A stretch of DNA of 61,606 bases, counting the filler. It is 3 parts of 3 records of this genome, joined end to end, with 100 filler letters (N's around TTAATTAATTAA, not from the genome) between each part and the next. Parts side by side here need not be neighbours in the genome. Positions count along the whole stretch, not along the records: positions 21,353 to 51,265 come from SRR2962707_1054; 2 more parts are not named here. The stretch is one strand, 5' to 3'. The position numbers and the translations under genes are program-made. Position 1 is the first letter of the stretch; each line of letters starts with the position of its first letter. A model generated the notes under the pieces. It was not told where the DNA came from. It made no database searches and was given only the letters and a program-made list of their open reading frames with translations. Below are positions 1 through 61,606 of this stretch, in pieces.

Positions 1-335
1 ATAGGGGAACGAATCGCTGACGAATCGGCAAGCGAGCAGTGTTTTACCTTTGTTCACCGCTATATATCGTGTGAACGGGTTTGTAGCGTCTATATGGTGA
101 AGCGGGCTTAGCGCTTATTCAGCTTTTTACCGCGCTGGCGTTAAGGTGAGTGACTAAGACCTTAACGGCGCGTTTACACCTCGTTAAGAGTTCAAAATCG
201 CTAAAATTTGAACTTAAAAATTAAGGTTCTATTAACCATAAATATCTGATTTTTCACGATTTTTGTTAACCTTCAGAACCATAGAGGAACGAATCGGCGA
301 CGAATCAGATTTATTGCAAGGTTAGTGCTTTGTTC
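1..335. promoter_or_regulatory. Duplicated ~55-bp regulatory module (1-55 and 281-335) with LexA-like boxes, paired GANTC sites and a CtrA box between the copies
   Basis: ATAGRGGAACGAATCG..GACGAATC...GTT....CTTTGTTC recurs at an offset of 280; GAAC-N7-GAAC at 276-290; TTAA-N7-TTAAC at 221-236. Confidence 0.55.
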
Positions 336-437
336 TCACAAGATGTTGCGTTTTTAAGCGGGCCACACACAAGCAAAAATTGAGATTTATCGACTTTGAC
401 GCGGATTTGGCGCGTCAAAGGTTAATTTTGAGCCACA

Positions 438-1091
438 TTATGGCTGCGTCACAGCATCGACGAGCTTCAAAGCATCGTCGCTATTCCATTCCGCTGGACC
501 GTTCATATTGGCCACAACGCGGTTATTTTCATCAACCAGCAGTGTAACCGGCAAACCAAGGGCTAGTGAGCGCTTTTTCAATTCGTTGAAAACGCCAAGG
601 CTTGGGTCGTGATAAAAGCTGAGATGTTTCATGCCGATTTCATCAAAGAAGGCGCGGGGTTTTTCATCAGAGCCATTGTCGACAGAAATAGCGACGACTT
701 CAAAATTAGCGCTGCCTCTTTTTTCTTGTAGGGCATCAAGGGCTGGCATTTCAGCGCGGCAAGGCGCGCACCACGTGGCCCAAATGTTGACCAATCGATA
801 TTTGCCGCCAGTATCGGCTAAATATATGGCTTTGCCGTCTGGTCCATTAAACGTCAGTTCGGATAGATCATCGAATTGATCGCGCACTGCCATCGCTGCC
901 AAATTTCCCACTAAAAGTGGTTCAATTTTCGCGCGTAGCGCGTCGGAGATTTCATCGGAGGCATTGCCAGATGTGTCGCTACAGCCGTATATGCCCATAG
1001 TGCTTAAGCTTGCGACGACAGCTATTGATCTTGCGAGCGACAGAGCGCGTCTTCGATTTATGTGTTTGCCGTCAGGATTTATTAGTTTCAT
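438..1091 (-). CDS. tlpA: TlpA-family thiol:disulfide interchange protein
   Basis: N-terminal anchor; [17 protein letters not shown] thioredoxin motif; GLPVT cis-Pro loop; divergent from argH; exact start uncertain. Confidence 0.88.
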
Positions 1092-2511
1092 GTCTCAATC
1101 TTCCAAATCAAAAGCCGATCATGCCAACACTATGTGGGGCGGTCGTTTCGCGTCAGGTCCGGCTGCCATTATGGAAGAGATTAATGCTTCCATTGGGTAT
1201 GACAAAAAGCTCTACGCGCAAGATATTGCCGGTTCAATCGCACATGCAACAATGCTTGCGGAATGTGACATAATCACGGTCGAGGATCGCGACAAGATTA
1301 TTGAGGGATTAAAAACGATCCATTCTGAAATTGCGTCTGGCGATTTTCAGTTTTCGCGCGCACTTGAAGATATTCACATGAATGTCGAGGCGCGGCTGCG
1401 TGATTTGATCGGCGATGCGGCAGGACGTTTGCACACGGCGCGCTCGCGTAATGACCAAGTGGCGTTAGACTTCAGGCTCTGGGTTAAAGCGGAGCTGGAA
1501 AAAACTGCGAATAATCTTGTTTTGTTGATCGAAGCGTTTTTAACGCGTGCAGAAGAACATGCCGATACATTTATGCCAGGCTTTACGCATTTGCAGACCG
1601 CGCAACCGGTGACATTTGGCCATCATTGCATGGCCTATGTGGAAATGTTTGGCCGTGATTTATCGCGCGTTCATGATGCCATTGAGCGGCTGAATGAAAA
1701 TCCGCTGGGCGCTGCCGCGCTTGCGGGCACTGGTTTCCCAATTGATCGACATATGACAGCCAAAGCGCTGGGCTTTCGCGAACCAACGCGCAATTCAATT
1801 GATACGGTTTCAGACCGCGATTTTGCGCTTGAGCTTTTGGCTATTGCCTCAATCTGCGCGACGCATCTGTCGCGCTTTGCTGAAGAGATCGTGATCTGGT
1901 CAACACCGCAGTTTGGATTTGTCACTTTGTCGGATTCATTTTCGACCGGCTCATCAATTATGCCGCAAAAGAAAAATCCCGATGCGGCGGAACTTGTTCG
2001 CGCAAAAGTGGGCCGGATTAATGGTTCTTTGATTGGCTTGTTGACCGTCATGAAAGGTCTGCCGCTTGCCTATTCAAAAGACATGCAGGAAGACAAAGAG
2101 CAGGTTTTTGACGCAGCAGAATCTTTAGAACTCGCTTTGGCGGCGATGACCGGCATGGTGTCCGATATGCATATTCATAAGCAAGCCATGGCGAAGGCTG
2201 CGGGCAGTGGTTATTCCATCGCCACCGACCTTGCTGATTGGTGCGTGCGCGAAATCAATTTGCCATTCCGCGATGCGCATCACGTGACTGGCCGCGCGGT
2301 AGCAATGGCTGAAGAAAAGAAAATCGGGCTGGAAGAACTCTCGCTTGACGATCTTCAGTCGATTAATCCTGCGATCACTGCCGATGTGTTTTCTGTCCTG
2401 TCAGTTGAAAAATCTGTCGCGAGCCGCACCAGTTTTGGCGGCACTGCCCCAGCGCAGGTTAAAAACCAGATTGCCTATTGGCGTGAACGCCTGTCTAAGC
2501 TGAATAAATAA
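1090..2511 (+). CDS. argH: Argininosuccinate lyase
   Basis: [16 protein letters not shown] and the [12 protein letters not shown] signature; start at ATG 1090 or 1132 rather than 964. Confidence 0.97.
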
Positions 2512-2587
2512 TCTAAATTGGCGGGGTGCAAATTTTAAAACCCCGCGCTATGAAGACCATAGATTAACTCATGAACGGTTGGCGCCT

Positions 2588-2770
2588 ATGACCGCGTTGA
2601 AAATTTCAAAAGCTCTTTTTTTGGTAGCTATGCTTGCCAGTGTTTCTGCATGCGGACGCGCCGGCGATCCGGTTAAGCCTTCTGCGGCGAGTGTCGATGG
2701 CAAAAAAGTATATCCTGATGCAAAGCCTCAAGAGGATAAGCCCTTTATTCTCGATGGACTTTTGAACTGA
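2588..2770 (+). CDS. Small lipoprotein (LppL/LptM-like)
   Basis: Lipobox VSAC followed by GRAG; located just upstream of lysA. Confidence 0.7.
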   Translation: MTALKISKALFLVAMLASVSACGRAGDPVKPSAASVDGKKVYPDAKPQEDKPFILDGLLN

Positions 2771-2784
2771 TATAAGGCGCTGGC

Positions 2785-4050
2785 GTGGATCATTTTGATT
2801 ATAAAGACGGTGTATTATGCGCCGAAGATGTGAGTGTGCAGGCGATAGCCGATGCCGTTGGCACACCCTTTTATTGCTATTCAACCGCTACATTAGAACG
2901 GCACTACAAGGTTTTTGCCGATTCATTCAGCGATATTGACGCGCTTGTTTGTTACGCGATGAAAGCCAATTCAAACCAAGCCGTGCTCAAAACATTGGCC
3001 AAGCTTGGTTCTGGCGCTGATGTGGTTTCCGAAGGTGAATTGCGCCGCGCATTGGCTGCGGGTATTCCCGCTTCAAAAATCGTGTTTTCCGGCGTTGGCA
3101 AAACCCCGCGTGAAATGGATTTTGCGCTGGAAGTAGGCATTCACTGTTTCAATGTTGAATCTGAGCCTGAGTTAGAACTGCTTTCTGAACGTGCCATTGC
3201 GATGGGCAAAGTTGCGCCTGTGTCACTGCGCATTAATCCTGATGTGGATGCAAAAACCCATCATAAAATTTCGACCGGTAAAAAGGGCGATAAATTCGGC
3301 ATTTCCTATTTGCGTGCGCGCGATGTTTATAAACGCGCTGGCGAATTAGCCGGTATTCAAGTGACTGGCATTGATATGCATATTGGCAGTCAGATCACGG
3401 ATCTGCAGCCATTTGATGATGCTATCGGCCTGTTGGTTGATTTGATTGGCACATTGCGTAGCGATGGTCATGATATTCACCATGTAGATTTGGGCGGCGG
3501 ACTTGGTATTCCATACAAATTGGACAACGCGCCGCCACCTTTGCCTGATGCTTATGCGGCGATTGTTAAAAAACATGTCAAACCGCTCGGCATACAGGTC
3601 ATTTTTGAACCTGGCCGTTTGATCGCAGGCAATGCAGGTATTTTGGTCACGCAAGTTTCTTACGTAAAACACACCGAAGCAAAATCATTTGTGATTGTTG
3701 ATGCTGCGATGAACGATTTGATCCGTCCCACACTTTATGAAGCATTTCATCAAGTTGTGCCGGTTGTTAAGTCTGCTGCGGATGCGGCTTATTTTGTTGC
3801 TGATGTGGTGGGTCCAGTGTGTGAATCGGGCGATTATCTTGCGCAAGATCGTAATTTGCCTGAAATGAACCCGGGTGATTTGCTCGCGGTTAAGACCGCG
3901 GGCGCTTATGGCGCTGTGCAGGCGGGTACTTATAATACGCGGCTTTTGGTTCCCGAAGTCATTGTAAATGGTGATCAATTTCATGTGGCGCGGCCACGCA
4001 CCAGCTATGAAGAGCTGATCGCACTTGATTCAGTTCCTGACTGGTTCTGA
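2785..4050 (+). CDS. lysA: Diaminopimelate decarboxylase
   Basis: YAMKAN PLP lysine, HIGSQ, DLGGG, EPGR, GPVCESGD, GAYG. Confidence 0.97.
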   Translation: MDHFDYKDGVLCAEDVSVQAIADAVGTPFYCYSTATLERHYKVFADSFSDIDALVCYAMKANSNQAVLKTLAKLGSGADVVSEGELRRALAAGIPASKIVFSGVGKTPREMDFALEVGIHCFNVESEPELELLSERAIAMGKVAPVSLRINPDVDAKTHHKISTGKKGDKFGISYLRARDVYKRAGELAGIQVTGIDMHIGSQITDLQPFDDAIGLLVDLIGTLRSDGHDIHHVDLGGGLGIPYKLDNAPPPLPDAYAAIVKKHVKPLGIQVIFEPGRLIAGNAGILVTQVSYVKHTEAKSFVIVDAAMNDLIRPTLYEAFHQVVPVVKSAADAAYFVADVVGPVCESGDYLAQDRNLPEMNPGDLLAVKTAGAYGAVQAGTYNTRLLVPEVIVNGDQFHVARPRTSYEELIALDSVPDWF

Positions 4051-4159
4051 CTTCGGATTAACGTCCTAACAAAAGAGTGACTGAAATTGCCGCAAAGTGG
4101 TCTCGCCTTTGCCTTTTTGTCTGCTATCTTGATAGCGAACAGGAGAGCAATGAGCACCG

Positions 4160-6823
4160 ATGGCGGATAAAACGCCCCTTCACAGTGACGAAACATCGGC
4201 GCGCGCGCGGGCGATGCGTTCGCGGTTGCGTTCTGCTCGCTTGTGGAGCCGATTATCTATTTTCTGGGAAAGCGCCGCCCCTGCGATTTTGCCGCTTTTA
4301 GTCGTCATTGCGGTCTATTTAACGTGTTCGTGGCTTGGCCTTTTTAGAGTCGTGCCTGATCTGTGGCGCATTGGCCTTGGCAGCCTGTTTGTATTTTTTG
4401 CCATTTGCTCATTGTATTTTCTGCGAACAATTCGCTGGCCGAGCGCGCATGAAGTTGATGCGCGCATTGAGCTTGATAACCATTTAATACACCAACCCAT
4501 CACTGCGCAGGATGATCATCTGGCGATTGGTGATGATGCTTTTGCACGCACATTGTGGCAGCTGCATCAGCGCAAATTGGCAGAGCATGTGGATGGTGTT
4601 CGCGGCGCAAGCGCCCGCACAATTATTCCGCAGCTTGATCCTTATGCGCTTCGCACGCTTGTTCCCTTAGCGCTGGTAAGCGCGTTTGCCTTTTCGCTTG
4701 GCACTTCGGGCGGCTCTGTATTGGATGTATTTCGCTCGCACGGCACTAATGGCGTTCTGGCTGCGCGCATTGATGCGTGGATTACACCGCCGCATTATAC
4801 CGGCGTCGCGCCGATATTTTTAACCTCAGAGATTAATGCTGCGCGCGATGCATATACAATTCCTGAAGGCAGTAAAATCGTCGTGCGTGTTTCAGGCGGT
4901 AGCGGCAGCGAAACTGTATTTTACCCAGATGCACAAAGCTCGGTGCCGCTTGGCGACGAAGCGCAATCAAACAGCGATGCACGTCAGTTTGAGATTACAG
5001 CACGTGTCGATGGCGATTTGCAGATTTCTACCGCTGACAATGCCTATCAATGGCATATTTCGCTGATCGAAGACCAAGCACCTGAAATTGCATTTGATGG
5101 AAAATTGTCTCGTGCCGTCAATGGCACGATGACGATCCCCTATGTGGCGACGGATGATTTTGGGCTGGCGCGGGCCAACGCCTATGTCGAACTTGCTGAT
5201 AAAACAGATGGCCCTGCACGAGCTCTGTATCAAGCGCCTGAAATTAAGCTGACTTTGCCGCGCCGTAATTCTGACGGCAAAGCAAAAACGGCGATTGATT
5301 TGACCGAGCACCCGTGGGCCGGTGCGCGGGTAAAGATGGTGCTGGAGGCGGAAGATGATCTTGAGCAAATCGGACGCAGCGAAGAAATTCAGGCAGAATT
5401 GCCCGGCCGACCATTTTCAAAACCGCTCGCGCGCGCCCTGATAGAGCAACGCCGTAATTTGGCTTTGGATGCTAATCGCGCCCGCGCCGTTTATGATATG
5501 CTCGATTTGTTTTTGCTTTACCCCGAAGAAACGATCAACAACACATCGCATTTTTTAGGCATAACAACGGCTCTATCAAAACTTAGATATGCGCGCAGCG
5601 ACGAAGATTTGCGCGGTGTGGTCGACTATCTTTGGGAAGTGGCACGCAACATTGAAGATGGTGGGCTTTCAGAGGCTGAGCGCCGTCTAAAAGATGCGCA
5701 GCAAGCACTTTCCGACGCGCTGGAGAATGGTGCGTCAGACGAAGAAATAGAACAGCTTATGTCTGAGTTGCGCGATGCAATGAAAGAGTTTTTGAGCGAA
5801 TTTGCGCAGCAAAATCAAAATTCACCAAACGCTGACAATCAGCAGAACCAACAAAATGCACAACAATTGGATCAGAAAAGTCTCGATGACTTGTTGAACC
5901 GATTGGAAGAATTGGCAAAATCTGGCGCGCGTGACCAAGCCCAAGAGATGCTCTCGCAGCTTCAAAATATGATGAACAATCTGCAGATGGGCCAACATCA
6001 ACAACAGCAAGGCGATGGGCAAAATCAAGCGCAGCAGCAAATGAATGAGCTGGGCGATATTTTGCGCCAGCAGCAGGAATTGATGAACGATACGTTCAAA
6101 CGCAGCCAGCGCGGCGATCAGGGCGACGAAGGACAAAGTTCAGAGCAAGGCCAAAATCCGAGTGATGGCCAAGGCAATAATGATCAGGGTCAGCAAGGCC
6201 AGCGCCAAGGCGAGTTTGGTCAAAATGGTACTGAGCCTGGACAGCAGCAAGGACAACAAGGGCAGAGCCAACCTGGTTCCCCGCAGGGTGAAAATTCAGG
6301 GCAAGGGATGGCCGGTCAAGGCAAAGGCGATGGCGAAGGTGGCATTGAAGGTTTGGCAGAGGGCCAGCAGGCGCTGCAAGACAGGCTAGACCAGCTGAAA
6401 GATGGCCTGCGCGGTATGGGCATTAATCCTGGCGATGCGTTCGACGATGCTGGTCGTGCGATGGGTGATGCTGGCCAAGCGCTTGGCAAAGGCCTCGGTG
6501 ACCGCGCTTTGAATAAGCAGAGCAGCGCTATGGAAGCGCTGCGCCGCGGCGCACAGCAGATGATGGAGCAAATGCAACAGGCCAATCAGGGCCAAACAGG
6601 ATCAAGCGAGCCAGGTGGCACTCAAAATGCGCAGGGGCGCGATCCGCTTGGTCGCCCGCAAGGTTCTTCTGGACCTGACTTTGGCGATTCTGTGAAAATT
6701 CCAGACGAGATTGACGTGCGTCGCGCGCGTGAAATTCTTGAAGCTATTCGCAAGCGCCTTGGTGTTGGCGCATTGGAACAGTTTGAGAAAGATTATCTCG
6801 AACGCCTGCTTGATCTTGATTGA
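4160..6823 (+). CDS. TIGR02302/DUF4175-family membrane protein with Q/G-rich coiled-coil C-terminus
   Basis: N-terminal TM helices, AWITPPHYTG, DLTEHPWAG, RDPLGR and YLERLL terminus; usual position after lysA. Confidence 0.88.
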   Translation: MADKTPLHSDETSARARAMRSRLRSARLWSRLSIFWESAAPAILPLLVVIAVYLTCSWLGLFRVVPDLWRIGLGSLFVFFAICSLYFLRTIRWPSAHEVDARIELDNHLIHQPITAQDDHLAIGDDAFARTLWQLHQRKLAEHVDGVRGASARTIIPQLDPYALRTLVPLALVSAFAFSLGTSGGSVLDVFRSHGTNGVLAARIDAWITPPHYTGVAPIFLTSEINAARDAYTIPEGSKIVVRVSGGSGSETVFYPDAQSSVPLGDEAQSNSDARQFEITARVDGDLQISTADNAYQWHISLIEDQAPEIAFDGKLSRAVNGTMTIPYVATDDFGLARANAYVELADKTDGPARALYQAPEIKLTLPRRNSDGKAKTAIDLTEHPWAGARVKMVLEAEDDLEQIGRSEEIQAELPGRPFSKPLARALIEQRRNLALDANRARAVYDMLDLFLLYPEETINNTSHFLGITTALSKLRYARSDEDLRGVVDYLWEVARNIEDGGLSEAERRLKDAQQALSDALENGASDEEIEQLMSELRDAMKEFLSEFAQQNQNSPNADNQQNQQNAQQLDQKSLDDLLNRLEELAKSGARDQAQEMLSQLQNMMNNLQMGQHQQQQGDGQNQAQQQMNELGDILRQQQELMNDTFKRSQRGDQGDEGQSSEQGQNPSDGQGNNDQGQQGQRQGEFGQNGTEPGQQQGQQGQSQPGSPQGENSGQGMAGQGKGDGEGGIEGLAEGQQALQDRLDQLKDGLRGMGINPGDAFDDAGRAMGDAGQALGKGLGDRALNKQSSAMEALRRGAQQMMEQMQQANQGQTGSSEPGGTQNAQGRDPLGRPQGSSGPDFGDSVKIPDEIDVRRAREILEAIRKRLGVGALEQFEKDYLERLLDLD

Positions 6824-6828
6824 TCAGA

Positions 6829-7194
6829 TCAAGCAGCCAACGCGCCTTTTACCGCTTCACGAATAACGCTGAGCGAGAATGGCTTTGGCACCACATCAAT
6901 GATGATTGAAGCTAAATCATCAGCGCGCTCGCGCTGTTCGGCATAACCGGTCATCAGCAATATTTTGAGGCCCGGATAGTCACGCGCAGCGTTTTTTGCC
7001 ATTTCGATGCCATCCATCGCGGGCATGCGAATGTCGGATAAAACAAGATCAAAGCGACCTAGGTTATTGGCAAGCGCCTCGAGGGCTATATCGCCATCAT
7101 CTGCTTGTTCAACCGTGTGGCCATCAATCATCAGCGCGCGCGCGGTAAAAGAGCGAACGGAATGGTCGTCATCAACGACGAGAATATGGCTCAT
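6829..7194 (-). CDS. Single-domain response regulator (CpdR-like)
   Basis: ILVVDDD, LSDIRMPAMDG, MTGY, KPF; no output domain. Confidence 0.88.
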   Translation of the reverse strand: MSHILVVDDDHSVRSFTARALMIDGHTVEQADDGDIALEALANNLGRFDLVLSDIRMPAMDGIEMAKNAARDYPGLKILLMTGYAEQRERADDLASIIIDVVPKPFSLSVIREAVKGALAA

Positions 7195-7742
7195 TGGGCG
7201 TCACCTTTTACGATGCCGACGTAAGGAAGTTCACGGAAAGCATGGGCGACGTCCATGCCATAACCAACCACGAAATGGTCGGGACATTCAAACCCAACGA
7301 AATCTGCCTCAAGAGGCGTGTCAGCTTTGCGTTTAATGCGTTTATCAAGCAGAACGGCAAAAGCCACCGAGTTCGCGCCACGTGACAGCAAGAGATCGCG
7401 CGCGAAAGTAAGTGTTCTGCCTGATTCTAGAATGTCATCGACGAGGATGACATCGCGGCCTTCAACTGAGCTTTCAATGTCTCGTACGAGCTGCGTCTGG
7501 CCTGCCTCAGTGCCTTTGCCGTAGGTTGAGAGCATCATGAACTCAACTTCGGGCGATAGGTCCACGTCGTGCATGGCGCGCACAAGATCGGCTGCAAATA
7601 TGAATGAGCCTTTTAAAACAGATATGACGAGCAGATCTTTATAATTACGCCCAGCGATATCCCGCGCTAATTCCAGATGCCGCAAGGCAATGGCGGAAGC
7701 AGGGTAAAGAACTTCAATATTTTTATTGCGTACGACTGGCAT
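7191..7742 (-). CDS. hpt: Hypoxanthine phosphoribosyltransferase
   Basis: VLKGSFIFAADL, VILVDDILESGRTL, FVVGYGMD. Confidence 0.95.
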   Translation of the reverse strand: MPVVRNKNIEVLYPASAIALRHLELARDIAGRNYKDLLVISVLKGSFIFAADLVRAMHDVDLSPEVEFMMLSTYGKGTEAGQTQLVRDIESSVEGRDVILVDDILESGRTLTFARDLLLSRGANSVAFAVLLDKRIKRKADTPLEADFVGFECPDHFVVGYGMDVAHAFRELPYVGIVKGDAQ

Positions 7743-7744
7743 GA

Positions 7745-8338
7745 TTATTCCAAAAAGCTCAGATGTGGTTTTGTAAAAGCAGAATCACCTGCTGGCAATG
7801 TGTTTGTAAAGATCAATCGTTCACCGGGATTTAATATCTCGCCGCGATTGACACGAAATGTTCTGCGCGCGCTTGGCTCATCGCCAATTTCAACCAATAT
7901 TGTGGGAATTTGGCGCGCAATTGAGTCTTTATTAGCGATGGTGGCTCTAATCGTGAGAAATGTTGACCCATTCCGGCTGATTTTGGTCGAATCAATATCT
8001 TCAAAATGCAGCGCATTCTCAGGCTCCGCCTTAGCGACATTTTCGATTTGCGGTGCGGGCTGCTCGACAAACATCTTATTGAACAGAACATGCCCGCCGG
8101 AAAAATAAAACGCTACAACCATGCAAGCTGCTGCAATCAAAGAGAATACGGGCAACGACATGTTATTCTTTTTGCGGGTATTTGGCTTTTTGCCAAAAAC
8201 AGCAAGCTGGTCGTCATCGCGTTGGTCTATGTCGGTTTGTGAGAGGCGAGGTTGCTGGGTTTGCGAGGGCTGGTTTTGTGGCTGTGTTCTACCAACCGTT
8301 TCAAACTCCACATCAACGATGTCTTTTGGGTCGTCCAT
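7745..8338 (-). CDS. Single-TM protein, DUF3426/ZitP-like, without a zinc finger
   Basis: Polar N-terminus, one TM helix, beta-rich C-terminal domain (ATIAN..RQIPTI..LNPGE); divergent from ftsE. Confidence 0.6.
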   Translation of the reverse strand: MDDPKDIVDVEFETVGRTQPQNQPSQTQQPRLSQTDIDQRDDDQLAVFGKKPNTRKKNNMSLPVFSLIAAACMVVAFYFSGGHVLFNKMFVEQPAPQIENVAKAEPENALHFEDIDSTKISRNGSTFLTIRATIANKDSIARQIPTILVEIGDEPSARRTFRVNRGEILNPGERLIFTNTLPAGDSAFTKPHLSFLE

Positions 8339-8515
8339 CGTTGCGGCCTCTGCTTTGCAAGTATCTCGTTTGATAAACTGCTTTGGTTAACCTTTGGTTG
8401 CGGCACGACTGACTGTATCGCCCGAGATCAATTTGGTGCTAACCCTTGAAGGGCGCTCAACATCAGCTTAGTTCAATAAAGCAAGTTCGCAATAGTGATT
8501 CGGATTGGCTAAAGT

Positions 8516-9175
8516 TTGATCAAGTTTGAGAATGTTGGATTGCGCTATGGCATGGAGACGGAAGTTCTCCGCGATGTGTCATTTCATATTCCGCCGCGTT
8601 CATTTCAGTTTTTAACCGGCCCGTCAGGCGCGGGTAAAACAAGCTTGCTTAGAATGCTGTCACTTTCCCTGCGCGCGACACGCGGCTCGATCAAAATTTT
8701 TGGTAAAGACACGGCCAGTTTGCATCGCAGTGAATTGCCGCTTTTGCGCCGCCGCATCGGTGTGGTTTTCCAAGATTTTCGCCTTCTCGATCATATGACC
8801 ATTTACGAGAATGTGGCGCTTCCTTTGCGGGTGCGCGGCAAAGAAGAAGCGGCTTATCGCAATGACGTTGTCGAGCTTTTAAAATGGGTTGGGCTTGGCC
8901 ATAAACTCAATGCCTTGCCAATGGTTTTATCGGGGGGTGAAAAGCAGCGTATCGCGATTGCGCGCGCCTTGATTGATCAACCCGAACTTCTGCTTGCTGA
9001 CGAGCCGACAGGCAATGTGGACCCGCAAATGGCCCGCCGTCTGCTGCGTTTGTTTTTAGAGTTGAACCGATCCGGCACGGCGGTGGTTATCGCGACCCAT
9101 GATTTGGGATTGATGGATCAGGTGGATGCGCGGCGCATGATTTTGAACAATTCTCAGCTGGATATTTACGGTTGA
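8516..9175 (+). CDS. ftsE: Cell division ATP-binding protein FtsE
   Basis: GPSGAGKT, VFQDFRLL, LSGGEKQR, LADEPTGNVD. Confidence 0.95.
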   Translation: MIKFENVGLRYGMETEVLRDVSFHIPPRSFQFLTGPSGAGKTSLLRMLSLSLRATRGSIKIFGKDTASLHRSELPLLRRRIGVVFQDFRLLDHMTIYENVALPLRVRGKEEAAYRNDVVELLKWVGLGHKLNALPMVLSGGEKQRIAIARALIDQPELLLADEPTGNVDPQMARRLLRLFLELNRSGTAVVIATHDLGLMDQVDARRMILNNSQLDIYG

Positions 9176-9176
9176 T

Positions 9177-10175
9177 ATGGCACGTTTAAACAAAAACGAA
9201 TTTACCGAAGATGACAACAGCATCGCAAAGACGCTGCAGCTTGGCATCAAACATTCGCCGATTGTGCCGCCTTCCAATATTGCCGGACGGGCGCTTTCGC
9301 TTGTTATCGCGATCATGTCATTTTTGGCCTGTGCGACGGTGGCGGCTGTGTCTCTTGTCGATCAAAGTGCAACGGCATGGCAAAGCCAAATTTCGCGCGA
9401 AGCGACGGTGCAAATTCGCCCTGCGCGCGATTTTGATATTGATGCGGCGTTGGAGCAGGCGCGCACCATTGCTGCCGGTTTTGATGGCGTTACCGGTGCA
9501 AAAATTATTGGCATTGAAGAAACAGCGGCATTGCTTGAGCCTTGGCTCGGTTCTGGCCTTGATCTCTCTGAATTGCCGGTTCCGCGCCTTGTCGTCGTGA
9601 CAATAAATGAGAAGGCGCCGCCCGATTTTTCCGCTATCCGAACGGCGATTACCAGTGAAGTTCCCAATTCTAGCTTCGATGATCACCGCGCATGGGTTGA
9701 CCGTTTAGTGTCGATGGCAAACACTACTACACGCGTTGGTTTTGTGATTTTGGCATTGGTTTTGTCTGCGCTGGTTTTGACTGTGGTTTTCGCCACGCGC
9801 GGCGCGCTGGCCAGCAACCAAAATGTGATTGAAGTGCTGCATTTTATTGGCGCGCGCGCAGGCTTTATTGCCGCGCAGTTTCAACGGCGGTTTTTCTGGA
9901 TTGGATTGCGCGGCGCGCTCATTGGCGGCGGCATTGCAACATTGTGTTTCAGCATTATTAAATTTTGGGCGGGGCGCAATCTAACAACTGCTGAAGGTGC
10001 GCAAATTAGTGCTTTGTTTGGCGATTTTTCTATCGGTCAAAGCGCTTTTATTGGCGTCTTCGTTGTTGTGATTTTGGTTGCGCTTTTGACGACGATTACC
10101 GCGCGGATCACGGTTCTTAGAACGCTCTATGAAATTGATGAACAGCGCGCTGACCCCACGCGATCAAATTATTAG
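9177..10175 (+). CDS. ftsX: Cell division permease FtsX
   Basis: Four-TM topology, IEVLHFIGA motif, directly follows ftsE. Confidence 0.92.
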   Translation: MARLNKNEFTEDDNSIAKTLQLGIKHSPIVPPSNIAGRALSLVIAIMSFLACATVAAVSLVDQSATAWQSQISREATVQIRPARDFDIDAALEQARTIAAGFDGVTGAKIIGIEETAALLEPWLGSGLDLSELPVPRLVVVTINEKAPPDFSAIRTAITSEVPNSSFDDHRAWVDRLVSMANTTTRVGFVILALVLSALVLTVVFATRGALASNQNVIEVLHFIGARAGFIAAQFQRRFFWIGLRGALIGGGIATLCFSIIKFWAGRNLTTAEGAQISALFGDFSIGQSAFIGVFVVVILVALLTTITARITVLRTLYEIDEQRADPTRSNY

Positions 10176-10257
10176 GGGCTAAACTTAACTATTTGGACAA
10201 AATCGCGCGTGATTTGCTAATTTTGGCCTACCAAGTGCCCCATTTGCGGATTATCAC

Positions 10258-10959
10258 TTGTCTATGAAACCGCTTAACGAAGATAAAAAGGCAGACAATG
10301 TGCGCCCGACTAAGGGCCGGTTTTTGACGCGTTTTTGGCGTTGGTCAGCGCTTCTTTTAAGCGCAGCTATTGTGGCGCTTATTGTTGGTTTTTTTGGCTT
10401 TTTATCGACCATAAAAGAATATCCGCATGAGGATATAGATGGTTTTCAGGCAGATGGCATTGTCGTTTTTACGGGTGGCTTTGCGCGGCTTGAACCTGCG
10501 GTCGCTTTTCTTAAAAACAAGTCCGGCGCGCGGCTTTTAATATCTGGCGTTAACCGCAGCACCGGCGATAAATTGTTGCAGAATGTGCTCGATATCAATG
10601 AAAAGCTCTATCAATGTTGTGTTGATATTGATCAAGACGCTATGGACACCATTGGCAATGCGTTGGGCACCGCGCATTGGGTTCAAGCTAAGGGCTATAA
10701 AAGCATTATCATTGTGACGAACGATTATCACATGCCGCGCAGCCTAGCAGAGTTGCGCCGCGTCTTGCCGGATGTCGAATTGTTTCCCTACGCCGTGCGC
10801 AATGATTTTAATAAGGAACATACCATCGCCGATATTGTTGATGGTTACCGCGTTTTGATCAGTGAATATGCAAAATATGTCGCATCGCAAATTCGCGGCG
10901 TTACGCAATCGAGCAATCGCGTGCTTGGCGTTGCTGCGCGGCTGTCGACAGGATGGTAA
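10258..10959 (+). CDS. YdcF/DUF218-family protein
   Basis: DGIVVFTGG, LLISG, TIGNA, VTNDYHMPRS, SEYAK. Confidence 0.9.
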   Translation: MSMKPLNEDKKADNVRPTKGRFLTRFWRWSALLLSAAIVALIVGFFGFLSTIKEYPHEDIDGFQADGIVVFTGGFARLEPAVAFLKNKSGARLLISGVNRSTGDKLLQNVLDINEKLYQCCVDIDQDAMDTIGNALGTAHWVQAKGYKSIIIVTNDYHMPRSLAELRRVLPDVELFPYAVRNDFNKEHTIADIVDGYRVLISEYAKYVASQIRGVTQSSNRVLGVAARLSTGW

Positions 10960-11039
10960 AGTTTCTATAATCCGATAGTCAGCAGTTTGGGTTTGCCCAA
11001 CTTCAAAATTATTCATTGCTTTAAATGACGGATTAAATC

Positions 11040-11828
11040 GTGATCGCACTAAAATCGGCCGTTTTCAATTTGATGTTTTATCTGGTCACAGCGATCTACA
11101 TGATTGGCTTTTCACCGCTTTACTTTCTAGGGCCAGAGAGATCGGCTTGGTGGGTTGTTCGGTTCTGGGCCAATACGCATCTATGGCTCATGAAGGTCAT
11201 TTGTGGCACGCATCATTCGGTCACAGGATTTGAGAACTTGCCGCGCGGTGGATATATTATCGCGCCAAAACACCAATCGGCTTGGGATACATTTGCGTTC
11301 CTGCCTTGGTGGCCGGCACCAACTTACATTCTAAAACGTGAATTGATGTGGATACCGCTTTTTGGTTGGTATGTGGCGCGTATGAAAATGATTCCGATTG
11401 ATCGCGGTAGCCGCGATAAGGCATGGAAATCGATTAATTGTGGCGCTGAAAAAGCGGTCAATAATGGGCGCCAAATCGTTATTTATCCCGAAGGGACGCG
11501 GCGTCCGGCTGGCGGAGACCCTGCCTATAAATCAGGTATCTATTATCTCTATTCTAAGCTTGGTGTGCCGGTTGTGCCAATCGCGCATGTGGCCGGTCTT
11601 TATTGGCCACGCCATAAATTTTTGCGCTATCGAGGTCACATTAAAGCGGAAATTTTAAAACCAATTCCGCCCGGTCTGTCTAAAGAAGAGTTTATGCAAG
11701 CACTGATCTCTTCGACAGAAGAAGCATGTGATCGATTGCTGCTGGAAGCTTATGAGGGCAAAAATCCGCCACCGTTTTCGCCCATTGCTAAGGCCCGCAT
11801 TGACGCGCTTAAGTCTGCCGGCTTCTGA
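11040..11828 (+). CDS. plsC: 1-acyl-sn-glycerol-3-phosphate acyltransferase
   Basis: KHQSAWD (HX4D) and IYPEGTR. Confidence 0.9.
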   Translation: MIALKSAVFNLMFYLVTAIYMIGFSPLYFLGPERSAWWVVRFWANTHLWLMKVICGTHHSVTGFENLPRGGYIIAPKHQSAWDTFAFLPWWPAPTYILKRELMWIPLFGWYVARMKMIPIDRGSRDKAWKSINCGAEKAVNNGRQIVIYPEGTRRPAGGDPAYKSGIYYLYSKLGVPVVPIAHVAGLYWPRHKFLRYRGHIKAEILKPIPPGLSKEEFMQALISSTEEACDRLLLEAYEGKNPPPFSPIAKARIDALKSAGF

Positions 11829-12357
11829 TTTTTGCCGCTACGGACGCAAGCCAATGGTCGTTAATGCCAAGGCTGGCGATATGGTCGGCCGTGTTGAGAA
11901 TGTAATCTTCATTGGGACCAGCATTGCCAACTGCACCGCAAACGCAATTTGCCGCATCATCAACGCTCATTTTACGCGCATATTGTTCATGGGTTCTATC
12001 AGCGACGTAAATGACCGCTTCGGTTTTTTGACCATCAGCCAAGGTCAATTTGCCCATGCGCTCAAGATAGACATTTGTGACGAGTTCACGTTCGCGTAAA
12101 TAGGCCATGACAGCATCGCGGTTGTGTGGGGCGATTTTGAAGGCAAGTCCAACGCAGGAACCGCCAAAGTCTAACCCCATAACAAGGCCGGGGCGTTCTC
12201 TCGTGCCACGATGTTCCCATGATTTGATGCATAATGCGCGGTGATAGCCATTTAATTTGGCGCGTTGTTTTTCCTCGAAGTCAAAACCGGGTTTCCACAT
12301 CAAAGATGCGTAGCCGAAAACCCAAAGATCGTTCATAAGTTCAAACCTGTCATTCAA
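11809..12357 (-). CDS. chaC: Glutathione-specific gamma-glutamylcyclotransferase
   Basis: WVFGYASLMW, HRGTRERPGLV, YLRERE, GPNEDY. Confidence 0.9.
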   Translation of the reverse strand: MNDRFELMNDLWVFGYASLMWKPGFDFEEKQRAKLNGYHRALCIKSWEHRGTRERPGLVMGLDFGGSCVGLAFKIAPHNRDAVMAYLRERELVTNVYLERMGKLTLADGQKTEAVIYVADRTHEQYARKMSVDDAANCVCGAVGNAGPNEDYILNTADHIASLGINDHWLASVAAKIRSRQT

Positions 12358-12383
12358 AGTGAAAATACTTTAGCGGACCTAAC

Positions 12384-13367
12384 ATGCAAACCAACAATAC
12401 AAAACCTGCCTATAATTCCAAGCGCCGGATTCAGTTTTTATTTGGATTGAGTGTGATCGCGGTCGCAGCCGCGATTGGTGGGTGGTTTTTCGTTGCGGGC
12501 AAAATCAATGATGCGACCAGCACTGCGATTGCGCAGCAGGCGACTGCAGGCACAGACATTTTGTGTGACAACAAAGAGGTTGGCGGTTTCCCGTTTCGCT
12601 TCGGGCTTTTTTGTGACCGCGTTGAGATCAAAAATGGCAACCATCTGGAAGTCAAAGCCGGCGCTTTGCGCTCTGCGGCGGTGTTTTACAATCCGGCGAA
12701 AATCATTTTTGAATTGGACGGCCCTGCTGACATCACCAATGCCGGCGAAAGCGTAAAACTGAATTGGTTCTCGATGCGCGCGAGTACGCGTGTTGCGCAG
12801 CCTTTGCCCGAACATTTTTCGATTATTGGCAAAGACTTTACGCTCGAAGATAAGGACTTAGCTTTTAGTGCTGACCGTGTGGAAGCGCATATGCGTGTTG
12901 TCGATCAGAATTTGGATTTGGCAGGCCGTGTCGAAATGCTCGATTATTCTAAAGCGCCGACGGTTTTGATTGATCTGCCGCCGCTTGGTGGTGACTTCAA
13001 CCTGCACGTTGAAGACGGTGTGCGGGTTGCGATGACCCAGCCATTTTCGGTTCGGGGTACAAGCGGGACACTTGAGCGCGCTGCGCTGCTTCTCACAGAA
13101 GATAGCGGTCTTTTGCTGAGCGGGCCTTATTCGGTCGACGCTTTAGGTCTTATCAATGCGCAGCTTAATTTGCGCATTATCGACGTTGATGCGGTTTTTC
13201 CGGTGCTCGAAAAGGCATTGCCCGACCTTGCGCAATCGCTTCAAGCATTTGCGAACGGTCATCCCCGTACAGGCGAAAAGGGCGACGAGATTGAATTGAA
13301 AATTAATATTCAAAACAGTCAGGTCGCTCTCGGATTTATTCCGCTCGGCGTTTTGCCACCGCTTTAG
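12384..13367 (+). CDS. DUF2125-family protein
   Basis: N-terminal TM, GGFPFRFG motif, C-terminal LGFIPLG. Confidence 0.8.
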   Translation: MQTNNTKPAYNSKRRIQFLFGLSVIAVAAAIGGWFFVAGKINDATSTAIAQQATAGTDILCDNKEVGGFPFRFGLFCDRVEIKNGNHLEVKAGALRSAAVFYNPAKIIFELDGPADITNAGESVKLNWFSMRASTRVAQPLPEHFSIIGKDFTLEDKDLAFSADRVEAHMRVVDQNLDLAGRVEMLDYSKAPTVLIDLPPLGGDFNLHVEDGVRVAMTQPFSVRGTSGTLERAALLLTEDSGLLLSGPYSVDALGLINAQLNLRIIDVDAVFPVLEKALPDLAQSLQAFANGHPRTGEKGDEIELKINIQNSQVALGFIPLGVLPPL

Positions 13368-13385
13368 ATTAAATTTCGCTCAAAC

Positions 13386-14324
13386 TTATTTTTGCGTTTC
13401 TTCGGTCGGTGTGCGGCCAAAGTTTGGCTTGTCGATATCTTGGCCCGCTTCAATGATCGAACGGCGGATAGAGCGTGTTCGGCTGAACATAGAAAATAGG
13501 GCATCGCCATCCCCGCGGCGGATGTTGGCGCGCAGCGACGAAAGATCCTCTGAAAAACGCGCAAGCATTTCCAAAATCGCGTCCTTATTGTGCAAACACA
13601 CATCGCGCCACATGGTCGGGTCCGATGATGCCAAACGGGTAAAGTCACGAAAGCCCGAGGCCGAATATTTAATGACTTCGGCATCAGACACGGTTTCAAA
13701 GTCTGACGCGGTGTCGACAATATTGTAGCTGATTAATTGCGGCAGGTGGGACACCAGGGCCAAGACTTGGTCGTGGTGCGCAGGGTCCATCAATTCTACA
13801 TTGGAGCCGCAAGCTATCCAAAAATCAGACAATGTTTGAAGCGCGACTTTGTCGGTATTTTCTGGGGGCGTTAAAATGAGCCAGCGTTTTTCAAACAAAG
13901 AGGCAAAGCCTGAATCGGGGCCAGAATATTCTGTGCCCGCAATGGGGTGCCCTGGAATGAAATGCACATTGTCAGGCAGTTCGGGCTGCATTTGCGCGAT
14001 CACGGAGGCTTTCGTTGAGCCAACATCGGTCACGATTGCGCCGGGCTTTAAGCTGCTTGCAATGGCTTTTGCTACCGCGCCTGATGCACCTACTGGCACA
14101 GAGACAATGATGAGGTCGGCATCTTTAACTGCTTCTGCGGCGTCCGTATGATAACTGTTGCCAAGGCCAAGTTCTTCTGCGCGCGCCAATGTTGGCTCGC
14201 TACGCGATGAGATGGCGACATGATTGGCTAATTTTTCGCGCGCGATGACGCGGGCGAGTGAAGAGCCAATCAGGCCGATGCCGATAAGCGCAACGCGCTC
14301 AAAAATAGGTGTTTGGCGGGGCAT
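13386..14324 (-). CDS. tyrC: Prephenate/arogenate (cyclohexadienyl) dehydrogenase
   Basis: GIGLIGSS, DVGSTK, GHPIAGTE, HDQVLALVSHLP, GFRDFTR. Confidence 0.93.
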   Translation of the reverse strand: MPRQTPIFERVALIGIGLIGSSLARVIAREKLANHVAISSRSEPTLARAEELGLGNSYHTDAAEAVKDADLIIVSVPVGASGAVAKAIASSLKPGAIVTDVGSTKASVIAQMQPELPDNVHFIPGHPIAGTEYSGPDSGFASLFEKRWLILTPPENTDKVALQTLSDFWIACGSNVELMDPAHHDQVLALVSHLPQLISYNIVDTASDFETVSDAEVIKYSASGFRDFTRLASSDPTMWRDVCLHNKDAILEMLARFSEDLSSLRANIRRGDGDALFSMFSRTRSIRRSIIEAGQDIDKPNFGRTPTEETQK

Positions 14325-14325
14325 T

Positions 14326-15444
14326 TTATTTTGATTTCATAAATTCGCTGAGGGTCGAAATGACGCCCTCATTTGCTTCATCAGAGCCGACTGTCATGCG
14401 CAATGCATTGGGCAAGCCGTAAGACGTGACTGCACGCAGCACGTAACCACGCGCCACAAGATAGTCGTCCGCCTTTGCCGCTGTATGCGCTGCATCATTT
14501 TCAGGGAAATGAATGAGAATGAAATTGCCAACGCTTGGCGTGACTTTCAAGCCAATTGCCTCGAACGCTGCATTTAACTTCGGTAGCCAAGTCTCATTGT
14601 GGATAATCGCCGCATCAATATGCGCACGGTCTTTCATTGCTGCTGTGCCTGCCGCAATGGCTGCTGCGCTAACATTGAACGGACCACGCACGCGGTTTAC
14701 CGCATCCACAATATGCGCTGGCGCATACATCCAACCAATGCGAAGCGCTGCAAGGCCGTAAATTTTCGAGAATGTGCGTGTCATGACGACATTGTCGCTT
14801 TGCGATACAATTTCGATGCCCGCTGCATAATCATTGCGGCGTACATATTCAGCGTAAGCCGCATCGATGACGAGAAGCACATGCGGCGGCAATCCCGCTT
14901 GAAGGCGGCGCACTTCTGCATCGCTCATATAGGTGCCCGTCGGATTATTGGGATTGGCAAGGAATACGATTTTCGTGCGTTCTGTGACCGCTGCCAAGAT
15001 TGCATCTACGTCTGCATGAAGATTTGTCTCAGGCACGATGACGGGTGTGCCGCCGGCCGCTAGAATTTGGATTTTGTATACGAGGAAGCCATGCTCGGTG
15101 AAAATGCCTTCATCGCCTGCACCAACATAAATGCTTGCGAGCAGGCCCAGCAATTCATCTGAGCCGTTTGAGCAAAGAATGTTGGCAGGGTTCAGCCCAT
15201 GACATTCGGCGATGGCGTTGCGCAGTTCACTAGACGTGCCATCGGGATAAATTTCGAGCTTTTTAGCGACATCTAAATATGCCTCAATAGCGGACGGGCT
15301 AGCGCCCAACGGTGTTTCATTGGATGACAATTTATGCAGTTTGACGCCGCTTGGCGCTTTATCGCGGCCAGGCACATAGGCAGCAATATCCATAACACCC
15401 TTATTGGGCTGTGGGCGGGTCGCAGGCGAATTCGTTTTTGTCAT
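14326..15444 (-). CDS. hisC: Histidinol-phosphate aminotransferase
   Basis: [35 protein letters not shown]. Confidence 0.95.
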
Positions 15445-15468
15445 GATAATATCCGATAAATGAAACAG

Positions 15469-16257
15469 CTAGGCAGCTGTGGCTTTCGCGAAATAGCCCC
15501 CAACGGCGCGAATGTCGAGAAGCTCTTTTGGCGCAGTGCTGCCATTGGCAATAGAAATAAGCGCTTGAAGCTTGCCCTTTTCATCGGTTTCGACGCCGAT
15601 CACTTCGCCGCCGGTCCAGTTGTTCAAGGCGTTTGCTGTTTTGAGTGTGCCTGCATAGGCGCGAAAGTCGAAGGGCACAGGATCAGAAATCGGCGGGGCG
15701 ATGACAAATGCATCGCAGCTTGGCAGCGCGGTTGTTGCCACTGGCAAGCGCGTCATAATGCCTAGGCCGCCTGCGCTGTTTAAATGTTGCCACCAGCAAT
15801 TGCCTTTTGAAATCGGCAAAACTGTCAATGCGTTGCCGTCGGCAGCAACGGCGTTTAGCGCATCTTCTGCGTGTTCGTGCACTTCAAAGGGAACTGAGAA
15901 GCCAAACTGGAAGCGCGCCATATCGCGCAGCATGTCTACGTCACCTTCTTTGGCCAGATGTACCGAATAGTTGGCTTGCAAATAGGTAAAGGTTGAAATG
16001 ATGTCGCGCCAAATGTGTACAATCATATCAAGCGGGATAGAGCCACGATGACGTGCGCTGATCATTTCCATCATGCTCGCTTCACGGCCAGGTCTGAAAG
16101 CCGCACCGGTCTGCGTCGCGGCGCCCTTAATTTTGATCAATTCGTCGATCACCGTTGCGCGCTGCATCAGTAGATTGTGCATAGACTCATCAACCGCATC
16201 GATCTTAGCGCGCAGTTCGGTCAGTCTTTGTGGATTATTTTGCGGTTTGTCGTTCAT
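15469..16257 (-). CDS. Chorismate mutase (alphaproteobacterial extended form)
   Basis: LRAKIDAVD..LLMQRA..FRPGREA; upstream of hisC-tyrC. Confidence 0.88.
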   Translation of the reverse strand: MNDKPQNNPQRLTELRAKIDAVDESMHNLLMQRATVIDELIKIKGAATQTGAAFRPGREASMMEMISARHRGSIPLDMIVHIWRDIISTFTYLQANYSVHLAKEGDVDMLRDMARFQFGFSVPFEVHEHAEDALNAVAADGNALTVLPISKGNCWWQHLNSAGGLGIMTRLPVATTALPSCDAFVIAPPISDPVPFDFRAYAGTLKTANALNNWTGGEVIGVETDEKGKLQALISIANGSTAPKELLDIRAVGGYFAKATAA

Positions 16258-16280
16258 CGGCTCAAATTACAGTTAGAATA

Positions 16281-17069
16281 TTATGGTTGTTTAAGATCAG
16301 TTTGATCGAAAAGCAAAGCAGGCTTTGTGCCTTTGTCAAAATTCATCACTGCGCCTTGCGGCGCAAGGGCAGGAACAAAAATGCGCCGCGAATGACGTTC
16401 GGCAACGGGCAGCCCTTGGTAAAGCCTTTTTTGCGCTTCCATAACCAATACGCCACTAAACATAGGGCTAAACCGCAGGCCAAAGCGCTCAATTTTGTTT
16501 GACATTTTAATCGCCAGAAAGCGCCTGCTGGGCGGAAAGAAAAGCGCCTCTGTTTCATTGGCGGGGGTAAAATTTGTATCGCGCAGCAGATCGACCAATT
16601 GTCCGCGCGAGAATGGGCGTCCCGTGCCAAAGGGGGTTGTCTCTACGCGTGCCCACACGCCGCTACGGTTAGGCACGACGACGATGAGGCGCCCATTAGG
16701 CGCTAAGACGCGCCACAGCTCCATGAGTGTCTCACGCGGGTTCTCTGAGTGCTCTAGCGTATGGATAGCCAAGATGCGGTCAATGGATGAATCCATCAAA
16801 GGCAACTCCTCGTCAAAAACCAGCGCTGAGCGCGATGGACCTTGGCGTGGCCATTTAGCCGCGCCCTTCGAGGCAAGCATAAAGGACATTGCGACTTGCG
16901 CATCACCTTCAAACCGCTCCAGCCAAGGCCGCGCATAGCCAAGGCCTAGAAGCCGTTCATTGGCCACCGGCTTCCATATCCGCGTCAACGCAGCGGCAAT
17001 CGCATGGTTTGCGCTTTGGCCTAAGGCCGTATGATAGAAGGCGCGCATTTCAACAATATCGGCGTGCAT
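16281..17069 (-). CDS. Class I SAM-dependent methyltransferase (YafS-like)
   Basis: LLGLGYA, LPLMDSSID, WRVLAPNGRL, TPFGTGRPFS. Confidence 0.88.
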   Translation of the reverse strand: MHADIVEMRAFYHTALGQSANHAIAAALTRIWKPVANERLLGLGYARPWLERFEGDAQVAMSFMLASKGAAKWPRQGPSRSALVFDEELPLMDSSIDRILAIHTLEHSENPRETLMELWRVLAPNGRLIVVVPNRSGVWARVETTPFGTGRPFSRGQLVDLLRDTNFTPANETEALFFPPSRRFLAIKMSNKIERFGLRFSPMFSGVLVMEAQKRLYQGLPVAERHSRRIFVPALAPQGAVMNFDKGTKPALLFDQTDLKQP

Positions 17070-17191
17070 TTGCTTTCCTCAAGTTAAAATCAACAAATCC
17101 TATTTGGCCTTTGGTTGCAAATGATGTTTGCTTCACCCTAGAAATAGAGTGCGCTTTGCGCTCATGAATCACGCCGGTTAAATTTCAGAGG

Positions 17192-17656
17192 ATGAAGACA
17201 GTTATGATTGAAATGCGGGCGGATGAAATTCGCAAAGTTTTAGATATGAAGCCCCATCCAGAAGGTGGCTCTTATGTTGAAACCTACCGTGATTTGACGG
17301 GCGGCGGCGAGCGCGGTCATTCGACAGCGATTTATTTTTTGCTCGAAGCGGGCGAAGTTTCCCATTGGCACCGCGTGCGCGATGCCGCTGAGGTTTGGCA
17401 TTATTATGGGGGTGCGCCACTGGCACTGACGCTGTCTCCCAACGGGCACGATGCGCAGTCTTTTCGCTTGGGGCCGAATTTGCTTATGGGTGAACGCCCG
17501 CAATTGGTGGTACCGCCCGATCACTGGCAGACTGCGACAAGTCTTGGCCACTGGACGCTGGTTGGCTGCACGGTTGCGCCAGGGTTCGATTTTGCAGCCT
17601 TTGAATTGGCTGCACCTGATTGGCGGCCGATGCCTCGGCCCGCCAAATCGCGTTAG
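17192..17656 (+). CDS. Cupin_5/DUF985-family protein
   Basis: PHPEGG, TAIYFLL, SHWHRV, CTVAPGFDF. Confidence 0.9.
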   Translation: MKTVMIEMRADEIRKVLDMKPHPEGGSYVETYRDLTGGGERGHSTAIYFLLEAGEVSHWHRVRDAAEVWHYYGGAPLALTLSPNGHDAQSFRLGPNLLMGERPQLVVPPDHWQTATSLGHWTLVGCTVAPGFDFAAFELAAPDWRPMPRPAKSR

Positions 17657-17660
17657 TTAT

Positions 17661-18467
17661 TTATTTTGATAGGCGCTCAAAGCGCCGCGCACGAATAGAG
17701 ATCGTCCCGATTTTGGTTTTTATTTTAGCCATAACCGGCGAATAAAGGCCGGTGTCACCAGTGGGTGCGAAGCTTATGTCTAAATAAGAGTTCTCGCGCA
17801 TCCATTTGATGTCTTCTTTATTGCGGTCATAACCAGCAATTGGTTTAAACGCAGCGCGGCACGTTACAACATCGCCCTTAAAGCCTGTTGCGCTGAAAGG
17901 AATGGTGCGCAAATAGCGCATCGGATATTCTGAGCGCATGCCGCCATCAAAAATTTTCAGCGTATTATCGCATACGGAACGCGCTGATTGAGAAGGGATC
18001 ATGACGCCTGAAATTGGATCTAGGACGGCGCGCAGATGTTCCGCGTTAAGCTCAATCCAATCACCGCGTTTTTTGACCGGTGGAACGCTTGTCGAATTGG
18101 CGACATTACCGTTTTTAAAGGCAATCTTCGTCGATTTGGTTTTCTTGCCTTCAGTATAGGACGTATCGAATGCAGTCGCAGTGACATTTTTCTCGTCATA
18201 GGTGCCGGTAGCTTTTAAAGTACCATTGATCGTTGTGATAAGCGCCGCAACGCCAGCTGATCGCAATTTACCATTTAGGGTGTAGCTGCCTTCGCCGATT
18301 GTGCTTCTAAATGTGAGCACGCCCACGGGAATGCCAATCGCGGAGACAGCAAATTCGGTCGCAAACTCTTCGCTATGGGCGAAAGTACCCGCTGATAGGC
18401 TGGCTAAGATGACCGATGTTGTTGCTAAAAGAGCAGTTTTTGCGCGTCTCATTTTGTGTTTTCCCAA
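17661..18467 (-). CDS. DUF3108-family exported protein
   Basis: Signal peptide; VLDPISG, C..IFDGG, C..PIAG; usual position divergent from rpmB. Confidence 0.8.
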   Translation of the reverse strand: MGKHKMRRAKTALLATTSVILASLSAGTFAHSEEFATEFAVSAIGIPVGVLTFRSTIGEGSYTLNGKLRSAGVAALITTINGTLKATGTYDEKNVTATAFDTSYTEGKKTKSTKIAFKNGNVANSTSVPPVKKRGDWIELNAEHLRAVLDPISGVMIPSQSARSVCDNTLKIFDGGMRSEYPMRYLRTIPFSATGFKGDVVTCRAAFKPIAGYDRNKEDIKWMRENSYLDISFAPTGDTGLYSPVMAKIKTKIGTISIRARRFERLSK

Positions 18468-18677
18468 TTTTCGGTCCCTTCATTTGTCTTGTTGAAAGGC
18501 AATTAGGACATTAATATGGTCGCGTCAGCGCGCTTTTACCATTGACGTTGCAAAAATCCGTCATTATAGAACCACGACTCCTCGCAAAGTCTGATTGATT
18601 GCGTCGGCTGCCGATACCGGTAAACGCTTTGATGTGCAATGGACGCGAGACCTAAATATTGATTAGAGGTGAAGACC

Positions 18678-18968
18678 ATGTCACGCGTATGCGAACTGAC
18701 AACTAAAGCAGTAATGTCTGGCAACAATGTTAGCCATGCGAAAAACAGAACACGTCGTCGTTTCTTGCCAAACCTTTGCCAAGTAACGCTAATGTCAGAC
18801 GTGCTAGGCGAAAAATTCCGCCTACGCGTTGCAGCATCAACCCTGCGCTCAGTTGAGCACCGCGGTGGTCTTGATGCGTTCTTGGCAAAAGCTAAAGCGA
18901 CAGAACTTTCTCAGCGCGCACGTTTGATCAAACGTCGTATTGCTGTGAAACAGTCTGAAGCGGCTTAA
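18678..18968 (+). CDS. rpmB: 50S ribosomal protein L28
   Basis: [29 protein letters not shown] ribosome-binding site. Confidence 0.97.
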
Positions 18969-18991
18969 TTAGCCTTTTCATTTGATTAATC

Positions 18992-19015
18992 GAGCGGGCC
19001 TTCGGGTCCGCTTTT
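18992..19015 (+). terminator. Intrinsic terminator after rpmB
   Basis: GAGCGGGCC-TTCG-GGTCCGCTT stem with UUCG loop followed by T run. Confidence 0.8.
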
Positions 19016-19053
19016 ATATGTCTCTAGCTGGTGGCATCACCCAGGGTAAAAAA

Positions 19054-19683
19054 ATGCGTCAATCAACCACGCTTACTATTTTCATTATTGGCATGTGCGC
19101 TGTCGTGGCCGCATCCAACTATCTCGTGCAATTTCCGGTTCATGCGATGCTCGGTAGCATCAATCTGGCGGACATTTTGACATGGGGCGCATTCACCTAT
19201 CCCATCGCCTTCCTCGTTACAGACATGACTAACCGCCGATACGGACCAGCAAAAGCCCGAATGGTGGTTTTTGCCGGATTTGTTTTGGCTGTTATTTTGT
19301 CGATCTGGCTGGCAACCCCGCGTATCGCCATTGCATCTGGTTCAGCATTTTTGCTGGCGCAATTGCTTGATGTGTCGATCTTTGATCGCCTGCGCGCTCA
19401 AAATTGGTGGAAAGCACCGTTCATCTCAACAATGATTGGCTCCGTGCTCGATACGATTGTATTCTGGGGCATCGGCTTTGCTGGCATGTTCGCAGTATTG
19501 GATTTTGGCGGCGAGCCGGGATCTCTCGATTTTGCGGCACCATTTTGGGGTGTTGGCGCAGAGATGCCGCTTTGGGTCTCTCTTGCGATTGGCGATTTCT
19601 TAGTCAAGATATTGGTTGGCATGGTTATGCTTTTGCCATACCGCCTCGTTGTGCCATCGCTGGCGAAAACAAAAACAGCTTAA
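19054..19683 (+). CDS. VUT/YhhQ-family queuosine precursor transporter
   Basis: ASNYLV, GAFTYPIAFLVTD, RIAIAS..AF..AQLLD. Confidence 0.88.
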   Translation: MRQSTTLTIFIIGMCAVVAASNYLVQFPVHAMLGSINLADILTWGAFTYPIAFLVTDMTNRRYGPAKARMVVFAGFVLAVILSIWLATPRIAIASGSAFLLAQLLDVSIFDRLRAQNWWKAPFISTMIGSVLDTIVFWGIGFAGMFAVLDFGGEPGSLDFAAPFWGVGAEMPLWVSLAIGDFLVKILVGMVMLLPYRLVVPSLAKTKTA

Positions 19684-19705
19684 ATTAAGGCTATTACTGA
19701 TCGGC

Positions 19706-20722
19706 TCAATTGATTGGGCCGGTTAGCCTAAATTCCAACATGAGATTGCGCTGCAATATTGAATGATTGTCGTCTGACACAAGGGTCAGGCGCGGCGTAC
19801 CGTCACTATCAACGGTGATGTCGAGGCCTTCCAGATTATCAATCTGGTAAGAAAAATCTGATGTCAGCAGCACGGCGGCGTCAACTGTTGCGCCCGGCTT
19901 TATGTCATTTGCATTGATGTGGCGCAGGCGCATGCCCAAGCCATCTTTCATATTAAATTGGCGTTCGAGCAAAACCAGATTGCCATTCGGTAAAAAGGCG
20001 ATATCCGTGACGTCGAATTCACCGTCGCGCTTGACTGAAAACTGATAGGTTTTGCCTGATGGCTCTTTGACAAAAGACATAAAGTTTTTGTTTTTATCGA
20101 GGCTTTTCTCACTGATACCGACGAGAGCGCCTGCCAGCTTGGAATCCGTTGGCGCAAAGGCAATGCCTTCAAATCCGCGATTTTCGCGCAGTTCGTAAAG
20201 CGGCACAGGCGGCGGAAATTCGCCGACTAATTTTGGTTTTGCAGTGTCTGTAAAATCATATTGCGATACGCGGTGCATACGCTCAAAGGAAACGTAAACT
20301 TGGCCGTCTTTTTCAGCGATGCCTTCGGCATCGGCCTGCCATTTTTGCGCAAAAGCGTTTCCGTTTTTGTCTGTGATTTCATAAATGGACGCGGTGATTG
20401 CACGCAATTGATTATTATCGTCTCGCTCAATATCGCCCTCGATCCAAAAGCCTGTATCGGCAATGCCAATGTAGTGTTTTTGATCTGGGGTCAGTACAAT
20501 GCCGGACCAAGCGCCAAAATCGCGTGATTTGCCGAGCATTTCGAGGCCGCCAGCAAATTCTAGCGGACCAAACTGCTTTTGGTCAGAACCAATTTTAAAT
20601 TGCTCAATCAGACGCGCGTTAACAGAATCTGTGTTGTCGGCCTGTGCTGCTGACGTCACGATAAGCATTGAAAGGCCTATGGTGGCCAAAGCGCATCGAA
20701 ATTTGATCAGCAATTTAAGCAC
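19706..20722 (-). CDS. Esterase-like phytase-family beta-propeller protein
   Basis: DAEG, NRGFEG, IDNLEG and SDDNHS motifs; GTG start at 20722 overlaps the cobT stop. Confidence 0.85.
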
Positions 20723-21252
20723 GCCGTTTGCGCCTGCCGCGAGATTGTTCGCCTGAGCTTTCATCAAACAAAGATGCAAGTTGCTCGGTCATTGCGCCGG
20801 CTAGTTCTTCGGCATCCACGATCGTCACTGCGCGTTTGTAATAACGGGTTACATCGTGGCCGATGCCGATGGCGAGCATTTCGACATTGGAGCGGTTTTC
20901 AATTTCTTCGATCACAGCACGCAAATGGCGCTCAAGGTAATTGCCCGGATTAACTGACAGCGTCGAATCATCGACCGGCGCGCCATCTGAAATCATCATC
21001 AAGATTTTGCGCTGTTCTGGACGCGCCGCAAGGCGGCGATAAGCCCAAGTGAGGGCCTCGCCATCAATGTTTTCTTTCAGCAAGCCTTCGCGCATCATCA
21101 GGCCAAGGTTTTTATTGGCCCGTCTCCACGGTGCATCGGCAGATTTATAGATAATGTGGCGCAAATCGTTTAGACGACCAGGTTCATTGGGCTTACCGTT
21201 TTTCAGCCACGCTTCGCGGGCTTGGCCGCCTTTCCACGCGCGGGTGGTAAAG
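20715..21252 (-). CDS. cobT: Cobaltochelatase subunit CobT, C-terminal part (cut by contig end)
   Basis: [35 protein letters not shown]. Confidence 0.93.
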
Positions 21253-21352
21253 NNNNNNNNNNNNNNNNNNNNNNNNNNNNNNNNNNNNNNNNNNNNTTAA
21301 TTAATTAANNNNNNNNNNNNNNNNNNNNNNNNNNNNNNNNNNNNNNNNNNNN
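21253..21352. other. Artificial contig spacer
   Basis: N run with central TTAATTAATTAA (stops in six frames); base composition and apparent taxon change across it. Confidence 0.97.
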
Positions 21353-22914
21353 CGGAAGTGGCGCATGCCGGTGAAGACCATGGCCATGTCCGCCTCGTCG
21401 GCGGCGGCGATGACTTCCTCGTCGCGGATCGATCCGCCCGGCTGAATCACGCAGCGGATGCCATTCTCGGCGGCGTTGTCGATGCCGTCGCGGAACGGGA
21501 AGAAGGCGTCGGACGCCATCACCGAGCCCTTCACTTCCAGGCCGGCGTGTTCCGCCTTGATGGCGGCGATGCGGGCGGAGTTCACCCGGCTCATCTGACC
21601 GGCGCCAACCCCCACGGTCTGCCGGTTTTTGGCATAGACGATGGCGTTGGATTTGACGAACTTGGCGACCTTCCAGGCGAAGATCAGGTCGTGCATCTCG
21701 GCTTCCGTCGGCGCCCGCTTGGTGACCACTTTCAGATCCCCCTCGGTGATCATGCCGACGTCCCGGTCCTGCACCAGCAGGCCACCGTTGACCCGCTTGT
21801 AGTCCAGGCCGGCGGCTGCCGGCCCGTTGATTTCACCGCATTCCAGCACACGGACGTTTTTCTTGGCGCCGGTGATCGCCAGGGCTTCCTGGCTGACCTT
21901 CGGCGCGATGATCACTTCCACGAACTGACGGTCGACGATTGCCCTGGCGGTGTCCGCGTCCAGCTCACGGTTGAACGCGATGATGCCGCCGAAGGCGGAT
22001 TCCGGATCGGTCTGGAAAGCCAGCTCATAGGCCTTGCCGATGCCGTCCAGGCTCACCGACACGCCGCAAGGATTGGCGTGCTTGACGATCACGCAGGCCG
22101 GTTTGGTGAACGACTTGACGCATTCCAGCGCGGCATCGGTATCGGCGATGTTGTTGTAGCTCAGTTCCTTGCCCTGCAACTGGCGGGAGGTGGCCACGGA
22201 CGCCTGGGCAGGTTGCCGCTCGGTGTAGAACGCCGCCTTCTGATGCGGGTTCTCGCCATAGCGCATTTCCTGGGCTTTGATGAAATTCAGATTGATGGTG
22301 CGCGGGAAGTCGGCGCTGCCGTTGCCGACCCGGCGGCCAAAGTAGTTGGCGATGGCGCTGTCGTAGGCGGCGGTGTGCTCGAACGCCTTGATCGCCAGAT
22401 CGAAGCGCAACCCATCGGACAAGGCACCACTATTGGCGTCCATGTCCTCCAGCACGCGGGCGTAGTCGCCGGCGTCGGTGACGATGCCCACGTGGGCATT
22501 GTTCTTCGCCGCGGAGCGCACCATGGTGGGGCCGCCGATATCGATGTTCTCGATGGCGTCTTCCAGGCTGCAATCCGGGTTGGCGACGGTCCGCTCGAAG
22601 GGGTAGAGGTTCACCACCACCAGATCAATGGGCTGGATAGCGTTGTCCGCCATGACCTGATCATCCTGGCCGCGCCGGCCAAGGATGCCGCCGTGCACTT
22701 TGGGGTGCAGGGTCTTCACCCGTCCGTCCATCATTTCCGGGAAGCCGGTGTAATCGGATACTTCGCGAACGGCGATGCCGGCCTCCTGAATGGCACGGAA
22801 AGTGCCGCCCGTGGAGAGCAGTTCCACGCCCCGGTCGGCCAGGGCCCGGGCGAAGTCGACAATACCGGTTTTATCGGAAACGCTGATCAGCGCGCGTTCT
22901 ACCACCTTGCTCAT
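21353..22914 (-). CDS. purH: Bifunctional AICAR transformylase/IMP cyclohydrolase (last codons cut)
   Basis: [38 protein letters not shown]. Confidence 0.97.
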
Positions 22915-22941
22915 GGGAGAGTCACCGAGTCTGGGTCAAAC

Positions 22942-22967
22942 AAAAAAGGGCAGTCAGCACTGCCCTT
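22942..22967 (-). terminator. Intrinsic terminator after fis
   Basis: Minus strand AAGGGCAGT-GCTG-ACTGCCCTTTTTT. Confidence 0.8.
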
Positions 22968-22985
22968 GGATCATCAGGGAAAGGG

Positions 22986-23315
22986 TTACAGCAAACCGTA
23001 CTGCTTGAGTTTCTTGCGCAGCGTCCCGCGGTTCAGGCCCAGTAACTCGGCGGCCTTGGTTTGGTTGCCACGGGTGTATTCCAGGACTTTTTCCAGCAGC
23101 GGGATTTCCATCTCCGCCAGCACCATCTGGTACAGGTCGCTGACCGCTTCCCCATCCAGCTGATTGAAATAGTCGGTGATGGACCGTCGCACGCAGTTAC
23201 GCAGTGTATCGTGGGTTTCGCTGCGGGCGAGAGTCAGATGCGGTTTACGCGATTCAGCGGTGTTCATTTCTGTCAGTGTCCGTGCAGTGACTGTCTTCAT
23301 GGAAGAAAGGGTCAT
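22986..23315 (-). CDS. fis: DNA-binding protein Fis
   Basis: [29 protein letters not shown] overlap with the dusB stop; start could be 23300 or 23267. Confidence 0.95.
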
Positions 23316-24352
23316 GCGGCCAATGCTCCGTCTTTGTTCCGGGCAGACACCCCGCCATAGCAACCGATGCGCAACCGGTCACTGCTGGCGCTGATCTGTT
23401 GGAAAAACTGCTCGATGGCCCGCCGTTGGTCGGTGGCCTTTTCCAGGTTGTTGAATCCGCGCCGGAAATGCTCCCCGCCCGGCAGATTCTGGGTGTACCA
23501 GCCCAGATGTTTGCGAGCGATGCGCACACCGGAATACGTGCCGTAGAAGTCATGCAAGTCACTCAAATGAGCGAGCACGCGAGCGCGTACTTCTTCCACC
23601 GATGGCGCCGGGGCTAAACGACCGTGCTCCAGGTAATGCACCGTATCCTGGAATATCCAGGGGTTACCCTGAGCAGCGCGGCCGATCATGATACCACCGG
23701 CACCAGTGCTTTGCAGTATCCGTTGCGCTTTTTGTGGGGAATCGATATCGCCGTTGGCGATAACCGGGATCTCCACGGAGCGTGCCACCTCACCAATGGT
23801 TTCAAATTCCGCTTCGCCATTGAAGCGGTCGGCGCGGGTGCGGCCATGAATGGCCAGCGCCTGAATGCCGGATTGCTCGGCGATGCGCGCGATCATTACC
23901 GCGTTGCGGTTGTCGCGGGTGGGGCCGGTGCGGATTTTCAGGGTGACCGGTACCGGCACGGCGGCCACCACCGATTCGAGAATCCGTGCCACCAGCTCCG
24001 GCTCGGACAGCAAGGCGGAGCCGGCGGCCCGTTTGCAGACCTTTTTCGCCGGACAGCCCATATTGATGTCGATGATCTGGGCGCCCAGGTCCACATTGGC
24101 GCGGGCGGCCTCCGCCATCATCAAAGGGTCGGCGCCGGCGATCTGCACCGAGATCGGGCCGGGCTCGCCGCTGTGATCAAGCCGGCGCGAGGATTTTGCC
24201 GACTGCCAGAGGCGGGTGTCCGAGGTCACCATTTCCGACACCACCAGACCGGCGCCCAGCTCCCGGCACAGCCGCCGGAACGGGCGGTCCGTGACGCCGG
24301 CCATGGGAGCCAGGATCACCGGGTTGGGCAGGGCATGGGGGCCGATGCGCAT
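23312..24352 (-). CDS. dusB: tRNA-dihydrouridine synthase B
   Basis: [34 protein letters not shown]; dusB-fis operon. Confidence 0.95.
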
Positions 24353-24464
24353 GATTGTCCTCGGTTGGACGCAACAGGTTCACCGGGTGGAGACGCCGGC
24401 ATGGGGGCGCCAATCATAGAGGTCCGGGCGCCGGGAGAAAAGGCCGGTGCCGGGGTTCCGCGGG

Positions 24465-25550
24465 TCAGTGGGCATCGGAAAGCCGTGCCGCCGGCGTTTC
24501 GCCCGCCGGCAGCAGCCGCAGATGGTAGCTGACCGCCTTGCGCCCCGGGTCGACGATTTCCAGGGAAACGTGTACCGGTGTCCGGATTGGCATGGCCGTG
24601 GCGCCAGCCAATTCCCCGCGCAGGTATTCATCGGCATGGAAGCGCCGCCGGGCCACCGGCTTGCCTTGCAGGTCAATAAAGGTCAGCTCCAGTTCCGGGA
24701 ACGGCTGCGGCCAGGACGCCTCATTGAACAGCAGAGCGTCCACCACCAGGGCATTGTCGAACCTCGGGTGACTGCGCACCACCAGGTTGGTGCCGCGCAA
24801 GCGGTTGGCATCCACTCGTGGCGGCAGGGTGCAGCCGGCCACCGCGCAGGCCTCGGCAAAGGCGGGGCGCCAGCGCGGATCCCGGCTCAGGCTGTCGAAG
24901 TGAAAAATCAAATACTGACCGGCCAGCACCGCCAGGGCCGCCAGTGAAGCCGCTGTCCAGCCGAGCAGTGCCAGCGGGCTGCGGCGGGGAGGGGAATCCA
25001 GTTCGCGGCGCGCCGCCGAGCGGGCGGTGGCCGGTCCGTTGAGAAATTCAAAGGCGTCGTCCGTGGCCGCTTCCGGCTCGGCGCGAGCGGGCTCCGGCGT
25101 CGCGGGTTCGGCATCGGCGGTTGCCGGTTCCGGTTTTGGCTCGGGGTCCGATTCGAGCTCTCGCAGCAGGGCTTCGGCCCAGGATTCATCGGTTTGTTCA
25201 TGGGGGTGGTTACCCAGCTCCAGATCCAGGTCTGGGATCGGGTCTTCCTTTTCCAGAGACAGGAAACTGTCGCTGAGTTGCAATTGGCCGTCGTCTTCCG
25301 AGCGCGAGCGGTCATGGCCATCGGTGGCCGGAGCCGGTGCTTCCTCGGGCAGGGCCGCCGACCAGTCCACCGCGGGTGGCCGTGTTTCTTCCCGCACCAG
25401 CGGCGGACCTTCCAGAAGATGCTCGGTGGCTTGAAAGACCCGCAAACAGGAACCGCAGCGCACCGCCCCCTTGGCCTGGGCCAGGTGTTCCTCGCTGATC
25501 TTGAATTGCGCCTCACAATGGGGGCAGCGGGTCTTGTAAGGGCCGGTCAT
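24465..25550 (-). CDS. MJ0042-type zinc-ribbon plus DUF3426 membrane protein
   Basis: TRCPHC...VRCGSC, acidic linker, TM helix, C-terminal domain; between prmA and dusB. Confidence 0.9.
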   Translation of the reverse strand: MTGPYKTRCPHCEAQFKISEEHLAQAKGAVRCGSCLRVFQATEHLLEGPPLVREETRPPAVDWSAALPEEAPAPATDGHDRSRSEDDGQLQLSDSFLSLEKEDPIPDLDLELGNHPHEQTDESWAEALLRELESDPEPKPEPATADAEPATPEPARAEPEAATDDAFEFLNGPATARSAARRELDSPPRRSPLALLGWTAASLAALAVLAGQYLIFHFDSLSRDPRWRPAFAEACAVAGCTLPPRVDANRLRGTNLVVRSHPRFDNALVVDALLFNEASWPQPFPELELTFIDLQGKPVARRRFHADEYLRGELAGATAMPIRTPVHVSLEIVDPGRKAVSYHLRLLPAGETPAARLSDAH

Positions 25551-25632
25551 GCGCTGGCGGTCCGTGGGTCGGATTTTTCGTGTAGGGACTGTGTAAGGTG
25601 TTTTACCGAATCATGGTGCCCCGCCGCAACTG

Positions 25633-26517
25633 TTATGCGGACAGCTTGCGAACCCCGTCCACTCTTACCCAGTCTCCGCGCTGCTCGATCGGTGACAGAT
25701 CGAACCAGGGCCGGTAGGCCTCCGCCACGGCTTGGGCCTGCTCGGCGAGAATGCCCGATAACGCCAGCAGCGCACCGGGTTTGCAATAGCTGGCCAGGGT
25801 CGGGGCCAGCTCGATCAACGGCGCCGCCAGAATGTTGGCGACCAGAACGTCGCACTGGAAGCCCGCCGGCATGGCGTCCGCCGGGCACAGATCGAGCCGG
25901 TCGGCCACCTGGTTGGCTTCGGCGTTGGCGCGGCTGGCCAGCAAGGCCTGTTCATCGATGTCATTGCCCAGGGCCTGCCCGGCGCCAAGCAGCAAGGCGG
26001 CGATGGACAGCACGCCGGAACCGCAGCCCACGTCCAGCACCCGTTTTCCGGCCAGCGGCGCCGCTTCCAGCCATTCCAGGCACAGCGCGGTGGTTTCATG
26101 GGTGCCGGTGCCAAAGGCCAGCCCCGGATCCAGACGCAGGTTGACCGCCTCCGGATCCGGCGGCTCACACCAGGTGGGGACGATCCACAGCCGCTCACCG
26201 AAGCGCATCGGGGCAAAGTCGTCCATCCAGGCCCGTTCCCAGACCTGATCCGCAAGCCGCTCGATACGGTGATCCTGGGGCGTCAGGCCCAGCGCATCCA
26301 GGCGTTGGAGAACTTTTTGCAGGTCGTCCTGGTCCGAGAACAAGGCGGTGACCACGGTGGCCCGCCACAGCGGCCGCGCGCCGGGCGGCGGTTCGAATAC
26401 CGGTTGGTCGGCGCCGTCGGTCAGCGTCACCGCCACCGCGCCCAGGGTTTCCAATGCGTCTTGCAGGGCGTCCGCTTGTTGCGAGTCGGAAGCCAGATGT
26501 AGTTGTTGCCAGGTCAT
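25633..26517 (-). CDS. prmA: Ribosomal protein L11 methyltransferase
   Basis: LDPGLAFGTGTHETT, LDVGCGSGVL, VANILA. Confidence 0.96.
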   Translation of the reverse strand: MTWQQLHLASDSQQADALQDALETLGAVAVTLTDGADQPVFEPPPGARPLWRATVVTALFSDQDDLQKVLQRLDALGLTPQDHRIERLADQVWERAWMDDFAPMRFGERLWIVPTWCEPPDPEAVNLRLDPGLAFGTGTHETTALCLEWLEAAPLAGKRVLDVGCGSGVLSIAALLLGAGQALGNDIDEQALLASRANAEANQVADRLDLCPADAMPAGFQCDVLVANILAAPLIELAPTLASYCKPGALLALSGILAEQAQAVAEAYRPWFDLSPIEQRGDWVRVDGVRKLSA

Positions 26518-26673
26518 GACACCTCCATGGAGAAGCGGCAGTATAGCGATGACAGGAAAAATTTGCGCCGTGGTGGGCTTGGCCGTCATGGCCATTGACA
26601 CTTGCGGACCGGCTATTTTTTCACCGGCCGTTAAGGGGTACTATCCGGATTCGTCTATCGGACTGACCAGCCT

Positions 26674-27243
26674 ATGACTGAAGATGCCGCCGAGTTGATA
26701 TTGGTGCTGATGGTGATCGCCAGCGCCTTGCTGTACCGGTTCGCGATGCCGCGTTTGCGGCGTCCGCGTGTGCCGGCGCGCACCTCGCCGGATCTCGAGA
26801 AAGTCATTCTGGTCGGCATGATGTTTTGCACCATGGCGGTGATTCCTTTCCTGGATATGATGGTGCCCTGGTTCGAGTTCGCCGACATCGTATTCATGGA
26901 TGAAGTGGCCTGGCTGGGGCTGCTGCTCGGCAGTGCCGCGGTGTGGCTGTTCTGGCGGGCCAAGGAGGATCTGGCCCGATGCTCCCGACGTCCGGTGGAT
27001 AGCGGTATCTATCGTTATCTGCGCCATCCGGCCTGTGCCGCCATGCTGCTTTGGTCCCTGGCGCAGTTGCTGCTGTTACAGAACTGGCTGGCTGGCCCCG
27101 CGGCGGCCCTGACCTTTACAATGGTTTACTTGCTGCAGTTGCCCAGGGAAGAGCAACGTATGCTGGAGCGGTACGGTCATCGCTATCTGGACTATATGGC
27201 GCGCACTCCGGCGATTCTGCCGCGTTTCTCTCGTTATCGTTGA
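26674..27243 (+). CDS. ICMT/STE14-family membrane methyltransferase-like protein, possibly degenerate
   Basis: GIYRYLRHP and EEQRMLERYG..YLDY; several TM helices. Confidence 0.8.
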   Translation: MTEDAAELILVLMVIASALLYRFAMPRLRRPRVPARTSPDLEKVILVGMMFCTMAVIPFLDMMVPWFEFADIVFMDEVAWLGLLLGSAAVWLFWRAKEDLARCSRRPVDSGIYRYLRHPACAAMLLWSLAQLLLLQNWLAGPAAALTFTMVYLLQLPREEQRMLERYGHRYLDYMARTPAILPRFSRYR

Positions 27244-27318
27244 CGTTATCGTTGATTTCCCCTTTTCGCGCCCCCATAGCGGTGGTCGCCTTTAAAACGG
27301 TTCAGGAGCCGTTTTACC

Positions 27319-27981
27319 ATGATTCGGATTCATCCCCTCCGCCGCCAGCAGCTGGAGGACGTGATCAGCCACTCGGAAGTGGTCGAAAGCGACGGGCACG
27401 GCATCAAGGTGCTGCGTCTGCGTGATGGCCGCTACCTGAAATACTTCCGGCGCAAGCGTTTCTTCAACCGCGAATTGTTGTCCCCGGCGGCGGTACGGTT
27501 TGCCCGCCATGCCCGGCAACTGGCACAACTGCGCATCCCCACCCTGGAGGTGGAAAGCCTGCATCGCATTATCGGTGAGCCGCATACGGTGGCGGTGTAC
27601 CAGCCGATGCCGGGTCTGACGTTGCGTCAGATGTTGGCTCGCGGGCAGGTGGATACCCAACTGATGTACCGGGTGGGCGTATTTATCGCCCGTCTGCACC
27701 GGCTGGGTGTGTTTTTCCGTTCCGTGCATCCGGGCAACATCGTCATCGACGGTCTGCGCATTGGTCTGATCGATGTGCTGGATATGAAGGTGCGGCCCTG
27801 GTCCATGTCCCGTTGGGCCCGGCGCCGTAACTGGCTGCACTTCCTGCGTTGCGAGGAAGATCGCCCGCATCTGCGTGATGATCTGGTGGAGGCGTTACTG
27901 GTGGGCTACCGGGATGCCGCCGACCTGCCGTCCCATGAGATCGGCGAGGTGGCGGAGCGGGTCCGGCATTTGCTGGGCTGA
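27319..27981 (+). CDS. Kdo/WaaP/InaA-like kinase-fold protein (toluene tolerance protein type)
   Basis: LKYFRRK, LHRLGVFFRSVHPGNI, GLIDVLD. Confidence 0.75.
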   Translation: MIRIHPLRRQQLEDVISHSEVVESDGHGIKVLRLRDGRYLKYFRRKRFFNRELLSPAAVRFARHARQLAQLRIPTLEVESLHRIIGEPHTVAVYQPMPGLTLRQMLARGQVDTQLMYRVGVFIARLHRLGVFFRSVHPGNIVIDGLRIGLIDVLDMKVRPWSMSRWARRRNWLHFLRCEEDRPHLRDDLVEALLVGYRDAADLPSHEIGEVAERVRHLLG

Positions 27982-28023
27982 GGCATCGCGGCTCTTTCCA
28001 TACAAGAAAGAGCCGCGATGCCT
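27981..28023. terminator. 18-bp perfect inverted repeat between convergent genes
   Basis: AGGCATCGCGGCTCTTTC-catacaa-GAAAGAGCCGCGATGCCT. Confidence 0.8.
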
Positions 28024-29369
28024 TAATGATTACCCAGCTTCTTTTCCAGGTGGTGGATATCCACGCCGCCTTCCTGGAACGCGGTGTCGCGGAAGATCTT
28101 GTCCCGATGCAGGGCCACGTTGGTCTTGATGCCTTCCACCACGATCTCGTCCAGAGCGTTACGCATGCGGGCAAACGCCACGTCGCGGTTCTCGCCCCAG
28201 GTGATGATCTTGCCGATCAGTGAGTCGTAGTAGGGCGGTACGGTATAACCGCCATAGACGTGGGAATCCACCCGCACCCCATTGCCGCCTGGTGCGTGGA
28301 AGTAGGTGATCTTGCCGGGGCTGGGTACAAAGGTGTTGGGATCCTCGGCATTGACCCGCACCTCGATGGCGTGGCCAAGAAAGGTGATGTCTTCCTGCTT
28401 CAACGTCAGGCCTTCGCCGCCGGCGATGCGCAGCTGTTCCTTGACGATGTCGACGCCGGTGATCATCTCACTGACCGGGTGCTCCACCTGCACGCGCGTG
28501 TTCATCTCGATGAAGTAGAAGCCTTCATTTTCGTACAGGAACTCAAAGGTTCCGGCGCCCCGGTAGTTGATCTCCTTGCAGGCATTGACGCAGCGTTGGG
28601 CCACTTCTTCCTTCAGGTGAGCCGGAATGCCGGGGGCCGGAGCCTCTTCCACCACTTTCTGGTGACGGCGCTGCAGGGAGCAGTCCCGGTCGCCGAGGTG
28701 TATGGCGTGGCCGGCACCGTCGGAGAGCACCTGAATCTCCACATGGCGTGGCTTCTGCAGGAATTTCTCCATGTACACGGTGGCATCGCCGAAAGCGTTT
28801 TTCGCTTCGGAACGGGTCAGGGTCACCGCGTTGAGCAATTGATCCGCATGCTCCACCACGCGCATGCCCCGCCCGCCACCACCGGCGGCGGCCTTGATGA
28901 TGACCGGATAGCCAATCTGCTCGGCCATGGCCTGGGTGGCTGCCGGGTCATCGCCCACCGGACCATTGGAGCCGGGAACGGTGGGGACGCCGGCTTTTTT
29001 CATCGCCTCGATGGCGGACACCTTGTTGCCCATCAGGCGGATGGTGTCGGCGCGCGGTCCGATGAAGGTGAAGCCGGAACGTTCCACGCTTTCGGCGAAG
29101 TCGGCGTTTTCCGCCAGAAAGCCGTAACCGGGGTGAATGGCATCCGCGTCGGTCACTTCCGCCGCGCTGATGATGGCGGGGATGTTCAAATAGGAATCGG
29201 TGGATGGCGCCGGGCCGATACACACCGCTTCATCGGCGAGACGCACGTGCATCAGATCGCGGTCCGCCTTGGAGTACACCGCCACGGTACGGATGCCCAT
29301 TTCCTTGCACGCGCGCAGCACGCGCAGGGCGATCTCGCCGCGGTTGGCAATGACGACTTTTTCCAGCAT
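28023..29369 (-). CDS. accC: Biotin carboxylase
   Basis: [35 protein letters not shown]. Confidence 0.98.
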
Positions 29370-29380
29370 TTCGACCTCCG

Positions 29381-29827
29381 TTAAACGATGGAGAACAACG
29401 GCTGGTCGAATTCCACCGGTTCGCCGTCCTCGACCAGGATGGCATCAATAGTGCCGGATTTGTCCGCTTCGATCTGATTCATCATTTTCATCGCTTCGAC
29501 GATGCACAGCACATCGCCGGCGTTGACCTTCTGGCCCACCTGGGCGAACGGGGTGGCGCCGGGAGAAGAGGCCCGGTAGAAAGTGCCCACCATGGGAGAG
29601 CGCACCAGATGACCGGCCGGGGATTCCGGTTCGGCCGCCGGGGCCGCGGCGGATTGCGGAGCCGCCGGAGCGGGCGCCACCGGGGCGGGGGCAGCGGGGG
29701 CGGGCGCGGCGTTGCGCCAGCCGCCCCGGGTGATGCGTACGGATTCTTCGTTTTCGTGAATTTCCAGTTCTTCGATTCCGGATTCTTCCAGCAGCTCGAT
29801 CAATTTCTTGATTTTTCGAATATCCAT
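29381..29827 (-). CDS. accB: Biotin carboxyl carrier protein
   Basis: EAMKM biotinylation site, SPMVGTFY, Ala/Pro linker. Confidence 0.98.
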
Positions 29828-29861
29828 GTCCAGTCCTGTTGGGAGCTGTTGATGTTAAAAG

Positions 29862-30314
29862 TCAGATGTCGTCGTCGGTGCCCAGACGGCGGATGGCCGC
29901 GTCCAGCGCCAACTGGTAACCGTCGGCGCCAAGACCGCAGATCACTCCCTCGGCGATATCCGAGAAATAAGAGTGATGGCGAAAGGTTTCGCGCCGGTGA
30001 ATATTGGAAAGGTGCACCTCGATAAACGGAATGCTCACCGCCAGCAGGGCATCTCTCAGCGCCACGCTGGTGTGGGTGAAGGCCGCCGGGTTGATCAGAA
30101 TGAAGTCGACACCTTCCGCGCGGGCGGCATGGATGCGCTCAATCAACTCGTATTCCGCATTGCTTTGCATATGCTGCAGATGATGGCCGGCCTTCCGGGC
30201 CCGGATCTGCAGGGCCTGGTCGATTTGCGCCAAACTAGTGGCGCCATATTTGTCCGGCTCGCGTTGGCCGAGCAGATTCAGGTTGGGTCCGTGCAGAACC
30301 AGAATGGTGGCCAA
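29862..30314 (-). CDS. aroQ: Type II 3-dehydroquinate dehydratase
   Basis: [27 protein letters not shown]. Confidence 0.97.
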
Positions 30315-30498
30315 GATGGATACCCCTGAATGTGTCGTTATCTGCGGTGAACAGGAGGGAAAAACGGCATCAGGCCGGGGCTTTTCCCGAAGTTTGCAGT
30401 CTAGGGGGAATCGCCCGGCGAAAAAAGAACTTTACACTATTCGTTACATGTACCGGCGCCCCTGATCACGGGATCGGGACGCCGGTCACGGCGGCGGG

Positions 30499-32421
30499 TC
30501 AGGAGGCGGTGACCGGCAAGACAGTTTGTTCCAGATGGCGGATGAACCGCTCTGGCCCCATCTCGCCGAGCACCCGGGACTCCGGGACTTCCTCGCCAGC
30601 GGGGGTGAAGAACACCAAGCTGGGCAGACCGAAGATGTCGTATTCGGTCATGATCGCCTGGTTTTCGCTGTTGATGTCGGTGATATCCACTCGATAAAGA
30701 TCGAACCCCTCCATGGTGGCCAGCACGTCCGGGTGGCTCAGAGTGGTTTCCTCCAGCACCTTGCAGGCCACGCACCACTCGGCGAAGAAGTCCACCAGCA
30801 CCGGCCGTCCGGCCCGGGAGGACTCCGCCAGGGCCTGACGCAGCGCCGCCTGGCCGGTGAGTGTGCGCCAGGGACCATGGTCCTCCTTGGCCGCCATGGG
30901 TTGCGCCGTACCGGTAGTAACGGCCACTGGTGCCGCCGGTTGCTGCCAGTGGGCCAGCGGCTGCCATGGGTCGCGGGCGCCGGAGGCGGCGCCGATCAAC
31001 AAAATCACGCCATACAGCGTCAGCACCAGAGCCAGGCCCCGTTTCAGGCGGGAGCCGCCTTCTTTCACCGGTTCCAGGGCGCCCAGTTGGACGCCGTAAA
31101 TGGCCAGCAACAGGCCGTACAGCGCCAGGGTCACCGGCGCCGGCACGATGCGGTCCAGCAGCCAGATGGCGACCCCGAGCATGACCACGCCGAAGAAGCG
31201 TTTGATCTCCTCCATCCACAGGCCGGCCCGGGGCAGCAAATGGCCGCCGCCGGTGCCGAACAGGATCAGCGGCACGCCCATGCCGATGGACAGCGCGAAC
31301 AGGCTGGCGGCGCCGGTCAGGGCATCGCCGCTGCCAGCCACATAGATCAAGGCGCCGGCGAGGATCGGGGTGACGCAGGGGGATACCACCAGGGCGGAGA
31401 TCATGCCAAGCAGGGCGGCGCCGGCCAGCCCCTTGCGCTTCGGTCCAGTCTGGTTGAGACGGTCGCGCAGCGCCGCCGGTAACTGCAACTCATAAAGGCC
31501 GAACATGGCCAGTGCCAGCAGCACGAAGATCACTACACTGGTGATGATCGCGGCCGGCTGTTGCAACAGGAACTGGAGGTTCAGCCCGGCTCCGAACAGG
31601 GCCACCAACAGCCCCGCCAGGGTGTAGGGCACCGCCACGCCGAGCACATAGGCGCTGCTGAGCAGGAAGCCGCGGCGGGCGCTGGGGTGCTGTTCCCCGG
31701 CGATGATACCGGAGAGGATCGGAATCATCGGGAAGACACAGGGCGTGAACGCCAGCAATAGACCGCCGGCGAAGAACAGGGCGATCACCAGCCCCAGGCT
31801 CTGACCGGAGATCCAGCGATTAAAGGCGTTGGCGTCCTCTGAAAACAGCGTTTCCAGGAACCCCCCGTCGCTTGTGCTCGCGGCGGCGGTTGGCGTGGCG
31901 GCCGGTGCGGTGGCGCTCAGCGCCGTGGGGGACTTGCCGGGACGGGGCTCCTCGAAGGCGAAGGTCTTGCTGGCCGGCGGGTAGCACAGCAAATCCTCGA
32001 TGCAGCCCTGATAACGCACCTCCAACTCGGTATCGGCCAGCGGCACGCTGCGCAACGGCAACGACACTTCCAGCCGCTGGTAGAATACCTCGACGTCACC
32101 GAATATCGGATCCACCTTCGGTTTGCCCGCGGGCATCTGGAAACCGGAAAAGTCATCGAGAACGTTGCCGTTGGTGTCGCGGAGAATGAACTCAAAGCGT
32201 TGGCGGTACAGATAGACGTCGTCGAGAAGTTCAAACCCCACCAGCACGGTTTGTTTGTCCCAGTCGGCATCCGCCATCACCTGGATCGCCTCGTCCACCG
32301 TGGGCGGCTGGTCGTTGCCCAACCCGCCGCTGCTTCCCCCGCCCAGAGACAGCGCAAGCGCGGGGCTGGCGAGCAGCCCCAGCACAAAAAGGGATAATAG
32401 TGAACGCAAGCGTTGTGACAT
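30499..32421 (-). CDS. dsbD: Thiol:disulfide interchange protein DsbD
   Basis: YQGC..LCYPP, FTPCVFPM, SPCVTP, WCVAC. Confidence 0.96.
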   Translation of the reverse strand: MSQRLRSLLSLFVLGLLASPALALSLGGGSSGGLGNDQPPTVDEAIQVMADADWDKQTVLVGFELLDDVYLYRQRFEFILRDTNGNVLDDFSGFQMPAGKPKVDPIFGDVEVFYQRLEVSLPLRSVPLADTELEVRYQGCIEDLLCYPPASKTFAFEEPRPGKSPTALSATAPAATPTAAASTSDGGFLETLFSEDANAFNRWISGQSLGLVIALFFAGGLLLAFTPCVFPMIPILSGIIAGEQHPSARRGFLLSSAYVLGVAVPYTLAGLLVALFGAGLNLQFLLQQPAAIITSVVIFVLLALAMFGLYELQLPAALRDRLNQTGPKRKGLAGAALLGMISALVVSPCVTPILAGALIYVAGSGDALTGAASLFALSIGMGVPLILFGTGGGHLLPRAGLWMEEIKRFFGVVMLGVAIWLLDRIVPAPVTLALYGLLLAIYGVQLGALEPVKEGGSRLKRGLALVLTLYGVILLIGAASGARDPWQPLAHWQQPAAPVAVTTGTAQPMAAKEDHGPWRTLTGQAALRQALAESSRAGRPVLVDFFAEWCVACKVLEETTLSHPDVLATMEGFDLYRVDITDINSENQAIMTEYDIFGLPSLVFFTPAGEEVPESRVLGEMGPERFIRHLEQTVLPVTAS

Positions 32422-32807
32422 TGATTTCTCCAGATAACCGGTTTTGTCCTTGGCCCGGTCTCCCCCAAACATAAGAGCACGGCCACGGCCCGCTGGCGGT
32501 GGCCCCGGTGCTACCCGTATTCCTGATACTCCGGGTAAATATAGAGGCCGCCTGCGCGGATCGGTTCCCAGTCTGCGCCTCGTGGATTAAAGGGGCTTTA
32601 AGGCAGTGATAGCAGGTGGCGGCGAAGAACGCATTGTGCCCCCATGCCGAAATGGACGCAAAGACCGCCGCCGCCGGCGGCCGGGACCCTGTCGTTGGCG
32701 ACAAAGGCTGTTATATTGGCGCACAATGCCGTGGAGCCCCGAGCCGGGGCTCCGACATGATGGAAAAGGCCGCTGCCGGCCTGAGAGGACGCGAGTGGGG
32801 ATCACCG

Positions 32808-33800
32808 ATGAGTAATGAGAAGTTCTCCCAGAAGATGGGCGACCGGTTGCTGGACCCGGCCAATAACCGGATATGGAAAGGCGCCCTGTGGCTGATCGTG
32901 ATCCTGCTTCTGGTGGACGTACTGCTCGGCTGGTACTGGAGCTGGGAGCCGGATCTCCAGGAAGTGCGGGCGCTCGCCAATGCCCAGCCTGGAGAGGTCA
33001 CTACGCTGGAAGTGATCAACGTGGCCAGTACCCTGCTGGACAAACCGGGCGGTTATCTGAGCAACGACGTGCTGCCGCATCGACTGTGGCTGGATAACAT
33101 GCCGTCCTGGGAGTTCGGCGTGTTGGTGCAGTTACGCGATATGGTGCGGGTGATGCGCCGGGACATGAGCCGCTCCCAGTCCCAGAGTCAGGAAGACCGT
33201 AATCTGGCGATTGCCGAGCCACAGTTCAATTTCGACTCCCGCAGTTGGGCCATGCCCGCCACGGAAAGCGAGTACCGTAGGGGTATCCGCGCGCTGGAGC
33301 GTTACCTGGAGAGCCTGCGCAGTGGCGATGGCCGGTTCTACGCCCGGGCCGACAACCTGAATTCCTGGCTCAACGAAGTACAGAACCGGCTTGGCGCCCT
33401 CAGCCAGGACCTCAGCCGCAGCGTCGGGCGCACCACGCTGGACACCGAGGAAAATACCCCGGTGACTCAGCTGGACAGCAAGGAACGGGTGGTGAAAACC
33501 CCGTGGATGAAAATCGATAACGTTTTTTATGAAGCGAGAGGGGCGTCCTGGGCACTGGTGCAACTGATGCGGGCGCTGGAAGTGGATTTCGCCGACGTGC
33601 TACGCAAGAAGAACGCCACGGTCAGTTTCCGGCAGATGGTGCGTGAACTGGAAGCGACCCAGGAAACCCTGTGGAGCCCAATGGTTCTGAACGGCTCAGG
33701 CTTCGGCATCTTCGCCAACCATTCCCTGGTCATGGCCAACTACCTGTCCCGCGCCAACGCTTCCCTGATTGATCTTCGGAAGTTGCTGCAGGAGGGGTAG
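32808..33800 (+). CDS. DUF2333-family protein
   Basis: N-terminal TM, LLDKPGGYLSND, DNMPSWEFG, ANHSLVMANY. Confidence 0.88.
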   Translation: MSNEKFSQKMGDRLLDPANNRIWKGALWLIVILLLVDVLLGWYWSWEPDLQEVRALANAQPGEVTTLEVINVASTLLDKPGGYLSNDVLPHRLWLDNMPSWEFGVLVQLRDMVRVMRRDMSRSQSQSQEDRNLAIAEPQFNFDSRSWAMPATESEYRRGIRALERYLESLRSGDGRFYARADNLNSWLNEVQNRLGALSQDLSRSVGRTTLDTEENTPVTQLDSKERVVKTPWMKIDNVFYEARGASWALVQLMRALEVDFADVLRKKNATVSFRQMVRELEATQETLWSPMVLNGSGFGIFANHSLVMANYLSRANASLIDLRKLLQEG

Positions 33801-33802
33801 GA

Positions 33803-33839
33803 AAAGCAGGGAACAGTTAATAATGAATAGTTAATAGCG
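33803..33839 (+). repeat. Heptamer array, inverted relative to the two downstream copies
   Basis: AAAGCAG GGAACAG TTAATAA TGAATAG TTAATAG CG. Confidence 0.85.
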
Positions 33840-33928
33840 AAGAAAAAGGTTTGCGGTTCCGCAAGGCGTGTTTGTGTATCCGCAACTTTCTCTGAGAAAC
33901 CTGTTTGATGGTTTTTCCTGAAAACAAA

Positions 33929-34028
33929 GAGGCCGCGCCCAGCCCTTGGACGCGGCCTCTTTGCTGTCCGATCAACCTTTCTTGTCTCGCGCGCTATTCA
34001 CTGTTCACTATTAACTATTCACTGCTTT
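33929..34028. repeat. 100-bp direct repeat copy 1 (GC hairpin plus heptamer array)
   Basis: 81/100 ungapped identity to 36131-36230 by hand count; 13-bp perfect stem 33925-33937/33951-33963. Confidence 0.9.
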
Positions 34029-34761
34029 TTTTTGTTCCGAGAAAGCCGGCGAAGTTATACCACTTGAAAAACACGTCCACGTTGTCCAGGCCGGCGCGGG
34101 AGAGGATTTTGAGGTTCTCGTCCAGGCGGTAGGGGATCAGGACGTTTTCCAGGGCCTCGCGTTTTTGCGCGATTTCGGTTTCCGAATAGCCGTTGCGCTT
34201 CTTCATGTCGTAATAGAGCTTGATCCACAGACGGTTGAGGAAGGCGTCGTTGCCCAGCACTTTTTCCACCAGAATCAAGGTGCCGCCGGGTCTTAGTCCC
34301 GAGACGATTGAGTACAGCAGGGCTTCGCGATTGAGCGGGCGCACGAATTGCAGGGTGAGATTGAGCACCACCACCGAGGCGTCTTGTACCTGGACGCCCT
34401 CATTGAGATCGGCGTATTCCAGACGCACACGGCCAGACAGGCATTGCTCGGCCAGATTGTGCCGGGCCCGTTCCAGCATCGCCGGGGAGTAATCGCAGCC
34501 CACCAGTTCCACACCCGGCGCCACGGTTTGATCCAGCGTTTTCAAGGTGATGCCGGTGGAGCAACCCAGGTCGTAGATGCGGGAGCCCGGCACCGCGAAT
34601 TCCCGGGCCAGTTCCCCGATCATCCGCTGTTGCTCCCAATATTGAGGGATGCTGCGATCGAGCATGTCGTCGAAAACGGCGGCGGTGTCCTCGCCGAAAT
34701 CGAAATCGCTGATTGCCTGTTCCTCGGCGGCGAAGAGACGGTCCTTTTTTTGGGATGTCAT
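34015..34761 (-). CDS. cmoA: Carboxy-S-adenosyl-L-methionine synthase
   Basis: VFDDMLDRSIPQY, YDLGCSTG, LNLTLQF, NGYSETEIAQKREALENVL, KWYNF. Confidence 0.9.
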   Translation of the reverse strand: MTSQKKDRLFAAEEQAISDFDFGEDTAAVFDDMLDRSIPQYWEQQRMIGELAREFAVPGSRIYDLGCSTGITLKTLDQTVAPGVELVGCDYSPAMLERARHNLAEQCLSGRVRLEYADLNEGVQVQDASVVVLNLTLQFVRPLNREALLYSIVSGLRPGGTLILVEKVLGNDAFLNRLWIKLYYDMKKRNGYSETEIAQKREALENVLIPYRLDENLKILSRAGLDNVDVFFKWYNFAGFLGTKKSSE

Positions 34762-34981
34762 AAAGTTGTCCCCGAAATCAACCAGGATCGGTGGTCATTG
34801 CCTTGGTTCTGATGCGCTGGCGCATGCCGTCTCCCTGGAGTATCCCGCAGGATCATGACAGTTGTGTTGATTTCGGGGCCACGGCTGGAATCCAGGGCGT
34901 GCGCGGAAAGAGGGTATTCCGCGCGGTACACACCCAATTGATGCGATAGTCGAACGGGAGGGCCTCTTGTCCAAAACCTCG

Positions 34982-36115
34982 ATGCATAAGTATAAGTGGG
35001 AAAAATACCTTCCTATCCGGCGCACCAAACTGCGCAGCTATCTGGTGGGGGGCGGCGTGCTGCTCGGCCTGGCGGGGCTCAATACCATGGCGGCGTTGCC
35101 GTTTTCGGTGGGCGCGGTGTTCATGGCCCTGGCGGCCTGGCTGCACGTTTGGGCGAAAGGGCATTTGGATAAGAACGCCACTCTGACCCGGTCCGGTCCT
35201 TACCGCTGGGTCCGCGACCCATTTCATCTGTCCAATTTTTTCATGGACCTGGGGCTGTGCCTGATCATCAATAACGGGGTATTCACCTTGGTGATGATGA
35301 CGTTCTGGGTCATCGCCTATCGGCACCGGTTATGGGAGGAGGATCAGCAACTGGTGGAGATTTTTGGTGACGAGTACCTGGATTACCGCGCCCGGATTCC
35401 ACGCATGATTCCCTACAGGCCGCCGATGGAAAAGAAGTACGACAAACCTTTCTCGGTCAGGCACGCGCCGATCTACCGGGGCAGCGTCTGCACCCGGCTA
35501 TTCCGGCTCGCCTCTTATCCTTATTTATTTTTTGTTGCCGCGGAGATCGGTCAGAAAGGCACCGACCTGCTTGCGGCGCAAGAGCATCCCGCTTTTTACT
35601 GGGCTCTGACGGGCTTTCTGTTCTTCCACTTCCTGTCCCGAGCGGCGGGTGAGATCACTAAAAGGCGAGCCTCCATCTTGCCGCTGTGGACGTTGCGTCA
35701 TCCGGCCCGGGGCGTGATCGTGTCGATAATGGTGGCGGCGCTGCTGGCGGTGGACATGTTGTGGTCCGGACCGCGCATTCTGGAATGGCATCTGGACGGA
35801 GGGCAGTGGCTGATTTTGTTGGTGGCGGCGATGTTATTGGTGGCGACGCTGCGCGGGCTCTGGCACAGCGTGCGCTTTCGCCGTCTGATCGAGGGCACCG
35901 CTCTGGTCGTGGCCTGGTTGTTCACCCCGGTGCCGTGGCTGGCGCTGGTGCCGGCCTGTTATTTCTCCGCCGCCTTTCTGTACGGTGATCCGGACCAGCC
36001 CGAGGCCGATGTGGACCATGTCTTTCTGGCCACGAAAACCGACGGCGCGGCGTTGGCGGCACTGGGGTTGTGGATGCCACTGATACTGATCGGTCTACCC
36101 GCCACCTGGTTCTAG
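34982..36115 (+). CDS. ICMT/PEMT-fold membrane transferase with long hydrophobic C-terminal extension
   Basis: WAKGHL..LTRSGPYRWVRDPFH and EEDQQLVEIFGDEYLDYRARIPR; additional C-terminal TM segments. Confidence 0.8.
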   Translation: MHKYKWEKYLPIRRTKLRSYLVGGGVLLGLAGLNTMAALPFSVGAVFMALAAWLHVWAKGHLDKNATLTRSGPYRWVRDPFHLSNFFMDLGLCLIINNGVFTLVMMTFWVIAYRHRLWEEDQQLVEIFGDEYLDYRARIPRMIPYRPPMEKKYDKPFSVRHAPIYRGSVCTRLFRLASYPYLFFVAAEIGQKGTDLLAAQEHPAFYWALTGFLFFHFLSRAAGEITKRRASILPLWTLRHPARGVIVSIMVAALLAVDMLWSGPRILEWHLDGGQWLILLVAAMLLVATLRGLWHSVRFRRLIEGTALVVAWLFTPVPWLALVPACYFSAAFLYGDPDQPEADVDHVFLATKTDGAALAALGLWMPLILIGLPATWF

Positions 36116-36130
36116 GACGTTCCATAAGAC

Positions 36131-36230
36131 GGGGCCGCGCCCAAGGCTAGGGCGCGGCCTCCATGCTTTCGGATGAACCTGTCCTGTCTCGCGCGCTGTT
36201 AACTATTCCCTGTTAACTATTAACTGCTTT
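36131..36230. repeat. 100-bp direct repeat copy 2
   Basis: GGGGCCGCGCCC..GGGCGCGGCCTC hairpin, then TGTCTCGCGCG and CTGTTAA CTATTCC CTGTTAA CTATTAA CTGCTTT. Confidence 0.9.
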
Positions 36231-37090
36231 CACGCCACCGAACTGACCGCCGGCTCCGGCAGGGTGTCACGCCATTTCGCCACCAGATCGGTGTTGTCGT
36301 CGTCCCAGGGATGGAAGCGCGGGCTCAGATAGCGGAACCAGGCCGGTACGGTGGAGCTGATCACGCCCCGGTAACCGAACAGACGCCACAGGCCCTTGGC
36401 CAGCGTCAGCGGTTGCCGGTGGACGCCGTCCTGCTTCAGAAACTGCCAGGTGAAATAGCTGGTGAAGGTAATCAGATAGGCGGTGCTGATCAGGAAGGCG
36501 CGTTGGCGCTGCCAGTAGTCGCCGTCCACATCCTGGTACAGATCGAAGGCCACGGCCTTGTGTTCGGTTTCCTCGATGGCGTGCCAGACCCACAAGGGGC
36601 GCACGGAAGGATCCATGCTCTCGATCACGTCCTTGTGGCTGAGAATGGTGTCGGCGAGGATCGCGGTGATGTGTTCCAGACCGGCGGTGGCGGCCAGTTG
36701 TCGCTCTGGCGGCAAATGCTTGCGGGCGCCGGCCAGCAGCTTCTGCGTGACGTTCAGGGCGCGTTCGACCAGCGCATCGTAACCCTGTCCCGCCACCAGA
36801 TCGTTGAAGGCCTTGTGCTCCAGGGAATGCATCGCCTCCTGGCCAATGAAGCCGGAGATGTCCTTCTGCCGTTGCGGGTCGTCGACGCGGTCGCGGAAGG
36901 CGCGTACCGCGTCCACGAAAAAGCGTTCGCCATCAGGAAAGGTGATGGAAAGGACGTTGAGAAGATGGGTGGCCACCGGATCATCGCCATACCAATAGCC
37001 GGCTTTCTCCAGACCTATGAAATCGAAGTTCATGCGCCGCACCTTGATCGGCTGGCGTGATTCGCTACGTCGACGGGAAAACAATCGCAT
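36230..37090 (-). CDS. Predicted metal-dependent hydrolase (PF10118-like)
   Basis: FPDGERFFV, FIGQEAMHSLEH, WHAIEETEHKAVAFD, FHPW; start at ATG 37090. Confidence 0.9.
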   Translation of the reverse strand: MRLFSRRRSESRQPIKVRRMNFDFIGLEKAGYWYGDDPVATHLLNVLSITFPDGERFFVDAVRAFRDRVDDPQRQKDISGFIGQEAMHSLEHKAFNDLVAGQGYDALVERALNVTQKLLAGARKHLPPERQLAATAGLEHITAILADTILSHKDVIESMDPSVRPLWVWHAIEETEHKAVAFDLYQDVDGDYWQRQRAFLISTAYLITFTSYFTWQFLKQDGVHRQPLTLAKGLWRLFGYRGVISSTVPAWFRYLSPRFHPWDDDNTDLVAKWRDTLPEPAVSSVA

Positions 37091-37177
37091 CGGGCTCTCC
37101 TGGCGATTCTGCCAATGTTGAATGTCCGTCAATATGCTCCAGTAGCGGTGGCGGGTCTTGTCGTGGAGGGCCAACCT

Positions 37178-38209
37178 GTGGTGACTTTGGGCCGTGCCTG
37201 GTTCGATGCCGGTATCCCCGGCATCTATGTGGTGCTGTTGTGTGATGTGATGAAAGGGCTGGGCAAGGACCCCGCCGCTTTGCTGGGCGGTGTGGGCGAA
37301 AGCCGCGAGCAGTTGCTGGCGCCGCAGAGCCGGGTGCCGCTGGAGCTGGCCCAGCGTTGCGCCGAGCAGGCCCTGGATATGGCCGGCTCCGCCGGGCTGG
37401 GGTTCCGCTATGCCCGGGCCATGCGCATTACTCTGCATGGTCCGGTGGGGCTGCTGGCGCTGTCCAGTGCCACTCTCGGCGATGGTCTCGATGCCGCGCG
37501 GCGCTACCTGGGGCTGCGGGCGCCGTTCTGGCACATGGACCGGCGCGAGGAGAATGGCCGGGTGATTTTCCCTCTGGTGGCCAATGCCGATCCGGGAAGG
37601 ATTCATGCCTTCGTGGTGGAGGCCATGCTGGTGGGATTCATCCACATGCTGGAACAGTTGCTGGAAGCGGTGCCGGAGGGGGCACAGCTGCACTTCCGGC
37701 AACCGCCGCCGCCCCATGCCATGGCGTTGAGGGGGGACGTGCCGGTGCCGGTCCGCTTCAATCAGGATGAGGACGCGCTGGTTTTGCCGCGAGCGCTGCT
37801 GTCGGTGGCGCCACTGTTGGCGGATCCACAGACCGCGGCCCTGGCGCGGGAACAATGCGAGGCAGAGGTCAGCCGCTGGCGTTCGGAACAGGAGGGGCCC
37901 CTGGCCGAGCGGGTGAGGGTGGTGCTGCGTGATACGCCGGCGCCATTACCGGACCTGGCGGCCATGGCGGAACGCATGGCGGTGTCGGCAAGGACGCTGA
38001 AACGGCATCTCCAACAGGCAGGGTCAAGCTATCGGCAAGTCCAGGACGCAGTGCTTTACGAACGGGCGCGGGCGCTGCTCAAGGATCGCCATCAGCGGGT
38101 CAGTGATGTGGCCTATGCGTTGGGCTACAACGACGTGGCGAACTTTTCCCGGGCGTTCAAACGCTGGAGCGGGGAGACGCCGAAACAGTACCGGAACGGT
38201 AGACACTGA
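37178..38209 (+). CDS. AraC-family transcriptional regulator
   Basis: HGPVGL ligand-binding domain; SARTLKRHL and LGYNDVANFSRAFKRWSG HTH; GGAGG before GTG 37178. Confidence 0.92.
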   Translation: MVTLGRAWFDAGIPGIYVVLLCDVMKGLGKDPAALLGGVGESREQLLAPQSRVPLELAQRCAEQALDMAGSAGLGFRYARAMRITLHGPVGLLALSSATLGDGLDAARRYLGLRAPFWHMDRREENGRVIFPLVANADPGRIHAFVVEAMLVGFIHMLEQLLEAVPEGAQLHFRQPPPPHAMALRGDVPVPVRFNQDEDALVLPRALLSVAPLLADPQTAALAREQCEAEVSRWRSEQEGPLAERVRVVLRDTPAPLPDLAAMAERMAVSARTLKRHLQQAGSSYRQVQDAVLYERARALLKDRHQRVSDVAYALGYNDVANFSRAFKRWSGETPKQYRNGRH

Positions 38210-38305
38210 CACCATCCTGGCGGCGACCCTGCAATCGAATGACCAGCCCTCGAACCGATCCCCTTTTCGCGTGGTCCAAAAGGAAGGAAAAAGGGGTAAA
38301 GCGGA

Positions 38306-38983
38306 ATGCGAATTCTTCTCGTGGAAGACGACGAATTACTGGCTGACGGGTTGGTGAGGGCATTGCGGCATGACGGCTACACCGTGGATCACATCGGACG
38401 CGGTGATCTGGTTTCGTCGGCGGTCGCGGATGGGCACTTTGATGCGGTGTTGCTGGACCTGGGGTTGCCTGGCGAGGATGGATTGAGCGCCTTGAAGCGA
38501 TTGCGCGAACGCCGGGACCCGGTGCCGGTGATCATTATCAGCGCACGGGACAGGCTCGATGATCGCATTCTCGGGTTGGATGCCGGTGCCGACGACTATC
38601 TGATCAAGCCCTTTTCGGTGGACGAACTGAGAGCCCGTCTGCGTGCCCGTCTTCGCCGTGGTAGTGAGCCGGCACGTACCGTATTGCGAGCGGGTACCCT
38701 GACTATCGATCCGGACGCGATGACGGTGCAGCGGGACGGGGAACTGCTCCATCTGCCGAGGAGGGAGATGGCGTTACTGATGGAACTGGCCAGGCAACCC
38801 GGGCGGGTATTCGGCCGCGATTACCTGGAGCAGGCGCTGTATGGGTGGAGTGACGAAGTGGAAAGCAATGCGCTCGAAGTACATGTGCATCATCTGAGGC
38901 GCAAATTGGGAAACAGCCTGATTCGCACCGTGCGTGGCGTGGGCTATGCTCTCGCTCTTCCTGATGACAGTGACCGCGCCTGA
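38306..38983 (+). CDS. OmpR-family response regulator (QseB/PmrA-like)
   Basis: MRILLVEDD, LLDLGLP, GADDYLIKPF, SNALEVHVHHLRRK. Confidence 0.95.
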   Translation: MRILLVEDDELLADGLVRALRHDGYTVDHIGRGDLVSSAVADGHFDAVLLDLGLPGEDGLSALKRLRERRDPVPVIIISARDRLDDRILGLDAGADDYLIKPFSVDELRARLRARLRRGSEPARTVLRAGTLTIDPDAMTVQRDGELLHLPRREMALLMELARQPGRVFGRDYLEQALYGWSDEVESNALEVHVHHLRRKLGNSLIRTVRGVGYALALPDDSDRA

Positions 38984-40317
38984 TGTTTTCCATTCGCCGC
39001 TTCCTGATGACGACGCTGATTGCCCTGATCCTGGGCAGCGGAATGCTGCTGGTGTGGGGGACCTATCGAACGCTCTATCATGAAATGGATGAGCAATACG
39101 ACGCGGAGCTGGTGCAAAGTGGCCGTCTGATGGCGGCATTCTGGCGGGATGGCCATCCCCCGCAACCGGAGATCGCCCAGCTTGAACCCCGTGAACACCG
39201 CTATCAACGATATTTCGTTTATCAGCTTTGGCGTGACGAAGAACTGATCCTGGCTAGCAGTGGTGCACCGGAGCGTGCTCTGCTGCCTCTGGACAATCCG
39301 GAGGAAGGAGGCAGGTATCGGGAGACAGGTGGCTGGCATGCCTACGCATTGCCGTTGTCCGGCGGTCGTTGGGTGGTGGTGGCGGAGAGCGACAAGGCAC
39401 GCCGCTCGCTGGTGTCCAATACCGCCATCACATTGTTGACGCCCTATGTATTGACCGTCCCGGTGATCCTGCTGCTGGTGTGGCTGGCGATTCGCCGGGG
39501 GTTGGGGCCTCTGACCCGCCTGGCGAGGTCCGTGGAGAGTCGGGACGCGGATAACATGGCGCCGATTCGTCAACGACCGGTTCGGGAGTTGGCGCCGCTC
39601 ACCGACGCGATAAACACACTTCTGGCACGCCTGGTGAACACCCTGGAACGGGAAAAGCGATTTACCGCTGACGCCGCTCATGAATTGCGGACACTGCTGA
39701 TGGCGCTCCGGCTCCACGCTGATAACGCGACTGAGCTGAATGATCCGGCGGATGTGGCGGCTTCCATGACCCAACTGAGAAAAGCGGTGGACCGGGCGGC
39801 AAGAACCGTCGAACAATTACTGCTTCTGGCACGTCTGGACCCGCAATCGGTGTCGGCGCAACAGCATTGTGATGCGGTTGCCGTGGCGAGGGACTGTGTG
39901 GCGCTGGTGGCTCCCCTCGCGGAACAGCAGGGGCAAACAGTGACGCTTAAGGCGCCGCCACAGGCCTGGTTGGGGTTGCCCGCGGAAACGGCGGACATGT
40001 TGATGCGTAACCTGTTGGACAACGCCTGCCGTTACTCTCCCCCCGGCACCGACGTTACCGTGGATATCAGCGAGGGCGACGGGAATGTCAGGATCGAGAT
40101 CAGCGATGGCGGTCCGGGGCTTACCGAGGAACAGCAGCGTCGCTTCAGCGGACGCTTCAGTCGCGGACGGCAGGATGTCCCCGGGGCCGGTCTGGGACTG
40201 TCCATTGTCGAACGCATTCTCTCCATCCATGGGGGCGCGTTGCGATTTCGTCTGCGCTCATCCGAGCGGCCGGCCGCCGCCGTGCTGACATTGCCGGCCG
40301 CCGGTGGTTCCCGTTGA
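38983..40317 (+). CDS. Sensor histidine kinase (QseC/PmrB-like)
   Basis: Two TM helices, FTADAAHELRT, NLLDNA, DGGPG, GLGLSIV. Confidence 0.95.
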   Translation: MFSIRRFLMTTLIALILGSGMLLVWGTYRTLYHEMDEQYDAELVQSGRLMAAFWRDGHPPQPEIAQLEPREHRYQRYFVYQLWRDEELILASSGAPERALLPLDNPEEGGRYRETGGWHAYALPLSGGRWVVVAESDKARRSLVSNTAITLLTPYVLTVPVILLLVWLAIRRGLGPLTRLARSVESRDADNMAPIRQRPVRELAPLTDAINTLLARLVNTLEREKRFTADAAHELRTLLMALRLHADNATELNDPADVAASMTQLRKAVDRAARTVEQLLLLARLDPQSVSAQQHCDAVAVARDCVALVAPLAEQQGQTVTLKAPPQAWLGLPAETADMLMRNLLDNACRYSPPGTDVTVDISEGDGNVRIEISDGGPGLTEEQQRRFSGRFSRGRQDVPGAGLGLSIVERILSIHGGALRFRLRSSERPAAAVLTLPAAGGSR

Positions 40318-40965
40318 CTACTCGTCCAATGATGTCAGCTTCGCCTGAATTTCGCCGCGCCGGCCTTCGTCGGCGAGGGGGCGCCGCGGTCTGGCCGGAG
40401 CCTGTAACGCGGTGTTGAAGTAACGGCGGGCGCCGGCCTTGTCTCCCTGATCAAGCAGAAAGTCAGCGTAGAAATAATTGCTGTCGATGCCATTCGGATT
40501 GATCTCCAAGGCGCGCGTCAGCAATTCCCGGGCCTTGTCATCATCGCCAAAACCCACCGGCCAGCCCGGAACCTGGTAATAGAGGGAGCCGAGCGAGGTC
40601 AGGGCGGAGCCGTCCAGGCTGGTCGGATCCTCGGCGATGGCGGCTTCGAATTGTTTGCGCGCTTTCTTGACCAGCGATAGCGCTCCTAGACCGCCTTTGG
40701 CGCCGGCCCAGGTGCTGAGTACGATGCCATCCCAGATTTTGGCCTCTGGCCGTTGCGGATGATTTTCGACAAAAAGATGGGTTTCGTTCTGTAGCGTTTC
40801 GAACGCTTCGGCGCGTTGATCCTCTGGCAGCTGGTATTGAATTTCCGCCCAGCGTTTCTGGATTGACAGCAACTGATCGTCAAAGGCGTCCGCCCGCGCT
40901 TGCCAGGGAAGCAGGATCGCGAGCAGAAGCAATAGACGTGGGATCACAGAGGACGGGATGGTCAT
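40318..40965 (-). CDS. Exported TPR-like helical protein
   Basis: Signal peptide ending ARA; LGSLYYQVPGWPVGFGD; ALEINPNGID; ATGA overlap with the SDR. Confidence 0.8.
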   Translation of the reverse strand: MTIPSSVIPRLLLLLAILLPWQARADAFDDQLLSIQKRWAEIQYQLPEDQRAEAFETLQNETHLFVENHPQRPEAKIWDGIVLSTWAGAKGGLGALSLVKKARKQFEAAIAEDPTSLDGSALTSLGSLYYQVPGWPVGFGDDDKARELLTRALEINPNGIDSNYFYADFLLDQGDKAGARRYFNTALQAPARPRRPLADEGRRGEIQAKLTSLDE

Positions 40966-41759
40966 GGTGAGGCCGCTCCTTTTTTCAGAAACCGTTGAAT
41001 GATGGGAAGTTGCTTGCGCAGCGCTTTGTCGACCAGGGCCGGCAACAAGGCATTGATGCGGATGAACAGTTTTTCCGGCCAGCCCAGGAAAGTGGTGGCA
41101 CGGCGTCCGCTGAGCGCCGAGATGATGTGCTCGGCGACCTTCTCCGGTGCATCCATGTGGTTGCCCAGTTGATGGTTGAGCGCCTCCACTTCGGAGCCGT
41201 TCATATCGGTACGAGTGGCCCGGGGGGCTACATAGCGGACGCAAAGGCGGGTGTCTGCCAGCTCCCGGCGCAACGCTTCAACGAAGCCACGCAGTCCGAA
41301 CTTGCTGGCACAGTAGGCGCTGTAGCCGGGATAGCCGATGCTGCCGAAAGTGGAACCGACAAACAGCAAGGTACCGCTTCCGCGCCGGTGAAAACCCGGA
41401 AGTAACTCGCGCGCGACGACCATGGCACTGCGTAAATTGACGTCGAGTATTTCCCGCAGGCTGAGGTCATCGTTCCCTTCCGCGGAGACGAATCGATTGA
41501 CGCCGGCGCAATGGATCATGCCATCGGGGAGTCCGTGCCCGGTAATCACCTGCTTCAGCTGCGCGCCGAGATCCTGGGCAGCCAGATCCAGCCTCACCGG
41601 GATGACGCGGGAGCCCCCGGGCCACTGATGAAGCGGCTGCGGTTGACGCACGGCGATGATGACGGTGGCTCCCAGATCCACCAGCCGGTCGAGTACCGCG
41701 CGGCCAATCCCTCCGCTGGCGCCAATCAACAGCCAGGTCTGATCATGCAGGCTGTTCAT
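40962..41759 (-). CDS. Short-chain dehydrogenase/reductase
   Basis: GASGGIG, HCAG, catalytic YCASK. Confidence 0.93.
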   Translation of the reverse strand: MNSLHDQTWLLIGASGGIGRAVLDRLVDLGATVIIAVRQPQPLHQWPGGSRVIPVRLDLAAQDLGAQLKQVITGHGLPDGMIHCAGVNRFVSAEGNDDLSLREILDVNLRSAMVVARELLPGFHRRGSGTLLFVGSTFGSIGYPGYSAYCASKFGLRGFVEALRRELADTRLCVRYVAPRATRTDMNGSEVEALNHQLGNHMDAPEKVAEHIISALSGRRATTFLGWPEKLFIRINALLPALVDKALRKQLPIIQRFLKKGAASP

Positions 41760-42435
41760 GGCGGGACTCCTGCTGCAACTGACCCGGGGCGGTGATCGGT
41801 ATTTGATGCAACATCTCAGCGTAGAGACGGTAGACGACACGGCTGGCGTGGATTACCGCCTGCTGATCAACGGTATCCGTGATGCCGTTCATCAGTTTTG
41901 TGAAGAACCGAAAGTGTTCCTGATCGAGCGCGCCGTGGGAATATAAGTAGCTGAACGCTTCCTTGGGTAGATGGAGGCTTTTCTGCACTTGCTCTCCCAG
42001 TGGAGTGGCGAGAGCGATGCTGGTGCCTTCCAGAACATGAACCATGCCGAAAAATGACACCGGGTTGCCGCGCTGGATGATGTCGTAGAGCCAGGAGACC
42101 ATCAGCTCGATGGGGAGATCCGGTCGGCCATGGCGTATCGCTTCGGCGTCCGCTCCGGTGGCCTGGAGGTCATTGAGGATCCACTCCTGGTGTCCGTATT
42201 CGTCCTGGATGTATTCCACCAGAGCTTCCCTAATCCATTCCAGGCGGGCCGGCAAACGCGAACCGCAGGCCATCATCAAGGGTACGGTGTGTTTGACGTG
42301 GTGATAGGCCTGGCCGAGAAAGTAGCGGTAGCTGTCCAGGTTGAAACGACCTTCGGGGATCGCGGCCAGTACCGGCGCGCGCAATAGATGCGCGCGAGCC
42401 TCCTCGGTCTGTTGTTGCAGAGTGTCAAAGAACAT
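41743..42435 (-). CDS. Heme-oxygenase-like (TenA fold) iron-containing redox enzyme
   Basis: YHHVKH, EYIQDEYGH, VLEG, HGALDQEH metal-ligand pattern. Confidence 0.85.
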   Translation of the reverse strand: MFFDTLQQQTEEARAHLLRAPVLAAIPEGRFNLDSYRYFLGQAYHHVKHTVPLMMACGSRLPARLEWIREALVEYIQDEYGHQEWILNDLQATGADAEAIRHGRPDLPIELMVSWLYDIIQRGNPVSFFGMVHVLEGTSIALATPLGEQVQKSLHLPKEAFSYLYSHGALDQEHFRFFTKLMNGITDTVDQQAVIHASRVVYRLYAEMLHQIPITAPGQLQQESRHEQPA

Positions 42436-42453
42436 TTGGGGCACCTCTTGGTG

Positions 42454-43869
42454 TCATGCGAGAGAAGCGTCGACCGGCGTGGCCAGTCGGGTGGGGTAAC
42501 GTTGCAGGATGGCGTCGCGCCTTGGGCGGCCATTGGTGGTGGCCAGACCATTCTCGGGGGAGAAGGGGGCATCGGCGATGATGAAGGTGCCGATCCGGGC
42601 ATAATCCGGCAGCGACGGATTAATGTCGGCGATCTGCTGCTTCAAGTGACTGAGTTCGGCGTGAGGCATGGGCACGATGACCGCGGTGAGATGCGGTTCG
42701 CCGTCGCCCTGAACCACCAAGCTTCGTATGCTGTCGCAGCGCTGAAAGGCGCTCTCAACCCACTCTGGATTGACGTTGCGACCAAAGGTGGTGATCAGCA
42801 GGTTTTTACGGCGGCCATTGACGTACAGGAAGCCATCCTGGTCATAGTGGCCGAGATCCCCGGTTGCCCAATGATCGCCGACGGGCTGATGTAGATAGCC
42901 GGTCATGACAGCCCCGGACACCTGAATCTCGCCATTACCGTCGATGCTGATGCGCGCGTGCTCAAGAGGCCGACCGACGCTGCCGGGTCGGTCCGCGCCA
43001 GGCAAATTCAGAGCCACCACGGACCCGCATTCGGACAGGCCGTAACCTTCATAGACCGGCAGGCCGAGCTCACGGGCCTGTAACAACAGTGCCGGATCGA
43101 CCTTGCCGCCGCCGACCGCGATGAAGCGGAAGCTGTCCGGCATCGGCAATCCCCTGGAGGCCAGCATGGTCAGTACCCGAAGCAATTCCGGGACCAGAAT
43201 CAGGCTTTGCGGGCGCCACTGCTGTAGCGAGGTATAGAAGGTCCCGGGATTGAGTTGCGAGCTGCCGCCGAAGCCGAGCGTGTCCAGCGCAGGCAATAAC
43301 ACACAAGCCCCCAACGACAGGGGAACATATATACCTGCCACGTTTTCCAGCAGAGTGGCCAGCGGCAGCACGCACAGATGGCGATCGCCGGCATGGGGCG
43401 CCAAAGCATTGGCGAGGGCTCGAACGGTACGATCCAGATGGTCGGAGCTTAGACAAACCCCCTTGGGCTGGCCGGTGCTGCCGGAGGTGAAAGTGATTTT
43501 GCTAACGTCGCCCCATGCCTCGCCCGGAGGGGCTCCGGTGGCGGAAAGGATGCCCGTGTCACCGTCATAGACGGCATCCAGGGCGGCATCCTGGAATATG
43601 TGTTCCCGCTGTCCCTTGCTGAAGAAGGGGGGGACCGGCACTACGGTCAGTCCCCGGTGTTGGGCGGCCAGATCCGCCGTCAACCAGCCGATACAGTTGC
43701 CGCCGGTCAGTGCCAGACGCCCAACACCGTGGTCGCCGAGTGCCGCTGACAATTCGGTAATCTGTCGCCAGAGCGTCGCGTAGGTAAGACTATGGTCGCC
43801 GTCGTCGACGGCGATCCGGTCGGGGCAGCGCGTGGCGTGTGCATGGATTTGTTCAAGCAACCACGTCAT
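42454..43869 (-). CDS. AMP-binding (ANL superfamily) enzyme
   Basis: TFTSGSTGQPKG, YEGYGLSE, ATGDLG, GRRKN. Confidence 0.92.
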   Translation of the reverse strand: MTWLLEQIHAHATRCPDRIAVDDGDHSLTYATLWRQITELSAALGDHGVGRLALTGGNCIGWLTADLAAQHRGLTVVPVPPFFSKGQREHIFQDAALDAVYDGDTGILSATGAPPGEAWGDVSKITFTSGSTGQPKGVCLSSDHLDRTVRALANALAPHAGDRHLCVLPLATLLENVAGIYVPLSLGACVLLPALDTLGFGGSSQLNPGTFYTSLQQWRPQSLILVPELLRVLTMLASRGLPMPDSFRFIAVGGGKVDPALLLQARELGLPVYEGYGLSECGSVVALNLPGADRPGSVGRPLEHARISIDGNGEIQVSGAVMTGYLHQPVGDHWATGDLGHYDQDGFLYVNGRRKNLLITTFGRNVNPEWVESAFQRCDSIRSLVVQGDGEPHLTAVIVPMPHAELSHLKQQIADINPSLPDYARIGTFIIADAPFSPENGLATTNGRPRRDAILQRYPTRLATPVDASLA

Positions 43870-44524
43870 GGCGGACCTCCCTGCCGGTGATCCATCCGGC
43901 TTGAACCAGACGATCATGTCCGAGGGCCACCTGGCCGGCCATCACCTGTGGATCGTGGTCGTAATAGCGTCCCCAGCACTCATGGCCACCGTTCAATCGG
44001 CCGGGTTCGGCGGTGGTGAGGGCAACAGGGCCAAGTCCCAGGCGGTGGAAGATGTTCCGTACCTGGCGCGTGGCGGTGAACGCGATCCAATCACCCTGAA
44101 GGTGGGGCAATAGGGCGGTCACCGCGATGAATAACAGTCGACCAGTACCGGAGCCGTCCGCGGCGAGACTGGAAATCTCGATGATGTGGTCACGTGATAC
44201 CGGTACCCCGGCAAGCAGCGTGATGCAGTGTTCCAGCGGCTCCGGCAGGTACTGTTCCAGGAACACGCTCTGGCCGGCGGCGCGAGTCAGGCCGGCGGCG
44301 GCGCGGCAATGGCCCTGGTCGTCTTTCAGCACCACAAGGAATGGGGCGTTAACGCGTGGCCGGGCGCCATAGCTCAGCCAGTAGCGGCGACGGATAAAAG
44401 CCGCGCCATGCCGATAGTCAGTGTCACCCCGGCGTGTGAGGGACACCTGCAACGGCACGCCGCGCAGGGTCAGCCGGCGCTGCAGAGCGTCTTGGGGGTT
44501 GAAATGAGAGAGAGACTGGCACAT
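43853..44524 (-). CDS. 'Thermostable hemolysin' family protein
   Basis: FIRRRY..YGA, FLEQYL, IIEISSLA, FTAT, WGRYYDHDP. Confidence 0.85.
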   Translation of the reverse strand: MCQSLSHFNPQDALQRRLTLRGVPLQVSLTRRGDTDYRHGAAFIRRRYWLSYGARPRVNAPFLVVLKDDQGHCRAAAGLTRAAGQSVFLEQYLPEPLEHCITLLAGVPVSRDHIIEISSLAADGSGTGRLLFIAVTALLPHLQGDWIAFTATRQVRNIFHRLGLGPVALTTAEPGRLNGGHECWGRYYDHDPQVMAGQVALGHDRLVQAGWITGREVRHDVVA

Positions 44525-44566
44525 GGAAGGACTCCCGCTTTGAGAGTCCCAGTTGGCCGGGTCAAG

Positions 44567-44583
44567 CTTAACAAGATCTTAAA
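44567..44583 (-). promoter_or_regulatory. PmrA/QseB-type direct-repeat box
   Basis: Minus strand TTTAAG-N5-GTTAAG, about 43 bp upstream of the operon start. Confidence 0.6.
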
Positions 44584-44600
44584 GATATCCGCTCTAAACG

Positions 44601-44630
44601 ACGAAGACCGGGGTAAGCCCCGGTCTTCGT
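44601..44630 (-). terminator. Hairpin terminator after ppa
   Basis: ACGAAGACCGGGG-taag-CCCCGGTCTTCGT, 13-bp perfect stem. Confidence 0.75.
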
Positions 44631-44658
44631 GTGGCAAACAAGGTGCCGGCCGGCGACC

Positions 44659-45189
44659 TTACTTGCTGTTGAAGGCTTCCACGGACTTGAGGATTTCCTT
44701 CTTGGCGGCTTCGGCGCCGTCCCAGCCGTCCACTTTCACCCATTTGCCGGCTTCGAGATCCTTGTAGTTCTCGAAGAAGTGCTTGATCTGGGCCAGCAGC
44801 AGCTCGGGCAGGTCGTTGATGTCCTTGACGTTGTCGTACAGCTTGGTCAGCTTGGTGTGCGGCACCGCCACCAGCTTGGCGTCCTTACCGGCTTCGTCGG
44901 TCATGTTGAGAATGCCCACCGGCCGGCAGCGGATCACGGAGCCGGGTACCACGGGGTACGGGGTCACCACCAGCACGTCCAGGGGATCGCCGTCCTCGGA
45001 CAGGGTGTTGGGGATGTAGCCGTAGTTGGCCGGGTAGAACATCGGGGTGGCCATGAAGCGGTCGACGAAGACGGCGTTGCTGTCCTTGTCGATCTCGTAC
45101 TTGATCGGATCGGCATTGGCCGGGATTTCGATCGCCACGTAGATGTCTTCGGGAATCTCTTTCCCGGCGGGTACCTTGGTAAAATCCAT
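44659..45189 (-). CDS. ppa: Inorganic pyrophosphatase
   Basis: [23 protein letters not shown]. Confidence 0.97.
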
Positions 45190-45425
45190 GAATCGGTCCT
45201 TTCAGCGAGGGTTCAAATCGACGATGGGCGCGGATTATAGCAACCGTGACGCGGCGCTGGCTAATAGCCAAAAGTACCGGCCTCATGCCCGGTCGAAGTG
45301 ACCGGCCGAAAAGCGCAAATGCCCGGCATGCCCGGCCTCCGGGTTTGTTCAGCGGCGGATAACCCGACACAATAGCGGCTCTTACTAGATCGTACCCGAA
45401 GCGCTGAAAACGGAGCCTCCATTCG

Positions 45426-46052
45426 ATGAGTGTGAAAGAAGTTGCCCATCCGCTGGTGAAACACAAATTGGGACTGCTGCGGCAGCACAAACTGAGTACC
45501 CGCAGTTTCCGCCAGATCACCAGTGAATTGGCGGTCTTGCTGACCTACGAAGCCACCGCCGACATGGAGCTGGAGCCGGCCACGGTGGAAGGCTGGTCCG
45601 GACCGGTGGAAGTGCAGCGCATCAAGGGTAAAAAGGTCACCGTGGTACCGATTCTGCGTGCCGGGATCGGCATGCTCGATGGTGTGTTGGAGCTGATCCC
45701 CAGCGCCAAGGTCAGCGTGGTGGGCCTTTATCGCAATGAGGAAACTCTGCAGCCGGTGGCCTATTTCGAGAAGCTGGCCCATGACATTCATGAGCGCACC
45801 GCCCTGATCATCGATCCGATGCTGGCCACTGGCGGCTCGCTGATGGCCACCATCGATATGCTGAAGGCGGCGGGCTGTGAACGGATCCGCGCTCTGGTAT
45901 TGGTGGCGGCCCCGGAGGGCATCCATAAGGTAGCGCAGGCCCATCCGGACGTGGACATCTATACCGCCTCGGTGGACGAGGGCTTGAACCAGGACGGCTA
46001 TATCGTGCCGGGCCTGGGCGATGCCGGGGACCGCATTTTCGGTACCCGCTAA
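45426..46052 (+). CDS. upp: Uracil phosphoribosyltransferase
   Basis: [24 protein letters not shown]. Confidence 0.97.
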
Positions 46053-46074
46053 CCGATCACGTCACGGAGCCTCC

Positions 46075-47376
46075 ATGTCCGCCACTCCCGGTTTCTTCGC
46101 GCCACGCACCGTTCTGGTGGGGGCGCAAATGTTGTTCGTTGCCTTCGGTGCTCTGGTATTGATGCCATTGCTCACCGGACTGGACCCGAGCGTGGCGTTG
46201 TTCACCGCCGGGGTCGGCACCTTGTTGTTCCAATGCATCACCGGCTTCTCGATCCCGGTGTTCCTGGCGTCCTCCTTTGTCTTCATCGCGCCCATATCCC
46301 ACGGCGTGCAGGCCTGGGGCCTGCCGGCCACCATGGGCGCGCTGATGGTCACCGCCGTGGTCTATGTGGTGCTGGCGGCACTGGTGCGCTGGCGCGGGCC
46401 GGGATTCCTGCACGTGTTGATGCCACCGGTGGTGACCGGGCCGATCATCATGGTGATTGGTCTGAGTCTGGCGCCCACCGCGGTGAACATGGCCATGGGC
46501 ATGGACGGCAGCGGCCAGGAGACCTTGTTTCCGTACGGGCAGGCACTGACGGTGTCGATGGTGTCGCTGGTCACCACCTTGCTGGTGGCCACCCTGGCAA
46601 AGGGGTTTTTCCGGCTGTTACCGATCATGGTGGGGGTGCTGTGCGGTTACCTTTCCGCCCTGATGCTGGGCATGGTGGACTTCGCCGTGGTCACCGAGCG
46701 CGCCTGGCTGGCGCCGCCGGAGTTCGTGCTGCCGACGTTCGAATGGCAAGCGATCGTGTTCATGGTGCCGGTGGCATTGGCGCCGGCTATTGAGCACGTT
46801 GGTGATGTGCTCGCCATCAGCAATGTCACCGGGCGGGATTATGTGCGCAAACCCGGCTTGCATCGCACCCTGCTCGGGGATGGCGTCGCCAGCATGGGCG
46901 CGGCGATGGTTGGCGGACCACCCAATACCACCTATTCGGAAGTGACCGGGGCGGTCATGCTGACCCGGGTATTCGACCCCCGGGTGATGGTGTGGGCCGC
47001 GGTTTTCGCCATTGCGTTGTCCTTCCTGTCCCGCTTTGGCGGGTTGTTGCAGAGTATCCCGGCGCCGGTGATGGGGGGCATCCTGATCCTCATGTTCGGC
47101 TCCATCGCCAGTGTCGGCATGAACACCCTGATCAAGGCGAAGGTGGATCTGGCGCGCCAGCGTAACCTGGTGATCGTCGCCACCACGTTGGTGTTCGGCA
47201 TTGGTGGCATGGTCATCAGCGGTGGTGGCTTCACCTTGCAGGGGATCAGCTTGTGCGGAGTGCTGGCGGTGGTGCTGAACCTGCTGCTGCCCGGCCGTGA
47301 TCCCGTGGTTACCGATCTGCGCCAGGAGCAAGCGGTGGTGGATGATCTCATCGAGCATACCCGCTCAAAGGATTGA
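46075..47376 (+). CDS. uraA: Uracil permease (NCS2 family)
   Basis: EHVGD and PPNTTYSE motifs; follows upp. Confidence 0.93.
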   Translation: MSATPGFFAPRTVLVGAQMLFVAFGALVLMPLLTGLDPSVALFTAGVGTLLFQCITGFSIPVFLASSFVFIAPISHGVQAWGLPATMGALMVTAVVYVVLAALVRWRGPGFLHVLMPPVVTGPIIMVIGLSLAPTAVNMAMGMDGSGQETLFPYGQALTVSMVSLVTTLLVATLAKGFFRLLPIMVGVLCGYLSALMLGMVDFAVVTERAWLAPPEFVLPTFEWQAIVFMVPVALAPAIEHVGDVLAISNVTGRDYVRKPGLHRTLLGDGVASMGAAMVGGPPNTTYSEVTGAVMLTRVFDPRVMVWAAVFAIALSFLSRFGGLLQSIPAPVMGGILILMFGSIASVGMNTLIKAKVDLARQRNLVIVATTLVFGIGGMVISGGGFTLQGISLCGVLAVVLNLLLPGRDPVVTDLRQEQAVVDDLIEHTRSKD

Positions 47377-47380
47377 GACC

Positions 47381-48067
47381 ATGCAAAGAGCCGAGCGGCT
47401 GATCGTATTGGTCGACACTTTGCGCCGGCATCGCTGGCCGGTAACCGCCAGCGCTCTCAGCGAGCAGCTCGGAGTGTCCACCCGCACCATCTATCGCGAT
47501 ATCCAGAGTCTGATTGGTCTGGGCGCGCCGATCGATGGTGAGGCCGGAGTCGGTTATCTGCTGCGCAAAGGGTTTTTCATGCCGCCGTTGATGTTCAGCC
47601 CGGTGGAACTGGAGGCGCTGTTGCTTGGTGCCCGCTGGGTCGGGCAGCAGGGCGACGAGGAACTGGCCGATGCCGCCAACAGCGCGCTGGACAAGATCGC
47701 CACGGCGGTGCGTGAAGTGCTGGAGGACACCGGACTGTGGGCGGGCCCCTCCAGCGCTCCCCGACGTGGCGAGCCGCTGTTCGTATTGCGCCGCGCTCTG
47801 CGTGAGGAACTGAAGCTGCGAATCGTCTACCGGGATGTGGAGGGCCGGGAAACCGAGCGTACCGTCTGGCCTTTGACTTTGGCGTTTTTCGAAGGCGCCC
47901 GGATCCTGGCGGCCTGGTGCGAACTACGCGAGGATTTCCGCCACTTTCGCACTGATCGCATCGCCGATTTGCAGGTCATGGAAGAAAGCTATCCGGGATC
48001 CCGCCGGTTATTGGCGCAGCGTTGGTTGCAGACGGAGCGCCAGCGACGGTCCCGGAAGGAGTCGTAG
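47381..48067 (+). CDS. YafY-like HTH-WYL transcriptional regulator
   Basis: MQRAERL, VSTRTIYRDI, AWCELREDFRHFRTDRI. Confidence 0.92.
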   Translation: MQRAERLIVLVDTLRRHRWPVTASALSEQLGVSTRTIYRDIQSLIGLGAPIDGEAGVGYLLRKGFFMPPLMFSPVELEALLLGARWVGQQGDEELADAANSALDKIATAVREVLEDTGLWAGPSSAPRRGEPLFVLRRALREELKLRIVYRDVEGRETERTVWPLTLAFFEGARILAAWCELREDFRHFRTDRIADLQVMEESYPGSRRLLAQRWLQTERQRRSRKES

Positions 48068-48100
48068 TGGTTTGCTGGAAAAATGGTGTCCGCGCTGGGA

Positions 48101-48625
48101 TCAATTCATCGACAATTGCTTCCGGTAACAGGCTTCCAGCTCAGTGTGCAACGCCCAGAATGATGGCGGCGTGGTCTCGTTCAGCTCCGCCACCAGAATA
48201 GCCAGATGCGTATGCCAGCCAGTGGCCACGCTGGTTTTTTCCGTGTCGCTCAAGCGCTGATGAGTAACTCGCAAACGCACTTGGTTGTCCTCGGGGGTCA
48301 GCTCGAAGGTCACTTCCGAACCGCCTTCTCCCCAGGTGAATGCCAGAAGATGCGGGGCCTCACAGCGGGTAACCGTGCCTTTCAGCACCGCGCCCTCGGC
48401 GTCGGCATGGTATTCGGGGGCGGTATCGCCGGGTTCCGACAGCTCGCTATGATGAAACTCCAGAGTGACCGCGCCGCCGGCGAACAGTCCCATGGGGCCG
48501 GCGGCCAGCCAGCGGGCGCGTTTTTCGGACTCGGTCAGAAAGGCCCAGATCCGTTCCACCGGGCCCGGCAGCAGCCGCTCCAGTGTCAGAGTGTCGGGTT
48601 TGGTCAGCTTGGCGTAATCATCCAT
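48101..48625 (-). CDS. SRPBCC/AHSA1-family protein
   Basis: ERLLPGPVERIW, LAFTW, GWHTHL. Confidence 0.9.
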   Translation of the reverse strand: MDDYAKLTKPDTLTLERLLPGPVERIWAFLTESEKRARWLAAGPMGLFAGGAVTLEFHHSELSEPGDTAPEYHADAEGAVLKGTVTRCEAPHLLAFTWGEGGSEVTFELTPEDNQVRLRVTHQRLSDTEKTSVATGWHTHLAILVAELNETTPPSFWALHTELEACYRKQLSMN

Positions 48626-48665
48626 GGTGTTCTCCTGAAGAGTGGGGCCCGGGTCGGGTTGAAGG

Positions 48666-48995
48666 TCAATCGCCCTGGCGCAGGGCCTGTTCCAGAGCGT
48701 CCAGCCGTTCGCTCCAGAACGCCTGATAATGGCGTAGCCAGTCCATGGCCCCGGCCATGGGAGCGGCATTCAGCCGGCAGACGTGGACGCGCCCTTGCTT
48801 TTCCCGGGTCAGCAGTCCCGCCTGTTCCAGCGCTTTGATGTGCTTTGAGGCACCGGCTAGGCTCATGGAGAAAGGCGCCGCCAGCTCTCCCACCTTGCGC
48901 TCACCATCAGCGAGCAATGCCAGCATGGCGCGGCGGGTGGGGTCGGCCAGGGCCTGGAAAACGGCATCGAGTGTGTCGGGATTATTGTTAACCAT
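48666..48995 (-). CDS. ArsR-family regulator
   Basis: FQALADPTRR, SKHIKALEQAGL. Confidence 0.92.
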   Translation of the reverse strand: MVNNNPDTLDAVFQALADPTRRAMLALLADGERKVGELAAPFSMSLAGASKHIKALEQAGLLTREKQGRVHVCRLNAAPMAGAMDWLRHYQAFWSERLDALEQALRQGD

Positions 48996-49041
48996 GTGGT
49001 TGAATATGGGGGCAAGTGTTTTAATTGTCAACCAAAAGGTT
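48990..49041. promoter_or_regulatory. Two AACC-N4-GGTT palindromes, putative ArsR operators
   Basis: AACCATGTGGTT at 48990-49001 over the start codon; AACCAAAAGGTT at 49030-49041. Confidence 0.6.
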
Positions 49042-49675
49042 AATTATTTTCAGGAAGGCGCCGGCCGTTGAAGTGGCCCGCATTACAGGTCGCCGGCAGT
49101 GCTTTGAGCTGACGCATCAGGCCGCCAGCGGTGAGGACCCCGCGTATTGGCGCTCCGGCTTGCCGTAGCCGCTCCGAGCTCCAGCGATTGCAGGTGCGGC
49201 CGAGCCAGAAGGTGCCCTCGGCCTGGAAGAACAGGCTGGCGCCATACAAACCGGGGCCCACCGTCCGCACTGTTCCGTCCGCGTTCCGTTGAAAGTCCGC
49301 CGCCAGTGACCGGGTCAGGCGGTGCCAGTGATCCGGTTCCGGACACAGCGCGGCCAGATCCTTGTGCGGCAGTTGCGCCGGATGCCGTTCCAGAGCCACC
49401 ACGTGCAGCACGCTGTCGGTGGGCCAGAACAGTGCTTTGAGCAGACGCGGGATGCTGTTGTTGTGTTGGTAGAAGTCGGCGTCGCCCCAACCGAACTCGT
49501 AATAGCCAGTATCCGGCAGATGATCGCGCAGAAACCGCAGGTGAGGGTCGAGCTTGTCGGCGGGTATCACCAGACCGGTATGCCAGCGGTGCCGTACCAC
49601 CAGCAAGGATTCTCCAGGGTCGGCGTGGGCCGGTACGGCGAGGATCAACACTGCAATCGCCAACAGAAATTTCAT
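49040..49675 (-). CDS. DUF2459-family exported protein
   Basis: Signal peptide, WHTGL, EFGWGD..FY, TCNRW. Confidence 0.82.
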   Translation of the reverse strand: MKFLLAIAVLILAVPAHADPGESLLVVRHRWHTGLVIPADKLDPHLRFLRDHLPDTGYYEFGWGDADFYQHNNSIPRLLKALFWPTDSVLHVVALERHPAQLPHKDLAALCPEPDHWHRLTRSLAADFQRNADGTVRTVGPGLYGASLFFQAEGTFWLGRTCNRWSSERLRQAGAPIRGVLTAGGLMRQLKALPATCNAGHFNGRRLPENN

Positions 49676-49819
49676 CAGCTCATCCCCGCTCGGGGCCGTG
49701 GAGGTGGTGTCAGGTTCCGTTACGGAACGGTCCCATATCAATACTGGAAGACACCAATCCATGGTAGCATCGCCCCGCTTTGTTTCCGTGCGCGTATCTT
49801 TGATTCAGAAAGGCTTGTC

Positions 49820-51265
49820 ATGTTGAGACCTCTGGACATCTCCCAATATCGATTCCTTCCCGGCGGAGCAGGCCGGATTCTGTTCGCCATCCTGGCTCTG
49901 CTGTTTGCTCCCGGTGCCCTGGCCGCCACCGGTGGCCTTGATCTGACCGGCTCGGTGGCCGGGTTCATTGCCCTCGCTATCTTCGTCCTCGCCTATGCCC
50001 TGGTGATGGCCGAGGAAAAGCTGCACATGCGCAAGTCCAAGCCGGTACTGGTGGCCGCCGGTATTATCTGGGCGTTGATCGGCTGGGTTTACGTCCAGTC
50101 CGGCATGCCCGATGAGGCCGAGCACGCGTTCCGCCACACCCTGCTCGAATTCACCGAACTGATGCTGTTCCTGCTGGTGGCGATGACCTACATCAACGCC
50201 ATGGACGAGCGCCGGGTATTTGATGCCCTGCGTGCCTGGATGGTGCGCAAGGGGTTCAGCTACCGGCAGCTGTTCTGGATTACCGGTATCCTGGCCTTTC
50301 TGATCTCGCCGGTCGCCGATAACCTGACCACCGCGCTGTTGATGTGCGCCGTGGTGACGAAGGTGGCGGAAGGGGACAAACCCTTCATCAACGTGGCCTG
50401 TATCAATATCGTGGTGGCCGCCAACGCCGGTGGCGCCTTCAGTCCGTTCGGCGATATCACCACTCTGATGGTGTGGCAGGCGGGCCTGATTCATTTCACC
50501 GAATTCTTCGATCTGCTGATCCCGTCGCTGATCAACTATCTGATCCCGGCGGTGGTAATGAGCCTGTTCATCAAGAGCCGTAAGCCCAGCGGCGTGAAGG
50601 AAGAAGTTGAGCTCAAGCGCGGTGCCCGCCGTATTATCGCCCTGTTCCTGCTCACCGTGGCCACCGCCGTGGCCTGTCACTCCGTGCTGCATCTGCCGCC
50701 GGTGCTGGGGATGATGACCGGTTTGGGTTATCTGCAGTTCTTCGGCTATTTCCTGCGCCGGACCCTGCCGCGTTCCTTGGAGAAGAAGCGCCGCCATTAC
50801 CTGCGCCGTGGCGATGATAAACGCCTGTCTCAACTGGGCAGCATCGTGCCTTTCGATGTGTTCAATCGTGTGGCGCGGGCGGAGTGGGACACCTTGCTGT
50901 TCTTCTATGGCGTGGTGATGTGCGTGGGCGGCCTGGGCTTCATGGGTTACCTGGGCATGTTATCCGAGGCTCTCTATACCGGCTGGAACGCGACCTGGGC
51001 CAATATCGCCCTGGGTATCATTTCCGCGGTGGTGGATAACATTCCGGTGATGTTCGCGGTGCTGACCATGGAACCGGAAATGTCCCACGGCCACTGGTTG
51101 CTGATCACCCTCACCGCCGGCGTCGGCGGCAGCCTGCTGTCCATCGGCTCCGCCGCCGGGGTGGCGCTGATGGGGCAGGCACGAGGCCTTTATACGTTCA
51201 TGGGCCACCTGAAATGGAGCCCGGTGATTGCGCTGGGCTACGCCGCCAGTGTGCTCGCTCACCTG
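49820..51265 (+). CDS. nhaD: NhaD-family Na+/H+ antiporter (cut by contig end)
   Basis: KSKPV, ADNLTTAL, ANAGGAFSPFGDITT, DNIP, GSAAGV. Confidence 0.92.
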
Positions 51266-51365
51266 NNNNNNNNNNNNNNNNNNNNNNNNNNNNNNNNNNN
51301 NNNNNNNNNTTAATTAATTAANNNNNNNNNNNNNNNNNNNNNNNNNNNNNNNNNNNNNNNNNNNN
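51266..51365. other. Artificial contig spacer
   Basis: N run with central TTAATTAATTAA. Confidence 0.97.
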
Positions 51366-52358
51366 CTAAAAGTCCATATAAATTCACTTTTATCCGTCTT
51401 TGATCTGTTAAAATTGTCGTTGCACTTTTCAAAAGAAGAGACAGACATGCGTTGAGAGACGGGAGTTGAGTGAGTGAGAAGCAGAGAGCTGGACAGCGCG
51501 AGCTTTTTTTACCGGTATGAACGCGCTTGGTCGAGATACCATATCATACCACAGCGGCATAGCGCGATTGTTTTTGGTTTTTGGGCAACTTTTCTCAGCC
51601 CGCTTCCGCTGTACAAAATTACAAAATAATTACGAATTTATTTGGTTCTACAGCTTTGTTTTCTTTTCTATTTTTCTTTTGCAGATTGATCTTCGTTGTG
51701 TTGTTGTGGTGCCCAGAACAATTTTTGGTGCGGGCACACAAACAAATGGTTTTGTATGTTGTGTATGGTGTGTGTATGTACACTGAGCCACAAACACTGG
51801 TGGCTGTTTGAGCAAAGGCAGTTCACATTGGGGCAGCAGCTACTGCCGCTATTTCTTCAACTTTTGACGGAGAGAACGGCAAGAAGCGCTCGCGGCCTCA
51901 CTTACAGATGAGACTCTGCCAAAATGTTCCAAACAAAGCAGCATCGCTCTTTGGCTGAAAGCCGTGGGCCCAGGATATTTTTGATGCCCGCCAAACTGCA
52001 CATCTTTGCGAAAACGGGTGGTATGTATGCAATGTGTAGTGAATGGACCAAAATTGGTCTTATTATTTGCTGTCCGATGACGTATGCATGCTCAGGAAGA
52101 AATCGGCCTCATTCAAGACACCATAGCGGGTACCTTCATGCAGTGCCTTCCTGTCATGGCGTGTCGTGAGGCCCACAGGCGTCAGCACCCTAGTTTATGT
52201 CTTGTTTGTTGTTCGACGAGGCATGCAAGCACAGGGAAAGACATCCTATGCCAAGCCACCAGACGCGACGAATTTCGAACGACGCAAACCCGGTCAAGCA
52301 CGACCGTCGGAAAAAAGAGGCCTTGAGTTTAGCTTTTAAAAAATATCACAGCGACGGT

Positions 52359-55300
52359 TCAAGATGCCGAAACAAACTCCTGGTACTGCGCCCAGTGCTG
52401 CGGAAGCAATTCCAGTTGTCCAAGTAACAGTGCTGCTGATTTTGTGTCATTTGATTCTTCTTCTGCCAAAAAATAAAAAATAGCCGCCAGGAGCCGAGCA
52501 GAAGCCGGTCCAACGCTTTTTGCAGGAATATGGCGAAGGAACTGGCCCAAAGGCGACACCTCGACGGAGCTGGCGTGGTGAGCCGCAGCATTTTGACTGA
52601 AAACCAGCTTGTGGTCTCCGAGGTCTTTCATGCGGCTCAAAACACCGCGAACAATTTTTTGTAGCTGAAGTTTTGCTTCGCTATCATTTGGATATTGAAA
52701 GGCGTCGCAAAGAACCGCCATTGCTGCACAACAACGATATGCCAGGTCCCAGTCTTCCAAACGCCAGCATATCTCCGCAAGCGTCGTTACCAACGCGGGC
52801 TCTACCAGTAAAGTCTGGCTTGAGTTAGGCGTCTCAGTCTGCGCAAAATATTCCACGCTCCGTTCTGTCAATGTCACGATGTGGTTCAAAATCAACGACA
52901 TTTGCTGCATTTGGTTGCTAACGCCTGTCATTGTTGAAACACCGGCAGTTGTGGTTGACGAGAGCAGACTTCTGCCTGCAGTTTCCAAATGCAATTCATG
53001 GATCCCCTTCTTGACAACAGCGGCGCAGATTTGGCCAACTTGCGGAGAGTTGCGAAGCAAAACTGTCGATGTGACACCCTGGAGCAAGCACGTCAATCTT
53101 CTGTACATTCCCAACTTGAGCATTTGCTGCAGTAGCGCTGACCACAGCATTGTGTCGACAACTCCGAAGTCCAACATCATTCGCCCTATTAGTGGAAGCA
53201 TCGCCCCCTGGTGCCGATAATCACGCCAAAGACCTCGCACAAAACCCAGCGGGTTGGAGCGCATGCTAGACAGCCGATCGATGTTATAAGGAAGTCGAAG
53301 TTGGTCAAACACTCGCATGTACATGCATTGCTGCCAAAAAGTCATCACCTGCAATCAATACATGGCATAGATAGAAACGGTGAGTGTTGACCATATCAGC
53401 AAATCAAAGCCATTCAAGCACGCCTTCCAAACCGGATACATTTGAGTTCAAAAACAAACCTGGTCGAGGGACGACCCTAACGCTTTGGCCGCAAGTTCAA
53501 TAGTGCGAGGGTCGTCGGTGATGTGGAACAAGCTGTGAAGTGCAATGGCTGACGCTTCATACGACCCCTTTGCGCTCAAAGAACCGCTGTCTTTGAGATG
53601 CAGCGACACTTTTTGTGGATGTGCGCGGAACGCATACTCTATCAGAAATTCGGCTCGGCGTTGAGGTGTCCAAGTTGCCCCACCAAAAGGAGCCTGGATA
53701 ACAAAGGCAATTTTAGCCACGACTTCTAAATGACGCACGTGCTGCTGTTCCTCTGGAGTCGGCTCAAACAAACTTCCGGACAACGTGTGGTTGTGGCTAT
53801 GCGAATCACCAAACACACTGTCCATCGGAGTGGCTTCTCCACTCGCTTTGTTAGTGGGGCTGGAAGAGTAAGACAAGCGTGTCGTTCGTGAACCAGGCTT
53901 CGATGAAAGCACTTTGTTGAAATTGAACGGCGACGGGGAATCACCACTGCAATTTTGGTCTCGCGAATCGTCTGAAGACAGCGTCATTGTGGTGGCTGGG
54001 GAGTCTTCCACACACACGCCCTTGGCAGAAGCACTTTCCGATTTTTCTGCCTCAATCATAGACGGTGTGAAAGTGACAGTGGACTCTTCTGTTGTTTCAC
54101 CGTCGCCTTCATCAATTTCTTGCACATGCCGCATTTGGTTTCCCTGATGCGAACCCACTTTTTTAACCGACTTTTTTACTGGCGCTACTGGACCGTTTTT
54201 GAGCCAATGTTTTATGAGGTGCCTGCAACGAATCAAATTGTGAATCATATCAAATAAAAATATCACTTTAGCATTGGAACCATTGCTTCGTCTTTGTGAA
54301 GGGCTGTTTCGACGGTGACAACGAGTTGCATTCAATGAAAAATGACGAGCAAGTGTACGTACTGAATCAGGGGGCCAAGTCTCACTGTCGGACCGTAGCA
54401 GCTTGCTATTTCAAACACAATTCCGTGAACATCGACGCTTGTCATTAGTCCAACTGACTCGTGTGTCGCAGCGTATCCGTCAGTCGCCTCACGCTGCGTT
54501 GTTAATGTCGCCGGAGACATGTTGTGGTATACAAGACACAAAAGGCGCTGTGGATTGTCCAAATACGGCTCATACTCGGAGCAAATGGCAGTTTGGTCAA
54601 CGTGCTCACTGAGGATGTGAATGACTCGGGCATGACACAACCGGCCCTTCAACATTTTTGCCTTCTCAATGGCATCAAGTTGATCCGGCAGTCTCTTCTC
54701 CCGACTATGTTGCAACCACTCTGCTGTCATGTCAAGACCAACATGCAAAGCCTTTATTTTCAATCGCCCAGCTGGACTTTGGTCCGCAACCCATTCACAA
54801 CGGCTGACCGCAAATTTGGCTGGGTATTCCACATCACAGGCTGCAGGCGTTGCACTCCCAATCCGTCGCAGATCTGCCTCCACAGAACTCACAAGATCAT
54901 GAGACACCCCTGCATGTAGCCATTCACCCACTCGCTTTTTTTCGCTGAAACGTTTCGTCAAAATCACGTCAGCAAGTTGGGCCTGGGAAACTGCATCCCG
55001 CACAATTGGAGCCCAAATGAGGCTTTCATTGAGAATATCTATGGTGTCTGTCGAGGTTAGTCCAAGCAAAACATCCCGCGGGTTTTTGATGAGCGCATGG
55101 AAATCGATGTTCTCAAGTGCAGTGAGAGTCTTAGCACCTTCTGCTGACTTCGCTTTCTTGGCATTTGAGGTTGCTTGACGGCGACAGTCAAGAAGGGCGT
55201 CAAGAATGCGAATAGCATCCCAGCCCATGTGCTGGTAGTGACGATTCGGCTCGTCGGCTCCATCATTACCAGCAATTGTTGATCTCCACTCGCAGCCACA

Positions 55301-58300
55301 TCGCCGAACAAGTGCATGGACAGCTAATTCGGCCTCGCGCACGACGGTGAAGATATGCCTCAAGTGCGCATAATCCGTTCCAGAAATTTGCAAGGCAATC
55401 GTGTCACGCAGCTCTCTGATGCGTTGAAGGCGAAAGCTGAGTTTATCGACGCTCGGAAGCAGCGCGCCTGAAGCAACCGCAGCATATCCTGCAAAGTCTG
55501 CGAATCCTCCGTTTTTTCCATTCGCTACGGGTCGGGCTCTTAGTCCAGCTGGGTCAAATGAAGCATCCGATTGAAGCGCTTGAGAAATGTTGGTCGGAGG
55601 CGTCAAAAGCAGGTCGACAATTTTACCCACCAGCTCGTGTCGCATGGCTTCGCGTTGTCGAGAATTGGAGAGACGAAGCATATACTCAATGTATCGCAGA
55701 CAAACAAAATCACGACTGACACAGTAGGTATCCGTGAGCTTTAACACGGTTGTGAAATCAACATGTCCCCACAAACGACCGCCATCGCTGCCACCAATCA
55801 GTGAGTTACAAATGTAGGCTTTCGGATCCTTTGAAAAGTTGGCAGTGTCGATGGAAACGCGGGCACGAACATCAAGAAGTAACCACCAGTAGGCGCTGAC
55901 ACCGAGATCTTGGAACTGAGCTTTGCTGCTGGCACTGCTTTTTGAAAGAACAGCTTCGGCTGACGACGATGAGAGCGCAAATCCAAGCTCCGAAAGTTTA
56001 AAGAGCCGGTCGTAAGTGCGAATACTTGACTTGATGGCGTTCTTAATGAACTTTGATCGAAAAGCACGACGACTGCGCTCATCAAGCAGGGAGTTCACGT
56101 ACCCGTAGATAATTTGAATGTCAAGATGTGCGTTTCGAAGTATTTTCGGAAACAAGGACTCGCAAATGTCGTTGTGAGACTTCATGCGAGGTTCTGGAGT
56201 CAAAATAAACCCATTTTGCGAGAAAGAATACATGGCTGCCAAAATGTGCAAGGCCAGCTGTTCTGCTCCATTGTCAACAAGATACTCCACCAACGTGTGT
56301 GTAGCCGCTTTGAGGTTTCCTGCCACAGCTTCACTTGGTGCATTGGACAAGCACACAGCTCCGTTCCGCTGCGTAGAATTTACAGAAAGCGCCACAGCCG
56401 CCATTGCAAACTTGACTGCCTTTTGCAGTGCACGGCAAGTTTCCAAGACAGAATTACTGTCAACAAAGTGCATTTTGGACCAGGCATTGGGTGGAACATC
56501 AATACCACCGCCGTTAGCACCCCACAGTTTCCCAAAATCGCCGTGGGTGCTCTTTGCAAAGACTTGCGCAACAATATCAGTAACGCGGTGCAGTTGTAGC
56601 AGATCTGATAGTTCTTGCGGCGACGCTCCGACAAGTGCCTTCTCCAACAGCTGTCGCGCATACTCAGGCGAGAAGCTGTGGTTCGAAGATGACCCAATCG
56701 AATGAAGCTGGCTTTCATCAAATTCTGAAGTGTGAGTTGCCGTGTATCGACACATTGCTAGAGCTACTCGCTTCAGCGACATTGTCTCAGTTTCCGACAA
56801 GTGGCGCACGCTCGATGATCCGGTGGCTGATGATTGGTGGCCAGCATCGGATCCACTTTGAGACAACCCAAGTGCAGCCGTACGAAACGAGCAGGAGGAT
56901 GAAGCAGACGGTATGAAGCCATGCCGTGACGATCGAGCTGACGCAGCAGACTCAAAAATGTCCAACGAGTTTAGGCAAGTTGCAGTAGCTTCGGGAAAAT
57001 TTCCAGACTGAGCTACAAGCTCAGCAAGTGAGGCTTGAAGCTCGCTTCGGGTGACACCAAGAAGTTTGGCAAGCTGATGCGCTCTGGCAACAGTTGTCTT
57101 TTTTGACTGAACAGCGCGCATAATTTTCCCTGACATGGAAGCATCTTCCAAACTGCCCAAACTGCTGCCCGACCACTCGACCGCTTCCAAGTCACTTGGT
57201 GATGCAATGACTCGAAAATTCGTTGCAAGCGTCGCACAACGCTCAAAATGGCGGCGAAGAGAAGCAACATCGAGTGTCGACAACAGACTAGCCCATTCTG
57301 TGGTAACACCTTGATTCTGCGTGGCACGAGTATCGCTTTGTAACTGTGTCAAGGCAAGAAGCCCAACGCGGTAGCACAAATGCGCAGATTCGACAACGCT
57401 GTCGCCGAACGCATCGTTGGCAGGTTCTGCCAAAGAGCCATCTAGAACCGAGTGGACTTGCTGCTCCAAAGAAACGCCTGCATTTTCACGGATGCCGTTC
57501 ACCAGCTCCGAGCAGGTTGTCGCAACCTCTTCACAAATTTCTGCACGAAAATCACGACCATGCTCTCCTGCAGCTTTTAAAATCCGACCAGCCAGCTTCA
57601 CACGCAACGCAGCTGATGTTGATGGCTTGCCACTTTGATAACTACTGCTTCTGATGGCAGATGTTGGGGTTGTAGGTTCGCGGCTTTCGGTCGCGTGGTG
57701 CTCCAGATTTGTACTGGGCAGGGGCTGTGAGACGAGGCTGGTCAAGAAATCAACGTAAATGTCAAGTTTGTTGAAGTTGGGATACGCTCCCGCGAGCACC
57801 AGGGCATCGTGTAAAGCGGCACTGCCCATATCAATTTGCGAAGTAATGAAGCCAAGTAACTGCCGTGCATGGTTTGGTTTGGTCACACTAAATGTCCAAG
57901 ACGAACATCCACTCAGCACCCCATATTTGGCCAGAATCCCATAAATGTCCAGCAAGCGGCGTTGTTCCAGCAGCTGTTCACGTTGATGGACACTTCCCCA
58001 AGTGGAAGCGTCTTCAGCAAACCGGAAAATGCTGTCTGAGAAGTTTGCTGGTCGCAGGCTGGCTAAAAAGTTCAACGCCCTTTCAGCTTTGGTTGTCAAA
58101 TTCTCAACCTGTCGGATCGCGCGCATGCTTCGCGCCAATGACTGTTGGATGCTGGCACGTAGGTCAGTGATGGCTTCTGCGTCCTCATCGGCTTCAAGCT
58201 GATCAGCATCGCTGAAGCTACTGTTGGCATGTGGCTCACCAGAAGCGTTGGAGGCTTGTCCAGAAGCAGCCATTTGCAGCCTGTCAAGTTGCTCCTCGAG

Positions 58301-60904
58301 CTGTTCTTTGTGGCTTAATTGGTGATCGACGTAGGAACACAGCACGAGGTCAAGGGTGTTGACAATTCGATCCACCAAGACAGCGGATTCAGTGTGCGAA
58401 AGTTTCATCGAATGACGTTGAAGGTATGGCCGCACATGCTCGTCCACTTGCACAACCACGTCTGCCGCCACAGTTGCTCGCTTTAGCATTTCGAGCGCAA
58501 TGACCATCATGTTTTCTGGCGTCACAACAACGTCATAGATTGAGTCGATAGATAGAGCACGCGAAGCCGACAAATACACAACCTCACTGACAGCTTCTTG
58601 AAGTTGTTCAGCCGAGCAGATGGGATGGTCTTTGAGGCCAGCACGGCGGAGAGTGTCCAAGGATACGGTGGACTTGAACAGCTTAGTGATCTCAATTTTT
58701 TGAAGCACGAATGCAGGTGAATTTCCACTCAGAATGGTCCCGCCGAAGGTGCTCCAATACCGTGGGTCGAGGGTGGAGAGCAAAGTTTGAGCCATTTTGG
58801 ACGCACACAAGGAATTTTTGGCTTGCATCCTTGCGGCGGTAACAAAAATCCAGTCTCGGAGTTTATCAAGGCTCTCTCCATGTGTGGGCAGTACTTCACA
58901 CAGGAAAGACGCAAAATTCTGGGCCAAAAAACTTGAGCTTGCGGCGTCCCCCGAAAGAAAAACAGCGGCAGCATCAAATCGTTGAAGAACTTTCACCATG
59001 TCAGGTGAGTCGTGACATTCTCGGGTGTAGAACCGCCAAATGGCTTGTGCTTGACCCACCATGCGCTGGGACAGAAGACGGGCAATGATATCCACAACGC
59101 TTGCTTGGCGAAAGCTTTGCCATTTAAGTTTGTCGACGACTTTGTTCACGGCACCAGAGAAGCTGGACGCATCACTGGACATGGTGCGCTTGATTTCTTC
59201 TGCCGCAGCAGCCACACTGCCACAAAAAGTCTGTTCAAACACTCGCCAACGGTTTTTCAAGCGCAGGTACGTTTCACGAAACCGTCGCTTCTCAAGCTCT
59301 GAGTATTGTGAACTTGCTTGGTGTCCACCAAAGCGTTCTGCAGCTTTTGCATGGAGCGCGTGCACAACGTCCAAGTGGCCAACTGCAGCACAGTACAAGC
59401 TGTCAATGGCCGTCCAATCGTCCTCAATTCTGTTCGCCACGTCACACATCTGTTGGACAAACCCCATTCGCAACTGTGCAGCCTCAGCCGACGTATCGTT
59501 GTCAAGGTTGTTCACCTGCGAAATGAGCTTCTGCATGCTCACTTCCAGAAAACCAACAGGATTAATGGCAAACTTATCAGCCACGTTCATGGCCGCATCG
59601 AGTCCGCCCTCAATTTGCAACTGCTGCATTCGAATGCTGGGATCTGAATAACATTGAAATTCTAAGCAATCTGGACCATTCGCTGCTACCGTGAAGAATG
59701 CCGCTGGCATGGAAAACGACTTCAACAGCTGCGTATTGGGCGGCAGGGATGAGACACCAAATCCATGACGAATTTTTTTGCCGTCCAAAAAGAGAACGTC
59801 GACAGAAACCCCTGAAGAGCGACGTTTCTGAATTGCAATTCGTGGAAGCGCTGCCTGCCCATCCTCTCCGTTGCGACCAGTCTCCAGCAGAGCAAAATCC
59901 AGGATACTGTTGAACTCATCGAGTGTTTTCACCAATTGGCACGACGCAGCAGTCCACCAACTGAGGCGACCTTCAGTGCCGAGAAGCATAAACCACTTTC
60001 CATCTTTTGTCCACTCAATCTTTACAATGCCTGCATGAGCTGCTTGGCCAATGACTTTTGCAGTTGCCGCTTCATGATCAACAAGCTCCAATTTTTGCCC
60101 ATCAGATCCAACTTCTCGGCGCCAAAACTTGAGAACCTTGCCTGCGGGCTTCGAGGAACAAACTGCGATCCACAACGTATTTGGCTCGATGTATGAGGCG
60201 GCAATGCTGTGGTGTGGGCCCTGCATCGATGATTCAGCGGTGGACACAGCCATCTGTTTGCGGTATTCGGCTAGTTTGCTGAGATCTTTTGCTGCAAGGA
60301 ATCCCTGAATGGTCTTGAAGTCAACTTGATGGAAAAGAAACAGTTTTCCATCGCTGGAGAGAATGATGATGTCTTCGCGAGATTTGCGAGGCACAACCAC
60401 GATCGAAGAAAAAGAGCATGTTGGCGGCAATAATTTCTGAGAGAATAATATCTTCCCAGACGTAGTTGCAAACGTAAGAGTCCCAGAGTCGGTACCAAGC
60501 ACAACGCAGCTGCAGTTTGCGCAAAACGCTGCAGCAGCAATCGTTGACTTTAGTGTCACCACACTTGGCTTGGTTGCTTTGGCACTTTCAGCAGTGCTAC
60601 TGCAGTCGTCCTCAAACAGGGAGTTCTCCGACAATGAAGCTGTGCAAAAACTGGAGCTTGCGACGAAACCGAAAAAGTCGCGCTTTGAGTCGTGCTTTGT
60701 CGCATGCACAACATCTAAGTTTTGCAGCAGCTCGGCCGCTGGATCCCGCGCGTTATCGGAAGTGTTGGTGACGTTTTCCTTGTCCACAGTGTCGTCGCTA
60801 CTCCCAGCAGCAGCTGGACTTGCATGCCGCCGCAAAATTTTGGCAACATCACCCGCGAATCTCACTGGGCGTGTCGAGTAAGAGTTTTCGAAGTCCTGGC
60901 TCAT
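52359..60904 (-). CDS. KNTC1: Kinetochore-associated protein 1 / Rough deal-like; exons 60904-54363, 54222-53460, 53348-52359 (8295 nt, 2764 aa)
   Basis: N-terminal beta-propeller-like region, long helical body, C-terminal GFVRGLWRDY..MMLDFGVVDTMLWSALLQQML resembling the ROD C-terminus as I recall it; three ORFs join in frame through GT-AG introns. Confidence 0.75.
53349..53459 (-). other. Spliceosomal intron 2 (111 bp, phase 0)
   Basis: Donor CAG|GTTTGT, branch-like CTCAC, acceptor TTGCAG|GTG; gives SLDQ-VMTFW. Confidence 0.85.
54223..54362 (-). other. Spliceosomal intron 1 (140 bp, phase 2)
   Basis: Donor CA|GTACGT, acceptor TTGCAG|G; splicing gives PLIQ-HLIKHW in frame. Confidence 0.85.
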
Positions 60905-61280
60905 GTTGTTGAATCAAAAGCGTCGTTCGTTTCGGATGCGTGGAGCCAAGTCTGCAACCCCAGGCCAGTCCTCAGCAGCAGCAGCACCGAACTAGATAGA
61001 AGAGCCAGGAGGTCCAAGGGAAAGCGGGAGAGAGAGCCACAGAGTATGTCGATACGTTCGTCCGTGCGTGTAAGAGCGAGTGGGTTATATATTTCAAACC
61101 ACAACTTGCAAAAAAGGCGAACCCAACTCTAAAGGAAAACTCGCGCAACAACTGGTCGGCAACGGCTCACTCACTACGCGGCGCGACAGCCGAAGGCTCG
61201 ATGAACAAAGTGTAAGACTTTACACGCCAAGTCTGGCTCCCGCCCTGTCTCCCTGCCTAGCCTGCATGCTTATTCCCACC

Positions 61281-61606
61281 TTCTCTCTTCCTCTCCCTCG
61301 CTCGCGCACTCTCTCCCTCTCTCGCGCGTTGTGTTGTGTGTGAGCAAAGAGTGGAGTGAAGGGAGACTGCGAGGGAGTAAAGGGAGAGAGCATCATCGAG
61401 AGAGCAACGAGAGAGCATCGAGAGCATCGAGAGAGCACTGGCAGCATCGAGAGCATCGAGAGAGCGCGCACCGAGAGGAACATCGAGAGAGACAGAGAGC
61501 ATCGAGGGCACCGAGAGAGCACCGAGAGAGCATCAGAGAGAGAGAGAGCATTGAGAGGGGGAGAGAGAGTAGTGTGTGTGTTGTGGTTGTTGTTGTTGTT
61601 GTTGTT
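61281..61606. repeat. CT-rich tract, degenerate (AG)AGCATCGAG minisatellite, (GA)n, (GT)n and terminal (GTT)n
   Basis: Directly visible; the contig ends in a (GTT)n run. Confidence 0.9.

What the first reader, a model, noticed from the sequence alone, without database searches (positions are those of the whole stretch)
34015..36115. Orphan carboxy-SAM synthase divergently paired with an atypical membrane methyltransferase: candidate carboxymethylation system for a membrane substrate
Seen: a full-length cmoA with no cmoB beside it shares a 220-bp divergent intergenic region with an ICMT/PEMT-fold membrane protein, and the pair sits between direct repeats. Known: CmoA makes carboxy-SAM from SAM and prephenate, normally for the tRNA carboxymethyltransferase CmoB, and cmoA-cmoB are typically adjacent in gammaproteobacteria. 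The Arg of the QKR..LEN motif used for carboxy-SAM chemistry is retained (IAQKREALEN). ICMT/PEMT enzymes transfer groups from SAM to lipids, prenyl-cysteines or thiols. Inference: this CmoA is a second copy supplying carboxy-SAM to the partner, which would carboxymethylate a lipid or other membrane-embedded acceptor. I know of no such described activity. My impression is that the N-terminus (DFDFGEDTAAVFDDMLDRS) differs from typical gammaproteobacterial CmoA, hinting at lateral origin.
Basis: partly seen in the sequence, partly recalled or inferred. Interest (0 to 1): 0.82.

Follow-up and report, generated by a model that had tools for sequence, protein, structure and literature searches.

The report
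CmoA gene paired with membrane transferase
A gene for the enzyme that makes the rare cofactor carboxy-SAM sits back to back with a rare membrane methyltransferase-like gene, and similar pairs in bacteria lacking the cofactor's usual tRNA user suggest an undescribed carboxymethylation of a membrane molecule.

Summary
A 248-aa CmoA (34015-34761, minus) and a 382-aa ICMT/PEMT-like membrane protein (34967-36115, plus) are divergent neighbours between two 98-nt direct repeats.

- All 11 loci holding a close partner homologue carry this cmoA type next to it, in two genomic contexts.
- The nearest held genome also has a canonical cmoA-cmoB pair.
- The partner alone changes the conserved R(H/N)PxY pocket motif to RDPFH.
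- In a 300-genome gammaproteobacterial sample, a separate 250-aa LmtA-like PEMT family lies directly downstream of the same cmoA type in 8 of 8 genomes. Six of the 7 genomes tested lack cmoB.

Corrections:
- This "type-2" cmoA is not a dedicated extra copy. It is the only cmoA in 13 congeners that lack the partner and in 3 genomes of another genus, all with cmoB elsewhere.
- The flanking repeats belong to a genome-wide repeat family. They do bracket a cassette that is missing as a unit in one close relative.

Best reading (about 0.55): CmoA makes carboxy-SAM, and the partner transfers carboxymethyl to a membrane acceptor that remains unknown. Nothing here is biochemically tested. No paper describing such an enzyme was found.

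The parts
34015..34761 (-). Type-2 cmoA, a predicted carboxy-SAM synthase of 248 aa. Arg-201 (nt 34159-34161) corresponds to E. coli Arg-199.
   Evidence: TIGR00740 234.3 bits against a cut-off of 193.3. E=6e-50 to E. coli CmoA 4GEK. The Arg is conserved in all 20 aligned CmoAs. Its role is taken from passages of PMC4482062.
34762..34966 (.). Divergent intergenic region of 205 bp. It holds a 16-nt inverted repeat at 34767-34782 / 34866-34881.
   Evidence: repeat I11, 94% complementary. No sigma-70-like site was found. The region is poorly conserved between clades.
34967..36115 (+). Partner: an integral membrane protein of 382 aa. The N-terminal half is ICMT/PEMT-like; the C-terminal half is a multi-helix extension with no known family.
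   Evidence: Pfam ICMT and PEMT. Ma-ICMT 4A2N at E=4.4e-11. VIA-align top three of 48,161 chains are 5VG9 (Z 9.1), 4A2N (Z 8.2) and 8XKV_G (Z 8.2), matching model residues 5-150. AF2 model mean pLDDT 71.4.
35213..35227 (+). RDPFH (R83 D84 P85 F86 H87), standing in place of the superfamily's R(H/N)PxY motif.
   Evidence: Present in 11 of 11 cmoA-linked loci and 0 of 149 other homologue loci. Among 146 motif-bearing sequences out of the best 150 representatives, only the partner's own cluster has it. Aligns to R125-H126-P127-M128-Y129 of 4A2N.
35444..36112 (+). C-terminal extension of the partner (residues 160-382), predicted helical, with invariant R177, R180, R234 and R303.
   Evidence: No Pfam family at E<=10 apart from one chance-level row. 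The nearest Atlas cluster is a 372-aa PEMT/ICMT family, mostly Planctomycetota, at score 0.76, which is only a lead.
33931..34028 (+). Left copy of the 98-nt direct repeat: a terminator-like GC hairpin followed by a CTRTTMA heptad array. It overlaps the last codons of cmoA.
36133..36230 (+). Right copy of the 98-nt direct repeat, lying between the stops of the partner and of the metal-hydrolase gene.
   Evidence: The empty site in G027 keeps a single copy.
33803..33839 (-). Inverted heptad array directly after the DUF2333 stop codon.
   Evidence: (I2, I3, I7).
32616..33800 (+). Flanking DUF2333 gene. It serves only as a marker of the locus.
   Evidence: Pfam PF10095, 485.7 bits.
36230..37096 (-). 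Flanking predicted metal-dependent hydrolase (PF10118). It serves only as a marker of the locus.
   Evidence: Pfam, 295.2 bits.

Best explanation
The pair is a two-gene module for carboxymethylating a membrane-embedded acceptor. The cytoplasmic type-2 CmoA converts SAM and prephenate to carboxy-SAM. This step is inferred from equivalog-level homology and the retained Arg-199. The adjacent integral membrane protein has a cofactor site of the ICMT/PEMT type with an altered pocket motif (RDPFH). It would use carboxy-SAM instead of SAM and transfer -CH2-COO- to a nucleophile of a lipid or other membrane-bound molecule, giving a +58 Da product. This second step is inferred from gene linkage only. 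The acceptor is unknown. The closest named relatives (LmtA, ICMT) act on a lipid A phosphate and on a prenylcysteine carboxylate. The same CmoA also feeds CmoB for tRNA cmo5U where it is the only cmoA, so it is a shared supplier rather than a dedicated one.
For: 1. Linkage seen from the partner's side is complete. All 11 of 11 loci with a full-length partner of at least 57% identity have this cmoA type adjacent and divergent. These represent about six species-level lineages.
2. The pair occurs in two unrelated contexts: DUF2333/metal hydrolase, and hypothetical/alpha-beta hydrolase.
3. Of 149 other ICMT/PEMT-like loci with flanks of up to 6 kb, none has a cmoA at E<=1e-4 apart from one 46-residue chance hit.
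4. The partner family is a single isolated 50%-identity cluster. It alone has RDPFH at the pocket motif.
5. There is independent precedent for the same logic. In 300 sampled Gammaproteobacteria, a 250-aa LmtA-like PEMT family scores at least 259 bits in 8 genomes from 8 families. In 8 of 8 it lies directly downstream of a type-2 cmoA on the same strand. In one of these the cmoA is frame-shifted.
6. Of the 7 such genomes tested, 6 have no cmoB. Five of those six are 95-100% complete.
7. One of 3 members of this family in Gemmatimonadota is also next to a cmoA.
8. The operon CmoAs pass TIGR00740 at 221-247 bits.
9. On the core-domain tree the two cmoA-linked membrane families are separate lineages.
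10. G001 has a canonical cmoA-cmoB pair as well. G027 has flank proteins 96-97% identical and lacks cmoA2 and the partner together.
11. Published precedent exists for methyltransferase homologues switched to carboxy-SAM: TglF and MccB (PMC10491745, passages) and phage CmoX (PMC12783734, abstract and passages).
Against: - There is no biochemical or lipid data.
- All partner-family loci come from one bacterial family. Pair-linked and partner-less CmoA2 interleave on the tree. The adjacency may therefore be inherited from one ancestral pair, with the partner lost several times.
- The partner is dispensable. Thirteen congeners keep cmoA2 at the same locus without it.
- CmoA2 plainly has another client, CmoB: all 19 of 19 genomes of the genus have cmoB.
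- Distant full-length relatives in Planctomycetota have no cmoA nearby.
- The LmtA-like family keeps the ordinary RNPLY motif, so there is no shared carboxy-SAM signature.
- Asp-84 is acidic, which does not obviously favour binding a carboxylate.
- I could not place residues relative to the cofactor because no coordinates were available.
Confidence: 0.55

Rival explanations
1. The adjacency is inherited and carries no shared chemistry. CmoA2 is simply the housekeeping carboxy-SAM synthase for CmoB, acquired from another lineage. The partner is an ordinary SAM-dependent membrane methyltransferase that happened to sit next to it in the ancestor.
For: - CmoA2 is the only cmoA in 13 congeners without the partner and in 3 g9 genomes, with cmoB elsewhere.
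- Three further Gammaproteobacteria have type-2 cmoA as their only cmoA, with cmoB on another contig.
- The partner was lost repeatedly.
- All partner loci lie in one bacterial family.
Against: - The partner is never found apart from cmoA2, even after relocation to a second genomic context.
- A second, unrelated PEMT lineage shows the same linkage in 8 of 8 genomes, mostly without cmoB.
- The pocket motif is changed only in the linked family.
Confidence: 0.25
2. The partner is a SAM-dependent carboxyl O-methyltransferase, as ICMT is. It methyl-esterifies a carboxymethylated or otherwise carboxylated membrane product, in the way CmoM caps cmo5U. Carboxymethyl transfer itself would be done by another enzyme.
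For: ICMT-family enzymes methylate carboxylates (family descriptions). CmoM methylates the cmo5U carboxylate (PMC12783734 passage).
Against: No candidate carboxymethyltransferase other than CmoB was seen near the pair. In the cmoB-less genomes the cmoA-PEMT operon has no conserved third gene.
Confidence: 0.07
3. The partner no longer transfers alkyl groups. RDPFH would mark a degenerate cofactor site, and the protein would act as a membrane sensor, a regulator or a binder of SAM-like molecules.
For: The His/Asn and Tyr of the otherwise near-universal motif are both replaced. The 220-residue C-terminal extension has no known family.
Against: The rest of the ICMT cofactor region is kept (GPYRxxR, EE...L...F...Y..Y). 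The family is conserved with 44 invariant columns. The substitution is fixed, not scattered.
Confidence: 0.08

Closest known systems
CmoA-CmoB of E. coli and most Gammaproteobacteria (tRNA cmo5U34)
   Same: A CmoA homologue that passes the equivalog model and keeps Arg-199. The logic is the same: a carboxy-SAM synthase encoded beside its user.
   Different: CmoB is a soluble Rossmann-fold enzyme acting on tRNA and is co-directional with cmoA. Here the neighbour is an ICMT/PEMT-fold membrane protein, divergently transcribed. The CmoA is of a separate clade, 36-43% identical to the family's cmoB-linked type.
TglE/TglF (3-thiaglutamate) and MccS/MccB of Bacillus (microcin C)
   Same: CmoA homologues recruited to supply carboxy-SAM for a non-tRNA acceptor (PMC10491745 passages).
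   Different: The PMC10491745 passages seen describe TglF as highly similar to CmoB and acting on a peptide thiol. That MccB's transferase is also a soluble enzyme, and that it acts on a nucleotide, is my recollection; the passages seen do not cover it.
Phage CmoA/CmoX (5-carboxymethylcytosine, Synechococcus phage S-B43)
   Same: A cmoA without cmoB lies next to a member of an ordinary methyltransferase family that has switched donor. Function was first inferred from the neighbourhood (PMC12783734).
   Different: CmoX has a DNA C5-methyltransferase fold, DNA as acceptor and a phage setting. A key Arg binds the carboxylate there; no equivalent residue could be assigned here.
ICMT/Ste14, Ma-ICMT (4A2N), LmtA (lipid A 1-phosphate methyltransferase), PEMT, MddA
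   Same: Homologous cofactor-binding core (E=4.4e-11 to 4A2N). The fold match ranks 1-3. All are integral membrane proteins.
   Different: The partner falls below every curated subfamily cut-off: 47.4 against 160, 47.1 against 325, and 21 against 270. It has RDPFH instead of R(H/N)PxY, a 220-residue extra C-terminal membrane domain, and obligate linkage to cmoA.
cmoA + 250-aa LmtA-like PEMT operon found here (uncharacterised)
   Same: Type-2 cmoA next to a PEMT-superfamily membrane protein.
   Different: It is co-directional with 6-53 nt gaps. The protein is short, with the normal RNPLY motif and 18-26% identity to the partner, and it forms a separate clade. It occurs mostly in cmoB-less genomes.

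Membership tests
CmoA, carboxy-SAM synthase (TIGR00740) | Score above the curated equivalog cut-off | tested here: met
   234.3 bits against 193.3. The narrower enterobacterial model NF011995 is not reached (174.9 against 285).
CmoA, carboxy-SAM synthase (TIGR00740) | Full-length homology to solved CmoA structures | tested here: met
   4GEK at E=6e-50 over residues 5-244; 1IM8 at E=1.6e-47.
CmoA, carboxy-SAM synthase (TIGR00740) | Arg-199, the only side chain contacting the carboxylate of carboxy-SAM | tested here: met
   R201 in QKREALEN aligns with the Arg of QKRSMLEN in 4GEK. The role is taken from a passage of PMC4482062.
CmoA, carboxy-SAM synthase (TIGR00740) | Formation of carboxy-SAM from SAM and prephenate | not testable with these tools
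   Indirect only. The same type is the only cmoA in 19 genomes that keep cmoB: 13 Alloalcanivorax, 3 of genus g9, and G360, G177 and G246.
CmoA, carboxy-SAM synthase (TIGR00740) | Adjacency to cmoB (typical but not defining) | tested here: not met
   Within the flanks fetched (about 1.5 kb or more, less at contig ends), 0 of 19 type-2 loci in the family and 0 of 13 in the class sample are next to cmoB. The canonical type is next to cmoB in 10 of 10 loci with room; L192, a 1.2-kb contig, was left out.
ICMT/PEMT superfamily (PF04140, PF04191) | Pfam gathering scores | tested here: met
   ICMT 29.8 against 24; PEMT 29.7 against 25.
ICMT/PEMT superfamily (PF04140, PF04191) | ICMT-like fold of the cofactor-binding half | tested here: met
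   5VG9 Z 9.1 (124 aligned, rmsd 3.6) and 4A2N Z 8.2 (140 aligned, rmsd 4.7) rank 1-2 of 48,161 chains. These Z values are middling for helical proteins. Foldseek on the whole model found nothing.
ICMT/PEMT superfamily (PF04140, PF04191) | Conserved R(H/N)PxY motif of the pocket | tested here: not met
   RDPFH in the partner family. R[HN]PxY in 142 of the 146 motif-bearing sequences among the best 150 representatives. RDPFH in none of the 149 other homologue loci, which mostly carry R[HN]PxY.
ICMT/PEMT superfamily (PF04140, PF04191) | C-terminal EE...L...F...Y..Y cofactor segment | tested here: met
   WEEDQQLVEIFGDEYLDYRARIP aligns with the same segment of 4A2N, 5V7P and 8XKU.
Characterised subfamilies: protein-S-isoprenylcysteine O-methyltransferase, LmtA, MddA | NCBIfam curated cut-offs | tested here: not met
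   47.4 against 160; 47.1 against 325; 21 against 270.
Carboxy-SAM-dependent carboxymethyltransferases (CmoB, TglF, MccB, CmoX) | Genetic linkage to a CmoA homologue | tested here: met
   11 of 11 loci.
Carboxy-SAM-dependent carboxymethyltransferases (CmoB, TglF, MccB, CmoX) | Homology to the known carboxy-SAM users, which are Rossmann-type for CmoB per PMC10491745; the fold of the others is recalled | tested here: not met
   The partner is an all-helical integral membrane protein. This lowers the claim that it belongs to these families, not the claim that it works like them.
Carboxy-SAM-dependent carboxymethyltransferases (CmoB, TglF, MccB, CmoX) | Basic residue(s) contacting the S-carboxymethyl group (Lys91/Tyr200/Arg315 in CmoB; a key Arg in CmoX) | tested here: inconclusive
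   Candidates are H87 and R83, but no coordinates or carboxy-SAM docking were available.
Carboxy-SAM-dependent carboxymethyltransferases (CmoB, TglF, MccB, CmoX) | Carboxymethyl transfer activity and preference for carboxy-SAM over SAM | not testable with these tools
   Needs an enzyme assay.

The most novel reading that the evidence does not exclude
PEMT/ICMT-fold integral membrane enzymes include at least two separately recruited lineages that use carboxy-SAM rather than SAM. One is the rare 382-aa Alcanivoracaceae partner. The other is a widespread 250-aa LmtA-like family that sits in an operon with type-2 cmoA, mostly in cmoB-less bacteria. Together they would install carboxymethyl groups on lipids, for example on a lipid A or phospholipid phosphate, carboxylate, amine or thiol. 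That would be a class of membrane modification, and a role for carboxy-SAM, not yet described.
Probability: 0.45. Interest if true: 0.85.

Novelty: new variant of a known kind. Interest (0 to 1): 0.72.

Why it matters
Carboxy-SAM has four known natural users: tRNA, a peptide thiol, a peptidyl-nucleotide and phage DNA. CmoB has a Rossmann fold and TglF is its homologue (PMC10491745 passages); that the other two are also soluble Rossmann-type enzymes is my recollection. Authors of the CmoB work wrote that other acceptors remain to be discovered (PMC4482062 passage).

A membrane-embedded user would extend the cofactor to lipid or envelope chemistry. It would explain why some bacteria keep cmoA without cmoB. 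It would also give a testable function to thousands of proteins annotated as "isoprenylcysteine carboxyl methyltransferase family".

The test is simple. Natural presence/absence variants exist among close Alloalcanivorax relatives, and E. coli already makes carboxy-SAM.

The finding also warns that annotating every CmoA homologue as a tRNA enzyme may be too narrow.

Tried and rejected
- Own-genome search: the window's assembly is not held. I used G001 and relatives instead.
- Rfam scan of 33000-37500: only two chance-level rows.
- Sigma-70 scan of the locus: 0 sites. Terminator-like sites: 7 against 3.9 expected.
- Alignment of the divergent intergenic region: conserved only among the closest species.
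- Foldseek of the whole AF2 model against the PDB: no match at E<=0.001.
- C-terminal half: no Pfam family. The Atlas gave only a 0.76 lead to a Planctomycete PEMT cluster.
- RNA libraries X1-X4 (one study, kept as contigs): contigs cover both genes in 4 of 4 runs. In X3 they break in the intergenic region (258-nt contig at depth 4.6, against 80.4 and 53.2 on either side). Contigs cannot show strand or level, and 18-31 kb contigs suggest DNA carry-over or read-through. I do not use this as evidence.
- Flanking repeats as a sign of a mobile element: rejected. They belong to a dispersed repeat family and no mobility gene is present. What remains is that they bracket the unit missing in G027.
- A shared carboxy-SAM motif in both linked membrane families: rejected. 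The LmtA-like family has RNPLY.
- Planctomycete long-form relatives as further linked cases: rejected. None of the 3 genomes has a cmoA above cut-off or nearby.
- Kim et al. 2013 (doi 10.1038/nature12180) is not held. I took Arg-199 from PMC4482062 instead.
- I did not run complex prediction, because the explanation does not require the two proteins to bind.
- Contig-length coincidences suggest three more pairs in the big protein collection: P0008/P0032, P0011/P0031 and P0013/P0023. The contigs could not be fetched, so these are not counted.
Full report
**What is there**

The window carries a 248-aa ORF at 34015-34761 on the minus strand and a 382-aa ORF at 34967-36115 on the plus strand.
- The first ORF passes the CmoA equivalog model TIGR00740 at 234.3 bits against a cut-off of 193.3. 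It aligns end to end with E. coli CmoA 4GEK at E=6e-50.
- The second ORF passes Pfam ICMT and PEMT over residues 54-135. It stays far below the cut-offs of every characterised subfamily: isoprenylcysteine methyltransferase, LmtA and MddA.
- Its profile matches Ma-ICMT 4A2N at E=4.4e-11. An AF2 model (mean pLDDT 71.4) has ICMT structures as its three best fold matches among 48,161 chains, with Z of 9.1, 8.2 and 8.2 covering model residues 5-150.
- Residues 160-382 are a helical extension with no Pfam family.
- The flanks are a DUF2333 gene and a PF10118 metal-hydrolase gene.
- No cmoB lies in the window.

**Organism and second copy**

The window's own assembly is not held. The locus is 99% identical in protein to Alloalcanivorax xenomutans (L007) and to the nearest held genome, G001.

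G001 has two cmoA genes. One lies directly upstream of cmoB on contig 13. The other is the window's type on contig 22, next to the partner. The two CmoAs are 40% identical.

**The partner is rare and always linked**

- A search of 5.8 billion proteins found 14 relatives.
- An exhaustive HMMER pass over 1.84 billion cluster representatives found one representative of the partner's own 50% cluster. The next hit drops to 31% identity.
- Scans of genome and metagenome contigs gave 160 loci with ICMT/PEMT-like relatives.
- Eleven of these hold a full-length partner at 57% identity or more (L007-L012, L087-L091). All 11 have the window's cmoA type adjacent and divergent. They amount to about six species-level lineages, because several are near-duplicates.
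- None of the other 149 loci has a cmoA in its flanks at E<=1e-4, apart from one 46-residue chance hit.
- The pair occurs in two contexts. In Alloalcanivorax and one metagenomic lineage it lies between DUF2333 and the metal hydrolase. In another genus (g9) it lies between a hypothetical gene and an alpha/beta hydrolase.
- Full-length but distant relatives (29-35% identity) in Planctomycetota have no cmoA nearby, and none above cut-off in their genomes.

**The cmoA is not a dedicated extra copy**

In 70 genomes of the family, the partner occurs in 6: three of 19 in the window's genus and three of 4 in genus g9. The window's cmoA type, at 74-99% identity, occurs in 19 genomes.
- Within the flanks fetched (about 1.5 kb, less at contig ends), it is next to cmoB in none of those 19. 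The family's ordinary type (36-43% identical) is next to cmoB in 10 of 10 loci with room. L192, a 1.2-kb contig, was left out of that count.
- Thirteen congeners have the type-2 gene as their only cmoA, at the same DUF2333/metal-hydrolase locus and without the partner. All 19 genomes of the genus have cmoB.
- In g9, the three genomes with the partner have only the partner-linked cmoA. Their cmoB is solitary. In two of them the upstream flank is visible and holds unrelated genes and no cmoA remnant. These are MAGs of 76-90% completeness.
- Three further Gammaproteobacteria also have type-2 as the only cmoA, with cmoB on another contig.

Type-2 CmoA is therefore very probably a working carboxy-SAM synthase that also serves CmoB.

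The Arg-199 position is Arg in all 20 aligned CmoAs. A passage of PMC4482062 says Arg-199 is the only side chain that contacts the cofactor's carboxylate.

On a tree of 90 CmoAs, type-2 is separated from the family's canonical type by a long branch with support 100. Its closer relatives (61-70% identical) include proteins labelled Thiohalocapsa and Burkholderiales. Pair-linked and partner-less sequences interleave, and the label needs at least four changes. The simplest history is an ancestral pair with repeated loss of the partner.

**A wider, independent linkage**

- In an even sample of 300 Gammaproteobacteria, 13 genomes have a type-2 cmoA.
- I fetched the 13 loci of the 12 non-Alcanivorax genomes.
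- In 7 of them the next gene downstream, on the same strand and 6-53 nt away, is a roughly 250-aa PF04191 protein. In two of these the ORF calls overlap.
- Searching the same 300 genomes with a profile of those seven proteins found the family at 259 bits or more in 8 genomes from 8 families. In all 8 it is next to a type-2 cmoA. In the eighth, the cmoA is split by a frame shift.
- Of the 7 genomes tested for cmoB, 6 have none. Their completeness is 75, 95, 98, 99, 100 and 100%.
- The seventh, G352, has two type-2 cmoA genes. One is beside the PEMT-like gene and one is alone, and the genome also has cmoB.
- These cmoA genes pass TIGR00740 at 221-247 bits.
- The family's best named relative is LmtA, the lipid A 1-phosphate methyltransferase, at 78-87 bits against a cut-off of 325.
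- The large protein collection holds 4341 relatives at E<=1e-20. They are annotated only as isoprenylcysteine carboxyl methyltransferase family proteins or, once, as "Lipid A phosphate methyltransferase".
- In a sample of 151 Gemmatimonadota, 3 genomes have the family and 1 of those 3 has cmoA beside it.
- This family is 18-26% identical to the partner (hhalign probability 97.7). On a core-domain tree it forms a separate clade, while the partner groups with the Planctomycete long forms. That tree has only 108 columns, so its resolution is weak.

Two separate PEMT-superfamily lineages are thus tied to type-2 cmoA. One of them occurs where the known user, CmoB, is absent.

**A pocket change specific to the partner**

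The superfamily's R(H/N)PxY motif corresponds to R125-H126-P127-M128-Y129 in 4A2N. These residues line the cofactor/substrate cavity according to a docking study of 4A2N (PMC12643142, passages), which is a weak source.
- The motif is RDPFH in all 11 linked loci and in none of the 149 others.
- Among the best 150 representatives, 146 have a recognisable motif. RHPxY occurs 72 times, RNPxY 70 times, and RDPxH once, in the partner's own cluster.
- The LmtA-like family keeps RNPLY, so this is not a general signature.
- I could not place D84 and H87 relative to the sulfonium.

**The repeats**

The 98-nt direct repeat is real. It consists of a GC hairpin plus a CTRTTMA heptad array. It belongs to a dispersed family, with 47 matches in G001 and 166 pattern matches against 0 in the control.

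In G027 the flanking proteins are 96-97% identical to the window's. There, DUF2333 and the hydrolase are 219 nt apart with a single copy of the element, and neither cmoA2 nor the partner is present. G027 has only the canonical cmoA, which lies beside cmoB. The repeats are therefore not evidence of a mobile element. They do bracket a 2.2-kb cassette that is present or absent as a unit.

**Literature**

Passages and abstracts seen name four natural users:
- CmoB, TglF and Bacillus MccB (PMC10491745, PMC7496830, PMC4482062).
- Phage CmoX (PMC12783734).

The searches were as follows:
- Carboxy-SAM terms from 2021 onward gave 53 papers. The 40 top-ranked were listed, and none concerns a membrane or lipid user by title or abstract.
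- "cmoA" with "isoprenylcysteine" gave 0 papers.
- "cmoA" with "phospholipid methyltransferase" gave 0 papers.
- NCBIfam release 20 has no model that either membrane family reaches.

Subscription journals and supplements were not searchable.

**Verdict**

The partner very probably depends on carboxy-SAM made by its neighbour (about 0.55, against about 0.25 for inherited adjacency without shared chemistry). The cmoA, however, is a shared, often sole, housekeeping copy rather than a dedicated one. The acceptor is unknown and nothing has been assayed.

Noticed in passing
window 33803-33839, 33990-34028, 36194-36230; G001 genome-wide: A dispersed intergenic repeat made of tandem CTRTTMA heptads. 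It often occurs as inverted arrays around a GC hairpin and sits directly after stop codons of convergent genes. G001 has 166 pattern matches against 0 in the reversed control. The reverse complement carries stops in all frames. Its nature (REP/MITE-like element, terminator module or protein-binding array) is unexplained.
   Followed up: partly
window 34767-34782 and 34866-34881: A 16-nt inverted repeat (94% complementary, 83 nt apart) lies inside the divergent cmoA2-partner intergenic region. It is conserved in the closest species (L008, partly L009) but not in the other clades. It could be an operator or a 5'-UTR structure.
   Followed up: partly
genus g1 and g9 genomes: The canonical cmoB-linked cmoA has been displaced by the unlinked type-2 cmoA. 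Thirteen of 19 congeners and 3 of 4 g9 genomes keep a solitary cmoB and only the type-2 gene. Three genomes of g1 have only the canonical cmoA, and three have both types.
   Followed up: yes
L222 (G187:C3), about 5270-5948: The type-2 cmoA upstream of the LmtA-like PEMT gene is read in two frames (HSPs at 5948-5565 and 5560-5270). This is either a frame-shifted pseudogene or an assembly error.
   Followed up: no
G352 (L213 and L221): One gammaproteobacterial genome carries two type-2 cmoA genes. One is in an operon with the PEMT-like gene and one is alone, and the genome also has cmoB. This parallels the two-cmoA state of the window's species.
   Followed up: partly
L220 (G161:C1), 3566-4264: A thiopurine S-methyltransferase (TPMT) gene and a beta-carbonic anhydrase flank a solitary type-2 cmoA. 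This is probably coincidence.
   Followed up: no
window 37115-38209 and 38306-40317: An AraC-family regulator lies divergent from the metal-hydrolase gene, followed by an OmpR-type response regulator and histidine kinase pair downstream. These are conserved with the locus in Alloalcanivorax. No link to the pair was seen in the g9 context.
   Followed up: no
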